A stretch of DNA of 63,002 bases, filler included. It is 14 parts of 14 records of this genome, joined end to end, with 100 filler letters (N's around TTAATTAATTAA, not from the genome) between each part and the next. Parts side by side here need not be neighbours in the genome. Positions count along the whole stretch, not along the records: positions 13,712 to 18,039 come from SRR11831586_605; 13 more parts are not named here. The stretch is one strand, 5' to 3'. The notes beneath the pieces are model-generated. The model had not been told where the DNA came from and searched no databases. It saw only the letters and a list, made by a program, of their open reading frames with translations. Both the position numbers and the translations under genes were made by a program. Shown piece after piece: positions 1 to 63,002 of this stretch; within the stretch, counting starts at the first letter, position 1; every line of letters begins with the position of its first letter.

Positions 1-4
1 TTTT

Positions 5-11
5 TATAAAA
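5..11 (+). promoter_or_regulatory. Possible TATA box of the GCIP-like gene
   Basis: TATAAAA about 80 nt upstream of the ATG at 89; it lies at the contig edge, so support is weak. Confidence 0.25.
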
Positions 12-88
12 CGTAAAGGCACTAAATTTTTCCATCGAGACAGCCCACATTGTTGCTCACATTTCTGTGTGCGTGCTTCGTTCACGAC

Positions 89-1806
89 ATGGCGCGACAA
101 CTAACCACACACGCACGAGAGTGTCTTGAGCGACTTGTCTCATCATTGCATTCTGTGGGAGCAGATAGCACGCCGCCCCGAGATACCGGGCGTTATCCAA
201 CTCCTCCACAACTGCAACGATGTGCGCAGAATGTTAAGTACGAGTCCACGAAACGTACTTGCCATTTCCATCTCTGCATCGCAGCTAGAATGTGCTAACT
301 CAATTCATGTCTTCAGTTACGATGCTGTTTTCTGAGGACCCATCGCCCAAAGAATGCGAAACTTTAGTCCAGGGAGTGGAGATCTCAATCTTTGTTCTGG
401 TGTCTGTCCTTCGTGCGGGTCGAAGTCACGCAGGTGCGTATCTCAGGTCTGTCTCTGTCCAACATTATATGCTTGTGTTGGGATATATTCCGGTGCATGC
501 TGCGCATATCTGGTGATGTCCGTCTTGTGAACGATGTATGTTTATTCATTTGTGTGTGTGGTGGTGGGAACACGCTGCAGGCCCGACCATGGATAAGAAG
601 TGGCTGTACTGTGAGACTCAGATTGTGGAAACGTTTGTGCAGCTGTTACGGTTGTTCATCGATAGGGGTACGTCTGTGCATTCTCGGTCTGTTTCACGCC
701 TCTGAGTGCTGATGTGTTGTTATGAATGGGGCTTTTGTGAATCTGCTGAGTGTGAAATGGATGTTGTGGGACAAGTTGCTGTGTGTGTTGATCTTATTCT
801 TTGGTTTCGTCTGTAAATCCGCTCCCGTGCATGTGTACACTCTCATTCCCCACGTCTCCCTCTCTACAGCACGTACTCTGTATAACACCCACGTGCACAC
901 ATACCCACACACGTCCATAACGTCATCTTCGGTCCATCGTGAGCCGAGTGTTTCTTTTTGCTAGCATGTGTTGTGTTACCCCGCATCTTCCCTATCGAGC
1001 ACAGTACTGCTATTCCGTGTTATCGGAACTGAACGCAAACAACAACACTCAAGCTTCTGTCTCTCTCTCTGTCTCTCTCTCTCGCTGCAGGGCCCACAGA
1101 CCCGATGACAATGGCGCTGACGGGGGTCATCTGGGAACGGTGCGTGGACGTGTGCGCGTTGCCCTGCACCAACACAGAGGCCGTCCTCACACACATTGAG
1201 GAGTACCGCGATCTGGTACACGACGCCGTGCAAGAAGTGCGGGCGGTGGTCCCTGCCCCCGAGGGCACCACCCCCTCCGATATCGACGAGCGTGTGGACG
1301 ATGAGGATCTGGAGACAGCCACGCTGGCCCAGCTAAGCGCCGGCGTTTCGAGCACGGCCGCACCAGGGGACGCCGTACACACATACGATGGGGACGAGGG
1401 CGGGGACACGTTCTCGCTCGAGGATCTGCGGGTGGCACAGCGCAGCGCACGCATGGCCGAGCTTTGCGAGCGTATGCTACTCTCCGTGGAAACGCTGCTG
1501 CGCAATAACATCCCCTCTACGGCCCAGCACGAGGACGCGTACGTGCCCCTGCTGGAGCAGCTGCATGCGATCGCGGGGGAGCTCTCAGCGCGCACGGACG
1601 GCATGATTCTGGAGGTGGAGCCCGGTCTGGACCGCGAGTCCCTCTCGGAGCAGGCGGCCGCGTTGCTGGAGCAGATGACACGGTGGCTGGGAGTACTCCG
1701 CATTGCAAGCAGTGCGCCGCTGTCAGGGATTGGGGAGTGCATTGCGCAGGTGGAGCGGCTGGAGCGACGGGCGCGGGCGTGCATGCCCCGCGCTGAGGAC
1801 TCGTGA
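89..1806 (+). CDS. Eukaryotic GCIP/CCNDBP1-like (cyclin-D1-binding protein 1 family) gene; exons 89-254, 317-433, 581-667, 1091-1806; about 361 aa
   Basis: Three GT..AG introns (255-316 with CTAAC branch-like motif, 434-580, 668-1090), all phase 1, give one open frame: ...YESTKLTMLFSEDPSPKECETLV...HAGPTMDK...TGVIWERCVDVCALPCTNTEAVLTHIEEYRDLVHDAVQE, then an acidic linker. These motifs resemble the GCIP family from memory. Confidence 0.65.
1060..1083 (+). repeat. (CT)n microsatellite acting as the polypyrimidine tract before acceptor AG 1089-1090
   Basis: ctctctctctgtctctctctctcgctgcag. Confidence 0.8.
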
Positions 1807-1826
1807 GACGCCAGTCAGCGGTGTTA

Positions 1827-1862
1827 ATGATGATGATGGGGGTGATGATGGTGATGATGGTG
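1827..1862 (+). repeat. Imperfect (ATG/GTG)n trinucleotide repeat just 3' of the eukaryotic stop codon
   Basis: atgatgatgatgggggtgatgatggtgatgatggtg. Confidence 0.7.
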
Positions 1863-2086
1863 GCACATGATTCGGAGTTGCGCCTTTGTACCCAGCAGAG
1901 TTCCGCCACCGCCTGCCTGCGTCACTACTGCATGTTCTCGTTTTGTGTGTCACGCGCGGACAGTATTATTACCGTTTGGGAGGGCGCAGTGGACAAACTG
2001 GACGTATGCGCGCAACCGCGGTGGTGCAGCCGTTCTACGCGCTCGACGTTGTGTACATCCCAGGTCACATTTATACATAAAAAAAA

Positions 2087-2186
2087 NNNNNNNNNNNNNN
2101 NNNNNNNNNNNNNNNNNNNNNNNNNNNNNNTTAATTAATTAANNNNNNNNNNNNNNNNNNNNNNNNNNNNNNNNNNNNNNNNNNNN
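2087..2186. other. Artificial contig linker N44-TTAATTAATTAA-N44; identical copies at 4417-4516, 7955-8054, 13612-13711, 18040-18139, 21074-21173, 29199-29298, 31688-31787, 39195-39294, 48344-48443, 50638-50737, 54384-54483, 57841-57940
   Basis: Exactly 100 bp each; the palindromic core puts a stop codon in all six frames; genes are truncated at the linkers. Confidence 0.99.
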
Positions 2187-2191
2187 GACTT

Positions 2192-2335
2192 GCGGTGATT
2201 ATGCCTCCCGTTCCGGCGTTTTATCATCGCCCGCAATCCCTTGATGATGTGATAAATCAGACGGTTAATCGTGTTCTTGACCAGTTTGCGATAACCCTTC
2301 CTGAAGATCTCTTTGCCCGCTGGCAGGGCGCATAA
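2192..2335 (+). CDS. ubiX: Flavin prenyltransferase UbiX, 3' fragment
   Basis: AVIMPPVPAFYHRPQSLDDVINQTVNRVLDQFAITLPEDLFARWQGA*; lies upstream of argT. Confidence 0.9.
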   Translation, partial: AVIMPPVPAFYHRPQSLDDVINQTVNRVLDQFAITLPEDLFARWQGA

Positions 2336-2516
2336 CTCCGCTGTTGCCCTGTTTCAGGGCAATTTTGCAACCGCGATCAAATCCTCGACATTTTGTTTCT
2401 GCCATTCAATCGAAACGCTGCGATTCAACCGCTATACCTGCTATCTTCAACTTCAGGACAATAATGCAACGTCTTATTAACATATTTAACGTTGAATGTT
2501 ACTGTTGTCGTCAAGA

Positions 2517-2532
2517 TGGCATAAGACCTGCA
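2517..2532 (+). promoter_or_regulatory. Sigma54 promoter of argT
   Basis: TGGCATAAGACCTGCA has GG-N10-GC spacing. Confidence 0.8.
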
Positions 2533-2600
2533 TGAAAGAGCCTGCAAACACACAACACAATACACAACATAAAAAAGCCATTTTCACTTGAGGGTTATGT

Positions 2601-3383
2601 ATGAAGAAGTCGATTCTCGCTCTGTCTTTGTTAGTCGGTCTCTCCACAGCGGCTTCCAGCTATGCGGCGCTACCGGAGACGGTACGTATCGGAACCGATA
2701 CCACCTACGCACCGTTCTCATCGAAAGATGCTAAAGGTGATTTTGTTGGCTTTGATATCGATCTCGGTAACGAGATGTGCAAACGGATGCAGGTGAAATG
2801 TACCTGGGTTGCCAGTGACTTTGACGCGCTGATCCCCTCACTGAAAGCGAAAAAAATCGACGCTATTATTTCGTCGCTTTCCATTACCGATAAACGTCAG
2901 CAGGAGATTGCCTTCTCCGACAAGCTGTACGCCGCAGATTCTCGTTTGATTGCGGCCAAAGGTTCACCGATTCAGCCAACGCTGGATTCACTGAAAGGTA
3001 AACATGTTGGTGTGCTGCAGGGATCAACCCAGGAAGCTTACGCTAACGAGACCTGGCGTAGTAAAGGCGTGGATGTGGTGGCCTATGCCAACCAGGATTT
3101 GGTCTATTCCGATCTGGCTGCAGGACGTCTGGATGCTGCGTTACAAGATGAAGTTGCTGCCAGCGAAGGATTCCTCAAGCAACCTGCTGGTAAAGATTTC
3201 GCCTTTGCTGGCTCATCAGTAAAAGACAAAAAATACTTCGGTGATGGCACCGGTGTAGGGCTACGTAAAGATGATGCTGAACTGACGGCTGCCTTCAATA
3301 AGGCGCTTGGCGAGCTGCGTCAGGACGGCACCTACGACAAGATGGCGAAAAAGTATTTCGACTTTAATGTCTACGGTGACTGA
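2601..3383 (+). CDS. argT: Lysine/arginine/ornithine ABC transporter periplasmic binding protein
   Basis: 260 aa with signal peptide; [21 protein letters not shown]. Confidence 0.97.
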
Positions 3384-3441
3384 TACGTCGCTGGGAAGCT
3401 GTACCTGATGGAATGATCATCATGGTGCACGCCAGGTTTGT

Positions 3442-3458
3442 TGCACTATCGTGGTGCA
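3442..3458. promoter_or_regulatory. NtrC-type binding palindrome upstream of hisJ
   Basis: TGCACTATCGTGGTGCA versus consensus TGCACCA-N3-TGGTGCA. Confidence 0.7.
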
Positions 3459-3603
3459 TTGAAATGCATACTTAAGCATTTTTAATGAAAAATAATACGT
3501 CTAACGGGGCGGGATATTTTGCCTTGATGGTCAATTTTATGGCACGATAAGTGTAACAAACCTGTAAATATTCCCTATAAAAAGACTGTCAGTTGAGGAC
3601 ATT

Positions 3604-4386
3604 ATGAAAAAACTGGTGCTATCGCTCTCTCTGGTTCTGGCCTTCTCCAGCGCAACTGCGGCGTTTGCTGCGATTCCGCAAAACATCCGCATCGGTACCG
3701 ACCCGACCTATGCGCCATTTGAATCAAAAAATTCACAAGGCGAACTGGTTGGCTTCGATATCGATCTGGCAAAGGAATTATGCAAACGCATCAATACGCA
3801 ATGTACGTTTGTCGAAAATCCGCTGGATGCGTTAATCCCGTCCTTAAAAGCGAAGAAGATTGACGCCATCATGTCATCGCTTTCCATTACGGAAAAACGT
3901 CAGCAAGAAATAGCCTTCACCGACAAACTGTACGCTGCCGATTCTCGTTTGGTGGTGGCGAAAAATTCTGACATTCAGCCGACAGTCGAGTCGCTGAAAG
4001 GCAAACGGGTAGGCGTATTGCAGGGCACCACCCAGGAGACGTTCGGTAATGAACATTGGGCACCAAAAGGCATTGAAATCGTCTCGTATCAGGGGCAGGA
4101 CAACATTTATTCTGACCTGACTGCCGGACGTATTGATGCCGCGTTCCAGGATGAGGTCGCTGCCAGCGAAGGTTTCCTCAAACAACCTGTCGGTAAAGAT
4201 TACAAATTCGGTGGCCCGTCTGTTAAAGATGAAAAACTGTTTGGCGTAGGGACCGGCATGGGCCTGCGTAAAGAAGATAACGAACTGCGCGAAGCACTGA
4301 ACAAAGCCTTTGCCGAAATGCGCGCTGACGGTACTTACGAGAAATTAGCGAAAAAGTACTTCGATTTTGATGTTTATGGTGGCTAA
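3604..4386 (+). CDS. hisJ: Histidine ABC transporter periplasmic binding protein
   Basis: 260 aa; [22 protein letters not shown]; tandem paralogue of argT. Confidence 0.97.
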
Positions 4387-4517
4387 TCGCCATCGGTGAA
4401 AGAAAGCCCGCTCCCTNNNNNNNNNNNNNNNNNNNNNNNNNNNNNNNNNNNNNNNNNNNNTTAATTAATTAANNNNNNNNNNNNNNNNNNNNNNNNNNNN
4501 NNNNNNNNNNNNNNNNT

Positions 4518-5177
4518 AAAGAAAAGTTCGCCGTTCCGCGCCAGCCAGGTCTGGTAAAAAGCGCCAACGGCGAACTGCATCTCATTGCTCCCTACAACCA
4601 GGCCGACGCCGTTCGCGGCCTGGAAGCGTTCAGCCATTTATGGATCCTTTTCGTCTTTCATCAAACGATGGAAGGCGGCTGGCGTCCGACTGTGCGTCCA
4701 CCGCGCCTCGGCGGTAACGCCAGAATGGGGGTTTTCGCAACACGCTCTACTTTCCGCCCTAACCCAATTGGCATGTCGCTGGTAGAGCTGAAAGAGGTTG
4801 TTTGCCATAAAGACAGCGTGATTCTGAAGCTCGGCAGTCTGGATCTGGTCGATGGTACGCCGGTAGTGGATATCAAACCGTATCTCCCCTTTGCCGAATC
4901 GCTTCCCGATGCCAGTGCCAGCTATGCGCAAAGTGCGCCAGCTGCAGAGATGGCGGTGAGTTTTACCGCAGAGGTCGAAAAGCAGCTTTTGACGCTGGAG
5001 AAGCGTTATCCGCAGTTAACGCTGTTTATCCGCGAAGTACTGGCGCAGGACCCGCGCCCGGCCTATCGTAAAGGTGAGGAAACGGGCAAAACCTATGCCG
5101 TCTGGCTACATGATTTTAACGTTCGCTGGCGCGTCACCGACGCAGGTTTTGAAGTCTTTGCGCTGGAACCGCGTTAA
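4518..5177 (+). CDS. tsaA: tRNA m6t6A37 methyltransferase TrmO (YaeB/TsaA), 5'-truncated
   Basis: GVFATRSTFRPNPIGMS and LDLVDGTPVVDIKPY motifs; upstream of proS. Confidence 0.92.
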   Translation, partial: KEKFAVPRQPGLVKSANGELHLIAPYNQADAVRGLEAFSHLWILFVFHQTMEGGWRPTVRPPRLGGNARMGVFATRSTFRPNPIGMSLVELKEVVCHKDSVILKLGSLDLVDGTPVVDIKPYLPFAESLPDASASYAQSAPAAEMAVSFTAEVEKQLLTLEKRYPQLTLFIREVLAQDPRPAYRKGEETGKTYAVWLHDFNVRWRVTDAGFEVFALEPR

Positions 5178-5288
5178 ATTCACGCCCTTCTCTTTTGACA
5201 TTTCTTTTGCACTGGTAAACTAAATCACTTTTTTTTGTCCCAGGCTCGCCTTGAGCCTGTTCTACCTTCCAACTGGAACCGTAACAAC

Positions 5289-7007
5289 ATGCGTACTAGC
5301 CAATACCTGCTCTCCACTCTCAAGGAGACACCTGCCGACGCCGAGGTGATCAGCCATCAGCTGATGCTGCGCGCCGGGATGATCCGCAAGCTGGCCTCCG
5401 GGTTATATACCTGGCTGCCGACCGGCGTGCGCGTTCTGAAAAAAGTCGAAAACATCGTGCGTGAAGAGATGAACAACGCCGGTGCGATCGAGGTGTCGAT
5501 GCCGGTGGTTCAGCCAGCCGATTTGTGGCAAGAGAGTGGTCGTTGGGAACAGTACGGTCCGGAACTGCTGCGTTTTGTTGACCGTGGCGAGCGTCCGTTC
5601 GTACTCGGCCCAACTCATGAAGAAGTTATCACTGACCTGATTCGTAACGAGCTTAGCTCTTACAAACAGCTGCCGCTGAACTTCTATCAGATCCAGACCA
5701 AGTTCCGCGACGAAGTGCGTCCGCGTTTCGGCGTCATGCGTTCCCGCGAATTCCTGATGAAAGATGCTTACTCTTTCCATACTTCTCAGGAATCCCTGCA
5801 GGAAACCTACGATGCAATGTATGCGGCCTACAGCAAAATCTTCAGCCGCATGGGGCTGGATTTCCGCGCCGTACAAGCCGACACCGGTTCTATCGGCGGC
5901 AGCGCCTCTCACGAATTCCAGGTGCTGGCGCAGAGCGGTGAAGACGATGTGGTCTTCTCCGACACCTCTGACTATGCAGCGAACATTGAACTGGCAGAAG
6001 CTATCGCGCCGAAAGAACCGCGCGCTGCTGCTACCCAGGAAATGACGCTGGTTGATACGCCGAACGCGAAAACCATCGCGGAACTGGTTGAACAGTTCAA
6101 TCTGCCGATTGAGAAAACGGTTAAGACTCTGCTGGTTAAAGCGGTTGAAGGCAGCAGCTTCCCGCAGGTTGCGCTGCTGGTGCGCGGTGATCACGAGCTG
6201 AACGAAGTTAAAGCAGAAAAACTGCCGCAGGTTGCAAGCCCGCTGACTTTCGCGACCGAAGAAGAAATTCGTGCCGTGGTTAAAGCCGGTCCGGGTTCAC
6301 TGGGTCCGGTAAACATGCCGATTCCGGTGGTGATTGACCGTACCGTTGCGGCGATGAGTGATTTCGCTGCTGGTGCTAACATCGATGGTAAACACTACTT
6401 CGGCATCAACTGGGATCGCGATGTCGCTACCCCGGAAGTTGCAGATATCCGTAACGTGGTGGCTGGCGATCCAAGCCCGGATGGCCAGGGTAGGCTGCTG
6501 ATCAAACGTGGTATCGAAGTTGGTCACATCTTCCAGCTGGGTACCAAGTACTCCGAAGCACTGAAAGCCTCCGTACAGGGTGAAGATGGCCGTAACCAAA
6601 TCCTGACGATGGGTTGCTACGGTATCGGGGTAACGCGTGTGGTAGCTGCGGCGATTGAGCAGAACTACGACGAACGAGGCATCGTATGGCCTGACGCTAT
6701 CGCGCCGTTCCAGGTGGCGATTCTGCCGATGAACATGCACAAATCCTTCCGCGTACAAGAGCTTGCTGAGAAACTGTACAGCGAACTGCGTGCACAAGGT
6801 ATCGAAGTGCTGCTGGATGACCGCAAAGAGCGTCCGGGCGTGATGTTTGCTGATATGGAACTGATCGGTATTCCGCACACTATTGTGCTGGGCGACCGTA
6901 ACCTCGACAACGACGATATCGAATATAAATATCGTCGCAACGGCGAGAAACAGTTAATTAAGACTGGTGACATCGTCGAATATCTGGTGAAACAGATTAA
7001 AGGCTGA
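5289..7007 (+). CDS. proS: Proline--tRNA ligase, 572 aa
   Basis: [20 protein letters not shown]; class II motifs [10 protein letters not shown] and GCYGIGVTR. Confidence 0.99.
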
Positions 7008-7013
7008 TGCCAG

Positions 7014-7044
7014 AAAGGGTCCTGAATTTCAGGGCCCTTTTTTT
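7014..7044 (+). terminator. Rho-independent terminator after proS
   Basis: aaagggtcctgaa-t-ttcagggcccttt hairpin followed by a T-run. Confidence 0.8.
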
Positions 7045-7060
7045 ACATGGATTGTATAAA

Positions 7061-7885
7061 ATGGATAAACCAAAGGCGTACTGCCGCCTGTTTCTCCCCA
7101 GCTTTCTTTTACTTTCGGCTTGTACCGTTGATATCAGCCAGCCAGACCCATCAGCCACAGCAGTAGATGCCGAGGCAAAAACATGGGCTGTCAAATTCCA
7201 GCATCAAAGCTCTTTCACCGAACAATCAATAAAAGAAATAACGGCACCTGATCTCAAACCCGGCGATTTGCTGTTCTCCTCAAGCCTTGGGGTAACCTCA
7301 TTTGGAATCCGCGTCTTCAGCACTTCCTCTGTGAGTCACGTTGCAATCTTTCTGGGTGATAATAACGTTGCAGAAGCGACAGGCGCTGGCGTCCAGATCG
7401 TTTCCCTTAAAAAAGCGATGAAGCATAGTGATAAGCTTTTCGTCTTACGAGTCCCGGATCTTACCCCGCAACAAGCCACAGATATCACCGCGTTTGCCAA
7501 TAAAATCAAAGATAGCGGTTATAACTATCGCGGCATTGTCGAATTTATTCCCTTTATGGTGACTCGCCAGATGTGCTCACTGAATCCGTTCTCCGAGGAT
7601 TTTCGCCAACAGTGCGTCAGCGGCCTGGCGAAAGCGCAGTTAAGCAGTGTGGGCGAAGGAGACAAAAAGTCGTGGTTTTGTTCGGAATTTGTCACGGATG
7701 CCTTTGCCAAAGCCGGGCATCCACTTACACTGGCGCAATCGGGCTGGATTAGCCCTGCCGATCTGATGCATATGCGTATTGGTGATGTCTCTGCGTTTAA
7801 GCCAGAAACGCAGTTACAGTATGTTGGGCACCTGAAGCCTGGGATTTATATCAAGGCGGGTCGCTTTGTTGGTTTGACCCGGTGA
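7061..7885 (+). CDS. yaeF: Lipoprotein YaeF, permuted papain-like (NlpC/P60) amidase family
   Basis: Lipobox LSAC; SHVAIFLG and WFCSEFV catalytic motifs; 274 aa. Confidence 0.92.
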   Translation: MDKPKAYCRLFLPSFLLLSACTVDISQPDPSATAVDAEAKTWAVKFQHQSSFTEQSIKEITAPDLKPGDLLFSSSLGVTSFGIRVFSTSSVSHVAIFLGDNNVAEATGAGVQIVSLKKAMKHSDKLFVLRVPDLTPQQATDITAFANKIKDSGYNYRGIVEFIPFMVTRQMCSLNPFSEDFRQQCVSGLAKAQLSSVGEGDKKSWFCSEFVTDAFAKAGHPLTLAQSGWISPADLMHMRIGDVSAFKPETQLQYVGHLKPGIYIKAGRFVGLTR

Positions 7886-7893
7886 TAAAGTAA

Positions 7894-7954
7894 ATGCCTT
7901 ATCCGCCTTAAGGTATGAGGGGGGTTGTAGGCATGATAAGACGCGCCAGCGTCG
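7894..7954. repeat. REP (PU) sequence at contig end
   Basis: gccttatccgcc...tgtaggcatgataagacgcgccagcgtcg. Confidence 0.75.
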
Positions 7955-8054
7955 NNNNNNNNNNNNNNNNNNNNNNNNNNNNNNNNNNNNNNNNNNNNTT
8001 AATTAATTAANNNNNNNNNNNNNNNNNNNNNNNNNNNNNNNNNNNNNNNNNNNN

Positions 8055-8881
8055 ATCATCACGTTGTTAATGAAGTCCGCCGTGCGGGTGATAATTGACT
8101 GCACCAGGTTCAGGCGTTCCATATTGACTGCCCCGACCGCGCCGCTTTCGTCAATGTTGATGGCGCAAGGCATCCCGCCGACAATCCAGTTTGGATGCGG
8201 GTTTTTACCGCCAAAGACCGCGTGGATTTTGACAATTTCACGCTGGAAATCGAGAGCTTCGAGATAGTGGGCAAAGCCCATCAGGTTAGCTTCTGGCGGC
8301 AGTTTGTACTGCGGGTGCCCCCAGTAGCCATTGCGGAAGATCCCCAACTGCCCGCCTTCAACAAATTTTTTCAGGCGGTTTTGTACGTCGAAGAAATAGC
8401 CAGGGGATGATTTCGGCCAAGAGGAGAGACTTTGCGCCAGTTCGGAGGTTTTCCGCGGGTCGGCTTTCAGCGCATCTAACACATCGATCCAGTCCATCCC
8501 GGCAAGCTGATAGAAGTGCACCAGATGATCGTGGCACCAGAGCGTTGCCAGCATAATGTTGCGGATGATATTGGCGTTGTCCGGCACTTTAATACCGATA
8601 GCATCTTCGATGGCGTAAACCGAAGCCAGGGCGTGTACGCCAGTACAGACGCCGCAGATACGTTCAACGAACGCCCACGCATCGCGCGGGTCGCGCCCTT
8701 GTAGGATGATCTCCAGCCCGCGAAACATGGTGCCGCAGGAGACGGCATTGGTGATCACATTCTGATCGTTAATATTCACTTCGCAGCGCATGTGGCCTTC
8801 GATGCGCGTAATCGGGTCGACCACCAGGCGGCGTCCGGCATTATTGATGGTGTATCCCTGAGTTTCGTACTGAGTGCTCAT
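8055..8881 (-). CDS. hyaB: Hydrogenase-1 large subunit, 3'-truncated
   Basis: DPITRIEGH and ERICGVC Ni-binding motif. Confidence 0.97.
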
Positions 8882-9996
8882 GCCTGTTTATCCTCATTGC
8901 CTGGCTGATGTTCGGTTTCTGTAGGTTGCTGGTTATGACGTCTGCGCTGGTCAACGGCGCTGGCGACTGCGTGCACACCAACAGCCGCTGCCACCACGCC
9001 AAGCGCGGTTAAACCGACGGTATCGGCGGTGGAATGAGTACCCATTTGCGGAATATCGACCACGCGGCTGTAGAACGAACCGCGATCCCAGAAACCATTT
9101 TCCGCACAGCCCAGGCAGCCGTGACCAGACTGGATTGGGAAAGAAACGCCATCATTCCAGCGTGTGGAGGAACAGGCGTTATAGGTGGTAGGCCCTTTGC
9201 AGCCCATTTTGTACAGGCAGTAACCTTTGCGGGCAGCGTCATCATCCCAACTCTGGACGAACTCTCCGGCGTCGAAGTGGGCGCGGCGATAGCATTTATC
9301 GTGGATTCGCTGACCATAGAACATCAGCGGACGGCCCATTCTGTCGACATCTGGCAAGCGATCAAAGGTCACCATGTAAGTAATGATGGCGCTCATCACA
9401 TCCGGGATCGGCGGGCAGCCAGGTACTTTGATAATGGGTTTGTCGGTGATGACTTTGTCGATAGGCGTTGCCTGCGTCGGATTGGGTCGCGCGGCCTGCA
9501 CGCAGCCCCAGGACGCGCAGGTTCCCCAGGCGATAATCGCGCTGGCTCCGGCAGCGGCACGTTTGAGTTTCTCAATAAACGGTCGACCGCTGCTGATACA
9601 GAACATCCCCTGCTCGCCCAGCGGCGGATTACCTTCTACTGCGAGGATATATTTGCCATTGTATTGCGTGATGATGTCTTCAAAGACTTCTTCCGCCTGG
9701 GTTCCGGCGGCAGCCATCAAAGTATCGTCGTAATCGAGGGAAATCAGGGAAAGGATGACGTCCTTCGCCAGTGGGTGAGCGGAGCGGATAAAAGATTCGG
9801 TACAGCAGGTGCATTCCAGACCGTGGATCCATACCACCGGAATGCGCGGTTTGTTCTCCAGCGCCCAGGCAATCTTTGGTGCCATTCCCGCGCCTAATCC
9901 CAGCGACGTGGCAGCCAGACTACAATATTTGAGAAAGCTGCGCCGGGTAACGCCCTGACGCCGCATGGCCTGGTAAAATGTTTCCTCGTTATTCAT
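8878..9996 (-). CDS. hyaA: Hydrogenase-1 small subunit, 372 aa
   Basis: Tat signal RRSFLK; ECTCC supernumerary-cysteine motif; GCPP. Confidence 0.97.
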
Positions 9997-10381
9997 ATCG
10001 CACGTCTCTCCTCCTTGCGACACCGGCAGGACACCGGGCGCTTATGGTCGGCAAGCGACGTCCCTGTAGCAAGGCAAACCATCGCTTCACGTGAGATGCT
10101 GAAAACGAAAGCTCATCCTTCTGCACTGGCGCACGTCGCCAGAAAGTATTGTTAATAAAGCGTAGTGAAACTTTTGCACAAAACAATACAAACTGTGTGG
10201 ATTTATCTTTTAGCGATAAAAATGGACCTATTTTTCTTTTGGCCGGGCGGTGGGGATGTTTAGCCGGTTGCTAAACGAGTAAAAGAGAAGGAATTCATGG
10301 TGATGAAATGATCAATCTGCTGTTATTTCACGCTATCAATGCACTTTTGGCTGTTTTTCAGGCAAACAAACAAATTAGGGG

Positions 10382-10410
10382 TTTACACGCCGCATCGGGA
10401 TGTTTATAGT
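10382..10410 (+). promoter_or_regulatory. Sigma70 promoter of serT
   Basis: TTTACA-17-TATAGT followed by GC-rich discriminator GCGCG. Confidence 0.75.
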
Positions 10411-10422
10411 GCGCGTCATTCC

Positions 10423-10510
10423 GGAAGTGTGGCCGAGCGGTTGAAGGCACCGGTCTTGAAAACCGGCGACCCGAAAGGGTTCCAGAGTTCGAATCTCTGC
10501 GCTTCCGCCA
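10423..10510 (+). tRNA. serT: tRNA-Ser (anticodon UGA), 88 nt
   Basis: GGAAGTG acceptor stem, anticodon arm ccggt-ct-TGA-aa-accgg, long variable arm, GTTCGAATC, CCA end. Confidence 0.98.
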
Positions 10511-10518
10511 AATAAGAT

Positions 10519-10548
10519 AAGGGGTTAGCTAAATGCTAACCCCTTTTT
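10519..10548 (+). terminator. serT terminator
   Basis: aggggttagc-taaat-gctaacccct followed by a T-run. Confidence 0.85.
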
Positions 10549-10716
10549 CTTTTGCCTGTCGAAATTCTCAGGGCGTTATATTTGCTTAATGACCTGATAA
10601 TCCGCTGTTAAACCTGTTCCAGATCAAATGCGTAAAGATGGGTAAAACTTCTGGGTGCCCTTACGCATTATCATTATGCTGCTTAATTAATTACATCTGT
10701 CATAGAGAGTGACTCA

Positions 10717-11376
10717 ATGGATCGTATTGTTAGTTCTTCACATGACCGTACATCACTGCTTAGCACCCATAAGGTGCTGCGTAATACCTATTTTCTGCTG
10801 AGCCTGACGCTGGCCTTTTCGGCGATTACCGCAACTGCCAGTACGGTGCTGATGCTGCCATCTCCGGGTCTGATTCTGACGCTGGTGGGTATGTATGGTT
10901 TGATGTTCCTGACCTATAAAACGGCGAATAAGCCGACCGGGATTATCTCCGCATTCGCCTTTACCGGTTTTCTGGGTTATATCCTCGGACCTATTCTGAA
11001 CACCTATCTGTCTGCCGGAATGGGTGACGTAATCGCTATGGCACTGGGCGGAACGGCGTTAGTGTTCTTCTGCTGCTCTGCATATGTGCTGACCACCCGC
11101 AAAGATATGTCGTTCCTCGGCGGTATGCTGATGGCGGGTATTGTGGTGGTGCTGATTGGTATGGTTGCGAATATCTTCCTGCAGCTGCCTGCTCTGCATC
11201 TGGCGATCAGCGCGGTCTTCATTCTGATCTCCTCTGGCGCTATCTTGTTTGAAACCAGCAACATCATTCATGGCGGTGAGACGAACTATATTCGTGCCAC
11301 GGTTAGCCTGTATGTTTCGCTGTACAACATCTTCGTCAGCCTGCTGAGCATTCTGGGCTTCGCTAGCCGCGATTAA
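10717..11376 (+). CDS. yccA: FtsH modulator YccA (BAX inhibitor-1 family)
   Basis: 219 aa polytopic membrane protein; [17 protein letters not shown]. Confidence 0.95.
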
Positions 11377-11466
11377 TCTCACCCGCTAACACTTTCATAG
11401 CCTCGCTTTATGCGGGGCTTTGTTTTTTGTTACACTGCCGCCAGTCTGATTAAGGTAGTAATAATT

Positions 11467-11796
11467 ATGCTGATCTTCGAAGGTAAAGAGATAGAAACGG
11501 ATACCGAAGGCTATCTCAAAGAAAGCAGCCAGTGGAGTGAGCCGCTGGCTGTGGTGATTGCAGAGAACGAAGGGATTTCGCTGTCACCGGAACACTGGGA
11601 AGTGGTGCGTTTTGTGCGTGATTTCTATCTGGAATTCAATACTTCTCCGGCGATTCGTATGCTGGTAAAAGCGATGGCGAATAAATTTGGCGAAGAAAAA
11701 GGTAACAGCCGCTATTTATACCGACTGTTTCCGAAAGGTCCGGCTAAGCAAGCCACCAAAATTGCTGGCCTGCCAAAACCGGTAAAATGTATTTAA
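11467..11796 (+). CDS. tusE: Sulfur carrier TusE (DsrC family), 109 aa
   Basis: C-terminal [10 protein letters not shown]. Confidence 0.95.
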
Positions 11797-12071
11797 CGGA
11801 TACGAAAATCGGTTAATTCCCCCGAGGGATGATGCGGCTCGCTGAGCACCCGTTCTACACGCGCAGAACGCGGGCCGCCACTCTTTAACCACTGCATTAA
11901 TTTTTCCACCTGCCCTTCTTCACCGCAAGCAACCACTTCCACGCTGCCATCGTCAAGATTTTTGGCGTACCCGGTTAAACCCAGTCTTTTCGCTTCGTAC
12001 TGTGTGGTGTAGCGAAATCCTACGCCCTGAACTCGCCCGTAAACCCAGGCAATTATGCAGACTTTCGACAT
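11793..12071 (-). CDS. yccX: Acylphosphatase, 92 aa
   Basis: GRVQGVGFR and NLDDGSVE motifs. Confidence 0.95.
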
Positions 12072-12165
12072 TGCTGCTCTCCTTATCCTTAATGGACGCG
12101 TTGCAAATCCATGGAAAACTCCGGACAATGACGCCCATTTCTTTGCATCGACAGAAAAGTAAATT

Positions 12166-13356
12166 ATGAGTGTACGTTTAGTGTTAGCCAAAGGGCGCGA
12201 AAAATCATTACTTCGTCGCCATCCGTGGGTCTTTTCCGGGGCCGTTGCCCGCATGGAAGGTAAAGCCAGCCTCGGTGAAACCATCGATATTGTTGATCAT
12301 CAGGGAAAATGGTTAGCACGCGGCGCTTATTCGCCAGCTTCGCAAATCCGGGCGCGCGTCTGGACGTTTGACCCGTCTGAGTCTATCGACATTGCTTTTT
12401 TTTCCCGCCGTTTGCAACAAGCACAAAAATGGCGTGACTGGCTGGCGCAAAAAGATGGCCTCGACAGCTATCGTTTAATCGCCGGAGAATCTGATGGCCT
12501 GCCGGGTATTACTATCGATCGTTTCGGTAATTTTCTGGTGCTGCAACTGCTGAGTGCTGGGGCAGAATATCAGCGCGCGGCATTAATTAGTGCCCTGCAA
12601 ACGCTGTACCCGGAATGTTCGATTTACGATCGCAGCGACGTCGCGGTACGTAAAAAAGAAGGAATGGAGCTGACCCAGGGCCCCGTCACCGGCGAGTTGC
12701 CACCTGCCCTGCTGCCGATTGAAGAACACGGAATGAAACTGCTGGTGGATATTCAGCACGGACACAAAACGGGCTACTACCTGGACCAGCGTGATAGCCG
12801 CCTGGCTACCCGCCGCTACGTTGAAAATAAACGTGTGCTGAACTGTTTCTCCTATACCGGTGGTTTCGCCGTATCGGCACTGATGGGCGGTTGCAGCCAG
12901 GTTGTCAGCGTTGATACCTCCCAGGAAGCGCTGGATATTGCACGGCAGAACGTTGAGCTGAACAAACTGGATCTGAGCAAGGCTGAGTTTGTCCGTGATG
13001 ATGTCTTTAAATTGCTGCGTACTTATCGCGATCGCGGTGAAAAATTTGACGTTATCGTGATGGACCCGCCGAAGTTTGTTGAGAATAAAAGCCAGTTGAT
13101 GGGCGCGTGTCGTGGTTATAAAGACATCAACATGCTGGCGATTCAGCTGCTGAATGAAGGCGGTATTCTCCTGACTTTCTCCTGTTCCGGTCTGATGACC
13201 AGCGATTTATTTCAGAAAATCATCGCGGATGCCGCAATTGATGCCGGTCGTGATGTACAATTTATAGAGCAGTTCCGTCAGGCAGCCGATCATCCGGTGA
13301 TCGCTACCTATCCGGAAGGGCTATATCTGAAAGGGTTTGCCTGTCGCGTCATGTAA
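12166..13356 (+). CDS. rlmI: 23S rRNA m5C1962 methyltransferase
   Basis: [31 protein letters not shown]. Confidence 0.96.
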
Positions 13357-13611
<255 letters not shown>

Positions 13612-13756
13612 NNNNNNNNNNNNNNNNNNNNNNNNNNNNNNNNNNNNNNNNNNNNTTAATTAATTAANNNNNNNNNNNNNNNNNNNNNNNNNNNNNNNNN
13701 NNNNNNNNNNNTGTGTATGTGTGTGTGTATGCGTGTGTATGCTCCGGCTTACGAAC

Positions 13757-16700
13757 CTGACAGCGAGCACACGCCCAAGCACGCACAGGCTGCGGCCTGC
13801 ACCATTTCCGAGCGTGACTGAAGGAGACCCACTAGGGGACGCACACCGCTCAGCTTGGCCACCTCCACACGAGTCGCTTCATCTACGTCACAGATGTCAG
13901 AAACGAGAATACGAATCTGACCATATGCTACTGTTTTGTAAACGCACAGCACACGCACATTTACACGTATGTGTTACCAACATAGAAATATGCATGATAA
14001 ACCCGCAAGCACAATACATTCAGTACGCCGCAAAGGGGCGTTGTAAGTGCGTTACCTTTATCCGCACAGTGCTGGAGCGCCTGCAAGGCAGACTTGCGCG
14101 TAGAGTCACTCGCCCGTGAGAGAAGGGAGATCAGTCGCTTGAGACCACCCAATGTGCGAATCTCAATCTTGTTCTTTTCTGCGCACCACCACAACCACAA
14201 CGCATGTACATCACACCACCACTCAATGAGAGACAGACATAATACAGTAGTCACATTCTTAACCAATCACCAAGCACTGACAACCAAACAACAGAAATAT
14301 ACATCATCAACAAAACAAGGGACTGGACATATCGCAAAGCACTACAACACACACTCACCAACACCACCACCACCGACACCACCACAACATACCTTCCAGG
14401 GCCAGATTTGCCACAGCCATGCAGGCATACTCCACAACTTCGTCTGTGTTGGACCCCAGTAGGTTGAGCAGCGCACGCACACCACCCAGTTTACGCACTT
14501 CGACTTTGGTGGCCGCTGGTGGGATCGCACACATTAGATGAGCAGATGAAGGTAAAGAGAGGACAAGCACATGAATGTGGGTTATTGGGACGAGTACAAG
14601 AGCGGCGCGCAACCAGGCAAAACACCATCATCTCAAAACAGAGCGCAAACTGTACACAAAAGTGACTGCATAAAGCGCATACCGCTCGAGCAGCAGTTCG
14701 CGATGACCATGCAGCTAAACTTTTGCACATCCGTGGTGTGTGCGGTCAGCAGCGGGACCATGGATTTCATCGCACCGCATTTACGAACCGACTCCGCGGC
14801 GGCTTCATTCGCACCTATTATTTAACGGAGAGAAAAGTGTGCGAGAAACGCACAAACCCAGAGAGTAAGCAAAGCTTCTGAACAAACACATCCGTTTCAT
14901 AAAACAACCGCCCCAGAGATTCGTTACCCACACACCAACATCGGTCCCCTGCCAAGTTGAGACCAGCGCATACAACACACGCACACACACACACAAACAT
15001 CGCGTACCAGAGATGTTCCCCAGCGCAAGACACACGGGCTCCCACAGCTGCTCGTCCCCACCTGACAGCAGCGAGAGGAGCTGCGGCACAGCGCCGTGCT
15101 GAATCGCAGCCACCGCACAGTCCTCTGCAATACACGCACACACATACACACACAGAACACACAACGAGGGTGAGCAAGAGGCGAAGAAGAACGCAATGTG
15201 CTACTAACCCCAATCAAAACATACACAGATTGTAGCGGTTGCAATGGTACGAACTGCGATTCAGTAAAACAGACGGACATACACACGGATACGCAATCCT
15301 ACACCCGGTATCATGGCACACACCGTCATAACAACAGTTCCCGATGGCCAGCGCGACCGCCATCAACACATCTGGGGCTTTGGTGACATGCAATAAGTTT
15401 GTCAGCACATCCATGCCACCCGTGCTGAGAACATGCGCGCCAGCACCCTCTGTGCGACACGGGTCAGTATACGCACATACAAATACACAAATACATACAC
15501 ACATACTAGACTGCGATTAATCACCTTACCTGCATGGAGCACAGACACACACACACACGACACATGCATACACCCTCTCACACATGATCATCAATAACGC
15601 AGAAGCTGCGTACATGCCTGAATGTGCGATGCTCGCAAGAGCCAGCGTGGCGGCACGAATCGTGGCGCTGTCATCCGTGCGGCCCAACAATTGCACTAGC
15701 GCCACACTCCCAGTCTCCGCCGCAGCTCGCTTGCACTCATCATCTGGCACGCGACATGTCAGAGAAGCAAGGGACCCCGAGAACGGTCAATACCCACATT
15801 GGCCACTCAACAAAACACAAGGTACCCAGAGAGAACCCCCTTTGAGATCTTACGGGCCTCGTACCATCGTATACCGCTGTCATGACCGCCACGGCCACAT
15901 TTCTTGCAACAGCGGCATCCCCCGAGCTCAGCTGACCGATCAAAGCCGGCAGAATGCCCTTTGCAATCAATTCCGGCCTCACCGCAGGATCTGCATGATT
16001 CGAAGAAAAATATGAACACGAAAACCGTAATTAGTGTTACCGGCATATATCAAGCAGCAAACGCTAAGGCGAATCAGAAGGCCAGCGCCCCAACATACAC
16101 CGGTTCTTGTCAGCGTACATGATTCGATAATGGACGAGACCAAGAGGGCTGCACTTGAGACCACCTCCACATCCTCCGCGTTCAGCAGCTCCACCAGCCG
16201 AACCAGCCCGCCCAACGCACAGAATTTCTCGGAACAATCCGCTACCGCAAGAAAATCAGACCCCAAGGACTGCATAATGTGGTCTACTCCACTACACTAA
16301 AACGTACTGTAGGTGCACACGGTCGTTAAGAGGGAGAGAGCGCTGAAGGCGGCCCCGTTCGGACCCAGCAGTGAGAACAGATGCACCATCGCATCCGACT
16401 GTGAGACCTCGGGCCAGCCTTGCTTGTCCGCTGTAAAATTATTGACGCGGGTTTAGATCAGTGATTGATGTGCGGGAGAACCACAAAACAAAAATTGTAG
16501 AAGGTTGATAGGGGAAGGACATGACTGAGTGAAACACATACGATGTAAAGGCAACATGCATTCTAATTATCAACAACACAAGCACGCACACACACGTACG
16601 CAAGCAGCACGAGATGTATGCCTGCAAGCACGCCGATCTCGCCTCGTTGTCTTCCACGGACTCGCTTGCGCTCAGGGCCGTCTTCAGCACGTTATGGCGC

Positions 16701-17861
16701 CCACGCAGCTCCGCATGCACAGATTCTAAACGCACGAACGGTTTTTGCGATGTGAGACACAGAGTGACTGTTTACGAAGCCAACTACACATACGGTCAAA
16801 AAAAGAGGGCGCTAGCAGTACAACAAAAAAACAAGAAAAACGGAGCACTAGCAGGACATCATCATCTTCCTTGTAACAAACGTACCGTGCTGCGCGCTTG
16901 CGTCGATGCACTGCGCCGCCAATGTGACAAAGGCCGCGTTCTTGGAGGACAGCAGACCCACAATGGTTTTCAATCCGCCCACCTTGGCCACTTCTTCGGC
17001 ACACTCCGCTACACCAACAAAACGAAACATCAAATTCACGGAAACAACCTGTTACTCACACTAACTAAAAAAGTGCATGGTAACCGAGTCTAACGAAGCA
17101 TCCAGCCACAGCGCAGCGTCCCACACCCAACAATTTTGATGCCACGGACGGCTCCCCACAGGACATGAACGGAGTGCTCGGCTGGCAGCACATACCTTCA
17201 CGACAGCAGAACGTGAGCGCCCACAGAGCCCAGTTCACGACCTCCGGATTCTTGTGTGTGAGGAGTGTATTCAGGGCACGTACACCACCCGCCTTGCGAA
17301 TGTCCACAGCTACATCATCTACAAAACAAAGGGAAACACAAACGTATCAGTGCGATGTACTCGCGGGTTTGGTTCATACTCCCCTCCCCGATGCGATAGA
17401 AACGCCGCACAGGCAAACCAGCGGCTACTAAACGGCTGTACGCGAACGCCACACTCGCAGATGATGGCGTACCGACAGCAGCACAAAAACCGAGAAGGAT
17501 GGAAGAATTGACCAGCAGTTCGGCAGAGGCGCTCTCGATCATGTACTGCACAACGGAGCGCACACCGCCGCACCGCCTCACCTCCAGTACGTTTTTGACA
17601 TCCGCTGCAGTGCAATAACTGTTAGTACATGCTCCTCCACACAGTGTAACGCATATGTGTACACTGTGATTCGCAAGGTTAGATGTGTTGAGTGGATCAC
17701 TCACATTCAAAACTGGCGTCCAAATGAATTACCTTCCGCGCAGCAACGCCCCATGGCCCATATGGCCGCGTTCTTGGTGTCCATCGACAGGTCCGTACTG
17801 CCGAGCGCATTGATCAGACGTTCGACCACTCGGAATCGCACCGAGTCCGCTCGCATGGCTC
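13757..17861 (-). CDS. Eukaryotic armadillo-repeat protein, internal fragment of 15 exons (626 codons). Exons 5'->3': 17861-17733, 17604-17473, 17318-17196, 17008-16886, 16725-16600, 16430-16308, 16241-16119, 15990-15865, 15743-15618, 15449-15324, 15124-15008, 14814-14683, 14515-14393, 14178-14056, 13882-13757
   Basis: Each exon has an AG acceptor and a GT donor (one GC). The spliced frame is stop-free with ARM motifs such as IRKAGGVRALNTLL, VRKLGGVRALLNLLGS...ACMAVANLA and IRTLGGLKRLISLL. Confidence 0.85.
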
Positions 17862-17870
17862 CTGCGCGAA

Positions 17871-17891
17871 GAGAGAGAGAGAGAGAGAGAG
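17871..17891 (-). repeat. (TC)n microsatellite (minus strand) forming the polypyrimidine tract of the first ARM exon in the contig
   Basis: gagagagaga run on +, next to the acceptor at 17862-17863. Confidence 0.8.
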
Positions 17892-18139
17892 TTATCGGTC
17901 AGCACGCTACCGATACAGAACATTCGCATGCAACACACAGCTCCACAACGTGTTGCTTTCACATATCCCCTCTCAACCCCTCCCCCCCCCAACGAAACAC
18001 AATTACGACCCCACTCTGACAAAGTCCTAAGGCTGTGCGNNNNNNNNNNNNNNNNNNNNNNNNNNNNNNNNNNNNNNNNNNNNTTAATTAATTAANNNNN
18101 NNNNNNNNNNNNNNNNNNNNNNNNNNNNNNNNNNNNNNN

Positions 18140-18195
18140 TGTGTGCGGGTTAATTCATATTTATCAGTAAAATAGTTTTCGTCACGAATGATCAT
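18140..18195 (-). CDS. tehB: Tellurite methyltransferase TehB, 5' fragment
   Basis: [22 protein letters not shown] overlap with the tehA stop. Confidence 0.85.
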
Positions 18196-19184
18196 TCTTT
18201 GTCCTCTGCTTTCATTAAAACGGCGCGCTCGGTTCTGACTAACAATTTTCCCTGCATCAGAAGCGCAAAAGTACGGATGAGCAGTATTGCAATAATAAAA
18301 TTGGTAAAGATAAACAGCGGCACCGCCAGCGTATGGAAAAATCCATTATCGCTGCCACTCCCCAGATGCAAACCGGTGGTTGCCAGTGCAGATACGCCGA
18401 ACGAGAAACTCCAGAATGAAGCATTAAATGGCTGGGAGAGATACCATGGCATCAGACGTAGCATAAACAGCAGTTGCAGCAGTCCATAACCGAAAAGCAT
18501 TTTCGCCAGCGTGTCACCCTCGCCGCCGTTGACGCTCAGCCAGGCACTACAAGCCACCAGCGCAGGAGCGAGCTGAATGCCGAGTGATGTCCGCAGTGCC
18601 GTGGGTAATTCTCCCGAACTGCGCAGACGCTGCAAGATCACCGGTTCAAGGCTTAGCCATGAGAAAACGCCTGCGCCTAAAAACACCAGACCGGCGTCGG
18701 TGTAGCCCAACGCACCACAGGCCATTGCGCTGATAAAGTTGTTGGCAACTGTCGGCAGATACAGTCCAGGCGTGGTAGCTTCTTCAGGGTGAGATCCGCG
18801 CCATAATCCCGCAGTTTGCCAGGCGGCATAAGCCAACTGAACCACGACACCAAAACTGAACAGGCACACCGCCAGTGGGCGAAACCACGGAACAAAACCA
18901 ATCGCCACCAGCATCGTCGTTGCCGGAAACAAACTCACAAAACTGCTCAGCACTGGATGGCGAACTTCCGCCAGCACGCTATGCGGAAAGCGTATGAGTC
19001 GGGCAATAAATGCGCTAGTCAATAATCCCCAGATGATCATCGCCAGAATCACCAGCCCATCCCCTAACCAGTGGCTGACCTGCCAAACCTGGCTGGCATA
19101 GCGCCAGGCAAATCCCATCCCTATCGTCCCCAACACAATACCAAAGTAGCCTGCCGGCAAATTGAGCACTTTATCGCTCTGCAT
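18192..19184 (-). CDS. tehA: TehA (TDT/SLAC1 family), 330 aa
   Basis: [22 protein letters not shown]. Confidence 0.95.
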
Positions 19185-19210
19185 CTTCTTACTCATTTTG
19201 TTTAATTTAT

Positions 19211-19233
19211 AAAGTATATTTGAAATGCATTTT
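19211..19233. promoter_or_regulatory. NsrR-like 11-1-11 inverted repeat upstream of tehA
   Basis: AAAGTATATTT-G-AAATGCATTTT versus consensus AAGATGYATTT-N-AAATRCATCTT. Confidence 0.5.
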
Positions 19234-19307
19234 ATGGAATTTTCTCGAGCATAGCCAGAGCCGCAGAATTTGCTACGGTTATAGTAAGTCACCTGTGGGA
19301 AAACGCT

Positions 19308-20288
19308 ATGCGCAAATATCGTCTAAGTGAAGAACAGCGAGCCTTTAGTTATCAGGAAGATGGCACTAAAAAAAATGTGTTATTACGGCAGATTATCGCC
19401 ATTAGCGATTTTAACGATGTGATAGCAGGAACCGCTGGCGGCTGGATCGATCGCGAAACGGTGTTAGCACAAGAAGGAAATTGCTGGATTTACGACCAGA
19501 ATGCTATTGCGTTCGGCGGAGCGGTGATTTCCGGTAATACGCGTATCACCGGCACCAGCGTGCTGTGGGGAGAGGTTTACGCAACGGATAACGTCTGGAT
19601 CGATAATAGTGAAATCAGCCAGGGTGCATATATAAGTGACAGCGTCACCATTCATGACTCATTAGTTTACGGGCAATGTAGAATATTTGGTCACGCCTTA
19701 ATTGATCAACATTCTATGATCGTCGCCGCACAAGGCTTAACGCCCGACCATCAACTCCTGCTCCAAATTTATGATCGCGCAAGGGTTAGCGCCTCGCGTA
19801 TTGTCCACCAGGCACAAATTTATGGCGATGCCGTCGTCCGGTATGCTTTTATTGAACATCGCGCCGAAGTTTTTGATTTTGCCAGTATTGAAGGTAATGA
19901 AGAGAACAATGTCTGGCTATGCGATTGCGCTAAAGTCTACGGTCACGCGCAGGTGAAAGCTGGCATAGAAGAAGATGCCATTCCGACGATTCATTACAGT
20001 TCGCAGGTGGCGGAATATGCCATTGTGGAAGGTAATTGTGTGTTAAAACATCATGTCTTGGTTGGCGGAAATGCCGTGGTACGTGGCGGACCGATTCTGC
20101 TCGACGAGCACGTTGTCATACAAGGTGAGAGCCGTATTACAGGTGCGGTGATAATTGAAAACCATGTGGAGTTAACCGACCACGCCGTCGTTGAAGCCTT
20201 TGATGGCGACACGGTTCATGTCCGTGGTCCAAAAGTCATTAACGGCGAGGAGCGCATTACGCGAACGCCGCTGGCAGGGTTATTGTGA
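19308..20288 (+). CDS. ydcK: Hexapeptide-repeat (beta-helix) putative acyltransferase YdcK
   Basis: 326 aa; GGWID...GNCWIYD and repeated xxIxGxA motifs. Confidence 0.9.
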
Positions 20289-20819
20289 ATCGATAATACG
20301 CGCGTATAAGTTCACATCATCATAGGCATCATTCAGGAACTCAGCCTGTTTCAGGCAACCTTCAAGGATAAAACCATTGCGCAAAGCGACCTGGTTGCTT
20401 TGCGGATTGTCCACCCGACATTTGATCACGAAGCGTCTAAGTTCACCAGACTGGGCGTAATGATGAATCAATGCCTGCAGCGCCTGAGAAATGATCCCCT
20501 GCCCCTGATGAGATTCGTCCAGCCAGTAGCCTATTTCAGCGGTTTTATTCAGTGGTTCAATACGATTAAACGAGATAACGCCGATAAGTTCATCTTCTTT
20601 GAAAATCATGAACATTTTGGCATAGCCGCGTTGATGCAACATCACATTACCCTGCACCGTTTTTCGCGTGTCCTCTTCACTTTGAACAAACTGCGGCCAG
20701 TTTAGCGACTGCTGTAACCAGGTTTTATTTTTACAGATTAACTGATAAAGAGGTTTGACGTGATTTTCTGCAACAGCATGTAATTCAAGTGATTCGCTTA
20801 CTTTTATCGTTTCAGTCAT
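20280..20819 (-). CDS. rimL: Ribosomal protein L7/L12 N-acetyltransferase, 179 aa
   Basis: GNAT motifs AEIGYWL and QGQGI. Confidence 0.95.
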
Positions 20820-20848
20820 CTTATCTCCAGTCAATCCATGCAGTTGTT

Positions 20849-20873
20849 AAAAAAGCCGCCTGGCTGGCGGCTT
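20849..20873 (-). terminator. Terminator after ydcH
   Basis: aagccgcc-agcca-ggcggctt followed by a T-run on the minus strand. Confidence 0.65.
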
Positions 20874-20881
20874 AGGAAAGT

Positions 20882-21073
20882 TTACACCTCTTTGACGCTC
20901 TCCTGCTGCAGGATTTTGAGCATCTCATCTTTTAACTGTAGCTTTTGTTTTTTCATGCGGACCACTTCCGCATTGTACCCTCGACCGTCGGAACCTTCCT
21001 TTCTGGCAATTTCATGATCAAGTTTATTGTGTTTATCGAACAAGGACATAAAGCGAGGATTTTCGTTTTTCAG
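20882..21073 (-). CDS. ydcH: DUF465 protein YdcH, 5'-truncated
   Basis: LKNENPRFMSLFDKHNKLDHEI...MKKQKLQLKDEM...KEV*. Confidence 0.85.
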   Translation of the reverse strand: MKNENPRFMSLFDKHNKLDHEIARKEGSDGRGYNAEVVRMKKQKLQLKDEMLKILQQESVKEV

Positions 21074-21175
21074 NNNNNNNNNNNNNNNNNNNNNNNNNNN
21101 NNNNNNNNNNNNNNNNNTTAATTAATTAANNNNNNNNNNNNNNNNNNNNNNNNNNNNNNNNNNNNNNNNNNNNTA

Positions 21176-21469
21176 AGTGGCTTTGGCAATATGCTGTTTA
21201 TGGCGTTAATCGGCATTGTGCTGGCATCGCTGGTCAACTTCTGGTTGAAAAGCGAAGCATTGATGTGGGCAGTTACCTACATCGGCGTGATTGTCTTTGT
21301 CGGATTGACGGCGTATGACACGCAGAAACTGAAAAATATGGGTGAGCAGATTGATACCCGCGACACGTCGAACCTGCGCAAATATTCCATTCTTGGCGCG
21401 TTAACCTTGTATCTGGACTTCATCAACCTGTTCCTGATGTTGTTGCGGATCTTCGGCAACCGCCGTTAA
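21176..21469 (+). CDS. ybhL: BAX inhibitor-1 family membrane protein YbhL, 3' fragment
   Basis: GLTAYDTQKLK; GALTLYLDFINLFL. Confidence 0.92.
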   Translation, partial: SGFGNMLFMALIGIVLASLVNFWLKSEALMWAVTYIGVIVFVGLTAYDTQKLKNMGEQIDTRDTSNLRKYSILGALTLYLDFINLFLMLLRIFGNRR

Positions 21470-21487
21470 TTCTTTTTCACCATCACT

Positions 21488-21514
21488 ATCCCGGCCATGT
21501 GTCGGGATTTTTTT
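21488..21514 (+). terminator. Terminator after ybhL
   Basis: atcccggc-catgt-gtcgggat followed by a T-run. Confidence 0.7.
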
Positions 21515-21673
21515 CTTACTAAAAACGACACTTAACAAGTACCAGGTATAAAATATGCCTTATGGACGAGCGGAAGCGTTTTCTGTATCCATAAATGCAA
21601 AAGTATTTTGTATGCGTGGTTTTAAATTTATTGATGGTGAATATTAATATTTTTTCTAAGGATAACTAAAAGA

Positions 21674-22387
21674 ATGGAATCATACTCGCAAAACAGCAAT
21701 AAATTAGATTTTCAGCACGAGGCCAGGATATTAAACGGTATATGGCTCATTACCGCTTTAGGTTTGGTGGCAACCGCAGGACTAGCCTGGGGAGCTAAGT
21801 ATATCGAAATTACGGCAACCAAATATGATTCACCACCAATGTATGTCGCCATAGGGTTATTATTACTTTGTATGTATGGCTTAAGTAAGGATATCAACAA
21901 GATAAATGCCGCCATCGCGGGCGTAATATATCTGTTTTTACTCTCTTTGGTGGCGATTGTCGTTGCAAGTTTAGTTCCTGTATATGCCATTATCATCGTG
22001 TTCAGCACTGCGGGCGCGATGTTTTTAATCAGTATGCTGGCCGGTTTATTATTTAATGTTGATCCTGGTTCTCACCGTTTTATCATTATGATGACGTTGA
22101 CAGGGTTGGCCCTGGTAATCATCGTGAATGCGGCATTAATGAGTGAACGGCCCATTTGGATAATAAGTTGCTTAATGATTGTGTTATGGTCAGGCATTAT
22201 CTCGCATGGACGAAATAAGCTCCTTGAATTGGCGGGGAAATGCCATAGTGAAGAGTTGTGGAGTCCGGTTCGTTGCGCTTTTACAGGTGCATTAACACTC
22301 TATTACTATTTTATCGGCTTCTTTGGGATACTTGCCGCGATAGCTATAACGCTTGTCTGGCAAAGGCATACGCGTTTTTTTCATTAG
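21674..22387 (+). CDS. ybhM: BAX inhibitor-1 family membrane protein YbhM
   Basis: 237 aa, hydrophobic, AT-rich; GALTLYYYF; synteny. Confidence 0.88.
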   Translation: MESYSQNSNKLDFQHEARILNGIWLITALGLVATAGLAWGAKYIEITATKYDSPPMYVAIGLLLLCMYGLSKDINKINAAIAGVIYLFLLSLVAIVVASLVPVYAIIIVFSTAGAMFLISMLAGLLFNVDPGSHRFIIMMTLTGLALVIIVNAALMSERPIWIISCLMIVLWSGIISHGRNKLLELAGKCHSEELWSPVRCAFTGALTLYYYFIGFFGILAAIAITLVWQRHTRFFH

Positions 22388-22422
22388 CCGTAAATGCACA
22401 TACTAAAGAACTTAACTAAACT

Positions 22423-23379
22423 TCACATCGCCGCTTCATTTTTCGCCCGTAGCTTCTTCGCCTGGCTTTCCAGCAACAGGTAACAGATCAGCGCCAGCAG
22501 CAGTGGGATAAAGTAATACAGCACACGGTAAGCGAGTAGGGCGGCGATAATTGTACCTTTGGAGGTATGCTCCCCAGCCAGTAGTGCGATAAACACCGCT
22601 TCCAGCACACCGATCCCCGCCGGAATATGCACGATGACGCCAGCAATACTACTAACCAGTAACACGCCCAGTACAAAGAAATAGTTCACGCTTTGACCAA
22701 GTAACAGCCAGATAATCGCCCCCATTACCATCCAGTTAACGCTGGAAATCAGCATCTGAGCGAGGGCGAATTTCCATGAAGGCAGCACCAGCTTTTGCCC
22801 TTTGATGGTCATATGGCGGTGCTTCGCGAAAGCGCAAAACCACAAATAAACCGCGATAATCATCAGTAAGCCAATGCCGAGAATACGCAGCGTAGTTTGA
22901 TCGACATACCAGTGATCCGGCAACTCCACCACGCCTGCGGTAAAGATAATCCCTGCCAGTAAAATGTAGCCCAGCCAGTTGGTGGTAATACTGAGCGAGA
23001 AAATCCGCGTAATAGTGCTACCGGGCAACCCCAGACGAGAGTACAAACGATAGCGCATACCAATGCCGCCGACCCAGGTACTGAGCGTCAGGTTGAAGGC
23101 GTAGCAGATAAACGACACCAGCATCACCTGGCGCTTCGCCAGTTTGTGACCGCAGTAAAAGCGGGCGAGCAGGTCATAGCAGCCGTAAATCAGATAGCTG
23201 ACGACCACCAGCCCGACCGCACTAAGCAGCGCAACGCGATTGTAGTCGCGGATGACCTTCCAGACCTCTTCCCAGTCCACTTTTTTGGCGTAGACCACCA
23301 GCAACACAATCACCGCGATAAAAAACAGCCAGGTGAGGATCTTCTTTGCTAAGCGCCAGCGCGGGTGTGATTTACTCAT
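22423..23379 (-). CDS. ybhN: Inner membrane protein YbhN (lysylphosphatidylglycerol synthase TM-like)
   Basis: RYRLYS and IPAGIGVLE motifs; synteny. Confidence 0.9.
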   Translation of the reverse strand: MSKSHPRWRLAKKILTWLFFIAVIVLLVVYAKKVDWEEVWKVIRDYNRVALLSAVGLVVVSYLIYGCYDLLARFYCGHKLAKRQVMLVSFICYAFNLTLSTWVGGIGMRYRLYSRLGLPGSTITRIFSLSITTNWLGYILLAGIIFTAGVVELPDHWYVDQTTLRILGIGLLMIIAVYLWFCAFAKHRHMTIKGQKLVLPSWKFALAQMLISSVNWMVMGAIIWLLLGQSVNYFFVLGVLLVSSIAGVIVHIPAGIGVLEAVFIALLAGEHTSKGTIIAALLAYRVLYYFIPLLLALICYLLLESQAKKLRAKNEAAM

Positions 23380-24620
23380 CAGGGTTTTACCCCCGTGTTT
23401 TCAGTTTCTACCCGATCCTGCGTTTCCATTGTCGGTTGTGCGGGCGGATCAACCTGCGCCAGACGTGGCGTGTGTGCCGGAAGCCAGCCAACCAGCGCCG
23501 GGAAGTGGCGTAAAAAGTGGAACGCCAGCACGCTTTTGGTCAGGTTCCACCAGGTGCGTTTGGGCAGCATGGTTTCATCCACCTGCTGACAATCTGCGGC
23601 AATAATGCCGTTCAGATTATCGCGCAGCGTCTGGTTAAAATGACGATCGTGGATGATGACATTTGCTTCGAGATTCAGTGACAAACTGAGCGGATCGAGA
23701 TTACTGGACCCTACTGTCGCCCAGTGATCGTCCATCAATGCCACTTTGCCGTGGAGCGGGCGGCGGCGGTACTCAAAAACCTGAACGCCGCCTTTAACCA
23801 GATAGTTATACAGCAAGCGCGCACCGACTCTGACAATCGGCATATCCGGTTCGCCCTGAATGATCAGTTTGATCCGCACCCCGCGCCGTGCCGCTTTACG
23901 CAAGGCGTGTAAAAATCGATAGCCGGGGAAGAAGTAGGCGTTGGCGATAATCACTTCCCGCCGCGCCTGAGTGAGCATTTTCAAATAATGGCGTTCAATA
24001 TCATCGCGATGTTCTTCGTTATCGCGCCAGACCAGCAATACCTGCGCTTCTCCCGGCTGGCGGTTCTCTTCCGCTTTGTGATGACGTCGCCACCAGCGTC
24101 GTGCCGCGCTCTGTCCAGGCAGGTTTTCCAGCTCAAACTGGAGAATATCTTCGACAATCGGCCCTTCAAGGCGTACCGCGTAATCCTGTTTAGCCTCTGG
24201 ACCGTAGCTGGACATATGCTCGGCGGAGTAATTCAGCCCGCCAATAAAGGCTATACGCGCGTCGATCACCACAATTTTGCGATGCATCCGGCGAAACACA
24301 TTGGTGCGCATACCAAAAAGGCGAGGGCGGGGATCGTAGTAGCGGAACACTACGCCAGCTGCCGTCAGTTCATTGACAAACTCATCGCTGAGATCCGGCG
24401 AACCGTAGCCATCCAGCAAGACTTCCGCTTTAACCCCGCGTTGCGCTGCTGCCAGTAGTGCCGCATGCAGTTGTTTGCCGACGTCATCCTCAAACCAGAT
24501 AAACGTTTCAAGAATGATGCGTTCTTGTGCCTCGCCAATCGCCTTAAACACCGCGGGATAATATTGCTCGCCGTTTTCCAGCAACTGGATCTTATTGCCT
24601 TCGCGCCAGCTACATTTCAT
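23379..24620 (-). CDS. clsB: Cardiolipin synthase B
   Basis: Two HKD motifs ([16 protein letters not shown]); 413 aa. Confidence 0.95.
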
Positions 24621-25378
24621 AAATGAATCTCCGCACTTAAAGGGGCATGATCAGAAAGGTGTCGCCATGTCCGCAGCGGCAACGCGGTTGGCGCGCTGGC
24701 GCTGGCATTTTTGACGTAGATCCTGTCCAGTCGTAGTAGAGGAAATTGCACCGGAAACGTGCGCGCCGGGCGTCCGTGGGCGCGGGTAAAAATCTCATCC
24801 AGTCCGGCCTGCACTTTTAACGGATGATTAGCTTTTTGCCGCCAGTCATTGAAATCACCCGCCACCAATACCGGTTCGCCGTCCGGTAGCTCATTCACCC
24901 ATTCGGCGAGCATCGCAAGCTGCGCCTGACGGTGCGCCTCACGCAGGCCCAGATGTACGCACATCACATGAATCGCTTTTCCGGTCATCGGCGGCACAAT
25001 GCGGCAGTAGAGCACGCCGCGCTTTTCCGCACCATCGACCGAAACATCGCGATTCTCATAATGTTCAATGGGATAACGCGACAGTACGGCGTTGCCGTGA
25101 TGCCCTTCCGGGTATACGGCATTGCGACCGTAGGCAAAATCGCTCCACATAGTGTCGGCGAGAAACTCGTAGTGCGAGGTATCGGGCCAGTTTTCCACAT
25201 GCAGCGGATGAACTTCGTGCGCGCCCATCACTTCCTGCAGGCAAACAATATCGGCGCTGACGGTACGCACGGCGTCGCGAAGTTCCGGCAAAATGAAGCG
25301 TCGGTTAAACGCGGTAAAGCCTTTGTGAATATTGATGGTGAGCACCTTGAACGAAAATTGTTGTGTTTGATCGGGCAT
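24617..25378 (-). CDS. ybhP: Endonuclease/exonuclease/phosphatase family protein YbhP
   Basis: LQEV, AGDFN, LDRIY and SDH motifs. Confidence 0.93.
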
Positions 25379-25510
25379 AATTTTCCTGTCTTTGCCTCTT
25401 ATCTCATTGAAATAGTGTAGTCGGCGTCACAAAAAGGTGCGGTCTTACGGAATTTTCCGTAAAGTTCGGTACTCTGAGTAAGTAGAGATAAATTCTTCAG
25501 GAGAGAAGCC

Positions 25511-25921
25511 ATGAAGTGGCAACAACGTGTTCGTGTCGCAACGGGTCTAAGTTGCTGGCAGATTATGTTGCATTTACTGGTAGTGGCGCTGCTGGTGGTG
25601 GGCTGGATGAGTAAGACTCTGGTTCACGTCGGCGTGGGATTATGCGCACTGTATTGTGTCACGGTAGTGATGATGCTGGTGTTTCAGCGCCACCCCGAGC
25701 AACGCTGGCGTGAGGTGGCAGACGTGCTGGAAGAGCTGACCACGACCTGGTATTTTGGCGCAGCGCTGATTGTGCTGTGGCTGTTGTCCCGCGTTCTGGA
25801 AAACAACTTTTTGCTGGCAATTGCAGGGCTGGCAATCCTTGCCGGCCCGGCGGTAGTGTCTTTGCTGGCGAAAGATAAGAAGTTACATCACCTTACGTCT
25901 AAACATCGCGTACGCCGCTGA
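25511..25921 (+). CDS. ybhQ: Inner membrane protein YbhQ
   Basis: 136 aa with 4 predicted TM segments; synteny. Confidence 0.88.
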
Positions 25922-26989
25922 CCCTGTCGTGGCCGTTATCACCAGTAGCGGCCACAAACTATTCCACACAATATCCAGACTCGCATCCTTCAAATAAATC
26001 TGCTTGGTAATGTCCGTAAAGTGGCGAATAGGGTTAATCCACGTCAGGTTTTGCAGCCATACCGGCATGTTTTCCACCGGAGAAACGTAACCGGAAAGGA
26101 GAATGGCGGGCATCATAAAGACAAACACGCCGATAAACGCCTGCTGTTGTGTTGAACAGAGTGATGAAATCAACAGACCGAATCCCACCAGCGATAAACC
26201 ATAAATCACCATCGTAAAGTAGAACAGCGCCAGCGATCCGGCGAAGGGGATTTGATACGCCCAGATACCAATCGCCAGCACAATGGTGGCCTGGAAGGTG
26301 GCGACAATTAACGCCGGTACGGCTTTGCCGATGAAGATCTGCCAGGTGGTGAGCGGCGAAACCAGTAGCTGATCGAGCGTACCTTGTTCACGTTCGCGGG
26401 CGACGGAAAGTGAAGTGACGATCATTACGCCGATAGTGGTGATCATGGCGATCAGTGACGGCACCACAAACCATTTGTAGTCGAGATTCGGGTTATACCA
26501 GTTGCGTACCACCAGCTCGCTGTTGTTAGGTTTCGGTTTTCCTTCCAGCAGCTCCTGCTGATAATTTTTGACGATCTGTTGCAGGTAGTTGGCGGCAATT
26601 TGCGCACTGTTGGAGTTACGCCCGTCGAGGATCAACTGCAAAGGCGCGGTCTGGAAGGTATCCAGTTTGCGCGAGAAGTCAGCCGGGAAACGCACCAGTA
26701 GTAACGCCTTTTGTGTGTCGATGGTTGGGCGGATCTCCTGTGGGCTTTTCAGCAGCAGCACATGAGTAAAGGCGCTGGCGCGGGCAAAACGTTGGGTCAG
26801 CTCCACCGAATGCTCGCCGTTATCTTCATCGTAGATGGCGATGGTGGCGTTAGTCACTTCCAGCGTGGCGGCGAACGGGAACAGGATCACCTGAATTAGC
26901 ACGGGTAAAATCAGAATCGCGCGGGTTTGCGGTTCGCGCAGCAACGACTGCAACTCTTTGCGGATTAACGTCCATAAGCGATGAAACAT
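25883..26989 (-). CDS. ybhR: ABC-2 exporter permease YbhR
   Basis: [16 protein letters not shown]. Confidence 0.93.
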
Positions 26990-26999
26990 GCTCTTCTCC

Positions 27000-28132
27000 C
27001 TAATCCAGCCGACGTTTGGTTTTCAGCCACGTCAGGCCGATAAACATCACCGCCGAAGCGATCAAAAACAGCACGTTTACCACCAGCACCACTGGAATAT
27101 TCCCGGCGAGGAACAGGCTTTGCAGGGTGCTGACGAAATAACGAGCGGGAATAATGTACGTCACCGCGCGGATCACCGCGGGCATACTGTCGATCTGAAA
27201 AATAAAGCCGGAAAGCATAATCGACGGCAGAAAAGCGGCGTTCAGGGCGACCTGAGCGGCATTGAACTGGTTGCGGGTAATCGTGGAAATCAGCAGCCCC
27301 ATCCCCAGGGTACTGAGTAAAAACAGGCTGGAGATAAAAAACAGAATCAGCAGCGACCCGCGATACGGCACGCCGAGAATAAACACTGACACCAGCATAC
27401 ACAGCAACATCGCCAGCATCCCGAGAAAGTAATAAGGGATCAGCTTACACAGCAGCAGTTCCGTGCGGGTAATCTCCGTAGAGAGCAGAGCCTCCATGGT
27501 GCCGCGTTCCCATTCTCGCGCCACCACCAGCGAGGTGAGAATCGCGCCGATGACCGTCATGATAATGGTCACCGCACCGGGGATAATGAAGTGCTGGCTA
27601 ATCGCCGCCGGGTTAAACCAGTAGCGGGTTTGTACATCAATAAGCGGTTCAAAAGTCTGCCCGTTGTCCTCCGCTCGCTGCATTTGCCAGATCTGCCAGA
27701 TCCCTTCGACATACCCCTGTACAAGTTAGCGGTATTCGGCTCACTGCCGTCGGTGATCACCTGAATCGGTGCGGTGGCGTTGGCGCGCTCCATCTGTTCC
27801 GCAAAATCCACCGGAATAACCACCAGACCGCGAATTTTCCCCGCCTGCATTTTGGCGATCAGTTCCTGACGGTTATCGCTGATGGTGGCGTCGATGTAGG
27901 GCGAACCGGTCATGGTGTGGGTGAAATCCAGCGCCGCTTCGCTACGCTGTTCCAGTAAAATCCCGACCCGCAGCTTGCTGGAGTCGAGGTTAATGCCGTA
28001 ACCAAAAATAAACAGCAGTAGCAGCGGGATCACTACCGCAATCAGCCAGCTACTCGGATCGCGAACGATCTGCCGCGTCTCTTTAACGCACAGCGCCCGT
28101 ACGCGACGCCAGGACAGGATCGGGTTACTCAT
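27000..28132 (-). CDS. ybhS: ABC-2 exporter permease YbhS with a -1 frameshift near 27723 (probable sequencing error)
   Basis: Two overlapping ORFs; adding one T to the TT in aacTTgtacag restores ...[14 protein letters not shown]... Confidence 0.88.
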
Positions 28133-29198
28133 TGCTATGCTCCTTATCCCAGTCGTGGATCAACTGAATAAAGGCTTGCTCCATGGTGGGATCGGGTTGC
28201 TCATCGTTAGCCGACTGTGCTTTCAAATCGTCCGGCGTGCCGCTGGCGATTAATTTCCCGCGGTACACCAGGCCGATGCGGTCGCAATATTCCGCTTCAT
28301 CCATAAAGTGGGTGGTGACCATCACCGTGACGCCTTTCTCTACCATGCTGTTGATGTGCAGCCAAAATTCACGGCGGGTGAGGGGGTCAACGCCGGAAGT
28401 CGGTTCGTCGAGAAACAGAATGTCCGGTTCATGCATCAGCGAACAGGCCAGCGCCAGCCGCTGTTTAAAACCTAATGGCAGTTCATCGGTGGCGTGGGAG
28501 GCGATACTTTTCAGGCCGAACGCCTCGCTCATGCGGGAGATTTTTTCGTTCTGCGCCCGACCGCGTAAGCCATACACACCAGAGAAAAAGCGTAAATTCT
28601 GTTCGACCGTCAGGTTACCGTAGAGCGAAAATTTTTGCGCCATATAGCCGAGATGCTGGCGCGCTTTACCGGAACTCTCTTTCAGATCCATCCCCAGCAC
28701 CAGCGCCTGGCCGGAAGTCGGCACCAGCAAACCGCACATCATCTTAAAGGTGGTCGATTTACCCGCGCCGTTTGGCCCCAGCAAACCAAAAATCTCCCCA
28801 CGTTTAACGGCAAAGTTGACGTGATCGGTGGCGGCAAAATCCCCAAATTTCTTGGTCAGTTCTTTCGCTTCGATCACCGTCTCGCCGGGTGTGCCTTCTA
28901 CCGTATGTAATATTGCGCCCAGCGGCGATTCCGAGGTTCCGGCACCGCCCAGCAAATCAATAAACGCATCTTCAAAACGCGGCGTAGTTTCGTTGATGTT
29001 GATTTCCGGCATCCCGTCGGCATGGCGAATATCGTCTGGTGTGGCCTCTTTTTTGAGGATCAGACGTACCGATTTCCCCTGAATCATGCCGTCGCTGACC
29101 TGCGGCAGTTTCAAGGCGCGTTGCAACAGTTTGCGGTTGCCCTCGTGTGGACTGGTCATCAGAAAGCTGCGTCCGGCCATGGTTTGTGTCAGGGCTTT
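28125..29198 (-). CDS. ybhF: ABC exporter ATP-binding subunit YbhF, 5'-truncated
   Basis: Walker [17 protein letters not shown]. Confidence 0.93.
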
Positions 29199-29298
29199 NN
29201 NNNNNNNNNNNNNNNNNNNNNNNNNNNNNNNNNNNNNNNNNNTTAATTAATTAANNNNNNNNNNNNNNNNNNNNNNNNNNNNNNNNNNNNNNNNNNNN

Positions 29299-31687
29299 GT
29301 GTGGGGCCCGTACACACATTGTCGTCCGCGTTACCGGCGCTGATGGCTGTGCTGCGCTGTGGCAGGGCGCAGTCGCAGGTGGACATCGCTGCGCTCTGTG
29401 GCACTTCGAGCGTGGTGCGCTGGGGCGTGGTTGCCCTGGCCCTGCTGCACGCGGACGACGAGTGTCGGATGGCAGCGATCGAAATGCTGTCTGTTGTGGG
29501 ACGCAAAACTCCCGTACGCAGACTGTGCTCGGATCAGTGTGTCGATGTTGTAGTGCATCCAGGGTGTTGGGTGTTGATTGTTGAATTCGCTACACAACTT
29601 TCGCGTGGGCTGCAGTGTTGAGATCCATGACTTATATGTTCACTGGACGCTTGGAGCAGGTCTCCGCGGACGAAGTCTTGTGCGTGCGGCTGTTCCTTGC
29701 GTTCAACATGAAGATCTCCAGCGTACGCTGTCGTGCGCGCACCACGGCGGCGCTGGCCAGGTTCATGGAGCGGCTGGGCGCGTCCTCCGTGTCCCCGTCG
29801 GAGCCGTGCGCACCGCTCATCTTTGAGGACGACTCCCTTCCCCGCGCTCTGCGTTCTGCGCTTCTCGACACGTGCGGCCCGCTCCTGCAGCCGTCCGCCT
29901 CTTTCGCGGAGACCCTGCATCAGCACATTCTGGCGGGTCTGTTTCCTGGGGCCGGTTTCCAGCGCCGTCTGCAGGCGCTGCAGCTCATCACGCCGTCGAT
30001 CGCGCGTGATCTGGCCGCATCCCTCACTCCGATGCTGATCAACGTGTTCACTGATTCGTATGACAACAATCGGTACGGCTCGTGGTCCTCGCACGGTATT
30101 TTCGGGGTTCCAATACCCGTTTGGATCGCCGCCTTTTCACTCTGGCCCTTTGTGTAGGGATATCGCATATCAGCTCCTGATGACGCTGCCCTGTCCGCTG
30201 CCGCAGCTTGCGTCGGCAGATGCGGTGCAGGCGCTTATGCAGTGGTCCCTGGACATGATGATGCGTCCTTATCTCCGCGAGCGAGACGGGGCTGCCCTGG
30301 TTCTGCGACTTGTGTGTGCCAAGTATGCGTGCACGCTCATGTGGCGCATTGATGTGGACCCGGTCACCCGGCGCTGCACTGTGCACGCGGAGGAGCATGT
30401 GCGGTGGTCCTCGCCCGCTCAAGGTGCGCGCTGCATCCTCGCCTGTCTCGGTGGTGTCGGTTGCGTCGTGTGCGAAGTGTTTGGCCCATCCTTAGAGTGG
30501 CACTCTGCGGACTGCTAGTGTGTACAGATGTGCACTGACGCTGGCGAGTATGTGTTTATTGTGTACACGTGTTCCGTGAGCGCTATTAACCATCTTCTTC
30601 GTGTTCTCTTCCAGCCCTTCTGCACTTCCTCTCCCAGCTGAGCGGCTTGGTACAGGCGCAGTTTGATAGCAAGGTACCCCGTCCTCGCACATCCGTGTGT
30701 TTCTCACATTGCATAGGCTGCGAACCTTGGCCTTGTGCACGGACTTCTCCTCGGGGTGCGCCTGATTCTGTCAGATGTTGATTTTGACGACGCACGCGTC
30801 ATCGAGAACGCCACTGATTGGCAATCCGTAATCTCTGCGGTACGTGGTGTGGCTGCGACGCCGTTGTTCTATTAACGATTGGATTATCCTCGTGCAGCTT
30901 CTGGTGCATATCCATGACACAGCGCGTGTCGCCCTCAAGCGATTCGCTCAGTCAGGTCCGGGCGGCACCCCGGTGCCTCACACGGACGGATTCTAGTACG
31001 CGCCGCCTGTCGCACGCAGTGAGTGTTATTGATCGTGGCGTCTTATATATCGTTAGCGCTGCGGACTCGGATGCAGTGGAGGACGTTCCGTTGCTTTCTA
31101 TGGCGGCGGATGTAATAGGTGCAGGGTATGTGCGGCTGTGCATGTTTGTGCGTGTGCGACGGTTTTGGTCTTGTATTCTGTGATCGTGTGACGGTATCTG
31201 TGTTGATAATTGGCCAGGTTCGCGGACCCGCGTGTATACTTTCGTGTGCAAGCGTGGCTAGCAATCAAGGAAGCATCGCTGTTGTGTGGTGCGCTATTCA
31301 ACCAGGTGCCTCTCACGGGCAAGGTACGTTGTGCCCACACGCGCCACACAGAATACTGTTACACTGCGGTACTCATTCGCGCACTGCAGCCTACCGATTT
31401 GGTGACCGTCGAGCAGGCAAGAAGAGCCGGTGATTTGCTGATTCGCGTGATGCTGTCGACTGGACACACCGGCGTCATCGAGAAGACTCATGCTGGCCTT
31501 ATTTTGCTTTGCCGTCGGCTTCTGCGCTCGGTGTGTGTGGAACTGCGAGCGCTGCCTTCGCTTTGGCTTCATGTACGTCTTCGATTCGGTCCCTTTTGGT
31601 TGCGGCTCACATGACGCTTCAGGCGTTGTTGGATATCACTGCCTCAGGGATGAGCACAACCGTGCTTCGGCGCAGTGCAGGTCTTCC
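29299..31687 (+). CDS. Eukaryotic THADA/Trm732 (DUF2428) homologue, internal fragment; exons 29299-29513, 29660-30072, 30158-30423, 30615-30673, 30717-30839, 30898-30995, 31057-31125, 31218-31323, 31390-31572, 31623-31687
   Basis: Nine GT..AG introns give a continuous frame with THADA-like motifs DSYDNNRDIAYQLL, RERDGAALVLRL, VHGLLLGVR, AWLAIKEASLL, STGHTGVIE and the hallmark LRRSAGL(P). Confidence 0.8.
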
Positions 31688-31787
31688 NNNNNNNNNNNNN
31701 NNNNNNNNNNNNNNNNNNNNNNNNNNNNNNNTTAATTAATTAANNNNNNNNNNNNNNNNNNNNNNNNNNNNNNNNNNNNNNNNNNNN

Positions 31788-31876
31788 ACAACGTTGCCAA
31801 AACCCCAGACAGTGATAAAAGACATCAGCGCAATGTTGTACCATCGCAACTGTTTTTCCTGAACATTCCCAGCCAT
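31788..31876 (-). CDS. ycaM: APC-family transporter YcaM, 5' fragment
   Basis: MAGNVQEKQLRWYNIALMSFITVWGFGNV. Confidence 0.85.
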
Positions 31877-32085
31877 AGACAAATCCTTCGCCAAAATTAA
31901 AGGGGCATCGGTAAAACGAGGGATTATGCGCGGCAAATAAGAAGTGCGGAAATAGCGAAATGCAAAATTATAACCTGCTGCACATTTTATTTTTAAACGA
32001 ATAAAATTTGGAATAAAGCAAGTCAGATAGAAGAAACAAAAAAGCAGAGTGTGAAACAGTAAGTTCACACTCTGCTTGAATTCAT

Positions 32086-33234
32086 TTACACGTGAGCAAC
32101 GGGTTTCGGCGTATGACCGGCGTTGCGCAGCAGCATCAGCAAATAGATAAACGATACGCTGGCGATCATGATAAACAATAAATTATCGGAGAAATTCTGC
32201 ATTAGCATAGCGGTAAATGACGGGCCAAGCAGACTTCCCACAGTATAGCTCAACAGTAAGGCCTGGTTCATCGCCACCAGTTGATGATGTTCAACTTTCT
32301 CGCAAGCCCATGCCATCGCCACCGGATATAGCGTAAAGCCAGCGGCACCGAGGATGAATAACGCTGGGGCCATCGCCGCCTGGCTAAGCATCGCGATACT
32401 GCCGAGAATGACGACAAAGACCTGAACACGCAACACCAGCAGTCGACCAAACTTATCCGCCAGACGTCCAATCGGCCATTGTCCAAGGATACCCGCACTG
32501 ACCAGTACCGCCATCCAGAAACCAATGCTGGCATTGCTCACCCCTTTGTGATTGAGGTACAGCGGCATCAGGCCATATAGAGATCCCAGAACGATTCCTG
32601 AGATAATGCAGCCATTCACGCCAAGCCGCGCCTGACGGAGTTTTAGCATTGACGTAATTGACGTCGAATCATGGTTTTCAGCCTGCTGATTCAGCACACG
32701 CGTAAACAACAGCGGTAAGATCCCTGCCAACGTCAAACCTGTAACCCACGGCAATACGGACATCAGCTCGGTTGAAACTTTGCTGACCAGTAACTGGCCT
32801 AAAAACGTTCCCACGTAATAAACCATCATATACGCAGCAAGCAAACGCCCACGGTTACGTGACGTCCCACTGCACATCAGCGCGCTCTCAACAACCACCC
32901 AAATCATGGCACAGCCGACGCCCGCGACAAAACGCCAAGCCAACCAGCTCCAGAATCCAATCATCAGGCCAAGGCCGGCACAGCCAGCGGCAAAAATGAA
33001 GGAGGCCAGATAATAGCTGCGGTTAAAGCCAATGCGCTTAATGACATACCCTGTCAGCAATGTACCGACAAGGTTGCCGGTAAAATAGGATGAGCTGACA
33101 ACGCCTACCTGCCATGTGGACATGTGTTCCTGGGCGAGCCAAAGCGGCACGAGTGTATTTAACACCGCAATCGCCAGAGTCAACAAAAGCAGGCCAGACA
33201 GCAAAAGCATGACAGGCTGGGTATACGTGGACAT
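32086..33234 (-). CDS. ycaD: MFS transporter YcaD
   Basis: 382 aa; [12 protein letters not shown] motif. Confidence 0.92.
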
Positions 33235-33547
33235 GAATTAAAACCGTGAGGAAGTTCAAATTTCATGCGCATCATGCCACCGCCAAAAACATTGTCAATG
33301 GGTGAAAATACGCGATATCCCAGCGGCGGTATTATCGATTTATATTACTCATTCATAACGCTAATGCTGAAGAGATGATTAGTCTCATCTGATTGTTTTT
33401 ATTGAACTAACACAAATTTCATACGCTTCGTTCAGTCGAAAAATTTCATGGTCACAGCAAACTCATATTTCCCGTCTATGCTTTCAGAGCAATGCATCGC
33501 GTCTGATCGATTTCAGACGTACCACTGACTCTCGAAAGGAGAAGAGG

Positions 33548-34174
33548 ATGACCAAACCGTATGTTCGTCTTGATAAAAATGATGCTGCCGTTTTGCTTGT
33601 TGATCACCAGGCTGGTTTACTTTCCCTTGTACGGGATATCGAACCCGATAAGTTTAAAAATAACGTGCTGGCGCTGGGTGACCTGGCTAAGTATTTCAAC
33701 TTACCAACTATTCTTACCACCAGTTTTGAAACCGGTCCTAACGGCCCATTAGTTCCAGAACTGAAAGCACAATTCCCCGATACACCTTACATTGCTCGCC
33801 CGGGAAATATTAACGCCTGGGATAACGAAGATTTTGTAAAAGCTGTCAAAGCGACAGGTAAAAAACAGTTAATTATTGCCGGTGTGGTAACCGAAGTTTG
33901 CGTGGCATTCCCGGCGCTTTCAGCCATTGAAGAAGGGTTTGACGTCTTTGTCGTGACTGACGCGTCAGGGACCTTTAATGAAATTACCCGGCATTCGGCA
34001 TGGGATCGCTTGTCGCAAGCTGGTGCGCAATTGATGACATGGTTCGGCGTGGCGTGCGAGCTGCATCGCGACTGGCGTAATGATATTGAAGGACTGGCGA
34101 CGTTGTTCTCTAACCACATTCCTGATTATCGTAATTTGATGACCAGTTATGACACGTTAACGAAGCAGAAATAA
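33548..34174 (+). CDS. ycaC: Isochorismatase-family hydrolase YcaC
   Basis: LLVDHQ; GVVTEVCV; VVTDASG. Confidence 0.93.
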   Translation: MTKPYVRLDKNDAAVLLVDHQAGLLSLVRDIEPDKFKNNVLALGDLAKYFNLPTILTTSFETGPNGPLVPELKAQFPDTPYIARPGNINAWDNEDFVKAVKATGKKQLIIAGVVTEVCVAFPALSAIEEGFDVFVVTDASGTFNEITRHSAWDRLSQAGAQLMTWFGVACELHRDWRNDIEGLATLFSNHIPDYRNLMTSYDTLTKQK

Positions 34175-34180
34175 AAGAGA

Positions 34181-34200
34181 ACCGGGGCCGAAACCCCGGT
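34181..34200. terminator. Hairpin between convergent ycaC and dmsC
   Basis: accgggg-ccgaaa-ccccggt. Confidence 0.65.
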
Positions 34201-34208
34201 TGTTATGA

Positions 34209-35072
34209 TTAGCTTGCGACGGCCATCCCCACGGTCATATGCAAACCATAGAATACGCCGCGACCGATTAATTCCCCTGCCAGAAGCAGAATGAATGATA
34301 CAGAAAGTAGCGGAACCGCAGGCTGATAACCTTTTAGCTGTGGTGCAATCCACAAGCACAGGGCAACGGCCAAAAGCACGATCCGCCAGGACATCAGCGC
34401 ACCATAGTCCGGCACCAGCGCTGCGGCCTGCTGCACAGAACTATGAATAGTCGCCAGCTCTGCGCCCTGCATCACTGACACCACGCCACTCACTACCAGT
34501 GCCAGTACAGAAATTGCTGGCAGCAGACGCATCGCCCAGCCATCGACGCCAGCCAGACTCAACAACAGGTAACCCAGTAACGGGCCGCCCATAAACATCG
34601 TCAGGAAGAAGCCCATCGGCGTCCAGATGCTGTACCAGGTCGGAACGGTATCAATGCTGTTATACACACGCACCATCATCCAGACAAAGATGACGCCAAG
34701 AACCATCGTCACTATCAGCCACAGCGTACGCAATGCCGGTGACAGCTTTTTCAGCATTGCCAGCAACCAGCCGATGCCGCCTACGGCAAAAAAGATCGAA
34801 CCGCTGGCGATTTCGTTACTGAGTGCTGAAGCCCCTACCCGGTTGAGCGAGTTAAAAGCGCGCATTGGTGAACCAAGATGGAGCATAGAGGCGATAAAGC
34901 CAATGCCCATCAGCACCCATAAACCAAACATGCAGGCGATAACACGCTGCTGGGCTTCTGCTCGCAGGTCGCCTTTGAGCAGCGCCAAAGCCAGAACGAT
35001 AAAACCACCTGCTACACATTGCCCGAAGACCGTGAAGATCATCAGCGGCCATTCATGCCATCCACTTCCCAT
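34209..35072 (-). CDS. dmsC: DMSO reductase anchor subunit, 287 aa
   Basis: HEWPLMIFT; HLGSPMRA. Confidence 0.95.
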   Translation of the reverse strand: MGSGWHEWPLMIFTVFGQCVAGGFIVLALALLKGDLRAEAQQRVIACMFGLWVLMGIGFIASMLHLGSPMRAFNSLNRVGASALSNEIASGSIFFAVGGIGWLLAMLKKLSPALRTLWLIVTMVLGVIFVWMMVRVYNSIDTVPTWYSIWTPMGFFLTMFMGGPLLGYLLLSLAGVDGWAMRLLPAISVLALVVSGVVSVMQGAELATIHSSVQQAAALVPDYGALMSWRIVLLAVALCLWIAPQLKGYQPAVPLLSVSFILLLAGELIGRGVFYGLHMTVGMAVAS

Positions 35073-35073
35073 C

Positions 35074-35691
35074 TCACACCTCCTTCGGGTTTGCCAGATA
35101 GCCAGTGGTATCCCCGGTCGGGCGGCTATTGGCATTGGGTTTGATCACAATATTCGGTTTGGTAAAGTGAGCTCGCGGCAACGGCGCAACGGCCGCCAGA
35201 TCGCCATGTTTTTTACGCAGCTCGTCGATAGGGCCGAAATCCAGCGCCCGCAGCGGACAAGATTCAACACAGATCGGCTTTTTACCCTCCGCAACACGGT
35301 CATAACAACCATCGCATTTGGTCATATGGCCTTTCGTTTCGTTATATTGCGGTGCGCCATACGGGCAAGCCATATGGCAGTAGCGGCAGCCAATGCACAC
35401 ATCTTCATCGACCACAACAAAACCATCTTCACGTTTATGCATCGCACCGCTCGGGCAGACTTTAGTACAAGCCGGATCTTCGCAGTGGTTACATGAAATC
35501 GACAGATAGTAGGCAAACACGTTCTGGTGCCAGACACCGTTATCTTCCTGCCAGTCGCCGCCAGCATATTCATAAATGCGGCGGAAGCTGACTTCTGGCG
35601 TCAAATCTTTGTAGTCTTTACAGGCCAGCTCGCAGGTTTTGCAACCGGTGCAACGGCTGGAATCAATAAAAAATCCATACTGGGTTGTCAT
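35074..35691 (-). CDS. dmsB: DMSO reductase Fe-S subunit
   Basis: Four cysteine clusters; 205 aa. Confidence 0.96.
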   Translation of the reverse strand: MTTQYGFFIDSSRCTGCKTCELACKDYKDLTPEVSFRRIYEYAGGDWQEDNGVWHQNVFAYYLSISCNHCEDPACTKVCPSGAMHKREDGFVVVDEDVCIGCRYCHMACPYGAPQYNETKGHMTKCDGCYDRVAEGKKPICVESCPLRALDFGPIDELRKKHGDLAAVAPLPRAHFTKPNIVIKPNANSRPTGDTTGYLANPKEV

Positions 35692-35701
35692 CGGTTACTC
35701 C

Positions 35702-38146
35702 TTACACCTTTTCAACCTGAACAAGGTTTGTATGTGACGGATTCCCCTTAGCGAGAGGAGACGGACGTTGAGTGGTCAGTACGTTAATACAACCACCCTT
35801 ATCGACACGTTTTGCATCCGGGTCATACCAGGCACCTTCACCCAGTGCGACCACACCCGGCATCATTCGTGGCGTCACTTTCGCCTCAATATGAACCTCA
35901 CCACGATCGTTAAAGATCCTGACTTTATCGCCGTTGTGGATACCGCGTTTTTGGGCATCAAGCGGGTTGATCCACATTTCCTGACGGCAAGCCGCTTTCA
36001 GCACATCAACGTTGCCGTAAGTTGAGTGAACGCGAGATTTATAGTGGAAACCTGTAAGCTGCAGCGGATACTGTTTGTTCAGCGGATCCTGATAACTTTC
36101 AAAGCCCGGCGTGTAGATCGGCAGTGGATCGATCACATCGCCTTCAGGCAATTCCCAGGTAGCGGCAATGTCAGCCAGCGCCTGCGAATAAATCTCAATT
36201 TTGCCCGATGGCGTAGTCAGTGGGTTTGCCTGCGGATCTTCACGGAAGGCTTTATAAGCAACGTGATGCCCTTGTGGGTCGCGCTTTTTAAAGATCCCCT
36301 GCTTGCGGAACTCTTCAAACGTTGGCAGTTCAGGAATCGCTTCCCGCGACTGGGCATACAGATGCCGCATCCACTCTTCCTGGGTACGGCCTTCAGTAAA
36401 CTGTTGCTCAACGCCAAGACGTTTTGCCAGTTCGCTGGTCATTTCATAGATGGTCTTACATTCAAAGCGCGGTTTAATCACCTGATCGTTGAAAATCACG
36501 TAAGACATATTCCCGCAGGATGCATCCAGCGCAAAGTCCATCTGTTCGGAAGCGGTGCAGTCAGGCAGCAGGATGTCAGCATATTTCGCCGATGAGGTCA
36601 TGTGGCAGTCGATAACCACAATCAGCTCGCACTTCTTATCATCCTGAAGGATTTCATGGGTACGGTTGATTTCAGAATGCTGGTTAATCAGGCAGTTACC
36701 GGCATAGTTCCAGATCATTTTGATCGGCACATCCAGCTTATCTTTCCCGCGTACACCATCACGCAGCGCCGTCATTTCCGGGCCACGTTCAATGGCATCG
36801 GTCCACATAAACATCGAAATGCTGGTCTGGATCGGGTTTTCCAAGGTCGGCATACGGACAAACGGTAAGCTGTATGAACCTTCACGCGCGCCGCTGTTGC
36901 CTCCGTTAATACCAACGTTACCGGTCAGAATCGCCAGCATCGAGATAGCACGGGTTGCGATTTCACCGTTAGCGTGACGCTGCGGGCCCCATCCCTGGCT
37001 GATAAACGCCGGTTTGGTACTACCGATTTCACGAGCCAATTTGATGATTTTGTCTGCCGGAACACCAGTGATTTGCGAGGCCCATTCCGGCGTTTTAGCC
37101 ACGCCATCTGGCCCTTCACCCAGAATATAAGCTTTATAGTGGCCATTTTTCGGCGCACTGGCTGGCAGGGTTTTCTCATCGTAGCCAACGCAATATTTAT
37201 CGAGGAATGCCTGATCCACCAGGTTTTCAGTGATCATGACGTACGCCAGACCGTTAACCAGTGCGGCATCTGTTCCCGGACGAATAGGGATCCACTCATC
37301 TTCGCGCCCGGCACCGGTGTCGGTATAGCGCGGATCGATGATGATCATGCGGGCATTAGATTTCTGGCGTGCCTGTTCAAGATAGTAAGTCACCCCACCG
37401 CCACTCATTCGCGTTTCGCCAGGGTTATTACCAAACAGCACTACCAGCTTACTGTTTTCGATATCCGACGGGCTGTTGCCATCTGCCCAGCCGCCGTAGG
37501 TATAGTTCAAACCTTCCGCAATTTGCGCGGAGGAGTAGTCGCCGTAATGGTTCAGATAGCCGCCGCAGCAGTTCATCAGCCGCGCGACCAGGGTATTTCC
37601 CGGCGGCCAGGAGCGGGTCATGGTGCCGCCCAGCGTACCGGTGCCATAGTTCAGATAGATAGACTCGTTGCCGTACTCTTTGATCAGGCGCTGCATATTG
37701 GTCGCGATGATGTCGTAGGCTTCTTCCCAGCTAATGCGCTCGAATTTGCCTTCACCGCGCGCCCCGACTCGTTTCATCGGATATTTCAGGCGGTCCGGAT
37801 TGTAGACACGGCGACGCATGGAACGCCCACGCAGGCAGGCGCGAACCTGGTGCAGGCCGTCGTAATTGTCATCGCCGGTATTGTCCGTTTCGACATATTT
37901 GATTTCACCGTCCACGACGTGCATACGTAGCGGGCAGCGACTACCACAGTTAACTGTACAGGCGCTCCAGATAACCTTTTCGTCTGATTTTGTTGGAATG
38001 GCGCTATCGACAGCGTGCGCAATCCGACTAAAAGGTAATGTTAATGCGCTGCTGGCCATTGCCAGGCCGCCGATCGCTGTCGTTTTTACCAAACCACGGC
38101 GACTCACCTCAGCAGCCAATACCGCATCAGGGATTTTCGTTTTCAT
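35702..38146 (-). CDS. dmsA: DMSO reductase catalytic molybdo-subunit
   Basis: Tat signal SRRGLVK; CTVNCGSRC; 814 aa. Confidence 0.97.
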   Translation of the reverse strand: MKTKIPDAVLAAEVSRRGLVKTTAIGGLAMASSALTLPFSRIAHAVDSAIPTKSDEKVIWSACTVNCGSRCPLRMHVVDGEIKYVETDNTGDDNYDGLHQVRACLRGRSMRRRVYNPDRLKYPMKRVGARGEGKFERISWEEAYDIIATNMQRLIKEYGNESIYLNYGTGTLGGTMTRSWPPGNTLVARLMNCCGGYLNHYGDYSSAQIAEGLNYTYGGWADGNSPSDIENSKLVVLFGNNPGETRMSGGGVTYYLEQARQKSNARMIIIDPRYTDTGAGREDEWIPIRPGTDAALVNGLAYVMITENLVDQAFLDKYCVGYDEKTLPASAPKNGHYKAYILGEGPDGVAKTPEWASQITGVPADKIIKLAREIGSTKPAFISQGWGPQRHANGEIATRAISMLAILTGNVGINGGNSGAREGSYSLPFVRMPTLENPIQTSISMFMWTDAIERGPEMTALRDGVRGKDKLDVPIKMIWNYAGNCLINQHSEINRTHEILQDDKKCELIVVIDCHMTSSAKYADILLPDCTASEQMDFALDASCGNMSYVIFNDQVIKPRFECKTIYEMTSELAKRLGVEQQFTEGRTQEEWMRHLYAQSREAIPELPTFEEFRKQGIFKKRDPQGHHVAYKAFREDPQANPLTTPSGKIEIYSQALADIAATWELPEGDVIDPLPIYTPGFESYQDPLNKQYPLQLTGFHYKSRVHSTYGNVDVLKAACRQEMWINPLDAQKRGIHNGDKVRIFNDRGEVHIEAKVTPRMMPGVVALGEGAWYDPDAKRVDKGGCINVLTTQRPSPLAKGNPSHTNLVQVEKV

Positions 38147-38219
38147 AATGGCTCACTCAAGCTTGCTCACGATTGATTCCAGTAACAAACCGTATTGTGT
38201 AATTATTTCTATAGCAGTT

Positions 38220-38243
38220 CGCTATATAGGCTTGTATACATCG
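38220..38243. promoter_or_regulatory. ModE-type box upstream of dmsA
   Basis: CGCTATATA-ggcttg-TATACATCG. Confidence 0.65.
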
Positions 38244-38316
38244 AATAATTTGAAAATCAAAGAGATAGGTAGATTTTCACTCGAAAGTAGTATTACGTGT
38301 AAGTGAGGAGTAATTA

Positions 38317-38330
38317 TTGTTCGGTATCAA
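38317..38330. promoter_or_regulatory. FNR box of the dmsA promoter
   Basis: TTGTT-cggt-ATCAA. Confidence 0.75.
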
Positions 38331-38338
38331 AGGGAGAC

Positions 38339-38364
38339 AAAAAAAGCGCCCGCAGGCGCTTTTT
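38339..38364 (-). terminator. serS terminator
   Basis: aaaaaagcgcc-cgca-ggcgcttttt. Confidence 0.8.
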
Positions 38365-38384
38365 AGATTCAGAAAAATTGGGTA

Positions 38385-39194
<810 letters not shown>

Positions 39195-39295
39195 NNNNNN
39201 NNNNNNNNNNNNNNNNNNNNNNNNNNNNNNNNNNNNNNTTAATTAATTAANNNNNNNNNNNNNNNNNNNNNNNNNNNNNNNNNNNNNNNNNNNNA

Positions 39296-39754
<459 letters not shown>

Positions 39755-39776
39755 TGCCTTTACGTGGGCGGTGATT

Positions 39777-39805
39777 TTGTCTACAATCTTACCCCCACGT
39801 ATAAT
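39777..39805 (+). promoter_or_regulatory. rplJ promoter
   Basis: TTGTCT-17-TATAAT. Confidence 0.75.
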
Positions 39806-39819
39806 GCTTAATGCAGACG

Positions 39820-39944
39820 TATATCCGAGATATTCGGGTTGTGGCAAGGCGGCAACTGAGTGAGTCGCCAGGAGCATAGCTAACTATGTGACTGGTGCGA
39901 ATGAAGGAAGCCAACGCCGTCACAAGCTGAATAGCGACGGATAG
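39820..39944. repeat. ERIC/IRU element in the rplJ leader
   Basis: About 125 nt; ...aaggcggcaactgagtgagtcgccaggagcatagctaactatgtgactgg...gccaacgc... follows the ERIC layout with terminal inverted ends. Confidence 0.7.
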
Positions 39945-39959
39945 AAAAGATTTGTTCGT

Positions 39960-40120
39960 TGGAGCCTGGCCTATCCAGGCCTCCGTCGAAGACCGCAGGA
40001 GTTTCGCAAGAAACTTAATCCCCTGCGTAGACGGTGACAGAACGCTAAGATTATTCTTTTATATTCTGGCTTGTTTCTGCTCACCGTAATTAAGACGCTC
40101 TCTCCGTTTGGAGGAGTGAA
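39960..40120 (+). promoter_or_regulatory. L10 leader autoregulatory RNA (boundaries approximate)
   Basis: Position upstream of rplJ; gaagaccgcagg...cctgcgtagacgg helix typical of L10 leaders. Confidence 0.65.
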
Positions 40121-40166
40121 GTGAGTTCCAGAGATTTTCTCTGGCAAACATCCAGGAGCAAAGCTA

Positions 40167-40664
40167 ATGGCTTTAAATCTTCAAGACAAACAAGCGATTG
40201 TTGCTGAAGTCAGCGAAGTAGCCAAAGGCGCGCTGTCTGCAGTAGTTGCGGATTCCCGTGGCGTAACTGTAGATAAAATGACTGAACTGCGTAAAGCAGG
40301 TCGCGAAGCTGGCGTATACATGCGTGTTGTTCGTAACACCCTGCTGCGCCGTGCTGTTGAAGGTACTCCGTTCGAGTGCCTGAAAGACGCGTTTGTTGGT
40401 CCGACCCTGATTGCATACTCTATGGAACACCCGGGCGCTGCTGCTCGTCTGTTCAAAGAGTTCGCGAAAGCGAATGCAAAATTTGAGGTCAAAGCCGCTG
40501 CCTTTGAAGGTGAGCTGATCCCGGCGTCTCAGATCGACCGCCTGGCAACTCTGCCGACCTACGAAGAAGCAATTGCACGCCTGATGGCAACCATGAAAGA
40601 AGCTTCGGCTGGCAAACTGGTTCGTACTCTGGCTGCTGTACGCGATGCGAAAGAAGCTGCTTAA
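40167..40664 (+). CDS. rplJ: 50S ribosomal protein L10
   Basis: [15 protein letters not shown]; 165 aa. Confidence 0.98.
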
Positions 40665-40730
40665 TCGCAGTTATCTTTTTAACGCATTCGCTTACGTATA
40701 AACTTATTCTGATATTCAGGAACAATTTAA

Positions 40731-41096
<366 letters not shown>

Positions 41097-41135
41097 GCCA
41101 ACCCTTCCGGTTGCAGCCTGAGAAATCAGGCTGAT

Positions 41136-41166
41136 GGCTGGTGACTTTTTAGTCACCAGCCTTTTT
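41136..41166 (+). terminator. rplL-rpoB attenuator
   Basis: ggctggtgact-tttt-agtcaccagcc followed by a T-run. Confidence 0.85.
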
Positions 41167-41415
41167 GCGCTGTAAGGCGCCAGTAGCGTTTCACACTGTT
41201 TGACTACTGCTGTGCCTTTCAATGCTTGTTTCTATCGACGACTTAATATACTGCGACAGGACGTCCGTTCTGTGTAAATCGCAATGAAATGGTTTAAGCG
41301 TGATAGCAACAGGCATTGCGGAAAGTGTTCCATTTTCCGGTCAACAAAATAGTGTTGCACAAACTGTCCGCTCAATGGACAGATGGGTCGACTTGTCAGC
41401 GAGCTGAGGAACCCT

Positions 41416-44400
41416 ATGGTTTACTCCTATACCGAGAAAAAACGTATTCGTAAGGATTTTGGTAAACGTCCACAAGTTCTGGATGTACCTTATCTCCTTT
41501 CTATCCAGCTTGACTCGTTTCAGAAATTTATCGAGCAAGATCCTGAAGGGCAGTATGGTCTGGAAGCTGCTTTCCGTTCCGTATTCCCGATTCAGAGCTA
41601 CAGCGGTAATTCCGAGCTGCAATACGTCAGCTACCGCCTTGGCGAACCGGTGTTTGACGTCCAGGAATGTCAAATCCGTGGCGTGACCTATTCCGCACCG
41701 CTGCGCGTTAAACTGCGTCTGGTGATCTATGAGCGCGAAGCGCCGGAAGGCACCGTAAAAGACATTAAAGAACAAGAAGTCTACATGGGCGAAATTCCGC
41801 TCATGACAGACAACGGTACCTTTGTTATCAACGGTACTGAGCGTGTTATCGTTTCCCAGCTGCACCGTAGTCCGGGCGTCTTCTTTGACTCCGACAAAGG
41901 TAAAACCCACTCTTCGGGTAAAGTGCTGTATAACGCGCGTATCATCCCTTACCGTGGTTCCTGGCTGGACTTCGAATTCGATCCGAAGGACAACCTGTTC
42001 GTACGTATCGACCGTCGCCGTAAACTGCCTGCGACCATCATTCTGCGCGCCCTGAACTACACCACAGAGCAGATCCTCGACCTGTTCTTTGAAAAAGTTA
42101 TCTTTGAAATCCGTGATAACAAGCTGCAGATGGAACTGGTGCCGGAACGCCTGCGTGGTGAAACCGCATCTTTTGACATCGAAGCTAACGGTAAAGTGTA
42201 CGTAGAAAAAGGCCGCCGTATCACTGCGCGCCACATTCGCCAGCTGGAAAAAGACGACGTCAAACTGATCGAAGTCCCGGTTGAGTACATCGCAGGTAAA
42301 GTGGTTGCTAAAGACTATATTGATGAGTCTACCGGCGAGCTGATCTGCGCAGCGAACATGGAGCTGAGCCTGGATCTGCTGGCTAAGCTGAGCCAGTCTG
42401 GTCACAAGCGTATCGAAACGCTGTTCACCAACGATCTGGATCACGGCCCATATATCTCTGAAACCTTACGTGTCGACCCAACTAACGACCGTCTGAGCGC
42501 ACTGGTAGAAATCTACCGCATGATGCGCCCTGGCGAGCCGCCGACTCGTGAAGCAGCTGAAAGCCTGTTCGAGAACCTGTTCTTCTCCGAAGACCGTTAT
42601 GACTTGTCTGCGGTTGGTCGTATGAAGTTCAACCGTTCTCTGCTGCGCGAAGAAATCGAAGGTTCCGGTATCCTGAGCAAAGACGACATCATTGATGTTA
42701 TGAAAAAGCTCATCGATATCCGTAACGGTAAAGGCGAAGTCGATGATATCGACCACCTCGGCAACCGTCGTATCCGTTCCGTTGGCGAAATGGCGGAAAA
42801 CCAGTTCCGCGTTGGCCTGGTACGTGTAGAGCGTGCGGTGAAAGAGCGTCTGTCTCTGGGCGATCTGGATACCCTGATGCCACAGGATATGATCAACGCC
42901 AAGCCGATTTCCGCAGCAGTGAAAGAGTTCTTCGGTTCCAGCCAGCTGTCTCAGTTTATGGACCAGAACAACCCGCTGTCTGAGATTACGCACAAACGTC
43001 GTATCTCCGCACTCGGCCCAGGCGGTCTGACCCGTGAACGTGCAGGCTTCGAAGTTCGAGACGTACACCCGACTCACTACGGTCGCGTATGTCCAATCGA
43101 AACCCCTGAAGGTCCGAACATCGGTCTGATCAACTCTCTGTCCGTGTACGCACAGACTAACGAATACGGCTTCCTTGAGACTCCGTATCGTAAAGTGACC
43201 GACGGTGTTGTAACTGACGAAATTCACTACCTGTCTGCTATCGAAGAAGGCAACTACGTTATCGCCCAGGCGAACTCCAACTTGGATGAAGAAGGCCACT
43301 TCGTAGAAGACCTGGTAACTTGCCGTAGCAAAGGCGAATCCAGCTTGTTCAGCCGCGACCAGGTTGACTACATGGACGTATCCACCCAGCAGGTGGTATC
43401 CGTCGGTGCGTCCCTGATCCCGTTCCTGGAACACGATGACGCCAACCGTGCATTGATGGGTGCGAACATGCAACGTCAGGCCGTTCCGACTCTGCGCGCT
43501 GATAAGCCGCTGGTTGGTACTGGTATGGAACGTGCTGTTGCCGTTGACTCCGGTGTAACTGCGGTAGCTAAACGTGGTGGTGTCGTTCAGTACGTGGATG
43601 CTTCCCGTATCGTTATCAAAGTTAACGAAGACGAGATGTATCCGGGTGAAGCAGGTATCGACATCTACAACCTGACCAAATACACCCGTTCTAACCAGAA
43701 CACCTGTATCAACCAGATGCCGTGTGTGTCTCTGGGTGAACCGGTTGAACGTGGCGACGTGCTGGCAGACGGTCCGTCCACCGACCTCGGTGAACTGGCG
43801 CTTGGTCAGAACATGCGCGTAGCGTTCATGCCGTGGAATGGTTACAACTTCGAAGACTCCATCCTCGTATCCGAGCGTGTTGTTCAGGAAGACCGTTTCA
43901 CCACCATCCACATTCAGGAACTGGCGTGTGTGTCCCGTGACACCAAGCTGGGTCCGGAAGAGATCACCGCTGACATCCCGAACGTGGGTGAAGCTGCGCT
44001 CTCCAAACTGGATGAATCCGGTATCGTTTACATTGGTGCGGAAGTGACCGGTGGCGACATTCTGGTTGGTAAGGTAACGCCGAAAGGTGAAACTCAGCTG
44101 ACCCCAGAAGAAAAACTGCTGCGTGCGATCTTCGGTGAGAAAGCCTCTGACGTTAAAGACTCTTCTCTGCGCGTACCAAACGGTGTATCCGGTACGGTTA
44201 TCGACGTTCAGGTCTTTACTCGCGATGGCGTAGAAAAAGACAAACGTGCGCTGGAAATCGAAGAAATGCAGCTCAAACAGGCGAAGAAAGACCTGTCTGA
44301 AGAACTGCAGATCCTCGAAGCGGGTCTGTTCAGCCGTATCCGTGCTGTGCTGGTAGCCGGTGGCGTTGAAGCTGAGAAGCTCGACAAACTGCCGCGCGAT

Positions 44401-45444
44401 CGCTGGCTGGAGCTGGGCCTGACAGACGAAGAGAAACAAAATCAGCTGGAACAGCTGGCTGAGCAGTATGACGAACTGAAACACGAGTTCGAGAAGAAAC
44501 TCGAAGCGAAACGCCGCAAAATCACCCAGGGCGACGATCTGGCACCGGGCGTGCTGAAGATTGTTAAGGTATATCTGGCGGTTAAACGCCGTATCCAGCC
44601 TGGTGACAAGATGGCAGGTCGTCACGGTAACAAGGGTGTAATTTCTAAGATCAACCCGATCGAAGATATGCCTTACGATGAAAACGGTACGCCGGTAGAC
44701 ATCGTACTGAACCCGCTGGGCGTACCGTCTCGTATGAACATCGGTCAGATCCTCGAAACCCACCTGGGTATGGCTGCGAAAGGTATCGGCGACAAGATCA
44801 ACGCCATGCTGAAACAGCAGCAAGAAGTCGCGAAACTGCGCGAATTCATCCAGCGTGCGTACGATCTGGGCGCTGACGTTCGTCAGAAAGTTGACCTGAG
44901 TACCTTCAGCGATGAAGAAGTTATGCGTCTGGCTGAAAACCTGCGCAAAGGTATGCCAATCGCAACGCCGGTGTTCGACGGTGCGAAAGAAGCAGAAATT
45001 AAAGAGCTGCTGAAACTTGGCGACCTGCCGACTTCCGGTCAGATCCGCCTGTACGATGGTCGCACTGGTGAACAGTTCGAGCGTCCGGTAACCGTTGGTT
45101 ACATGTACATGCTGAAACTGAACCACCTGGTCGACGACAAGATGCACGCGCGTTCCACCGGTTCTTACAGCCTGGTTACTCAGCAGCCGCTGGGTGGTAA
45201 GGCACAGTTCGGTGGTCAGCGTTTCGGGGAGATGGAAGTGTGGGCGCTGGAAGCATACGGCGCAGCATACACCCTGCAGGAAATGCTCACCGTTAAGTCT
45301 GATGACGTGAACGGTCGTACCAAGATGTATAAAAACATCGTGGACGGCAACCATCAGATGGAGCCGGGCATGCCAGAATCCTTCAACGTATTGTTGAAAG
45401 AGATTCGTTCGCTGGGTATCAACATCGAACTGGAAGACGAGTAA
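41416..45444 (+). CDS. rpoB: RNA polymerase beta subunit, 1342 aa
   Basis: [27 protein letters not shown]; rifampicin cluster [23 protein letters not shown] reads as wild type. Confidence 0.99.
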
Positions 45445-45520
45445 TTCTCGCTCAAACAGGTCACTGCTGTCGGGTTAAAACCCGGCAGCGGATTGTGCTA
45501 ACTCCGACGGGAGCAAATCC

Positions 45521-48343
45521 GTGAAAGATTTATTAAAGTTTCTGAAAGCGCAGACTAAAACCGAAGAGTTTGATGCGATCAAAATTGCTCTGGCTTCGCC
45601 AGACATGATCCGTTCATGGTCTTTCGGTGAAGTTAAAAAGCCGGAAACCATCAACTACCGTACGTTCAAACCAGAACGTGACGGCCTTTTCTGCGCCCGT
45701 ATCTTTGGGCCGGTAAAAGATTACGAGTGCCTGTGCGGTAAGTACAAGCGCCTGAAACACCGTGGCGTCATCTGTGAGAAGTGCGGCGTTGAAGTGACCC
45801 AGACTAAAGTACGCCGTGAGCGTATGGGCCACATCGAACTGGCTTCCCCGACTGCGCACATCTGGTTCCTGAAATCGCTGCCGTCCCGTATCGGTCTGCT
45901 GCTCGATATGCCGCTGCGCGATATCGAACGCGTACTGTACTTTGAATTCTATGTGGTTATCGAAGGCGGTATGACCAACCTGGAACGTCAGCAGATCCTG
46001 ACTGAAGAGCAGTATCTGGACGCGCTGGAAGAGTTCGGTGACGAATTCGACGCGAAGATGGGGGCGGAAGCAATCCAGGCTCTGCTGAAGAGCATGGATC
46101 TGGAGCAAGAGTGCGAACAGCTGCGTGAAGAGCTGAACGAAACCAACTCCGAAACCAAGCGTAAAAAGCTGACCAAGCGTATCAAACTGCTGGAAGCGTT
46201 CGTTCAGTCTGGTAACAAACCAGAGTGGATGATCCTGACCGTTCTGCCGGTACTGCCGCCAGATCTGCGTCCGCTGGTTCCGCTGGATGGTGGTCGTTTC
46301 GCGACTTCTGACCTGAACGATCTGTATCGTCGCGTCATTAACCGTAACAACCGTCTGAAACGTCTGCTGGATCTGGCTGCGCCGGACATCATCGTACGTA
46401 ACGAAAAACGTATGCTGCAGGAAGCGGTAGACGCCCTGCTGGATAACGGTCGTCGCGGTCGTGCGATCACCGGTTCTAACAAGCGTCCTCTGAAATCTTT
46501 GGCCGACATGATCAAAGGTAAACAGGGTCGTTTCCGTCAGAACCTGCTCGGTAAGCGTGTTGACTACTCCGGTCGTTCTGTAATCACCGTAGGTCCATAC
46601 CTGCGTCTGCATCAGTGCGGTCTGCCGAAGAAAATGGCACTGGAGCTGTTCAAACCGTTCATCTACGGCAAGCTGGAACTGCGTGGTCTTGCTACCACCA
46701 TTAAAGCTGCGAAGAAAATGGTTGAGCGCGAAGAAGCTGTCGTTTGGGATATCCTGGACGAAGTTATCCGCGAACACCCGGTACTGCTGAACCGTGCACC
46801 GACTCTGCACCGTCTGGGTATCCAGGCATTTGAACCGGTACTGATCGAAGGTAAAGCTATCCAGCTGCACCCGCTGGTTTGTGCGGCATATAACGCCGAC
46901 TTCGATGGTGACCAGATGGCTGTTCACGTACCGCTGACGCTGGAAGCCCAGCTGGAAGCGCGTGCGCTGATGATGTCTACCAACAACATCCTGTCCCCGG
47001 CGAACGGCGAACCAATCATCGTTCCGTCTCAGGACGTTGTACTGGGTCTGTACTACATGACCCGTGACTGTGTTAACGCCAAAGGCGAAGGCATGGTGCT
47101 GACTGGCCCGAAAGAAGCAGAACGTCTGTATCGCTCTGGTCTGGCTTCTCTGCATGCGCGCGTTAAAGTGCGTATCACCGAGTATGAAAAAGATGCTAAC
47201 GGTGAATTAGTAGCGAAAACCAGCCTGAAAGACACGACTGTTGGCCGTGCCATTCTGTGGATGATTGTACCGAAAGGTCTGCCTTACTCCATCGTCAACC
47301 AGGCGCTGGGTAAAAAAGCAATCTCCAAAATGCTGAACACCTGCTACCGCATTCTCGGTCTGAAACCGACCGTTATTTTTGCGGACCAGATCATGTACAC
47401 CGGCTTCGCCTATGCAGCGCGTTCTGGTGCATCTGTTGGTATCGATGACATGGTCATCCCGGAGAAGAAACACGAAATCATCTCCGAGGCAGAAGCAGAA
47501 GTTGCTGAAATTCAGGAGCAGTTCCAGTCTGGTCTGGTAACTGCGGGCGAACGCTACAACAAAGTTATCGATATCTGGGCTGCGGCGAACGATCGTGTAT
47601 CCAAAGCGATGATGGATAACCTGCAAACTGAAACCGTGATTAACCGTGACGGTCAGGAAGAGAAGCAGGTTTCCTTCAACAGCATCTACATGATGGCCGA
47701 CTCCGGTGCGCGTGGTTCTGCGGCACAGATTCGTCAGCTTGCTGGTATGCGTGGTCTGATGGCGAAGCCGGATGGCTCCATCATCGAAACGCCAATCACC
47801 GCGAACTTCCGTGAAGGTCTGAACGTACTCCAGTACTTCATCTCCACCCACGGTGCTCGTAAAGGTCTGGCGGATACCGCACTGAAAACTGCGAACTCCG
47901 GTTACCTGACTCGTCGTCTGGTTGACGTGGCGCAGGACCTGGTGGTTACCGAAGACGATTGTGGTACCCATGAAGGTATCATGATGACTCCGGTTATCGA
48001 GGGTGGTGACGTTAAAGAGCCGCTGCGCGATCGCGTACTGGGTCGTGTAACTGCTGAAGACGTTCTGAAGCCGGGTACTGCTGATATCCTCGTTCCGCGC
48101 AACACGCTGCTGCACGAACAGTGGTGTGACCTGCTGGAAGAGAACTCTGTCGACGCGGTTAAAGTACGTTCTGTTGTATCTTGTGACACCGACTTTGGTG
48201 TATGTGCGCACTGCTACGGTCGTGACCTGGCGCGTGGCCACATCATCAACAAGGGTGAAGCAATCGGTGTTATCGCGGCACAGTCCATCGGTGAACCGGG
48301 TACACAGCTGACCATGCGTACGTTCCACATCGGTGGTGCGGCA
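45521..48343 (+). CDS. rpoC: RNA polymerase beta' subunit, 3'-truncated (GTG start)
   Basis: NADFDGD catalytic motif; Zn-finger cysteines. Confidence 0.99.
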
Positions 48344-48443
48344 NNNNNNNNNNNNNNNNNNNNNNNNNNNNNNNNNNNNNNNNNNNNTTAATTAATTAAN
48401 NNNNNNNNNNNNNNNNNNNNNNNNNNNNNNNNNNNNNNNNNNN

Positions 48444-49620
48444 AACTGCGGGAGTTCTTCTTTCGTTTGGGTCAGGTGGACCAGGGTGCGATGCAGAAGA
48501 TCGTCCACATCAATATAGCGAGCTTGTAGATATTCATCATCCAGTTGCTGGTATTGCTGGCTAAGTTCTTTAAGAACTTGCTGCCAGGCATATTCTGCCG
48601 TGCAATGTTCATGCTGAAGGAGTTCGCTTGCCGCCGCCAGCAGTTCCGGATCATCTAACAGTGTATGGTGACCAGAAAAGATTGCGGCAATATCGTCAAG
48701 CCCGCTGGCTTCTGCTTTCGCTGTTAACGTCATCAGATCTAATAACGTGAAGTCAATAGCCTGGCGTAATCGATCTTGTTCTTCTTCCACGGTCAGGGTT
48801 GATTTTGCCTGTACCGTACATAAAACTGGTTGATAATAAAAGGCTTTACCCGAAACAGGCGGAACGGGACGCAGAGTAGGTGGAGCGACTTCCTCCGTTT
48901 CACCAAAGTTATCTTCAGCCAGCTGACGGAAAGCGATCAGTGCCTCTTCAGCTTCTGGCCCTTTCGCAATCAGGCGCAGCGTATCGTTATAGCGAACTTG
49001 TAGTAACGCAATCTGGTTAATACTCTCTGGTGTGACGCATTTGCCGTTTTTTTCCAGCAACATATCGGCATTAAATGTCGATAAGGTATAAACCAGCCGG
49101 GAGGCCGGACGTACATGCAGGCCGTTACGGTTTTTATGACCACCGCCAGAGAACGGGCTTCTTCATCGTACGCAGGACATGTGTCAGAGATTTCAGTGTC
49201 GGAGGACGGTAAACCCAGTTGTTCACGTTTGGCTTCCAGCGCATGCATGGCGTCAAAGATAACTTTGTCGATATCCGCCCCCGAGGCCGCGCTGACCGTT
49301 GCTGCCAGTGTACCTTCGACCAACGGCGCAGCACACAAACGTACTTTTGCGGCGATCTCGGGAGCCAGCAATTCCAGCGCAGTTTCAGCACTCAATAATG
49401 CGCTACCCATATCCATCATGACCAGCACATGGTCGGCATCAGCAACAGATTCGATGGCCTCCATCACTTTGACGGCATCGGTACCAATGGGATTTTGTGG
49501 ATCGTCAATTCCCGCGGCAATGGCGATTTTACAACTATCACTCATTAACATCTGACGGGCTAATTCACCGACACCTTCTCCCAGTCGGCTGCTATGTGAA
49601 ACTATGACCAGGTTTACCAT
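48444..49620 (-). CDS. dhaM: Dihydroxyacetone kinase phosphotransferase DhaM, 3'-truncated, -1 frameshift at 49131-49135 (probable sequencing error)
   Basis: IVSHS and MDMGSA EIIA motifs; adding one A to the A5 run restores IKNRNGLHVRPAS (HPr domain). Confidence 0.88.
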
Positions 49621-49630
49621 CACCAATTCC

Positions 49631-50263
49631 TTACTCTTTTGCGGCTAACGCCAACATTTGCATCATAAACATCACCGAGGTCGCGCCGGGATCCTGGTGA
49701 CCAATACTGCGTTCACCGAGATAACTGGCGCGGCCTTTGCGGGCTTGCATCGTAATCGTACTTTGTGCAGCGGATTCGGCGATGCTACTGGCAGCTTCGA
49801 GCGCCACCGGAACAGAGAGATTTTGCTCGCTGGACTGACGTAACGATTCCACCACCGGCACCCACACATCACACATGGTTTTATCGCCAGGTTCGGCTTT
49901 CCCGCGACTGATTACGCCGTCCGCGCCATCGCGGAACATCTGATAAAGCTCTTCCAGTGTCAGGCTTTGCCGTGCCTGGGTCGCCTGTGCGGCGCGGATA
50001 AAGAAGGTACCGAACAGCGGACCACTGGCACCACCGACGCTGGAAAGCAGCGTCATACCGGTATTCTTGAGAATGAAACCGATATCTTTATCTGCGATAG
50101 CAGGGAGTTTTTCCACCACTTTGCTAAAGCCTCGGTTCATATTTAGCCCGTGGTCAGCATCGCCAATTTCGCGATCCAGTCCGGTAAGATACTCGCTCTC
50201 GGTGCTGAAAATATCGCCACAACGAGTGAGCCAGTTAACAATTTGAGTTCTGCTCAGTGACAT
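49631..50263 (-). CDS. dhaL: Dihydroxyacetone kinase subunit L, 210 aa
   Basis: LDREIGDADHG; GRASYLGERS; DPGA. Confidence 0.95.
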   Translation of the reverse strand: MSLSRTQIVNWLTRCGDIFSTESEYLTGLDREIGDADHGLNMNRGFSKVVEKLPAIADKDIGFILKNTGMTLLSSVGGASGPLFGTFFIRAAQATQARQSLTLEELYQMFRDGADGVISRGKAEPGDKTMCDVWVPVVESLRQSSEQNLSVPVALEAASSIAESAAQSTITMQARKGRASYLGERSIGHQDPGATSVMFMMQMLALAAKE

Positions 50264-50273
50264 TGCTTTCTCC

Positions 50274-50637
50274 TTATTTACCCCAGTTAAGGGCCGGGGT
50301 GTGGACCGGGGCGTCCCAGAGTGCCAGCGTTTCGTCATCAACTTTCAGTAAGGTGATTGAGAAACCGGTCATATCCAGTGAGGTGCAGTACGCGCCAATT
50401 AAATTACGTTCGATAGTCAATCCCGCTTGCTGGCAACGTGTGGTCAGGCGGTTATAGACGCCGTACAGCTCAGAAAGCGGAGTTGCGCCAAGATTGTTAA
50501 CCAGCGCAATCACCCGATCGCCAGACTGGAGCGGTTGTTTGGTTTGTTGTTCTTCCTGCCAACTGCCTTGTTGATAATCCCAGAAACGCAAAGTGCGATG
50601 GTATGAGCCATTTACCAGCAGGGTGTCGAACATTTCA
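50274..50637 (-). CDS. dhaK: Dihydroxyacetone kinase subunit K, 3' fragment
   Basis: VNNLGATPLSEL; TSLDMTGFSITL. Confidence 0.93.
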
Positions 50638-50737
50638 NNNNNNNNNNNNNNNNNNNNNNNNNNNNNNNNNNNNNNNNNNNNTTAATTAATTAANNNNNNN
50701 NNNNNNNNNNNNNNNNNNNNNNNNNNNNNNNNNNNNN

Positions 50738-50835
50738 CCTGATGCGCTACGCTTATCAGGCCTACGTTATTTCAGCAATATATTGAATTTACGTGCTTTT
50801 GTTGGCCGGACAAAGCGTTTACGCCGCATCCGGCA
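50738..50835. repeat. REP/BIME pair at contig start
   Basis: cctgatgcgctacgcttatcaggcctac ... ggccggacaaagcgtttacgccgcatccggca. Confidence 0.9.
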
Positions 50836-50864
50836 TGAACAAAGCACACGTTGTTAACAATCAG

Positions 50865-50891
50865 AAATGCCGGGAATAAATCCCGGCATTT
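50865..50891 (-). terminator. Hairpin after tsx
   Basis: aaatgccggga-ataaa-tcccggcattt. Confidence 0.7.
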
Positions 50892-50897
50892 TCATAA

Positions 50898-51782
50898 TCA
50901 GAAGTTGTAACCTACTACCAGGTAACCACCCCAGCCGGTAGAGCGAACGTTGAAGTTGCCGTTGCCGAAGTTCAGTTCTGCATCGTCGTTCCACTGACCA
51001 CCGTCGTGCCAGTAACGAGCTACGACAGAGTAGTGCCAGTGATCGTAGTTCAGAGCCAGAATATGGCTGGAAGCGATAGAGTTATTAGTACGGGTCTTAA
51101 TACCGTTGATTGCGTTACCGCTGTCATCCCCTAAATCGGAACCCCAGTCGAAGTTGGTGAAGCCGATGTAGCTCAGCTGACCGCCCCACAGATCGGTAAT
51201 CGGCACAAAGTATTTAATTTTGAAACGGTAACCGTCCCACTCGTTTTCGTTCGCTGCGCCATAGTTCTGCCACTGGTATTTCGCATAGACGTTCATGGAC
51301 AGGCTCATCGGCAGGCCAGTGTCGATATCGGTACCCAGACCCATGTACCAGGTGCTCTGGCGACCATCTTTATTACGACCCATGTCGTAAATGTAGTTGT
51401 TCGCGAAGTACCACTCTTTGAACGGACCGAAGCTAAGGTCAGTATTGGTCAGCTTGTCGATGGAGAAACGTGGTTCGATTTCCATAAACAGCGGAGAACC
51501 GTGGTTCCAGATACCTTTAGCATCGGAGTTACCGCCGAAGAATACCGGCGCATCCGCATAACCATAGAAGTCGAACCAGTCTTTTTTAGCGAATGCTTCG
51601 TACTCAAGGTAGGTATCGTTGCGGATCTGCGGTCCGAAACGGGTGTGATAGCTTCCGACAACGTTAACGCTCTGGTGCCACCAGTCGGAAAGATACTGCG
51701 GTTTGTCGTTTTCAGCTGCGTTGACAGTAAAAGACGAAGAGAGCGCCAGTACCGCACCGGCTGCCAGTAATGTTTTTTTCAT
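50898..51782 (-). CDS. tsx: Nucleoside-specific outer membrane channel / phage T6 receptor, 294 aa
   Basis: Signal peptide; YLEYEAF; C-terminal VGYNF; frame intact. Confidence 0.96.
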
Positions 51783-52080
51783 ATGTATGCCACTGTTTGA
51801 AAATCCCTTGCGGGAGTGAAAAAGGCGCAAATTGCGTTTCTAAATATTTCGTATACAGAGGAGCCTATTATAAAAATCATTGCTCACAAAAATATGTTTC
51901 GTTTCACAGTTCTATCATTTACGTAATCGATTGCGTTCACGTTTACACACATTCGGGCGGGGATTGTACTGACTTTCGCCCTTGTTGCAAACTTTTACTA
52001 TCAATCCAGGTGATGTAAGCAGAGTAACAAAATGACGGGGAAAGATGTTGCGGGACGCACAAAATCGTCCCGAAATACGT

Positions 52081-52620
52081 TTACTGCATAACAGGTTGAA
52101 TGTCGTGGATACGTACAAAGCCTAACTGATCCACAGAAATCCCCTTTAACTGTAACGGAATATCAACATCGCTGGGGGCGAGGACGCTGGCAGGGGCATT
52201 AATCAATTGATTCTGCACATTGATTTCCTGAAAGTTGTCTATTGTTCCCTGAATTTGCCCATATTCAACAGTTCCGCTGAATGCGGGCAAGGGATCATTC
52301 GACTCACCCTGAATACGTAGTGTAAGGGTGGTGCCATCTGCATCAGGCGTAATATTCACCAGCGACATACGTAAAGTACCGATCTGGCTTTCCAGTCTTG
52401 CCGGTGTTTTCGCTCCAGGCAGAAGGTAAACCCCACTGCTGGATTTTGCATTCAGCCTGTTTTGCTGAGTGATTTTGACTGTTTCTTGATTGAGTTGCGT
52501 CATCTCCTGGTTCAGCGTGCTGACGCTGTGTTTCATCTGTCGCACTTCACTTTGCTGCACACAGGCGCTAAGGCTGAACAGGCTTCCCAGCAGGAGCAGT
52601 CGAAAAACGTTAGTATTCAT
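52081..52620 (-). CDS. yajI: Lipoprotein YajI, 179 aa
   Basis: Lipobox LSAC; synteny tsx-yajI-nrdR. Confidence 0.9.
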   Translation of the reverse strand: MNTNVFRLLLLGSLFSLSACVQQSEVRQMKHSVSTLNQEMTQLNQETVKITQQNRLNAKSSSGVYLLPGAKTPARLESQIGTLRMSLVNITPDADGTTLTLRIQGESNDPLPAFSGTVEYGQIQGTIDNFQEINVQNQLINAPASVLAPSDVDIPLQLKGISVDQLGFVRIHDIQPVMQ

Positions 52621-52734
52621 AGGTCGTCCCTTTCTCGTCGCAATTAGCCTAATGGTAGAGGGTAAAAGCAGCGAAAGCATCGATCCTTTATCTCAAAAGC
52701 GTTGCGCCTTTGTTGTATCGTCAGTTCAGGGTAA

Positions 52735-53220
<486 letters not shown>

Positions 53221-53223
53221 GCC

Positions 53224-54327
53224 GTGCAGGACGAGTATTACATGGCGCGGGCGCTAAAGCTGGCGCAACGAGGACGTTTTACCACGCATCCCAACCCGAA
53301 TGTCGGGTGCGTCATTGTCAAAGATGGCGAAATTGTCGGTGAAGGTTACCACCAACGTGCGGGTGAACCACATGCCGAAGTACACGCGTTGCGTATGGCG
53401 GGTGAAAAAGCCAAAGGTGCGACCGCCTATGTCACACTCGAACCCTGTAGCCATCATGGTCGTACGCCACCGTGCTGTGACGCACTCATCGCCGCTGGCG
53501 TAGCGCGCGTGGTTGCCTCGATGCAAGATCCTAACCCGCAGGTCGCTGGGCGTGGACTTTACCGTCTGCAACAGGCTGGCATTGACGTCAGCCACGGCCT
53601 GATGATGAGTGAAGCCGAGCAATTGAATAAAGGCTTTCTCAAGCGGATGCGCACCGGCTTTCCTTATATTCAGTTAAAACTTGGCGCATCGCTTGATGGT
53701 CGCACGGCGATGGCGAGCGGCGAAAGCCAGTGGATCACTTCGCCCCAGGCGCGGCGTGATGTACAACTACTGCGCGCGCAAAGTCATGCCATTTTAACCA
53801 GCAGCGCCACGGTGCTGGCGGATGATCCTGCCTTAACGGTGCGTTGGTCTGAACTGGATGAACAAACTCAGGCGCTCTATCCGCAACAAAATCTCCGTCA
53901 GCCGATACGTATTGTGATTGATAGCCAAAATCGCGTGACGCCGGTACATCGCATTGTGCAGCAGCCCGGCGAAACCTGGTTCGCGCGTACGCAGGAAGAT
54001 TCTCGTGAGTGGCCGGAAACGGTGCGTACCTTGCTGATTCCAGAGCATAAAGGTCATCTGGATCTGGTTGTACTGATGATGCAACTGGGTAAACAGCAAA
54101 TTAACAGCATCTGGGTGGAAGCGGGGCCAACGCTCGCTGGCGCATTGCTGCAGGCGGGTTTAGTCGATGAGCTGATTGTCTATATCGCACCTAAACTATT
54201 AGGCAGCGACGCCCGCGGATTATGCACGCTGCCAGGGCTTGAGAAATTAGCCGACGCCCCCCAATTTAAATTCAAAGAGATACGTCATGTAGGCCCGGAT
54301 GTTTGCCTGCATTTAGTGGGTGCATGA
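53224..54327 (+). CDS. ribD: Riboflavin biosynthesis deaminase/reductase (GTG start)
   Basis: HAE and LEPCSHHGRTPPC motifs. Confidence 0.97.
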   Translation: MQDEYYMARALKLAQRGRFTTHPNPNVGCVIVKDGEIVGEGYHQRAGEPHAEVHALRMAGEKAKGATAYVTLEPCSHHGRTPPCCDALIAAGVARVVASMQDPNPQVAGRGLYRLQQAGIDVSHGLMMSEAEQLNKGFLKRMRTGFPYIQLKLGASLDGRTAMASGESQWITSPQARRDVQLLRAQSHAILTSSATVLADDPALTVRWSELDEQTQALYPQQNLRQPIRIVIDSQNRVTPVHRIVQQPGETWFARTQEDSREWPETVRTLLIPEHKGHLDLVVLMMQLGKQQINSIWVEAGPTLAGALLQAGLVDELIVYIAPKLLGSDARGLCTLPGLEKLADAPQFKFKEIRHVGPDVCLHLVGA

Positions 54328-54483
54328 TCTCCCGGCTCGAAAGGGAAGCAGCGCACGAAATATTATGCTAAAATCCGCCCCCCNNNNNNNNNNNNNNNNN
54401 NNNNNNNNNNNNNNNNNNNNNNNNNNNTTAATTAATTAANNNNNNNNNNNNNNNNNNNNNNNNNNNNNNNNNNNNNNNNNNNN

Positions 54484-54628
54484 TTAAATCGATATCGGTA
54501 CGCAATTCCAGCAAGCCACTGGCGCGAATAGCTTCTTCAACCGTCGCGCCCTCCTGCAGCGTCACTCGCTGCAGGTACTGCTTCTCAGGTAGCGCATAAG
54601 CCACCTCAACGGCAATTTTACCTGGCAC
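54484..54628 (-). CDS. ratB: RnfH-family protein RatB/PasI, 5' fragment (GTG start)
   Basis: [18 protein letters not shown]. Confidence 0.88.
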
Positions 54629-55094
54629 TGTAAACCTCTTTCGCACGAACCGTAAAAGCCTGGACCATATTAGCCGCCAGCTCTTTAAACACGCGACCAA
54701 AGGCGAGTTCAATCAACTTATTGGTAAACTCAAAGTCGAGATGAAACTCGATACGACACGCCTCCTGGCTCAGCGGCGTAAACTTCCATCCACCAATCAA
54801 TTTCTTGAACGGCCCATCCACCAGATTCATAAGAATACTTTGGTTACTGGTCAACTGGTTGCGGGTAGTAAACGTTTTGCTGATCCCAGCCTTAGAGACA
54901 TCTACCGCCGCAGTCATCTGCCCAGGAGTGGACTCCAGAATCCGACTTCCGGTACAACCCGGCAAAAACTGAGGATAAGACTGAACGTCATTCACTAACT
55001 GATACATTTGCTCCGCGCTGTAGGGTACCAGTGCGGTCCGGCTAATCTGAGGCATAACAATTTCCATCAACAAAAATCCAACAAATAATATCAT
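54618..55094 (-). CDS. ratA: START/Coq10-like protein RatA/PasT (true start may be the internal MPQIS)
   Basis: [23 protein letters not shown]. Confidence 0.92.
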
Positions 55095-55225
55095 TTATCC
55101 TGCTGTAAAAAAAACGCTATCCCGGCGCTGGGTAACATCGGGTTCATGCTAAGATAGAGCCTTGTCCCCCGCAGGATTGATATGGGGTGTTTTCGATTTC
55201 AGATTACCGATGATTCACGACGCTT

Positions 55226-55708
55226 ATGACGAAGAAAAAAGCACATAAACCTGGTTCAGCGACCATCGCGCTTAACAAGCGCGCCCGTCACGAATACTTT
55301 ATCGAAGAAGAGTTCGAAGCGGGACTTGCCCTGCAAGGCTGGGAAGTTAAATCCCTGCGCGCAGGAAAAGCCAATATCAGCGACAGCTACGTCCTTCTGC
55401 GTGACGGAGAGGCATTTCTGTTTGGCGCTAACATCACGCCAATGGCCGTGGCCTCCACGCATGTGGTGTGCGATCCTACCCGTACCCGCAAGTTACTTCT
55501 CAACCAGCGCGAACTGGACTCATTGTACGGTCGCGTCAATCGAGAAGGCTATACCGTAGTGGCGCTCTCCCTGTACTGGAAAAATGCCTGGTGCAAAGTG
55601 AAAATCGGCGTCGCCAAAGGTAAGAAACAGCACGATAAACGTTCAGATATCAAAGAGCGCGAATGGCAGGTGGATAAAGCACGTATCATGAAAAACGCCC
55701 ACCGTTAA
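55226..55708 (+). CDS. smpB: SsrA-binding protein
   Basis: [24 protein letters not shown]. Confidence 0.98.
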
Positions 55709-55922
55709 ACCTGCACTCCAATTATTGACCAGTTCCTCACCGCGCCTCCCTCTCCGGCGGCGCGAATGAACATCTTATTGGCTATCACATCCGACACAAA
55801 TGTTGCCATCCCATTGCTTAATCGAATAAAAATCAGGCTACATGGGTGCTAAATCTTTAACGATAACGCCATTGAGGCTGGTCATGGCGCTCATAAATCT
55901 GGTATACTTACCTTTACACATT

Positions 55923-56285
55923 GGGGCTGATTCTGGATTCGACGGGATTTGCGAAACCCAAGGTGCATGCCGAGGGGCGGTTGGCCTCGTAAAAAGCCGC
56001 AAAAAATAGTCGCAAACGACGAAAACTACGCTTTAGCAGCTTAATAACCTGCTTAGAGCCCTCTCTCCCTAGCCTCCGCTCTTAGGACGGGGATCAAGAG
56101 AGGTCAAACCCAAAAGAGATCGCGTGGAAGCCCTGCCTGGGGTTGAAGCGTTAAAACTTAATCAGGCTAGTTTGTTAGTGGCGTGTCCGTCCGCAGCTGG
56201 CAAGCGAATGTAAAGACTGACTAAGCATGTAGTACCGAGGATGTAGGAATTTCGGACGCGGGTTCAACTCCCGCCAGCTCCACCA
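55923..56285 (+). ncRNA. ssrA: tmRNA, 363 nt; tag reading frame ANDENYALAA* at 56012-56044
   Basis: GGGGCTGATTCTGGATTCGACGG 5' end; ...CAGCTCCACCA 3' end; tag peptide. Confidence 0.99.
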
Positions 56286-56328
56286 AAATTCTCCATCGGT
56301 GATTACCAGAGTCATCCGATGAAGTCCT

Positions 56329-56364
56329 AAGAGCCCGCACGGCGCAAGCCCTGCGGGCTTTTTT
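56329..56364 (+). terminator. Terminator after ssrA
   Basis: gcccgca...tgcgggc followed by a T-run. Confidence 0.75.
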
Positions 56365-56488
56365 GTGCCCTCAATTTGTCCCGCGAAGTCCGAAGAGAAC
56401 TAATTAAATCCGAACCTTTTAGGCCCATTGATAGGCCCAACGAAAAGCTCTATTGTTTACGTTGGGCCTAAACGCAGGGAGACTCCCC

Positions 56489-57730
56489 ATGGCAAGAAAA
56501 ACCAAGCCGTTAACTGATACGGAAATCAAAGCCGCCAAACCTAAAGATGCCGATTACCAGCTTTATGACGGTGACGGGCTTACTCTGTTAATCAAGTCCA
56601 GTGGCAGTAAGCTTTGGCAATTCCGTTACTATCGGCCTTTGACCAAGCAGCGAACCAAACAGAGCTTCGGTGCCTATCCTGCCGTCTCGCTTTCTGATGC
56701 ACGTAAACTCAGAGCCGAATCTAAAGTTTTATTGGCGAAAGACATTGATCCTCAGGAACATCAGAAAGAACAGGTGAGGAATTCTCAAGAGGCCAAAACC
56801 AATACCTTCTTGTTAGTTGCCGAGCGTTGGTGGAATGTGAAGAAAACCAGCGTAACAGAGGACTATGCCGACGATATCTGGCGCTCGCTTGAGAGAGATA
56901 TTTTCCCGGCAATCGGTGATATCAGTATCACTGAGATTAAGGCTCATACTCTGGTTAAAGCAGTTCAGCCGGTTCAGGCCAGAGGTGCATTAGAGACTGT
57001 TCGCCGCCTTTGTCAGCGTATTAACGAAGTCATGATTTATGCGCAGAACACAGGCCTGATTGATGCTGTTCCTAGTGTAAATATCGGAAAAGCTTTCGAG
57101 AAACCGCAAAAGAAAAACATGCCAAGCATCCGGCCGGATCAACTTCCGCAGCTAATGCACACCATGCGTACGGCAAGTATCAGCATGTCCACAAGATGCC
57201 TGTTCATGTGGCAACTTCTAACCATCACCCGCCCTGCCGAAGCTGCTGAGGCTCGATGGGATGAGATCGATTTCAATGCTAGCGAATGGAAAATTCCTGC
57301 AGCTCGAATGAAGATGAACCGGGACCATACGGTTCCACTATCTGATGGGGCTCTTGCTATTCTGGAAATGATGAAGCCTCTCAGTGGTGGCCGAGAATTT
57401 ATCTTTCCTAGCCGTATCAAGCCCAACCAACCAATGAATAGCCAAACAGTGAATGCAGCACTCAAGCGTGCTGGCTTAGGAGGTGTACTTGTTTCACACG
57501 GCTTGCGTTCTATCGCCAGTACGGCACTCAATGAGGAAGGATTTCCACCTGATGTCATTGAAGCAGCGCTTGCTCATGTAGACAAAAATGAGGTGCGTCG
57601 CGCTTATAACCGCAGTGATTATCTTGAGCAACGTCGTCCGATGATGCAATGGTGGGCTGATCTCGTAAAAGCAGCAGATAGTGGTAGCATCGTTTTAACT
57701 CATTTGAGCAAAATTCGTCTTGTCGGATAA
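56489..57730 (+). CDS. intA: P4-family tyrosine integrase IntA (SlpA), 413 aa
   Basis: Arm-binding LYDGDGL; catalytic R, HGLR, LAH and AYNR. Confidence 0.92.
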   Translation: MARKTKPLTDTEIKAAKPKDADYQLYDGDGLTLLIKSSGSKLWQFRYYRPLTKQRTKQSFGAYPAVSLSDARKLRAESKVLLAKDIDPQEHQKEQVRNSQEAKTNTFLLVAERWWNVKKTSVTEDYADDIWRSLERDIFPAIGDISITEIKAHTLVKAVQPVQARGALETVRRLCQRINEVMIYAQNTGLIDAVPSVNIGKAFEKPQKKNMPSIRPDQLPQLMHTMRTASISMSTRCLFMWQLLTITRPAEAAEARWDEIDFNASEWKIPAARMKMNRDHTVPLSDGALAILEMMKPLSGGREFIFPSRIKPNQPMNSQTVNAALKRAGLGGVLVSHGLRSIASTALNEEGFPPDVIEAALAHVDKNEVRRAYNRSDYLEQRRPMMQWWADLVKAADSGSIVLTHLSKIRLVG

Positions 57731-57940
57731 AATATTTATCAGCCCAGCTCTCTGGGCTGATATTTCTAAAAGATCGCACTAAATAGCTACGCGGAATAGT
57801 GCTCTACTTTCGTTTAGCCCTTTCAGAGGTAAGACATTAGNNNNNNNNNNNNNNNNNNNNNNNNNNNNNNNNNNNNNNNNNNNNTTAATTAATTAANNNN
57901 NNNNNNNNNNNNNNNNNNNNNNNNNNNNNNNNNNNNNNNN

Positions 57941-57971
57941 CCTTCCTGCAACTCGAATTATTTAGAGTATA
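57941..57971 (-). repeat. Terminal fragment of an ERIC/IRU element at the contig edge
   Basis: Minus strand tatactctaaataattcgagttgcaggaagg matches the ERIC end. Confidence 0.65.
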
Positions 57972-58023
57972 TAAATATAAAAATCAGGAAATGGCAGACG
58001 AATCCAGGGCAAGAAAAAAAGAA

Positions 58024-58071
58024 TTAATCCTGGAAAGGTCTGCAAAGAGTCATTGATAAAGGATTTGTCAT
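58024..58071 (-). CDS. Candidate 15-aa small ORF MTNPLSMTLCRPFQD
   Basis: Perfect AAGGAGGT Shine-Dalgarno at 58084-58077, 5 nt before the ATG. Confidence 0.4.
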   Translation of the reverse strand: MTNPLSMTLCRPFQD

Positions 58072-58148
58072 GATTTACCTCCTTGCAGTTTGTGGAATCA
58101 GAAAACGCGCACATACCAGGCGGGCGTTATTTTCATTGCAAGCTGGAT

Positions 58149-58601
58149 TTAATGTTGCGGTTTATATCGCATATAAAAATTAGTAAACCACGCTCCCCGG
58201 CATTCAACGCGCTGCTGCTTAACTGTCTGAAAACCATAACGTTCAAAAAAGGGTTTTGCGGTTATGCTTGCGTCCACCGTAAGTTCGGATTCAGACTTAA
58301 TCAAAGGTTTTAACAAAGCGCTGGCAACCCCACGGCGGGTGTATTCAGGGTCAACAAATAACATATCGATATAATGTTCAATGCGGGAAATAAAACCAAC
58401 CGGTTGTGCATTAATGATCGCAACCCACACTTGTGATTTCGCGAGTTTCTCCTTCCAGCGAGATTCGTCAATCTGCGCCCAGGCGGAAATTTGTTGTGGT
58501 GAATAATGCTGACTGGCGGTCATCGTAACCGCTCTAATGAAAATAGCGCATAGTTGCTGAAAATCGCCAGGCTGATAGTTTCTTATTTGTATGTTATTCA
58601 T
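58149..58601 (-). CDS. yafP: GNAT acetyltransferase YafP
   Basis: LFVDPEYTRRGVA; FFERYGF. Confidence 0.92.
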   Translation of the reverse strand: MNNIQIRNYQPGDFQQLCAIFIRAVTMTASQHYSPQQISAWAQIDESRWKEKLAKSQVWVAIINAQPVGFISRIEHYIDMLFVDPEYTRRGVASALLKPLIKSESELTVDASITAKPFFERYGFQTVKQQRVECRGAWFTNFYMRYKPQH

Positions 58602-58610
58602 AATATAAAT

Positions 58611-59009
58611 TCAAAAACGCATGCGAAACGCTTCTGCCATTTTCCCAATTTTATGCATTTGGTTGTTATCTCGAGCCAGTTTATGAGGTTCAGGTTTCAG
58701 AATGGCAATGAGCAACCATGCTTGCTCATCAAACGCCCCCTGACAATATACCAAATGCGCTTCGTCATTCGTTCTGCTGAATTGGCGCAACTGTGGCGGA
58801 AATGGATTATTCTCATTTGCCAGATGAATATGAGCAACTCGCTCAAATTTGATTAATGGCCAGGTAAAGGAGTCGTCGTAGAGTGCATCGCGACCAAATA
58901 TATCTGGCAAAACACCGTCACGCTTATAGGAAATAAAATCCGCCGTTAACGCATCAAGTTCCTCTGCTGTAAGTTGCAGGCGAATAAGTTTTGTTTTGAA
59001 TACCCGCAT
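58611..59009 (-). CDS. yafO: Type II toxin YafO (ribosome-dependent mRNase)
   Basis: 132 aa; FGRD, HIHL, RTNDEAHLVY. Confidence 0.93.
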   Translation of the reverse strand: MRVFKTKLIRLQLTAEELDALTADFISYKRDGVLPDIFGRDALYDDSFTWPLIKFERVAHIHLANENNPFPPQLRQFSRTNDEAHLVYCQGAFDEQAWLLIAILKPEPHKLARDNNQMHKIGKMAEAFRMRF

Positions 59010-59011
59010 CC

Positions 59012-59305
59012 TTATTCCTTAAAGTCATTGAAATCATCATCCGTCATATCATTAAGATATTGTTCAGCGCGGCGTGTAATTTCCTCTAATCTTGCAGCAC
59101 TTGGACGGAAGCGCGCCTTTATGGGCTTTTTCTCCTCTTGTTCAGCAAGCATGTCCATTAACGCTTCGAATGCGCTGGCACTTAAGAGATATCCTGCGGG
59201 GCGATTATTAGAAAGAACCGCAACCGGTTGATCAATAAAGTATTTAGCTGGGTTTTTACGTAACTCAGTGATATTGACCGATTTTTCAGCGAGAATTCGA
59301 TGCAT
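59012..59305 (-). CDS. yafN: Antitoxin YafN (Phd/YefM family)
   Basis: ITELRKNP; PVAVLSNNRPAGYLL. Confidence 0.93.
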   Translation of the reverse strand: MHRILAEKSVNITELRKNPAKYFIDQPVAVLSNNRPAGYLLSASAFEALMDMLAEQEEKKPIKARFRPSAARLEEITRRAEQYLNDMTDDDFNDFKE

Positions 59306-59356
59306 ACAGTGATACCCTCATAATAATGCACACCAGAATATACATAATAGTATACA

Positions 59357-60412
59357 TCATAATCCCAGCACCAGTTGTCTTTCCATTTGCGGGTCAAGCA
59401 ACGTCACATGCAGCCCCACCAGACGCACACCGCGCCCGCCGCGGCGTTCATCCCAGGTTTTACGCGCGGTGGCGATTAGATCAGCTTTATTCAGCCGCGG
59501 CCAGACGTGCTCCTGGGTGGTTTGCTGAAAATCGTCGAACTTTAATTTCACCCCCTGGCGAGCAATCAGTAAATCAGGTTTTACCTTTGCCAGACGGCGT
59601 TCAAGTTCCGGATACAGCCGCTCGATAATCGCTTCACATTCAGACCAGTGATGAATATCTTCCGCCATCGTGCGTTCCACGCCGACGGATTTTCGCAACC
59701 GTTCGCTGTTAACATCGCGTTCGTCAATCCCCTGACTACGCTCCCACAAAATGCGGCCAAATTTGCCAAAGCGTTTAAGCAGCATCACCAGATCACACTT
59801 TTGTACATCACCGCAGGTCCGCAGCCCCATCGCTTCCAGTTTTGCCGCTGAGACTTTGCCGACGCCGGGGATTTTTGCCAGCGGTAAGGTTTGTAAAAAT
59901 GCCGGAACTTCTGCCGGCGTAATCACAAACTGGCCGTTGGGTTTATTCATGTCGGAGGCGATTTTGGCGAGAAACTTTACTGGTGCCACGCCCGCAGACG
60001 CCGTCAGTTGCAGCTCGTTGAAGATTGTCTGGCGGATTTCCTGGGCGATGAGGGTCGCAGAACCGTGGCAATGGACGCTATCGGTGACATCGAGATAAGC
60101 CTCATCCAGTGACAACGGTTCAATGCGCGAGGTGTAGCGCGAGAAGATTTCACGGATATGATTTGAGGCTTCTTTGTAGGCGTCAAAGCGCCCCGGAAGC
60201 AAGGTGAGATGTGGGCATAATTTGAGCGCCATCCCTGTCGGCATAGCGCTACGTACGCCAAATTTACGCGCGGGATAATTGGCGGTGCTGATCACCCCCC
60301 GACGTTCGCGGCTGCCGCCAATAGCAATAGGGATATCGCGCAGGGCGGGATTGTCGCGCATCTCCACTGCGGCGAAAAAGCAGTCCATATCCACATGAAT
60401 GATTTTACGCAT
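59357..60412 (-). CDS. dinB: DNA polymerase IV
   Basis: [20 protein letters not shown]; clamp-binding QLVLGL. Confidence 0.98.
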
Positions 60413-60428
60413 TGCTCACCTCTCAACA

Positions 60429-60444
60429 CTGGTAAAGTATACAG
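60429..60444. promoter_or_regulatory. LexA (SOS) box of dinB
   Basis: CTGGTAAAGTATACAG = CTG-N10-CAG. Confidence 0.85.
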
Positions 60445-60482
60445 TGATTTCAGGGTTTGAGAAATGCGTAAAGATTCAGCAT

Positions 60483-61250
60483 TTAACGCGTTCGCTGCGA
60501 AAGCACCTGCTGCTTATCCAGCTTTTGCACCAGCGGCTGCACCACTTTATCCCCATGCTGACCAAAGTATTGATACAGCGTATCGGACGCACTTTTGGTC
60601 AGCACCATAATCTCAATGCGCCGGTTGCCCGCGCTTTGCGGATTTTTGGAATCCAGCAGCATCTGGTCCGCCATTGCGCTTACCTGCATCACTTTATCTT
60701 CCGGCATTCCGGCCTCTTCCAGCACCCGACGAGCCGAAAGCGCGCGGTCACCCGAAAGGTTCCAGTTGTTGTAGATATTGTTTTTGTAGGCCATCGCATC
60801 GGTATGCCCGGTAATAATAATTTTATTATCGAGCGAGTCGAACACTGGCGCGAGCTCCACCAGCAGCGTTTTAAAGAACGGCATAATCTTCGCGCTGCCG
60901 CGTTCAAACATATTGCGGTTCTGGTCGTCTTTAATCAGCACGCGTAATCCCTGGGGAACAATCTCCATCTCCAGATTCGCTTCCATATGCGCATCACGGG
61001 CAATGGTGTTGATACTGGTTGCCAGCTCACCAAGCTCGGTGGCGGATTTCTTCTTCAGCAGCGCCGTTTTCTCATTCACATCACGCGCTTTTTTCTCCGT
61101 CTCTTCCGGCACCGCCACGGTGGCAGGTTTTGGCGGATGAGACGGGCTGATTTTATTTAACGGCGACAGCCCACCACCGTTAAAAATCGACTGCCCGTGC
61201 AGCGCGGCGATAATGCTTTCACGCTCGGATTTACTGACGCTGTTGACAAT
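60483..61250 (-). pseudogene. lafU: 5'-truncated lateral flagellar motor MotB homologue (mbhA)
   Basis: OmpA-like domain GHTD...NWNLSGDRA...NRRIEI present; N-terminal TM segment missing. Confidence 0.88.
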
Positions 61251-62952
61251 CAACTTTATTGTCGTCACCAAAGGGGCCGAGCGTATTTCCGAGGTTTCTG
61301 CCCGCTTTACCTTAGACGCGATGCCCGGCAAACAGATGGCGATTGACGCCGATCTTAACGCCGGATTGATCAACCAGGCGCAGGCGCAAACCCGGCGTAA
61401 AGATGTTGCCAGCGAGGCCGATTTCTACGGCGCGATGGACGGGGCATCGAAGTTTGTGCGCGGGGACGCCATCGCCGGGATGATGATTCTGGCGATCAAC
61501 CTGATCGGCGGCGTCTGTATCGGGATCTTCAAATACAACCTGAGCGCCGATGCTGCCTTCCAGCAGTATGTGCTGATGACCATCGGCGACGGCCTGGTGG
61601 CGCAGATCCCTTCCCTGCTGCTCTCCACCGCGGCGGCGATTATCGTCACCCGCGTCAGCGACAACGGCGATATCGCCCATGACGTGCGTAACCAGCTGCT
61701 GGCAAGCCCGTCGGTGCTCTACACCGCCACCGGGATTATGTTCGTGCTGGCGGTGGTACCGGGAATGCCGCACCTGCCGTTTTTGCTGTTCAGCGCCCTG
61801 CTTGGTTTTACCGGCTGGCGGATGAGCAAACAGCCGCTGGCGGCGGAGGCGGAAGAGAAAAGCCTCGAAACGCTGACCCGCACCATCACCGAAACCAGCG
61901 AGCAGCAGGTCAGTTGGGAAACCATTCCGCTGATCGAGCCTATCAGTTTAAGCCTCGGTTACAAACTGGTGGCGCTGGTGGACAAAGCACAGGGTAACCC
62001 GCTCACCCAGCGGATTCGCGGCGTGCGGCAGGTGATTTCTGACGGCAACGGCGTGCTGCTGCCGGAGATCCGCATTCGGGAAAACTTCCGCCTTAAGCCC
62101 AGTCAGTACGCCATTTTCATCAACGGCATAAAGGCTGATGAAGCGGATATTCCGGCGGATAAACTGATGGCCCTGCCCTCCAGCGAAACCTACGGCGAGA
62201 TTGACGGCGTGCAGGGGAACGACCCGGCGTACGGGATGCCGGTCACCTGGATCCAGGCGGCGCAGAAAGCGAAGGCGCTGAATATGGGGTATCAGGTGAT
62301 CGACAGCGCCAGCGTGATCGCTACCCATGTAAATAAGATTGTGCGCAGCTATATTCCTGATTTGTTTAACTATGATGATATTACGCAGTTGCATAACCGT
62401 TTATCGTCGACGGCACCGCGTCTGGCGGAAGATTTGAGCGCGGCGCTCAATTACAGCCAGTTGCTGAAAGTGTACCGGGCGCTGCTGACCGAAGGCGTTT
62501 CCCTGCGCGATATCGTCACCATCGCCACCGTGCTGGTCGCCAGTAGCACGGTGACGAAAGATCATATTCTGCTGGCGGCCGATGTGCGCCTGGCATTGCG
62601 GCGCAGCATTACCCATCCGTTCGTTCGCAAGCAGGAGCTGACGGTGTATACGCTGAATAATGAGCTGGAAAATCTGCTGACCAACGTGGTGAATCAGGCG
62701 CAACAGGGCGGGAAAGTGATGCTCGACAGCGTGCCGGTCGATCCGAATATGCTCAACCAGTTCCAGAGTACGATGCCACAGGTGAAAGAGCAGATGAAAG
62801 CGGCGGGGAAAGACCCGGTGCTGCTGGTGCCACCGCAGCTGCGCCCTTTGCTGGCGCGTTATGCAAGGTTGTTTGCGCCGGGGCTGCATGTGCTGTCGTA
62901 TAACGAAGTGCCGGATGAGCTGGAGTTGAAGATTATGGGGGCGTTGATGTAA
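61248..62952 (+). pseudogene. lfhA: 5'-truncated lateral flagellar export protein FlhA homologue (fhiA); the ORF opens at 61213 inside lafU antisense sequence
   Basis: Homology begins at INFIVVTKGAERISEVSARFTLDAMPGKQMAIDADL; first TM helices absent. Confidence 0.88.
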
Positions 62953-62974
62953 GTATCCAGCATTGGTGCACAAC

Positions 62975-63002
62975 TGCCGGATGCGGCGTGAACGCCTTAT
63001 CC
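62975..63002. repeat. REP sequence at window end
   Basis: tgccggatgcggcgtgaacgccttatcc. Confidence 0.9.

Follow-up and report, generated by a model that had tools for sequence, protein, structure and literature searches.

A giant armadillo-repeat gene with one repeat per exon that looks like the frozen product of old exon duplication

Genes built from whole-repeat exons are a described class (Street et al. 2006, as cited in the excerpted text of PMC4585158). In the excerpts of PMC4585158 and PMC3995336 this class is explained by local intron-exon duplication, and its members resemble the gene described here in that one exon equals one repeat and that intron position and phase are constant. 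The armadillo (ARM) repeat arrays of human proteins keep their unit configuration, according to the excerpt of PMC3995336. A strict ARM case with one repeat per exon was not found described in the literature searched; Street et al. 2006 and Paladin 2020 may cover ARM. The Ectocarpus ROCO LRR and NB-ARC-TPR genes also have each repeat on its own frame-preserving exon (excerpt of PMC3341825), but the present gene differs in having no inactive or inverted intronic repeat exons, unequal exon lengths, a conserved order and, judged from its orthologue, no signalling domain. Among the named natural ARM proteins ARMC4/ODAD2 (PDB 8j07_m7, 7rro_H7, 9cpc_1A) is the nearest in sequence and fold and also forms a long ARM solenoid, but it is shorter, has another layout, and is not collinear. 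The gene belongs to an unnamed giant ARM family within a known gene-architecture class.

The window, that is the whole stretch of DNA that was analysed (63,002 nucleotides), contains a 4.3 kb intron-rich eukaryotic contig amid E. coli-like contigs. Fifteen exons, whose junctions are predicted from the DNA, were placed on its minus strand (Table 1). Their lengths are exactly those claimed by an earlier sequence-only reading, and five different lengths occur. Every exon is a multiple of three and in phase 1 at both ends (15/15), as had been proposed, and splicing yields 625 aa with zero stops. All 14 introns are in phase 1 and fall in the loop that joins helix 3 to the helix 1 of the following repeat, never within a repeat, which bears out the suggested common cut point, and the repeats are as divergent as had been stated (pairwise identity 24% on average, 45% at most). 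The introns are 66-214 nt long, 13 of them being GT-AG and one (intron 9) GC-AG, and read-through is impossible because ten have an in-frame stop and the remaining four are not multiples of three. The G+C content is 59.5% in exons versus 46.7% in introns.

Table 1. Location of the eukaryotic contig and of the 15 predicted exons in the window, with the matching residues of the Gefionella okellyi orthologue.
Feature	Position	Strand	Length (nt)	Gefionella residues	Remarks
Eukaryotic contig	13712..18039	.			N-TTAATTAATTAA-N linkers on both sides; adjoining contigs E. coli-like; gene overruns both ends
Exon 1	17733..17861	-	129	676-717	ARM unit; Pfam Arm E 0.099
Exon 2	17473..17604	-	132	719-760	Divergent ARM unit; leave-one-out HMM 6.0 bits; no Pfam match
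Exon 3	17196..17318	-	123	762-801	ARM unit; 47% identical; Pfam Arm match
Exon 4	16886..17008	-	123	803-842	ARM unit; Pfam Arm match
Exon 5	16600..16725	-	126	844-884	Atypical ARM unit; missed by Pfam and leave-one-out HMM
Exon 6	16308..16430	-	123	886-926	Atypical ARM unit; missed by Pfam and leave-one-out HMM
Exon 7	16119..16241	-	123	928-967	ARM unit; Pfam Arm match
Exon 8	15865..15990	-	126	969-1009	ARM unit; Pfam Arm match
Exon 9	15618..15743	-	126	1011-1051	ARM unit; Pfam Arm match; followed by GC-AG intron
Exon 10	15324..15449	-	126	1053-1092	ARM unit; helix-3 Asn; Pfam Arm match
Exon 11	15008..15124	-	117	1094-1133	ARM unit; helix-3 Asn; Pfam Arm match
Exon 12	14683..14814	-	132	1135-1178	ARM unit; helix-3 Asn; leave-one-out HMM 22.3 bits; no Pfam match
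Exon 13	14393..14515	-	123	1180-1221	ARM unit; helix-3 Asn; Pfam Arm and P0141 match
Exon 14	14056..14178	-	123	1223-1262	ARM unit; Pfam Arm and P0141 match
Exon 15	13757..13882	-	126	1264-1301	ARM unit; Pfam Arm and P0141 match

ARM repeat proteins consist of tandem units of about 42 aa. The proposed ARM identity was upheld by the Pfam Arm model (PF00514), which matched 11 of the 15 exons at E<=0.1 and six above the gathering score, and none of exons 2, 5, 6, and 12. HMMs built without the exon in question recovered 13 of the 15 withheld exons at 6.0-46.6 bits, and the best ARM-like match outside the exons (six frames, introns and both strands) reached 3.8 bits, a difference that is not due to chance. 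At the DNA level the exons resemble one another only in short words and TG-rich tracts, as do the introns; a search of the introns on both strands found neither spare nor inverted repeat exons, and tblastn of the exons against the rest of the window, which is mostly bacterial DNA, came back blank. With leave-one-out splice matrices, the phase-1 donor ranked first among all sites within 40 nt for ten of the 15 exons and the phase-1 acceptor for eleven. For exons 9 and 15 the phase-1 donor scores lower than a phase-2 GT located four bases downstream, and the donors of exons 7, 8, and 14 are likewise below the top rank. The phase-2 donor 4 nt past exon 9 was rejected because both the reading frame and the alignment to Gefionella would break. 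The control, a THADA/TRM732-like gene located on a different eukaryotic contig in the window and assumed to come from the same organism, has mixed phases, with phase 1 in one of seven hand-proposed introns. A structure model of the orthologous Gefionella stretch is an all-helical solenoid of middling pLDDT (64), and its top Foldseek matches are ARM proteins with ODAD2 first; the families are not separable by fold (TMq of 0.43 for ODAD2, 0.41 for beta-catenin, and up to 0.51 for Vac8). On the basis of this model, a three-helix ARM solenoid is predicted for the window protein.

A single full-length collinear orthologue turned up. It is all-ARM, 1,580 aa long, and belongs to the malawimonad Gefionella okellyi (EukProt EP00698 P011892-P011895; P0153, P0154, and P0003, unannotated transcript-derived proteins of 1,388-1,580 aa). 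The 15 window repeats match its residues 676-1301 repeat for repeat at 32% identity, the alignment to this transcript-derived protein is gap-free across all 14 junctions, which supports the predicted junctions indirectly, and the repeat lengths differ by only 0-3 aa. In a BLASTP search of the spliced protein against 341 fetched proteins the Gefionella isoforms scored 278-280 bits over residues 1-622, the runner-up 119 bits. When the exon order was shuffled, none of 100 shuffles reached the true score against Gefionella (808, versus 363±37 for shuffled orders), and over 338 proteins of at least 300 aa the three Gefionella isoforms stand at z ~12 and all others at 4.1 or below. In a 15x15 repeat matrix, 11 of the 15 rows have their highest score at the collinear partner, and the optimal assignment pairs all 15 repeats with their collinear counterparts. 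Since the Gefionella segments had been taken from the collinear alignment, the matrix is biased towards the diagonal, and the shuffle test is the independent control. Two further proteins were not accepted as collinear. P0002 (3,810 aa) was at first reached by 0/100 shuffles but then fell into the background tail at z 3.7 beside importin-alpha proteins, and P0127 gave 4/100. Word-indexed protein searches with three Gefionella regions (~8,000, ~8,000, and ~6,200 scored candidates) returned no further orthologue; they also missed the metagenomic fragment P0018 and are therefore insensitive. Metagenome DNA scans with two alignments gave 60 and 241 pattern matches of which none was confirmed, and the ESM Atlas search yielded generic ARM clusters only. 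One Atlas cluster of 57 members and 1,493 aa is a candidate lead.

The Gefionella protein P0154 (Pfam Arm 241 bits, 32 repeats detected) has ARM units from residue 35 to 1560, and no catalytic, accessory, or signalling Pfam domain was found in the orthologue. It shares with the window gene the 15 collinear repeats, their lengths, a ladder of Asn residues and, as inferred at two boundaries, phase-1 introns, but has ~16 more repeats before and six after. Because it extends on both sides, the window piece is, by this comparison, the middle (about repeats 17-31) of a predicted ~37-repeat gene. Thus, the sequence-only reading was right about an ARM gene with 15 one-repeat exons, but these are an internal fragment and not the whole gene. 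The contig lacks the splice sites that would pair with the acceptor of exon 1 and the donor of exon 15. A complete 15-exon gene, with its ATG at 17856-17854 and its stop two codons past the exon 15 donor on read-through (TAA, 13751-13749), was rejected because the orthologue continues on both sides and because the metagenomic read-through fragment P0141 diverges at the same position as this donor.

Two Gefionella isoforms stop at a repeat end through a D-to-G or E-to-G change, for which a retained phase-1 intron would be the only explanation. In P0141, 19 aa are inserted precisely at each of junctions 13/14 and 14/15, and P0018, also a read-through fragment, has one 16-aa insertion after repeat 1; the ends of all these insertions fit phase 1. 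These cases, which were read from protein sequences of homologues, suggest that other lineages also have phase-1 introns at this repeat boundary. Junctions 2/3 and 3/4 of P0018 carry no insertion, and its sequence seems to end within helix 1 of repeat 5. A strict one-repeat-per-exon layout is therefore not universal in the family.

Of the two origins that had been regarded as equally possible, a fixed, old exon-duplication product is supported by the 15 repeats that all pair in order with those of the one full-length orthologue. Diversification by exon shuffling did not hold up against this collinear one-to-one orthologue and the absence of spare or inverted repeat exons and of equal-length exons. 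Collinear one-to-one orthologues were part of what the sequence-only reading had itself named as a refutation of diversification. The repeats and their order are conserved in a distant relative, so the gene has the look of an old exon-duplication product that became frozen and not that of a shuffling system; with a single full-length orthologue, "frozen" rests on one pair and two fragments. We consider it probable (roughly 0.78) that this is a conserved, nearly all-ARM gene of ~1,550-1,600 aa that was anciently duplicated, is fixed in order, is expressed mainly as one isoform, and encodes an intracellular scaffold. In the distant past, before the organism of the window and Gefionella split, an intron-exon module cut in the loop that links helix 3 to the following helix 1 would have been duplicated in tandem again and again to form the array. 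Repeat number and order would have been frozen since that split because every repeat may have come to pack and bind in its own way. One constitutive isoform would make up most of the mRNA, and the protein would be a long intracellular protein-binding scaffold. In importin-alpha, a ladder of helix-3 Asn residues grips an extended peptide. A helix-3 Asn is found in repeats 10-13 of both species, and the column four residues before it is identical in seven of the 15 orthologous pairs while 1.3 are expected from non-orthologous pairs (an uncorrected comparison spanning about 40 columns). By analogy, we infer that the ladder of exons 10-13 is the clearest candidate binding site, which could likewise grip an extended peptide. 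The likeliest setting, at somewhat less than even odds, might be a flagellar or microtubule-cytoskeleton role, for the sole reason that ODAD2/ARMC4 is the nearest named natural ARM protein and Gefionella is a flagellate.

It is unlikely, although the best surviving alternative, that the gene is fixed in the genome while regulated or stochastic skipping of its symmetric exons results in isoforms that differ in length or binding surface as known for NLRP3 exon 5. Skipping of any exon would keep the frame because all exons are multiples of three in phase 1-1, several splice sites are weak (the GC donor of intron 9, the donor of exon 14, and acceptors 5, 9, 12, and 13), and skipping of LRR exons is a precedent (excerpt of PMC6642158). 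However, none of the three distinct Gefionella isoform proteins (four accessions) misses an internal repeat, which is a weak argument given that assemblers drop minor isoforms; they differ solely by intron-retention-type ends. The position-specific conservation of each repeat also implies a fixed packing of neighbours. A little less likely still is a bolder scenario, in which a very old ~37-repeat giant ARM protein confined to deep-branching flagellates would act in the cytoskeleton of the flagellum or feeding groove as a long ruler or scaffold. Its introns would keep the footprint of the first exon duplications across distant eukaryote lineages, and skipping of whole-repeat exons would tune its length or binding surface.

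ARMC3, ARMC4/ODAD2, Vac8, and importin-alpha were each tested as the identity of the protein, and none of them fits. It is very improbable that a named ARM family has diverged and expanded to give this gene, the most plausible family being ARMC4/ODAD2, the outer dynein arm docking subunit. By sequence, no natural PDB entry matches the Gefionella protein better than ODAD2 (111.8 bits versus 63 for Vac8 and 59 for importin-alpha), which also heads the Foldseek list, and the named matches in two of the word-indexed searches are mostly ARMC4. However, against the ARMC4 P0165 the true exon order scores no better than 49 of 100 shuffles, so that there is no collinearity, the N- and C-terminal blocks of Gefionella remain below z 2 against seven named ARMC4 proteins, and the best-scoring PDB stretch spans just query residues 46-215/234. 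ARMC4 (compare P0165) has about 1,040 aa and a recognisable ARM block in its C-terminal part, whereas the Gefionella protein has 1,580 aa and its ARM units begin at residue 35, and the breakpoints of vertebrate ARMC4 isoforms, an indirect and noisy indicator, are mostly inside repeats. ARMC3 was rejected since the C-terminal EDR1/CTR1/ARMC3 domain (PF14381) of the named ARMC3 P0061 is absent from P0154; 44 of 100 shuffles scored at or above the true order against P0061, again excluding collinearity. Importin-alpha has an N-terminal IBB domain (PF01749) and about 10 repeats. P0154 has 32 detected repeats and no PF01749, and some importin-alpha proteins lie in the tail of the shuffle test at z 3-4, far under the 12 of Gefionella. 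Vac8, a protein of about 570 aa, has about 12 repeats and carries an acylation motif with Gly2 at its N-terminus. P0154 has a Ser at position 2 and 1,580 aa, and Vac8 scores 63 bits against 112 for ODAD2.

A diversifying receptor-like family that shuffles exons in the genome, like the brown-algal ROCO LRR and NB-ARC-TPR genes, would start from the same layout of one repeat per symmetric exon (excerpt of PMC3341825) but is largely refuted: the order is kept with an orthologue of 32% identity, nothing ARM-like above 3.8 bits is present in introns or on the opposite strand, the exons have five lengths and a mean identity of just 24%, recent exon or intron duplicates are absent, and the orthologue is without a signalling domain. 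Equally remote is that the repeats multiplied inside exons first and that introns at a common point of the loop, such as a proto-splice site, were preferentially acquired or retained afterwards. This would suit an intron-rich organism and the two intronless junctions of P0018, but not the single register and phase of all 14 introns with none inside a repeat, as unexpected from independent gains, nor the mixed phases of the THADA/TRM732-like control, nor the bases before the donors (AAG, TCG, ACG, TGC, ACA, CAT, ATG, CAG, CTG, GCG), which vary and thus share no common proto-splice motif.

The ARM gene is no evidence for a new diversity-generating system. It is a clean natural example of an ARM solenoid that was probably grown by single-exon duplication and then frozen. 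It flags a giant ARM family in poorly sampled protists, of which prokaryote-style gene callers see mere fragments. The gene also provides a test case for the age of repeat-boundary introns, because their register seems to recur in a malawimonad and in the two eukaryotic sources of P0141 and P0018.

Splicing the 15 exons of the armadillo-repeat (ARM) gene reproduced exactly the lengths claimed from sequence alone, each a multiple of three, and their joining in phase 1 was borne out by 625 codons without a stop. Also as claimed, each exon encodes one ARM unit, and the repeats are divergent (mean identity 24%). The proposed comparison with Pfam Arm gave matches for 11 of the 15 exon peptides at E<=0.1, six of them above the gathering score, and these matches place the cut in the loop joining helix 3 to helix 1 of the following unit. 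Held-out exons were recovered by leave-one-out HMMs in 13 of 15 cases (6.0-46.6 bits), the failures being exons 5 and 6, and in six frames outside the exons these HMMs found no ARM-like sequence above 3.8 bits. The 14 introns are 66-214 nt long and have GT-AG borders, except for intron 9 with GC-AG. None of them can be read through because ten contain an in-frame stop and the remaining four have lengths that are not multiples of three. Leave-one-out splice matrices ranked the phase-1 site first for ten of the 15 donors (not for exons 7, 8, 9, 14, and 15) and for 11 of the 15 acceptors (not for exons 5, 9, 12, and 13). The two outermost splice sites of the set have no partner on the contig. In intron 9 the GC donor competes with a GT lying four bases further downstream. 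Inside this intron, near 15530, a CAG-GTAAG motif resembles an acceptor that abuts a donor and is a possible recursive or cryptic splice site.

The window consists of 14 short contigs connected by N-TTAATTAATTAA-N linkers, and the majority is E. coli-like DNA. CA/TG runs together with spliceosomal-type introns are present in three contigs (1-2086, 13712-18039, and 29299-31687). The source of the ARM contig is an intron-rich eukaryote, and the mixture is consistent with a protist co-assembled with its food bacterium. The contig carrying the GCIP/CCNDBP1-like gene ends in a run of A. In the THADA/TRM732-like gene, used as a control, the seven introns, which were proposed by hand and leave one stretch of the gene uncovered by the model, have the phases 0,2,1,0,0 and 0,0. 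Uniform phase is hence particular to the ARM gene, presuming that its contig and that of the THADA/TRM732-like gene come from one organism.

Eukaryotic features in the window
Feature	Coordinates	Strand	Details
ARM gene	13757-17861	minus	occupies the 4,328-nt contig 13712-18039
Intron 9 of the ARM gene	15450-15617	minus	GC donor
THADA/TRM732-like gene fragment	29299-31687	plus	intron-rich; PF25150, PF10350; mixed intron phases
GCIP/CCNDBP1-like gene, 3' part	1-2086		long last exon ~1091-1806; PF13324, PF20936

A profile of the 15 repeats matched 5,847 of 1.84 billion representatives at E 0.001, of which the best 150 were taken. Among these, the top local BLASTP match of the spliced product was P0003 from EukProt, a protein of Gefionella okellyi, which is described as a malawimonad (278 bits, the second match having 119), and it stayed first across all 341 proteins compared. 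The longest Gefionella isoform, P0154, has 1,580 residues with 32 repeats found by HMM (residues 35-1560) and a degenerate stretch at ~410-590; judged by its length it probably contains about 37 repeats. The only Pfam families found in P0154 are of the ARM/HEAT type. Residues 1-622 of the window gene align to Gefionella residues 676-1301 with 32% identity and 4% gaps. Because this is the middle of a longer protein, the window gene is an internal fragment.

The order of the repeats is conserved between the two genes. Against P0154 the real exon order scored 808 in local alignment, and 100 shuffled orders scored 363+-37 with a maximum of 463. The real order was reached or exceeded by 49 of 100 shuffles against ARMC4, 44 against ARMC3, 45 against P0013, and 21 against P0006; P0127 (4/100) and P0002 (0/100) were marginal. 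When the test was widened to 338 proteins no shorter than 300 aa, at 30 shuffles per protein, none but the three isoforms from Gefionella stood apart (z-scores of 11.7-12.8), the rest being at or below 4.06. In a 15x15 repeat matrix, which is not independent because the Gefionella segments came from the collinear alignment, the collinear partner was top for 11 of the 15 repeats, and the optimal assignment paired each of the 15 with its collinear partner. Exons 5 and 6, although atypical, also match best at their expected Gefionella positions.

Introns at the repeat boundaries would also be shared with other lineages, as judged from protein sequences, since two DNA scans for a homologue locus confirmed none. 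The isoform P0153 ends in D-G-T-stop where P0154 has D-D-E, and P0003 ends in N-G-V and five further residues where P0154 has N-E-G, both breaks coinciding with a repeat end. At the first codon that differs, Gly replaces Asp or Glu, which points to a retained phase-1 GT intron; phase 0 would have given Val, and phase 2 would have left the residue (nearly) unchanged. The metagenomic read-through P0141 (191 aa) matches exons 13-15 with 44% identity, insertions included, and 73% over exon 15. Its two 19-aa insertions lie exactly at junctions 13/14 and 14/15, start with Gly, and have ends compatible with a phase-1 acceptor; no phase-0 acceptor fits inside either. A second read-through, P0018 (217 aa, 54% identity to the Gefionella N-terminus), has a similar 16-aa insertion after repeat 1, lacks one at each of the two junctions that follow, and appears to break off inside repeat 5. 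Together with the other boundary introns this pattern suggests an old architecture that is not kept strictly by all lineages.

The conserved order supports the reading of the gene as a fixed, old exon-duplication product, to which we assign a probability of about 0.78. Skipping of whole-repeat exons, which would generate isoforms, is possible by construction and has a precedent in NLRP3 (PMC6642158), but it is considered unlikely here; no repeat is skipped in any of the three Gefionella isoform proteins. Diversification by genomic exon shuffling, as also proposed from sequence alone, is highly improbable because the order is kept with Gefionella, the exons have five different lengths, neither strand of the contig holds a spare repeat copy, and exons and introns have only short words and TG-rich tracts in common. 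The exon-shuffling ROCO LRR and NB-ARC-TPR genes of the brown alga Ectocarpus (PMC3341825) also place every repeat on a frame-preserving exon, but their hallmarks, namely exons of equal length and spare or inverted copies of repeat exons within introns, are absent from the window gene.

The protein is an ARM protein and would work like an ARM solenoid scaffold. Membership in the families suggested earlier (ARMC3, ARMC4/ODAD2, Vac8, and importin-alpha) failed in each case on collinearity, length, or the defining domain. In vertebrate ARMC4 the isoform breakpoints, an indirect and noisy indicator, are mostly inside the repeats. A single-sequence model of the orthologous Gefionella stretch (pLDDT 64.1, pTM 0.51) consists wholly of helices, which are spaced as in ARM repeats, and its Foldseek matches to ODAD2, beta-catenin, and Vac8 have similarly low TM-scores of 0.41-0.51. 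Helix-3 residues are shared more by orthologous than by non-orthologous repeats, and the column that precedes the Asn position by four residues is identical in seven of 15 orthologous pairs (1.3 expected). An Asn ladder in repeats 10-13 is kept in both genes; in importin-alpha, Trp and Asn positions form the peptide-binding groove. Protein-protein binding is described as the main job of ARM repeats (PMC11514114). The protein may be a long scaffold inside the cell, fixed in its make-up, whose binding surfaces differ from position to position. Our best guess for its setting, at somewhat less than even odds, is flagellar or cytoskeletal, because among named natural proteins ODAD2/ARMC4 comes nearest to the Gefionella orthologue, whose host is a flagellate.

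Further giant ARM proteins of 2,000-5,500 aa are among the best 150 of the 5,847 matches. Read by eye, P0001 (3,211 aa) consists of degenerate kinase-like blocks that alternate with extended series of almost identical ARM repeats, carries a C-terminal RING-like Cys/His motif, and looks like a recently expanded array. P0002 (3,810 aa, 42 profile matches) is all-ARM and was called as one open frame on a metagenomic contig of ~17 kb.

Genes with whole-repeat exons are a described class, ascribed to local intron-exon duplication (PMC4585158, citing Street et al. 2006; PMC3995336). Linkers are reported to be enriched in exon junctions for some repeat families (PMC1553488), and human ARM arrays to be among the most configuration-stable (PMC3995336). 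We found no literature description of a strict one-ARM-per-exon gene, although Street 2006 and Paladin 2020 may cover ARM. The architecture class that the window gene joins is already known; new is a giant ARM family without a name, comprising so far one malawimonad, the window organism, and two metagenomic fragments.
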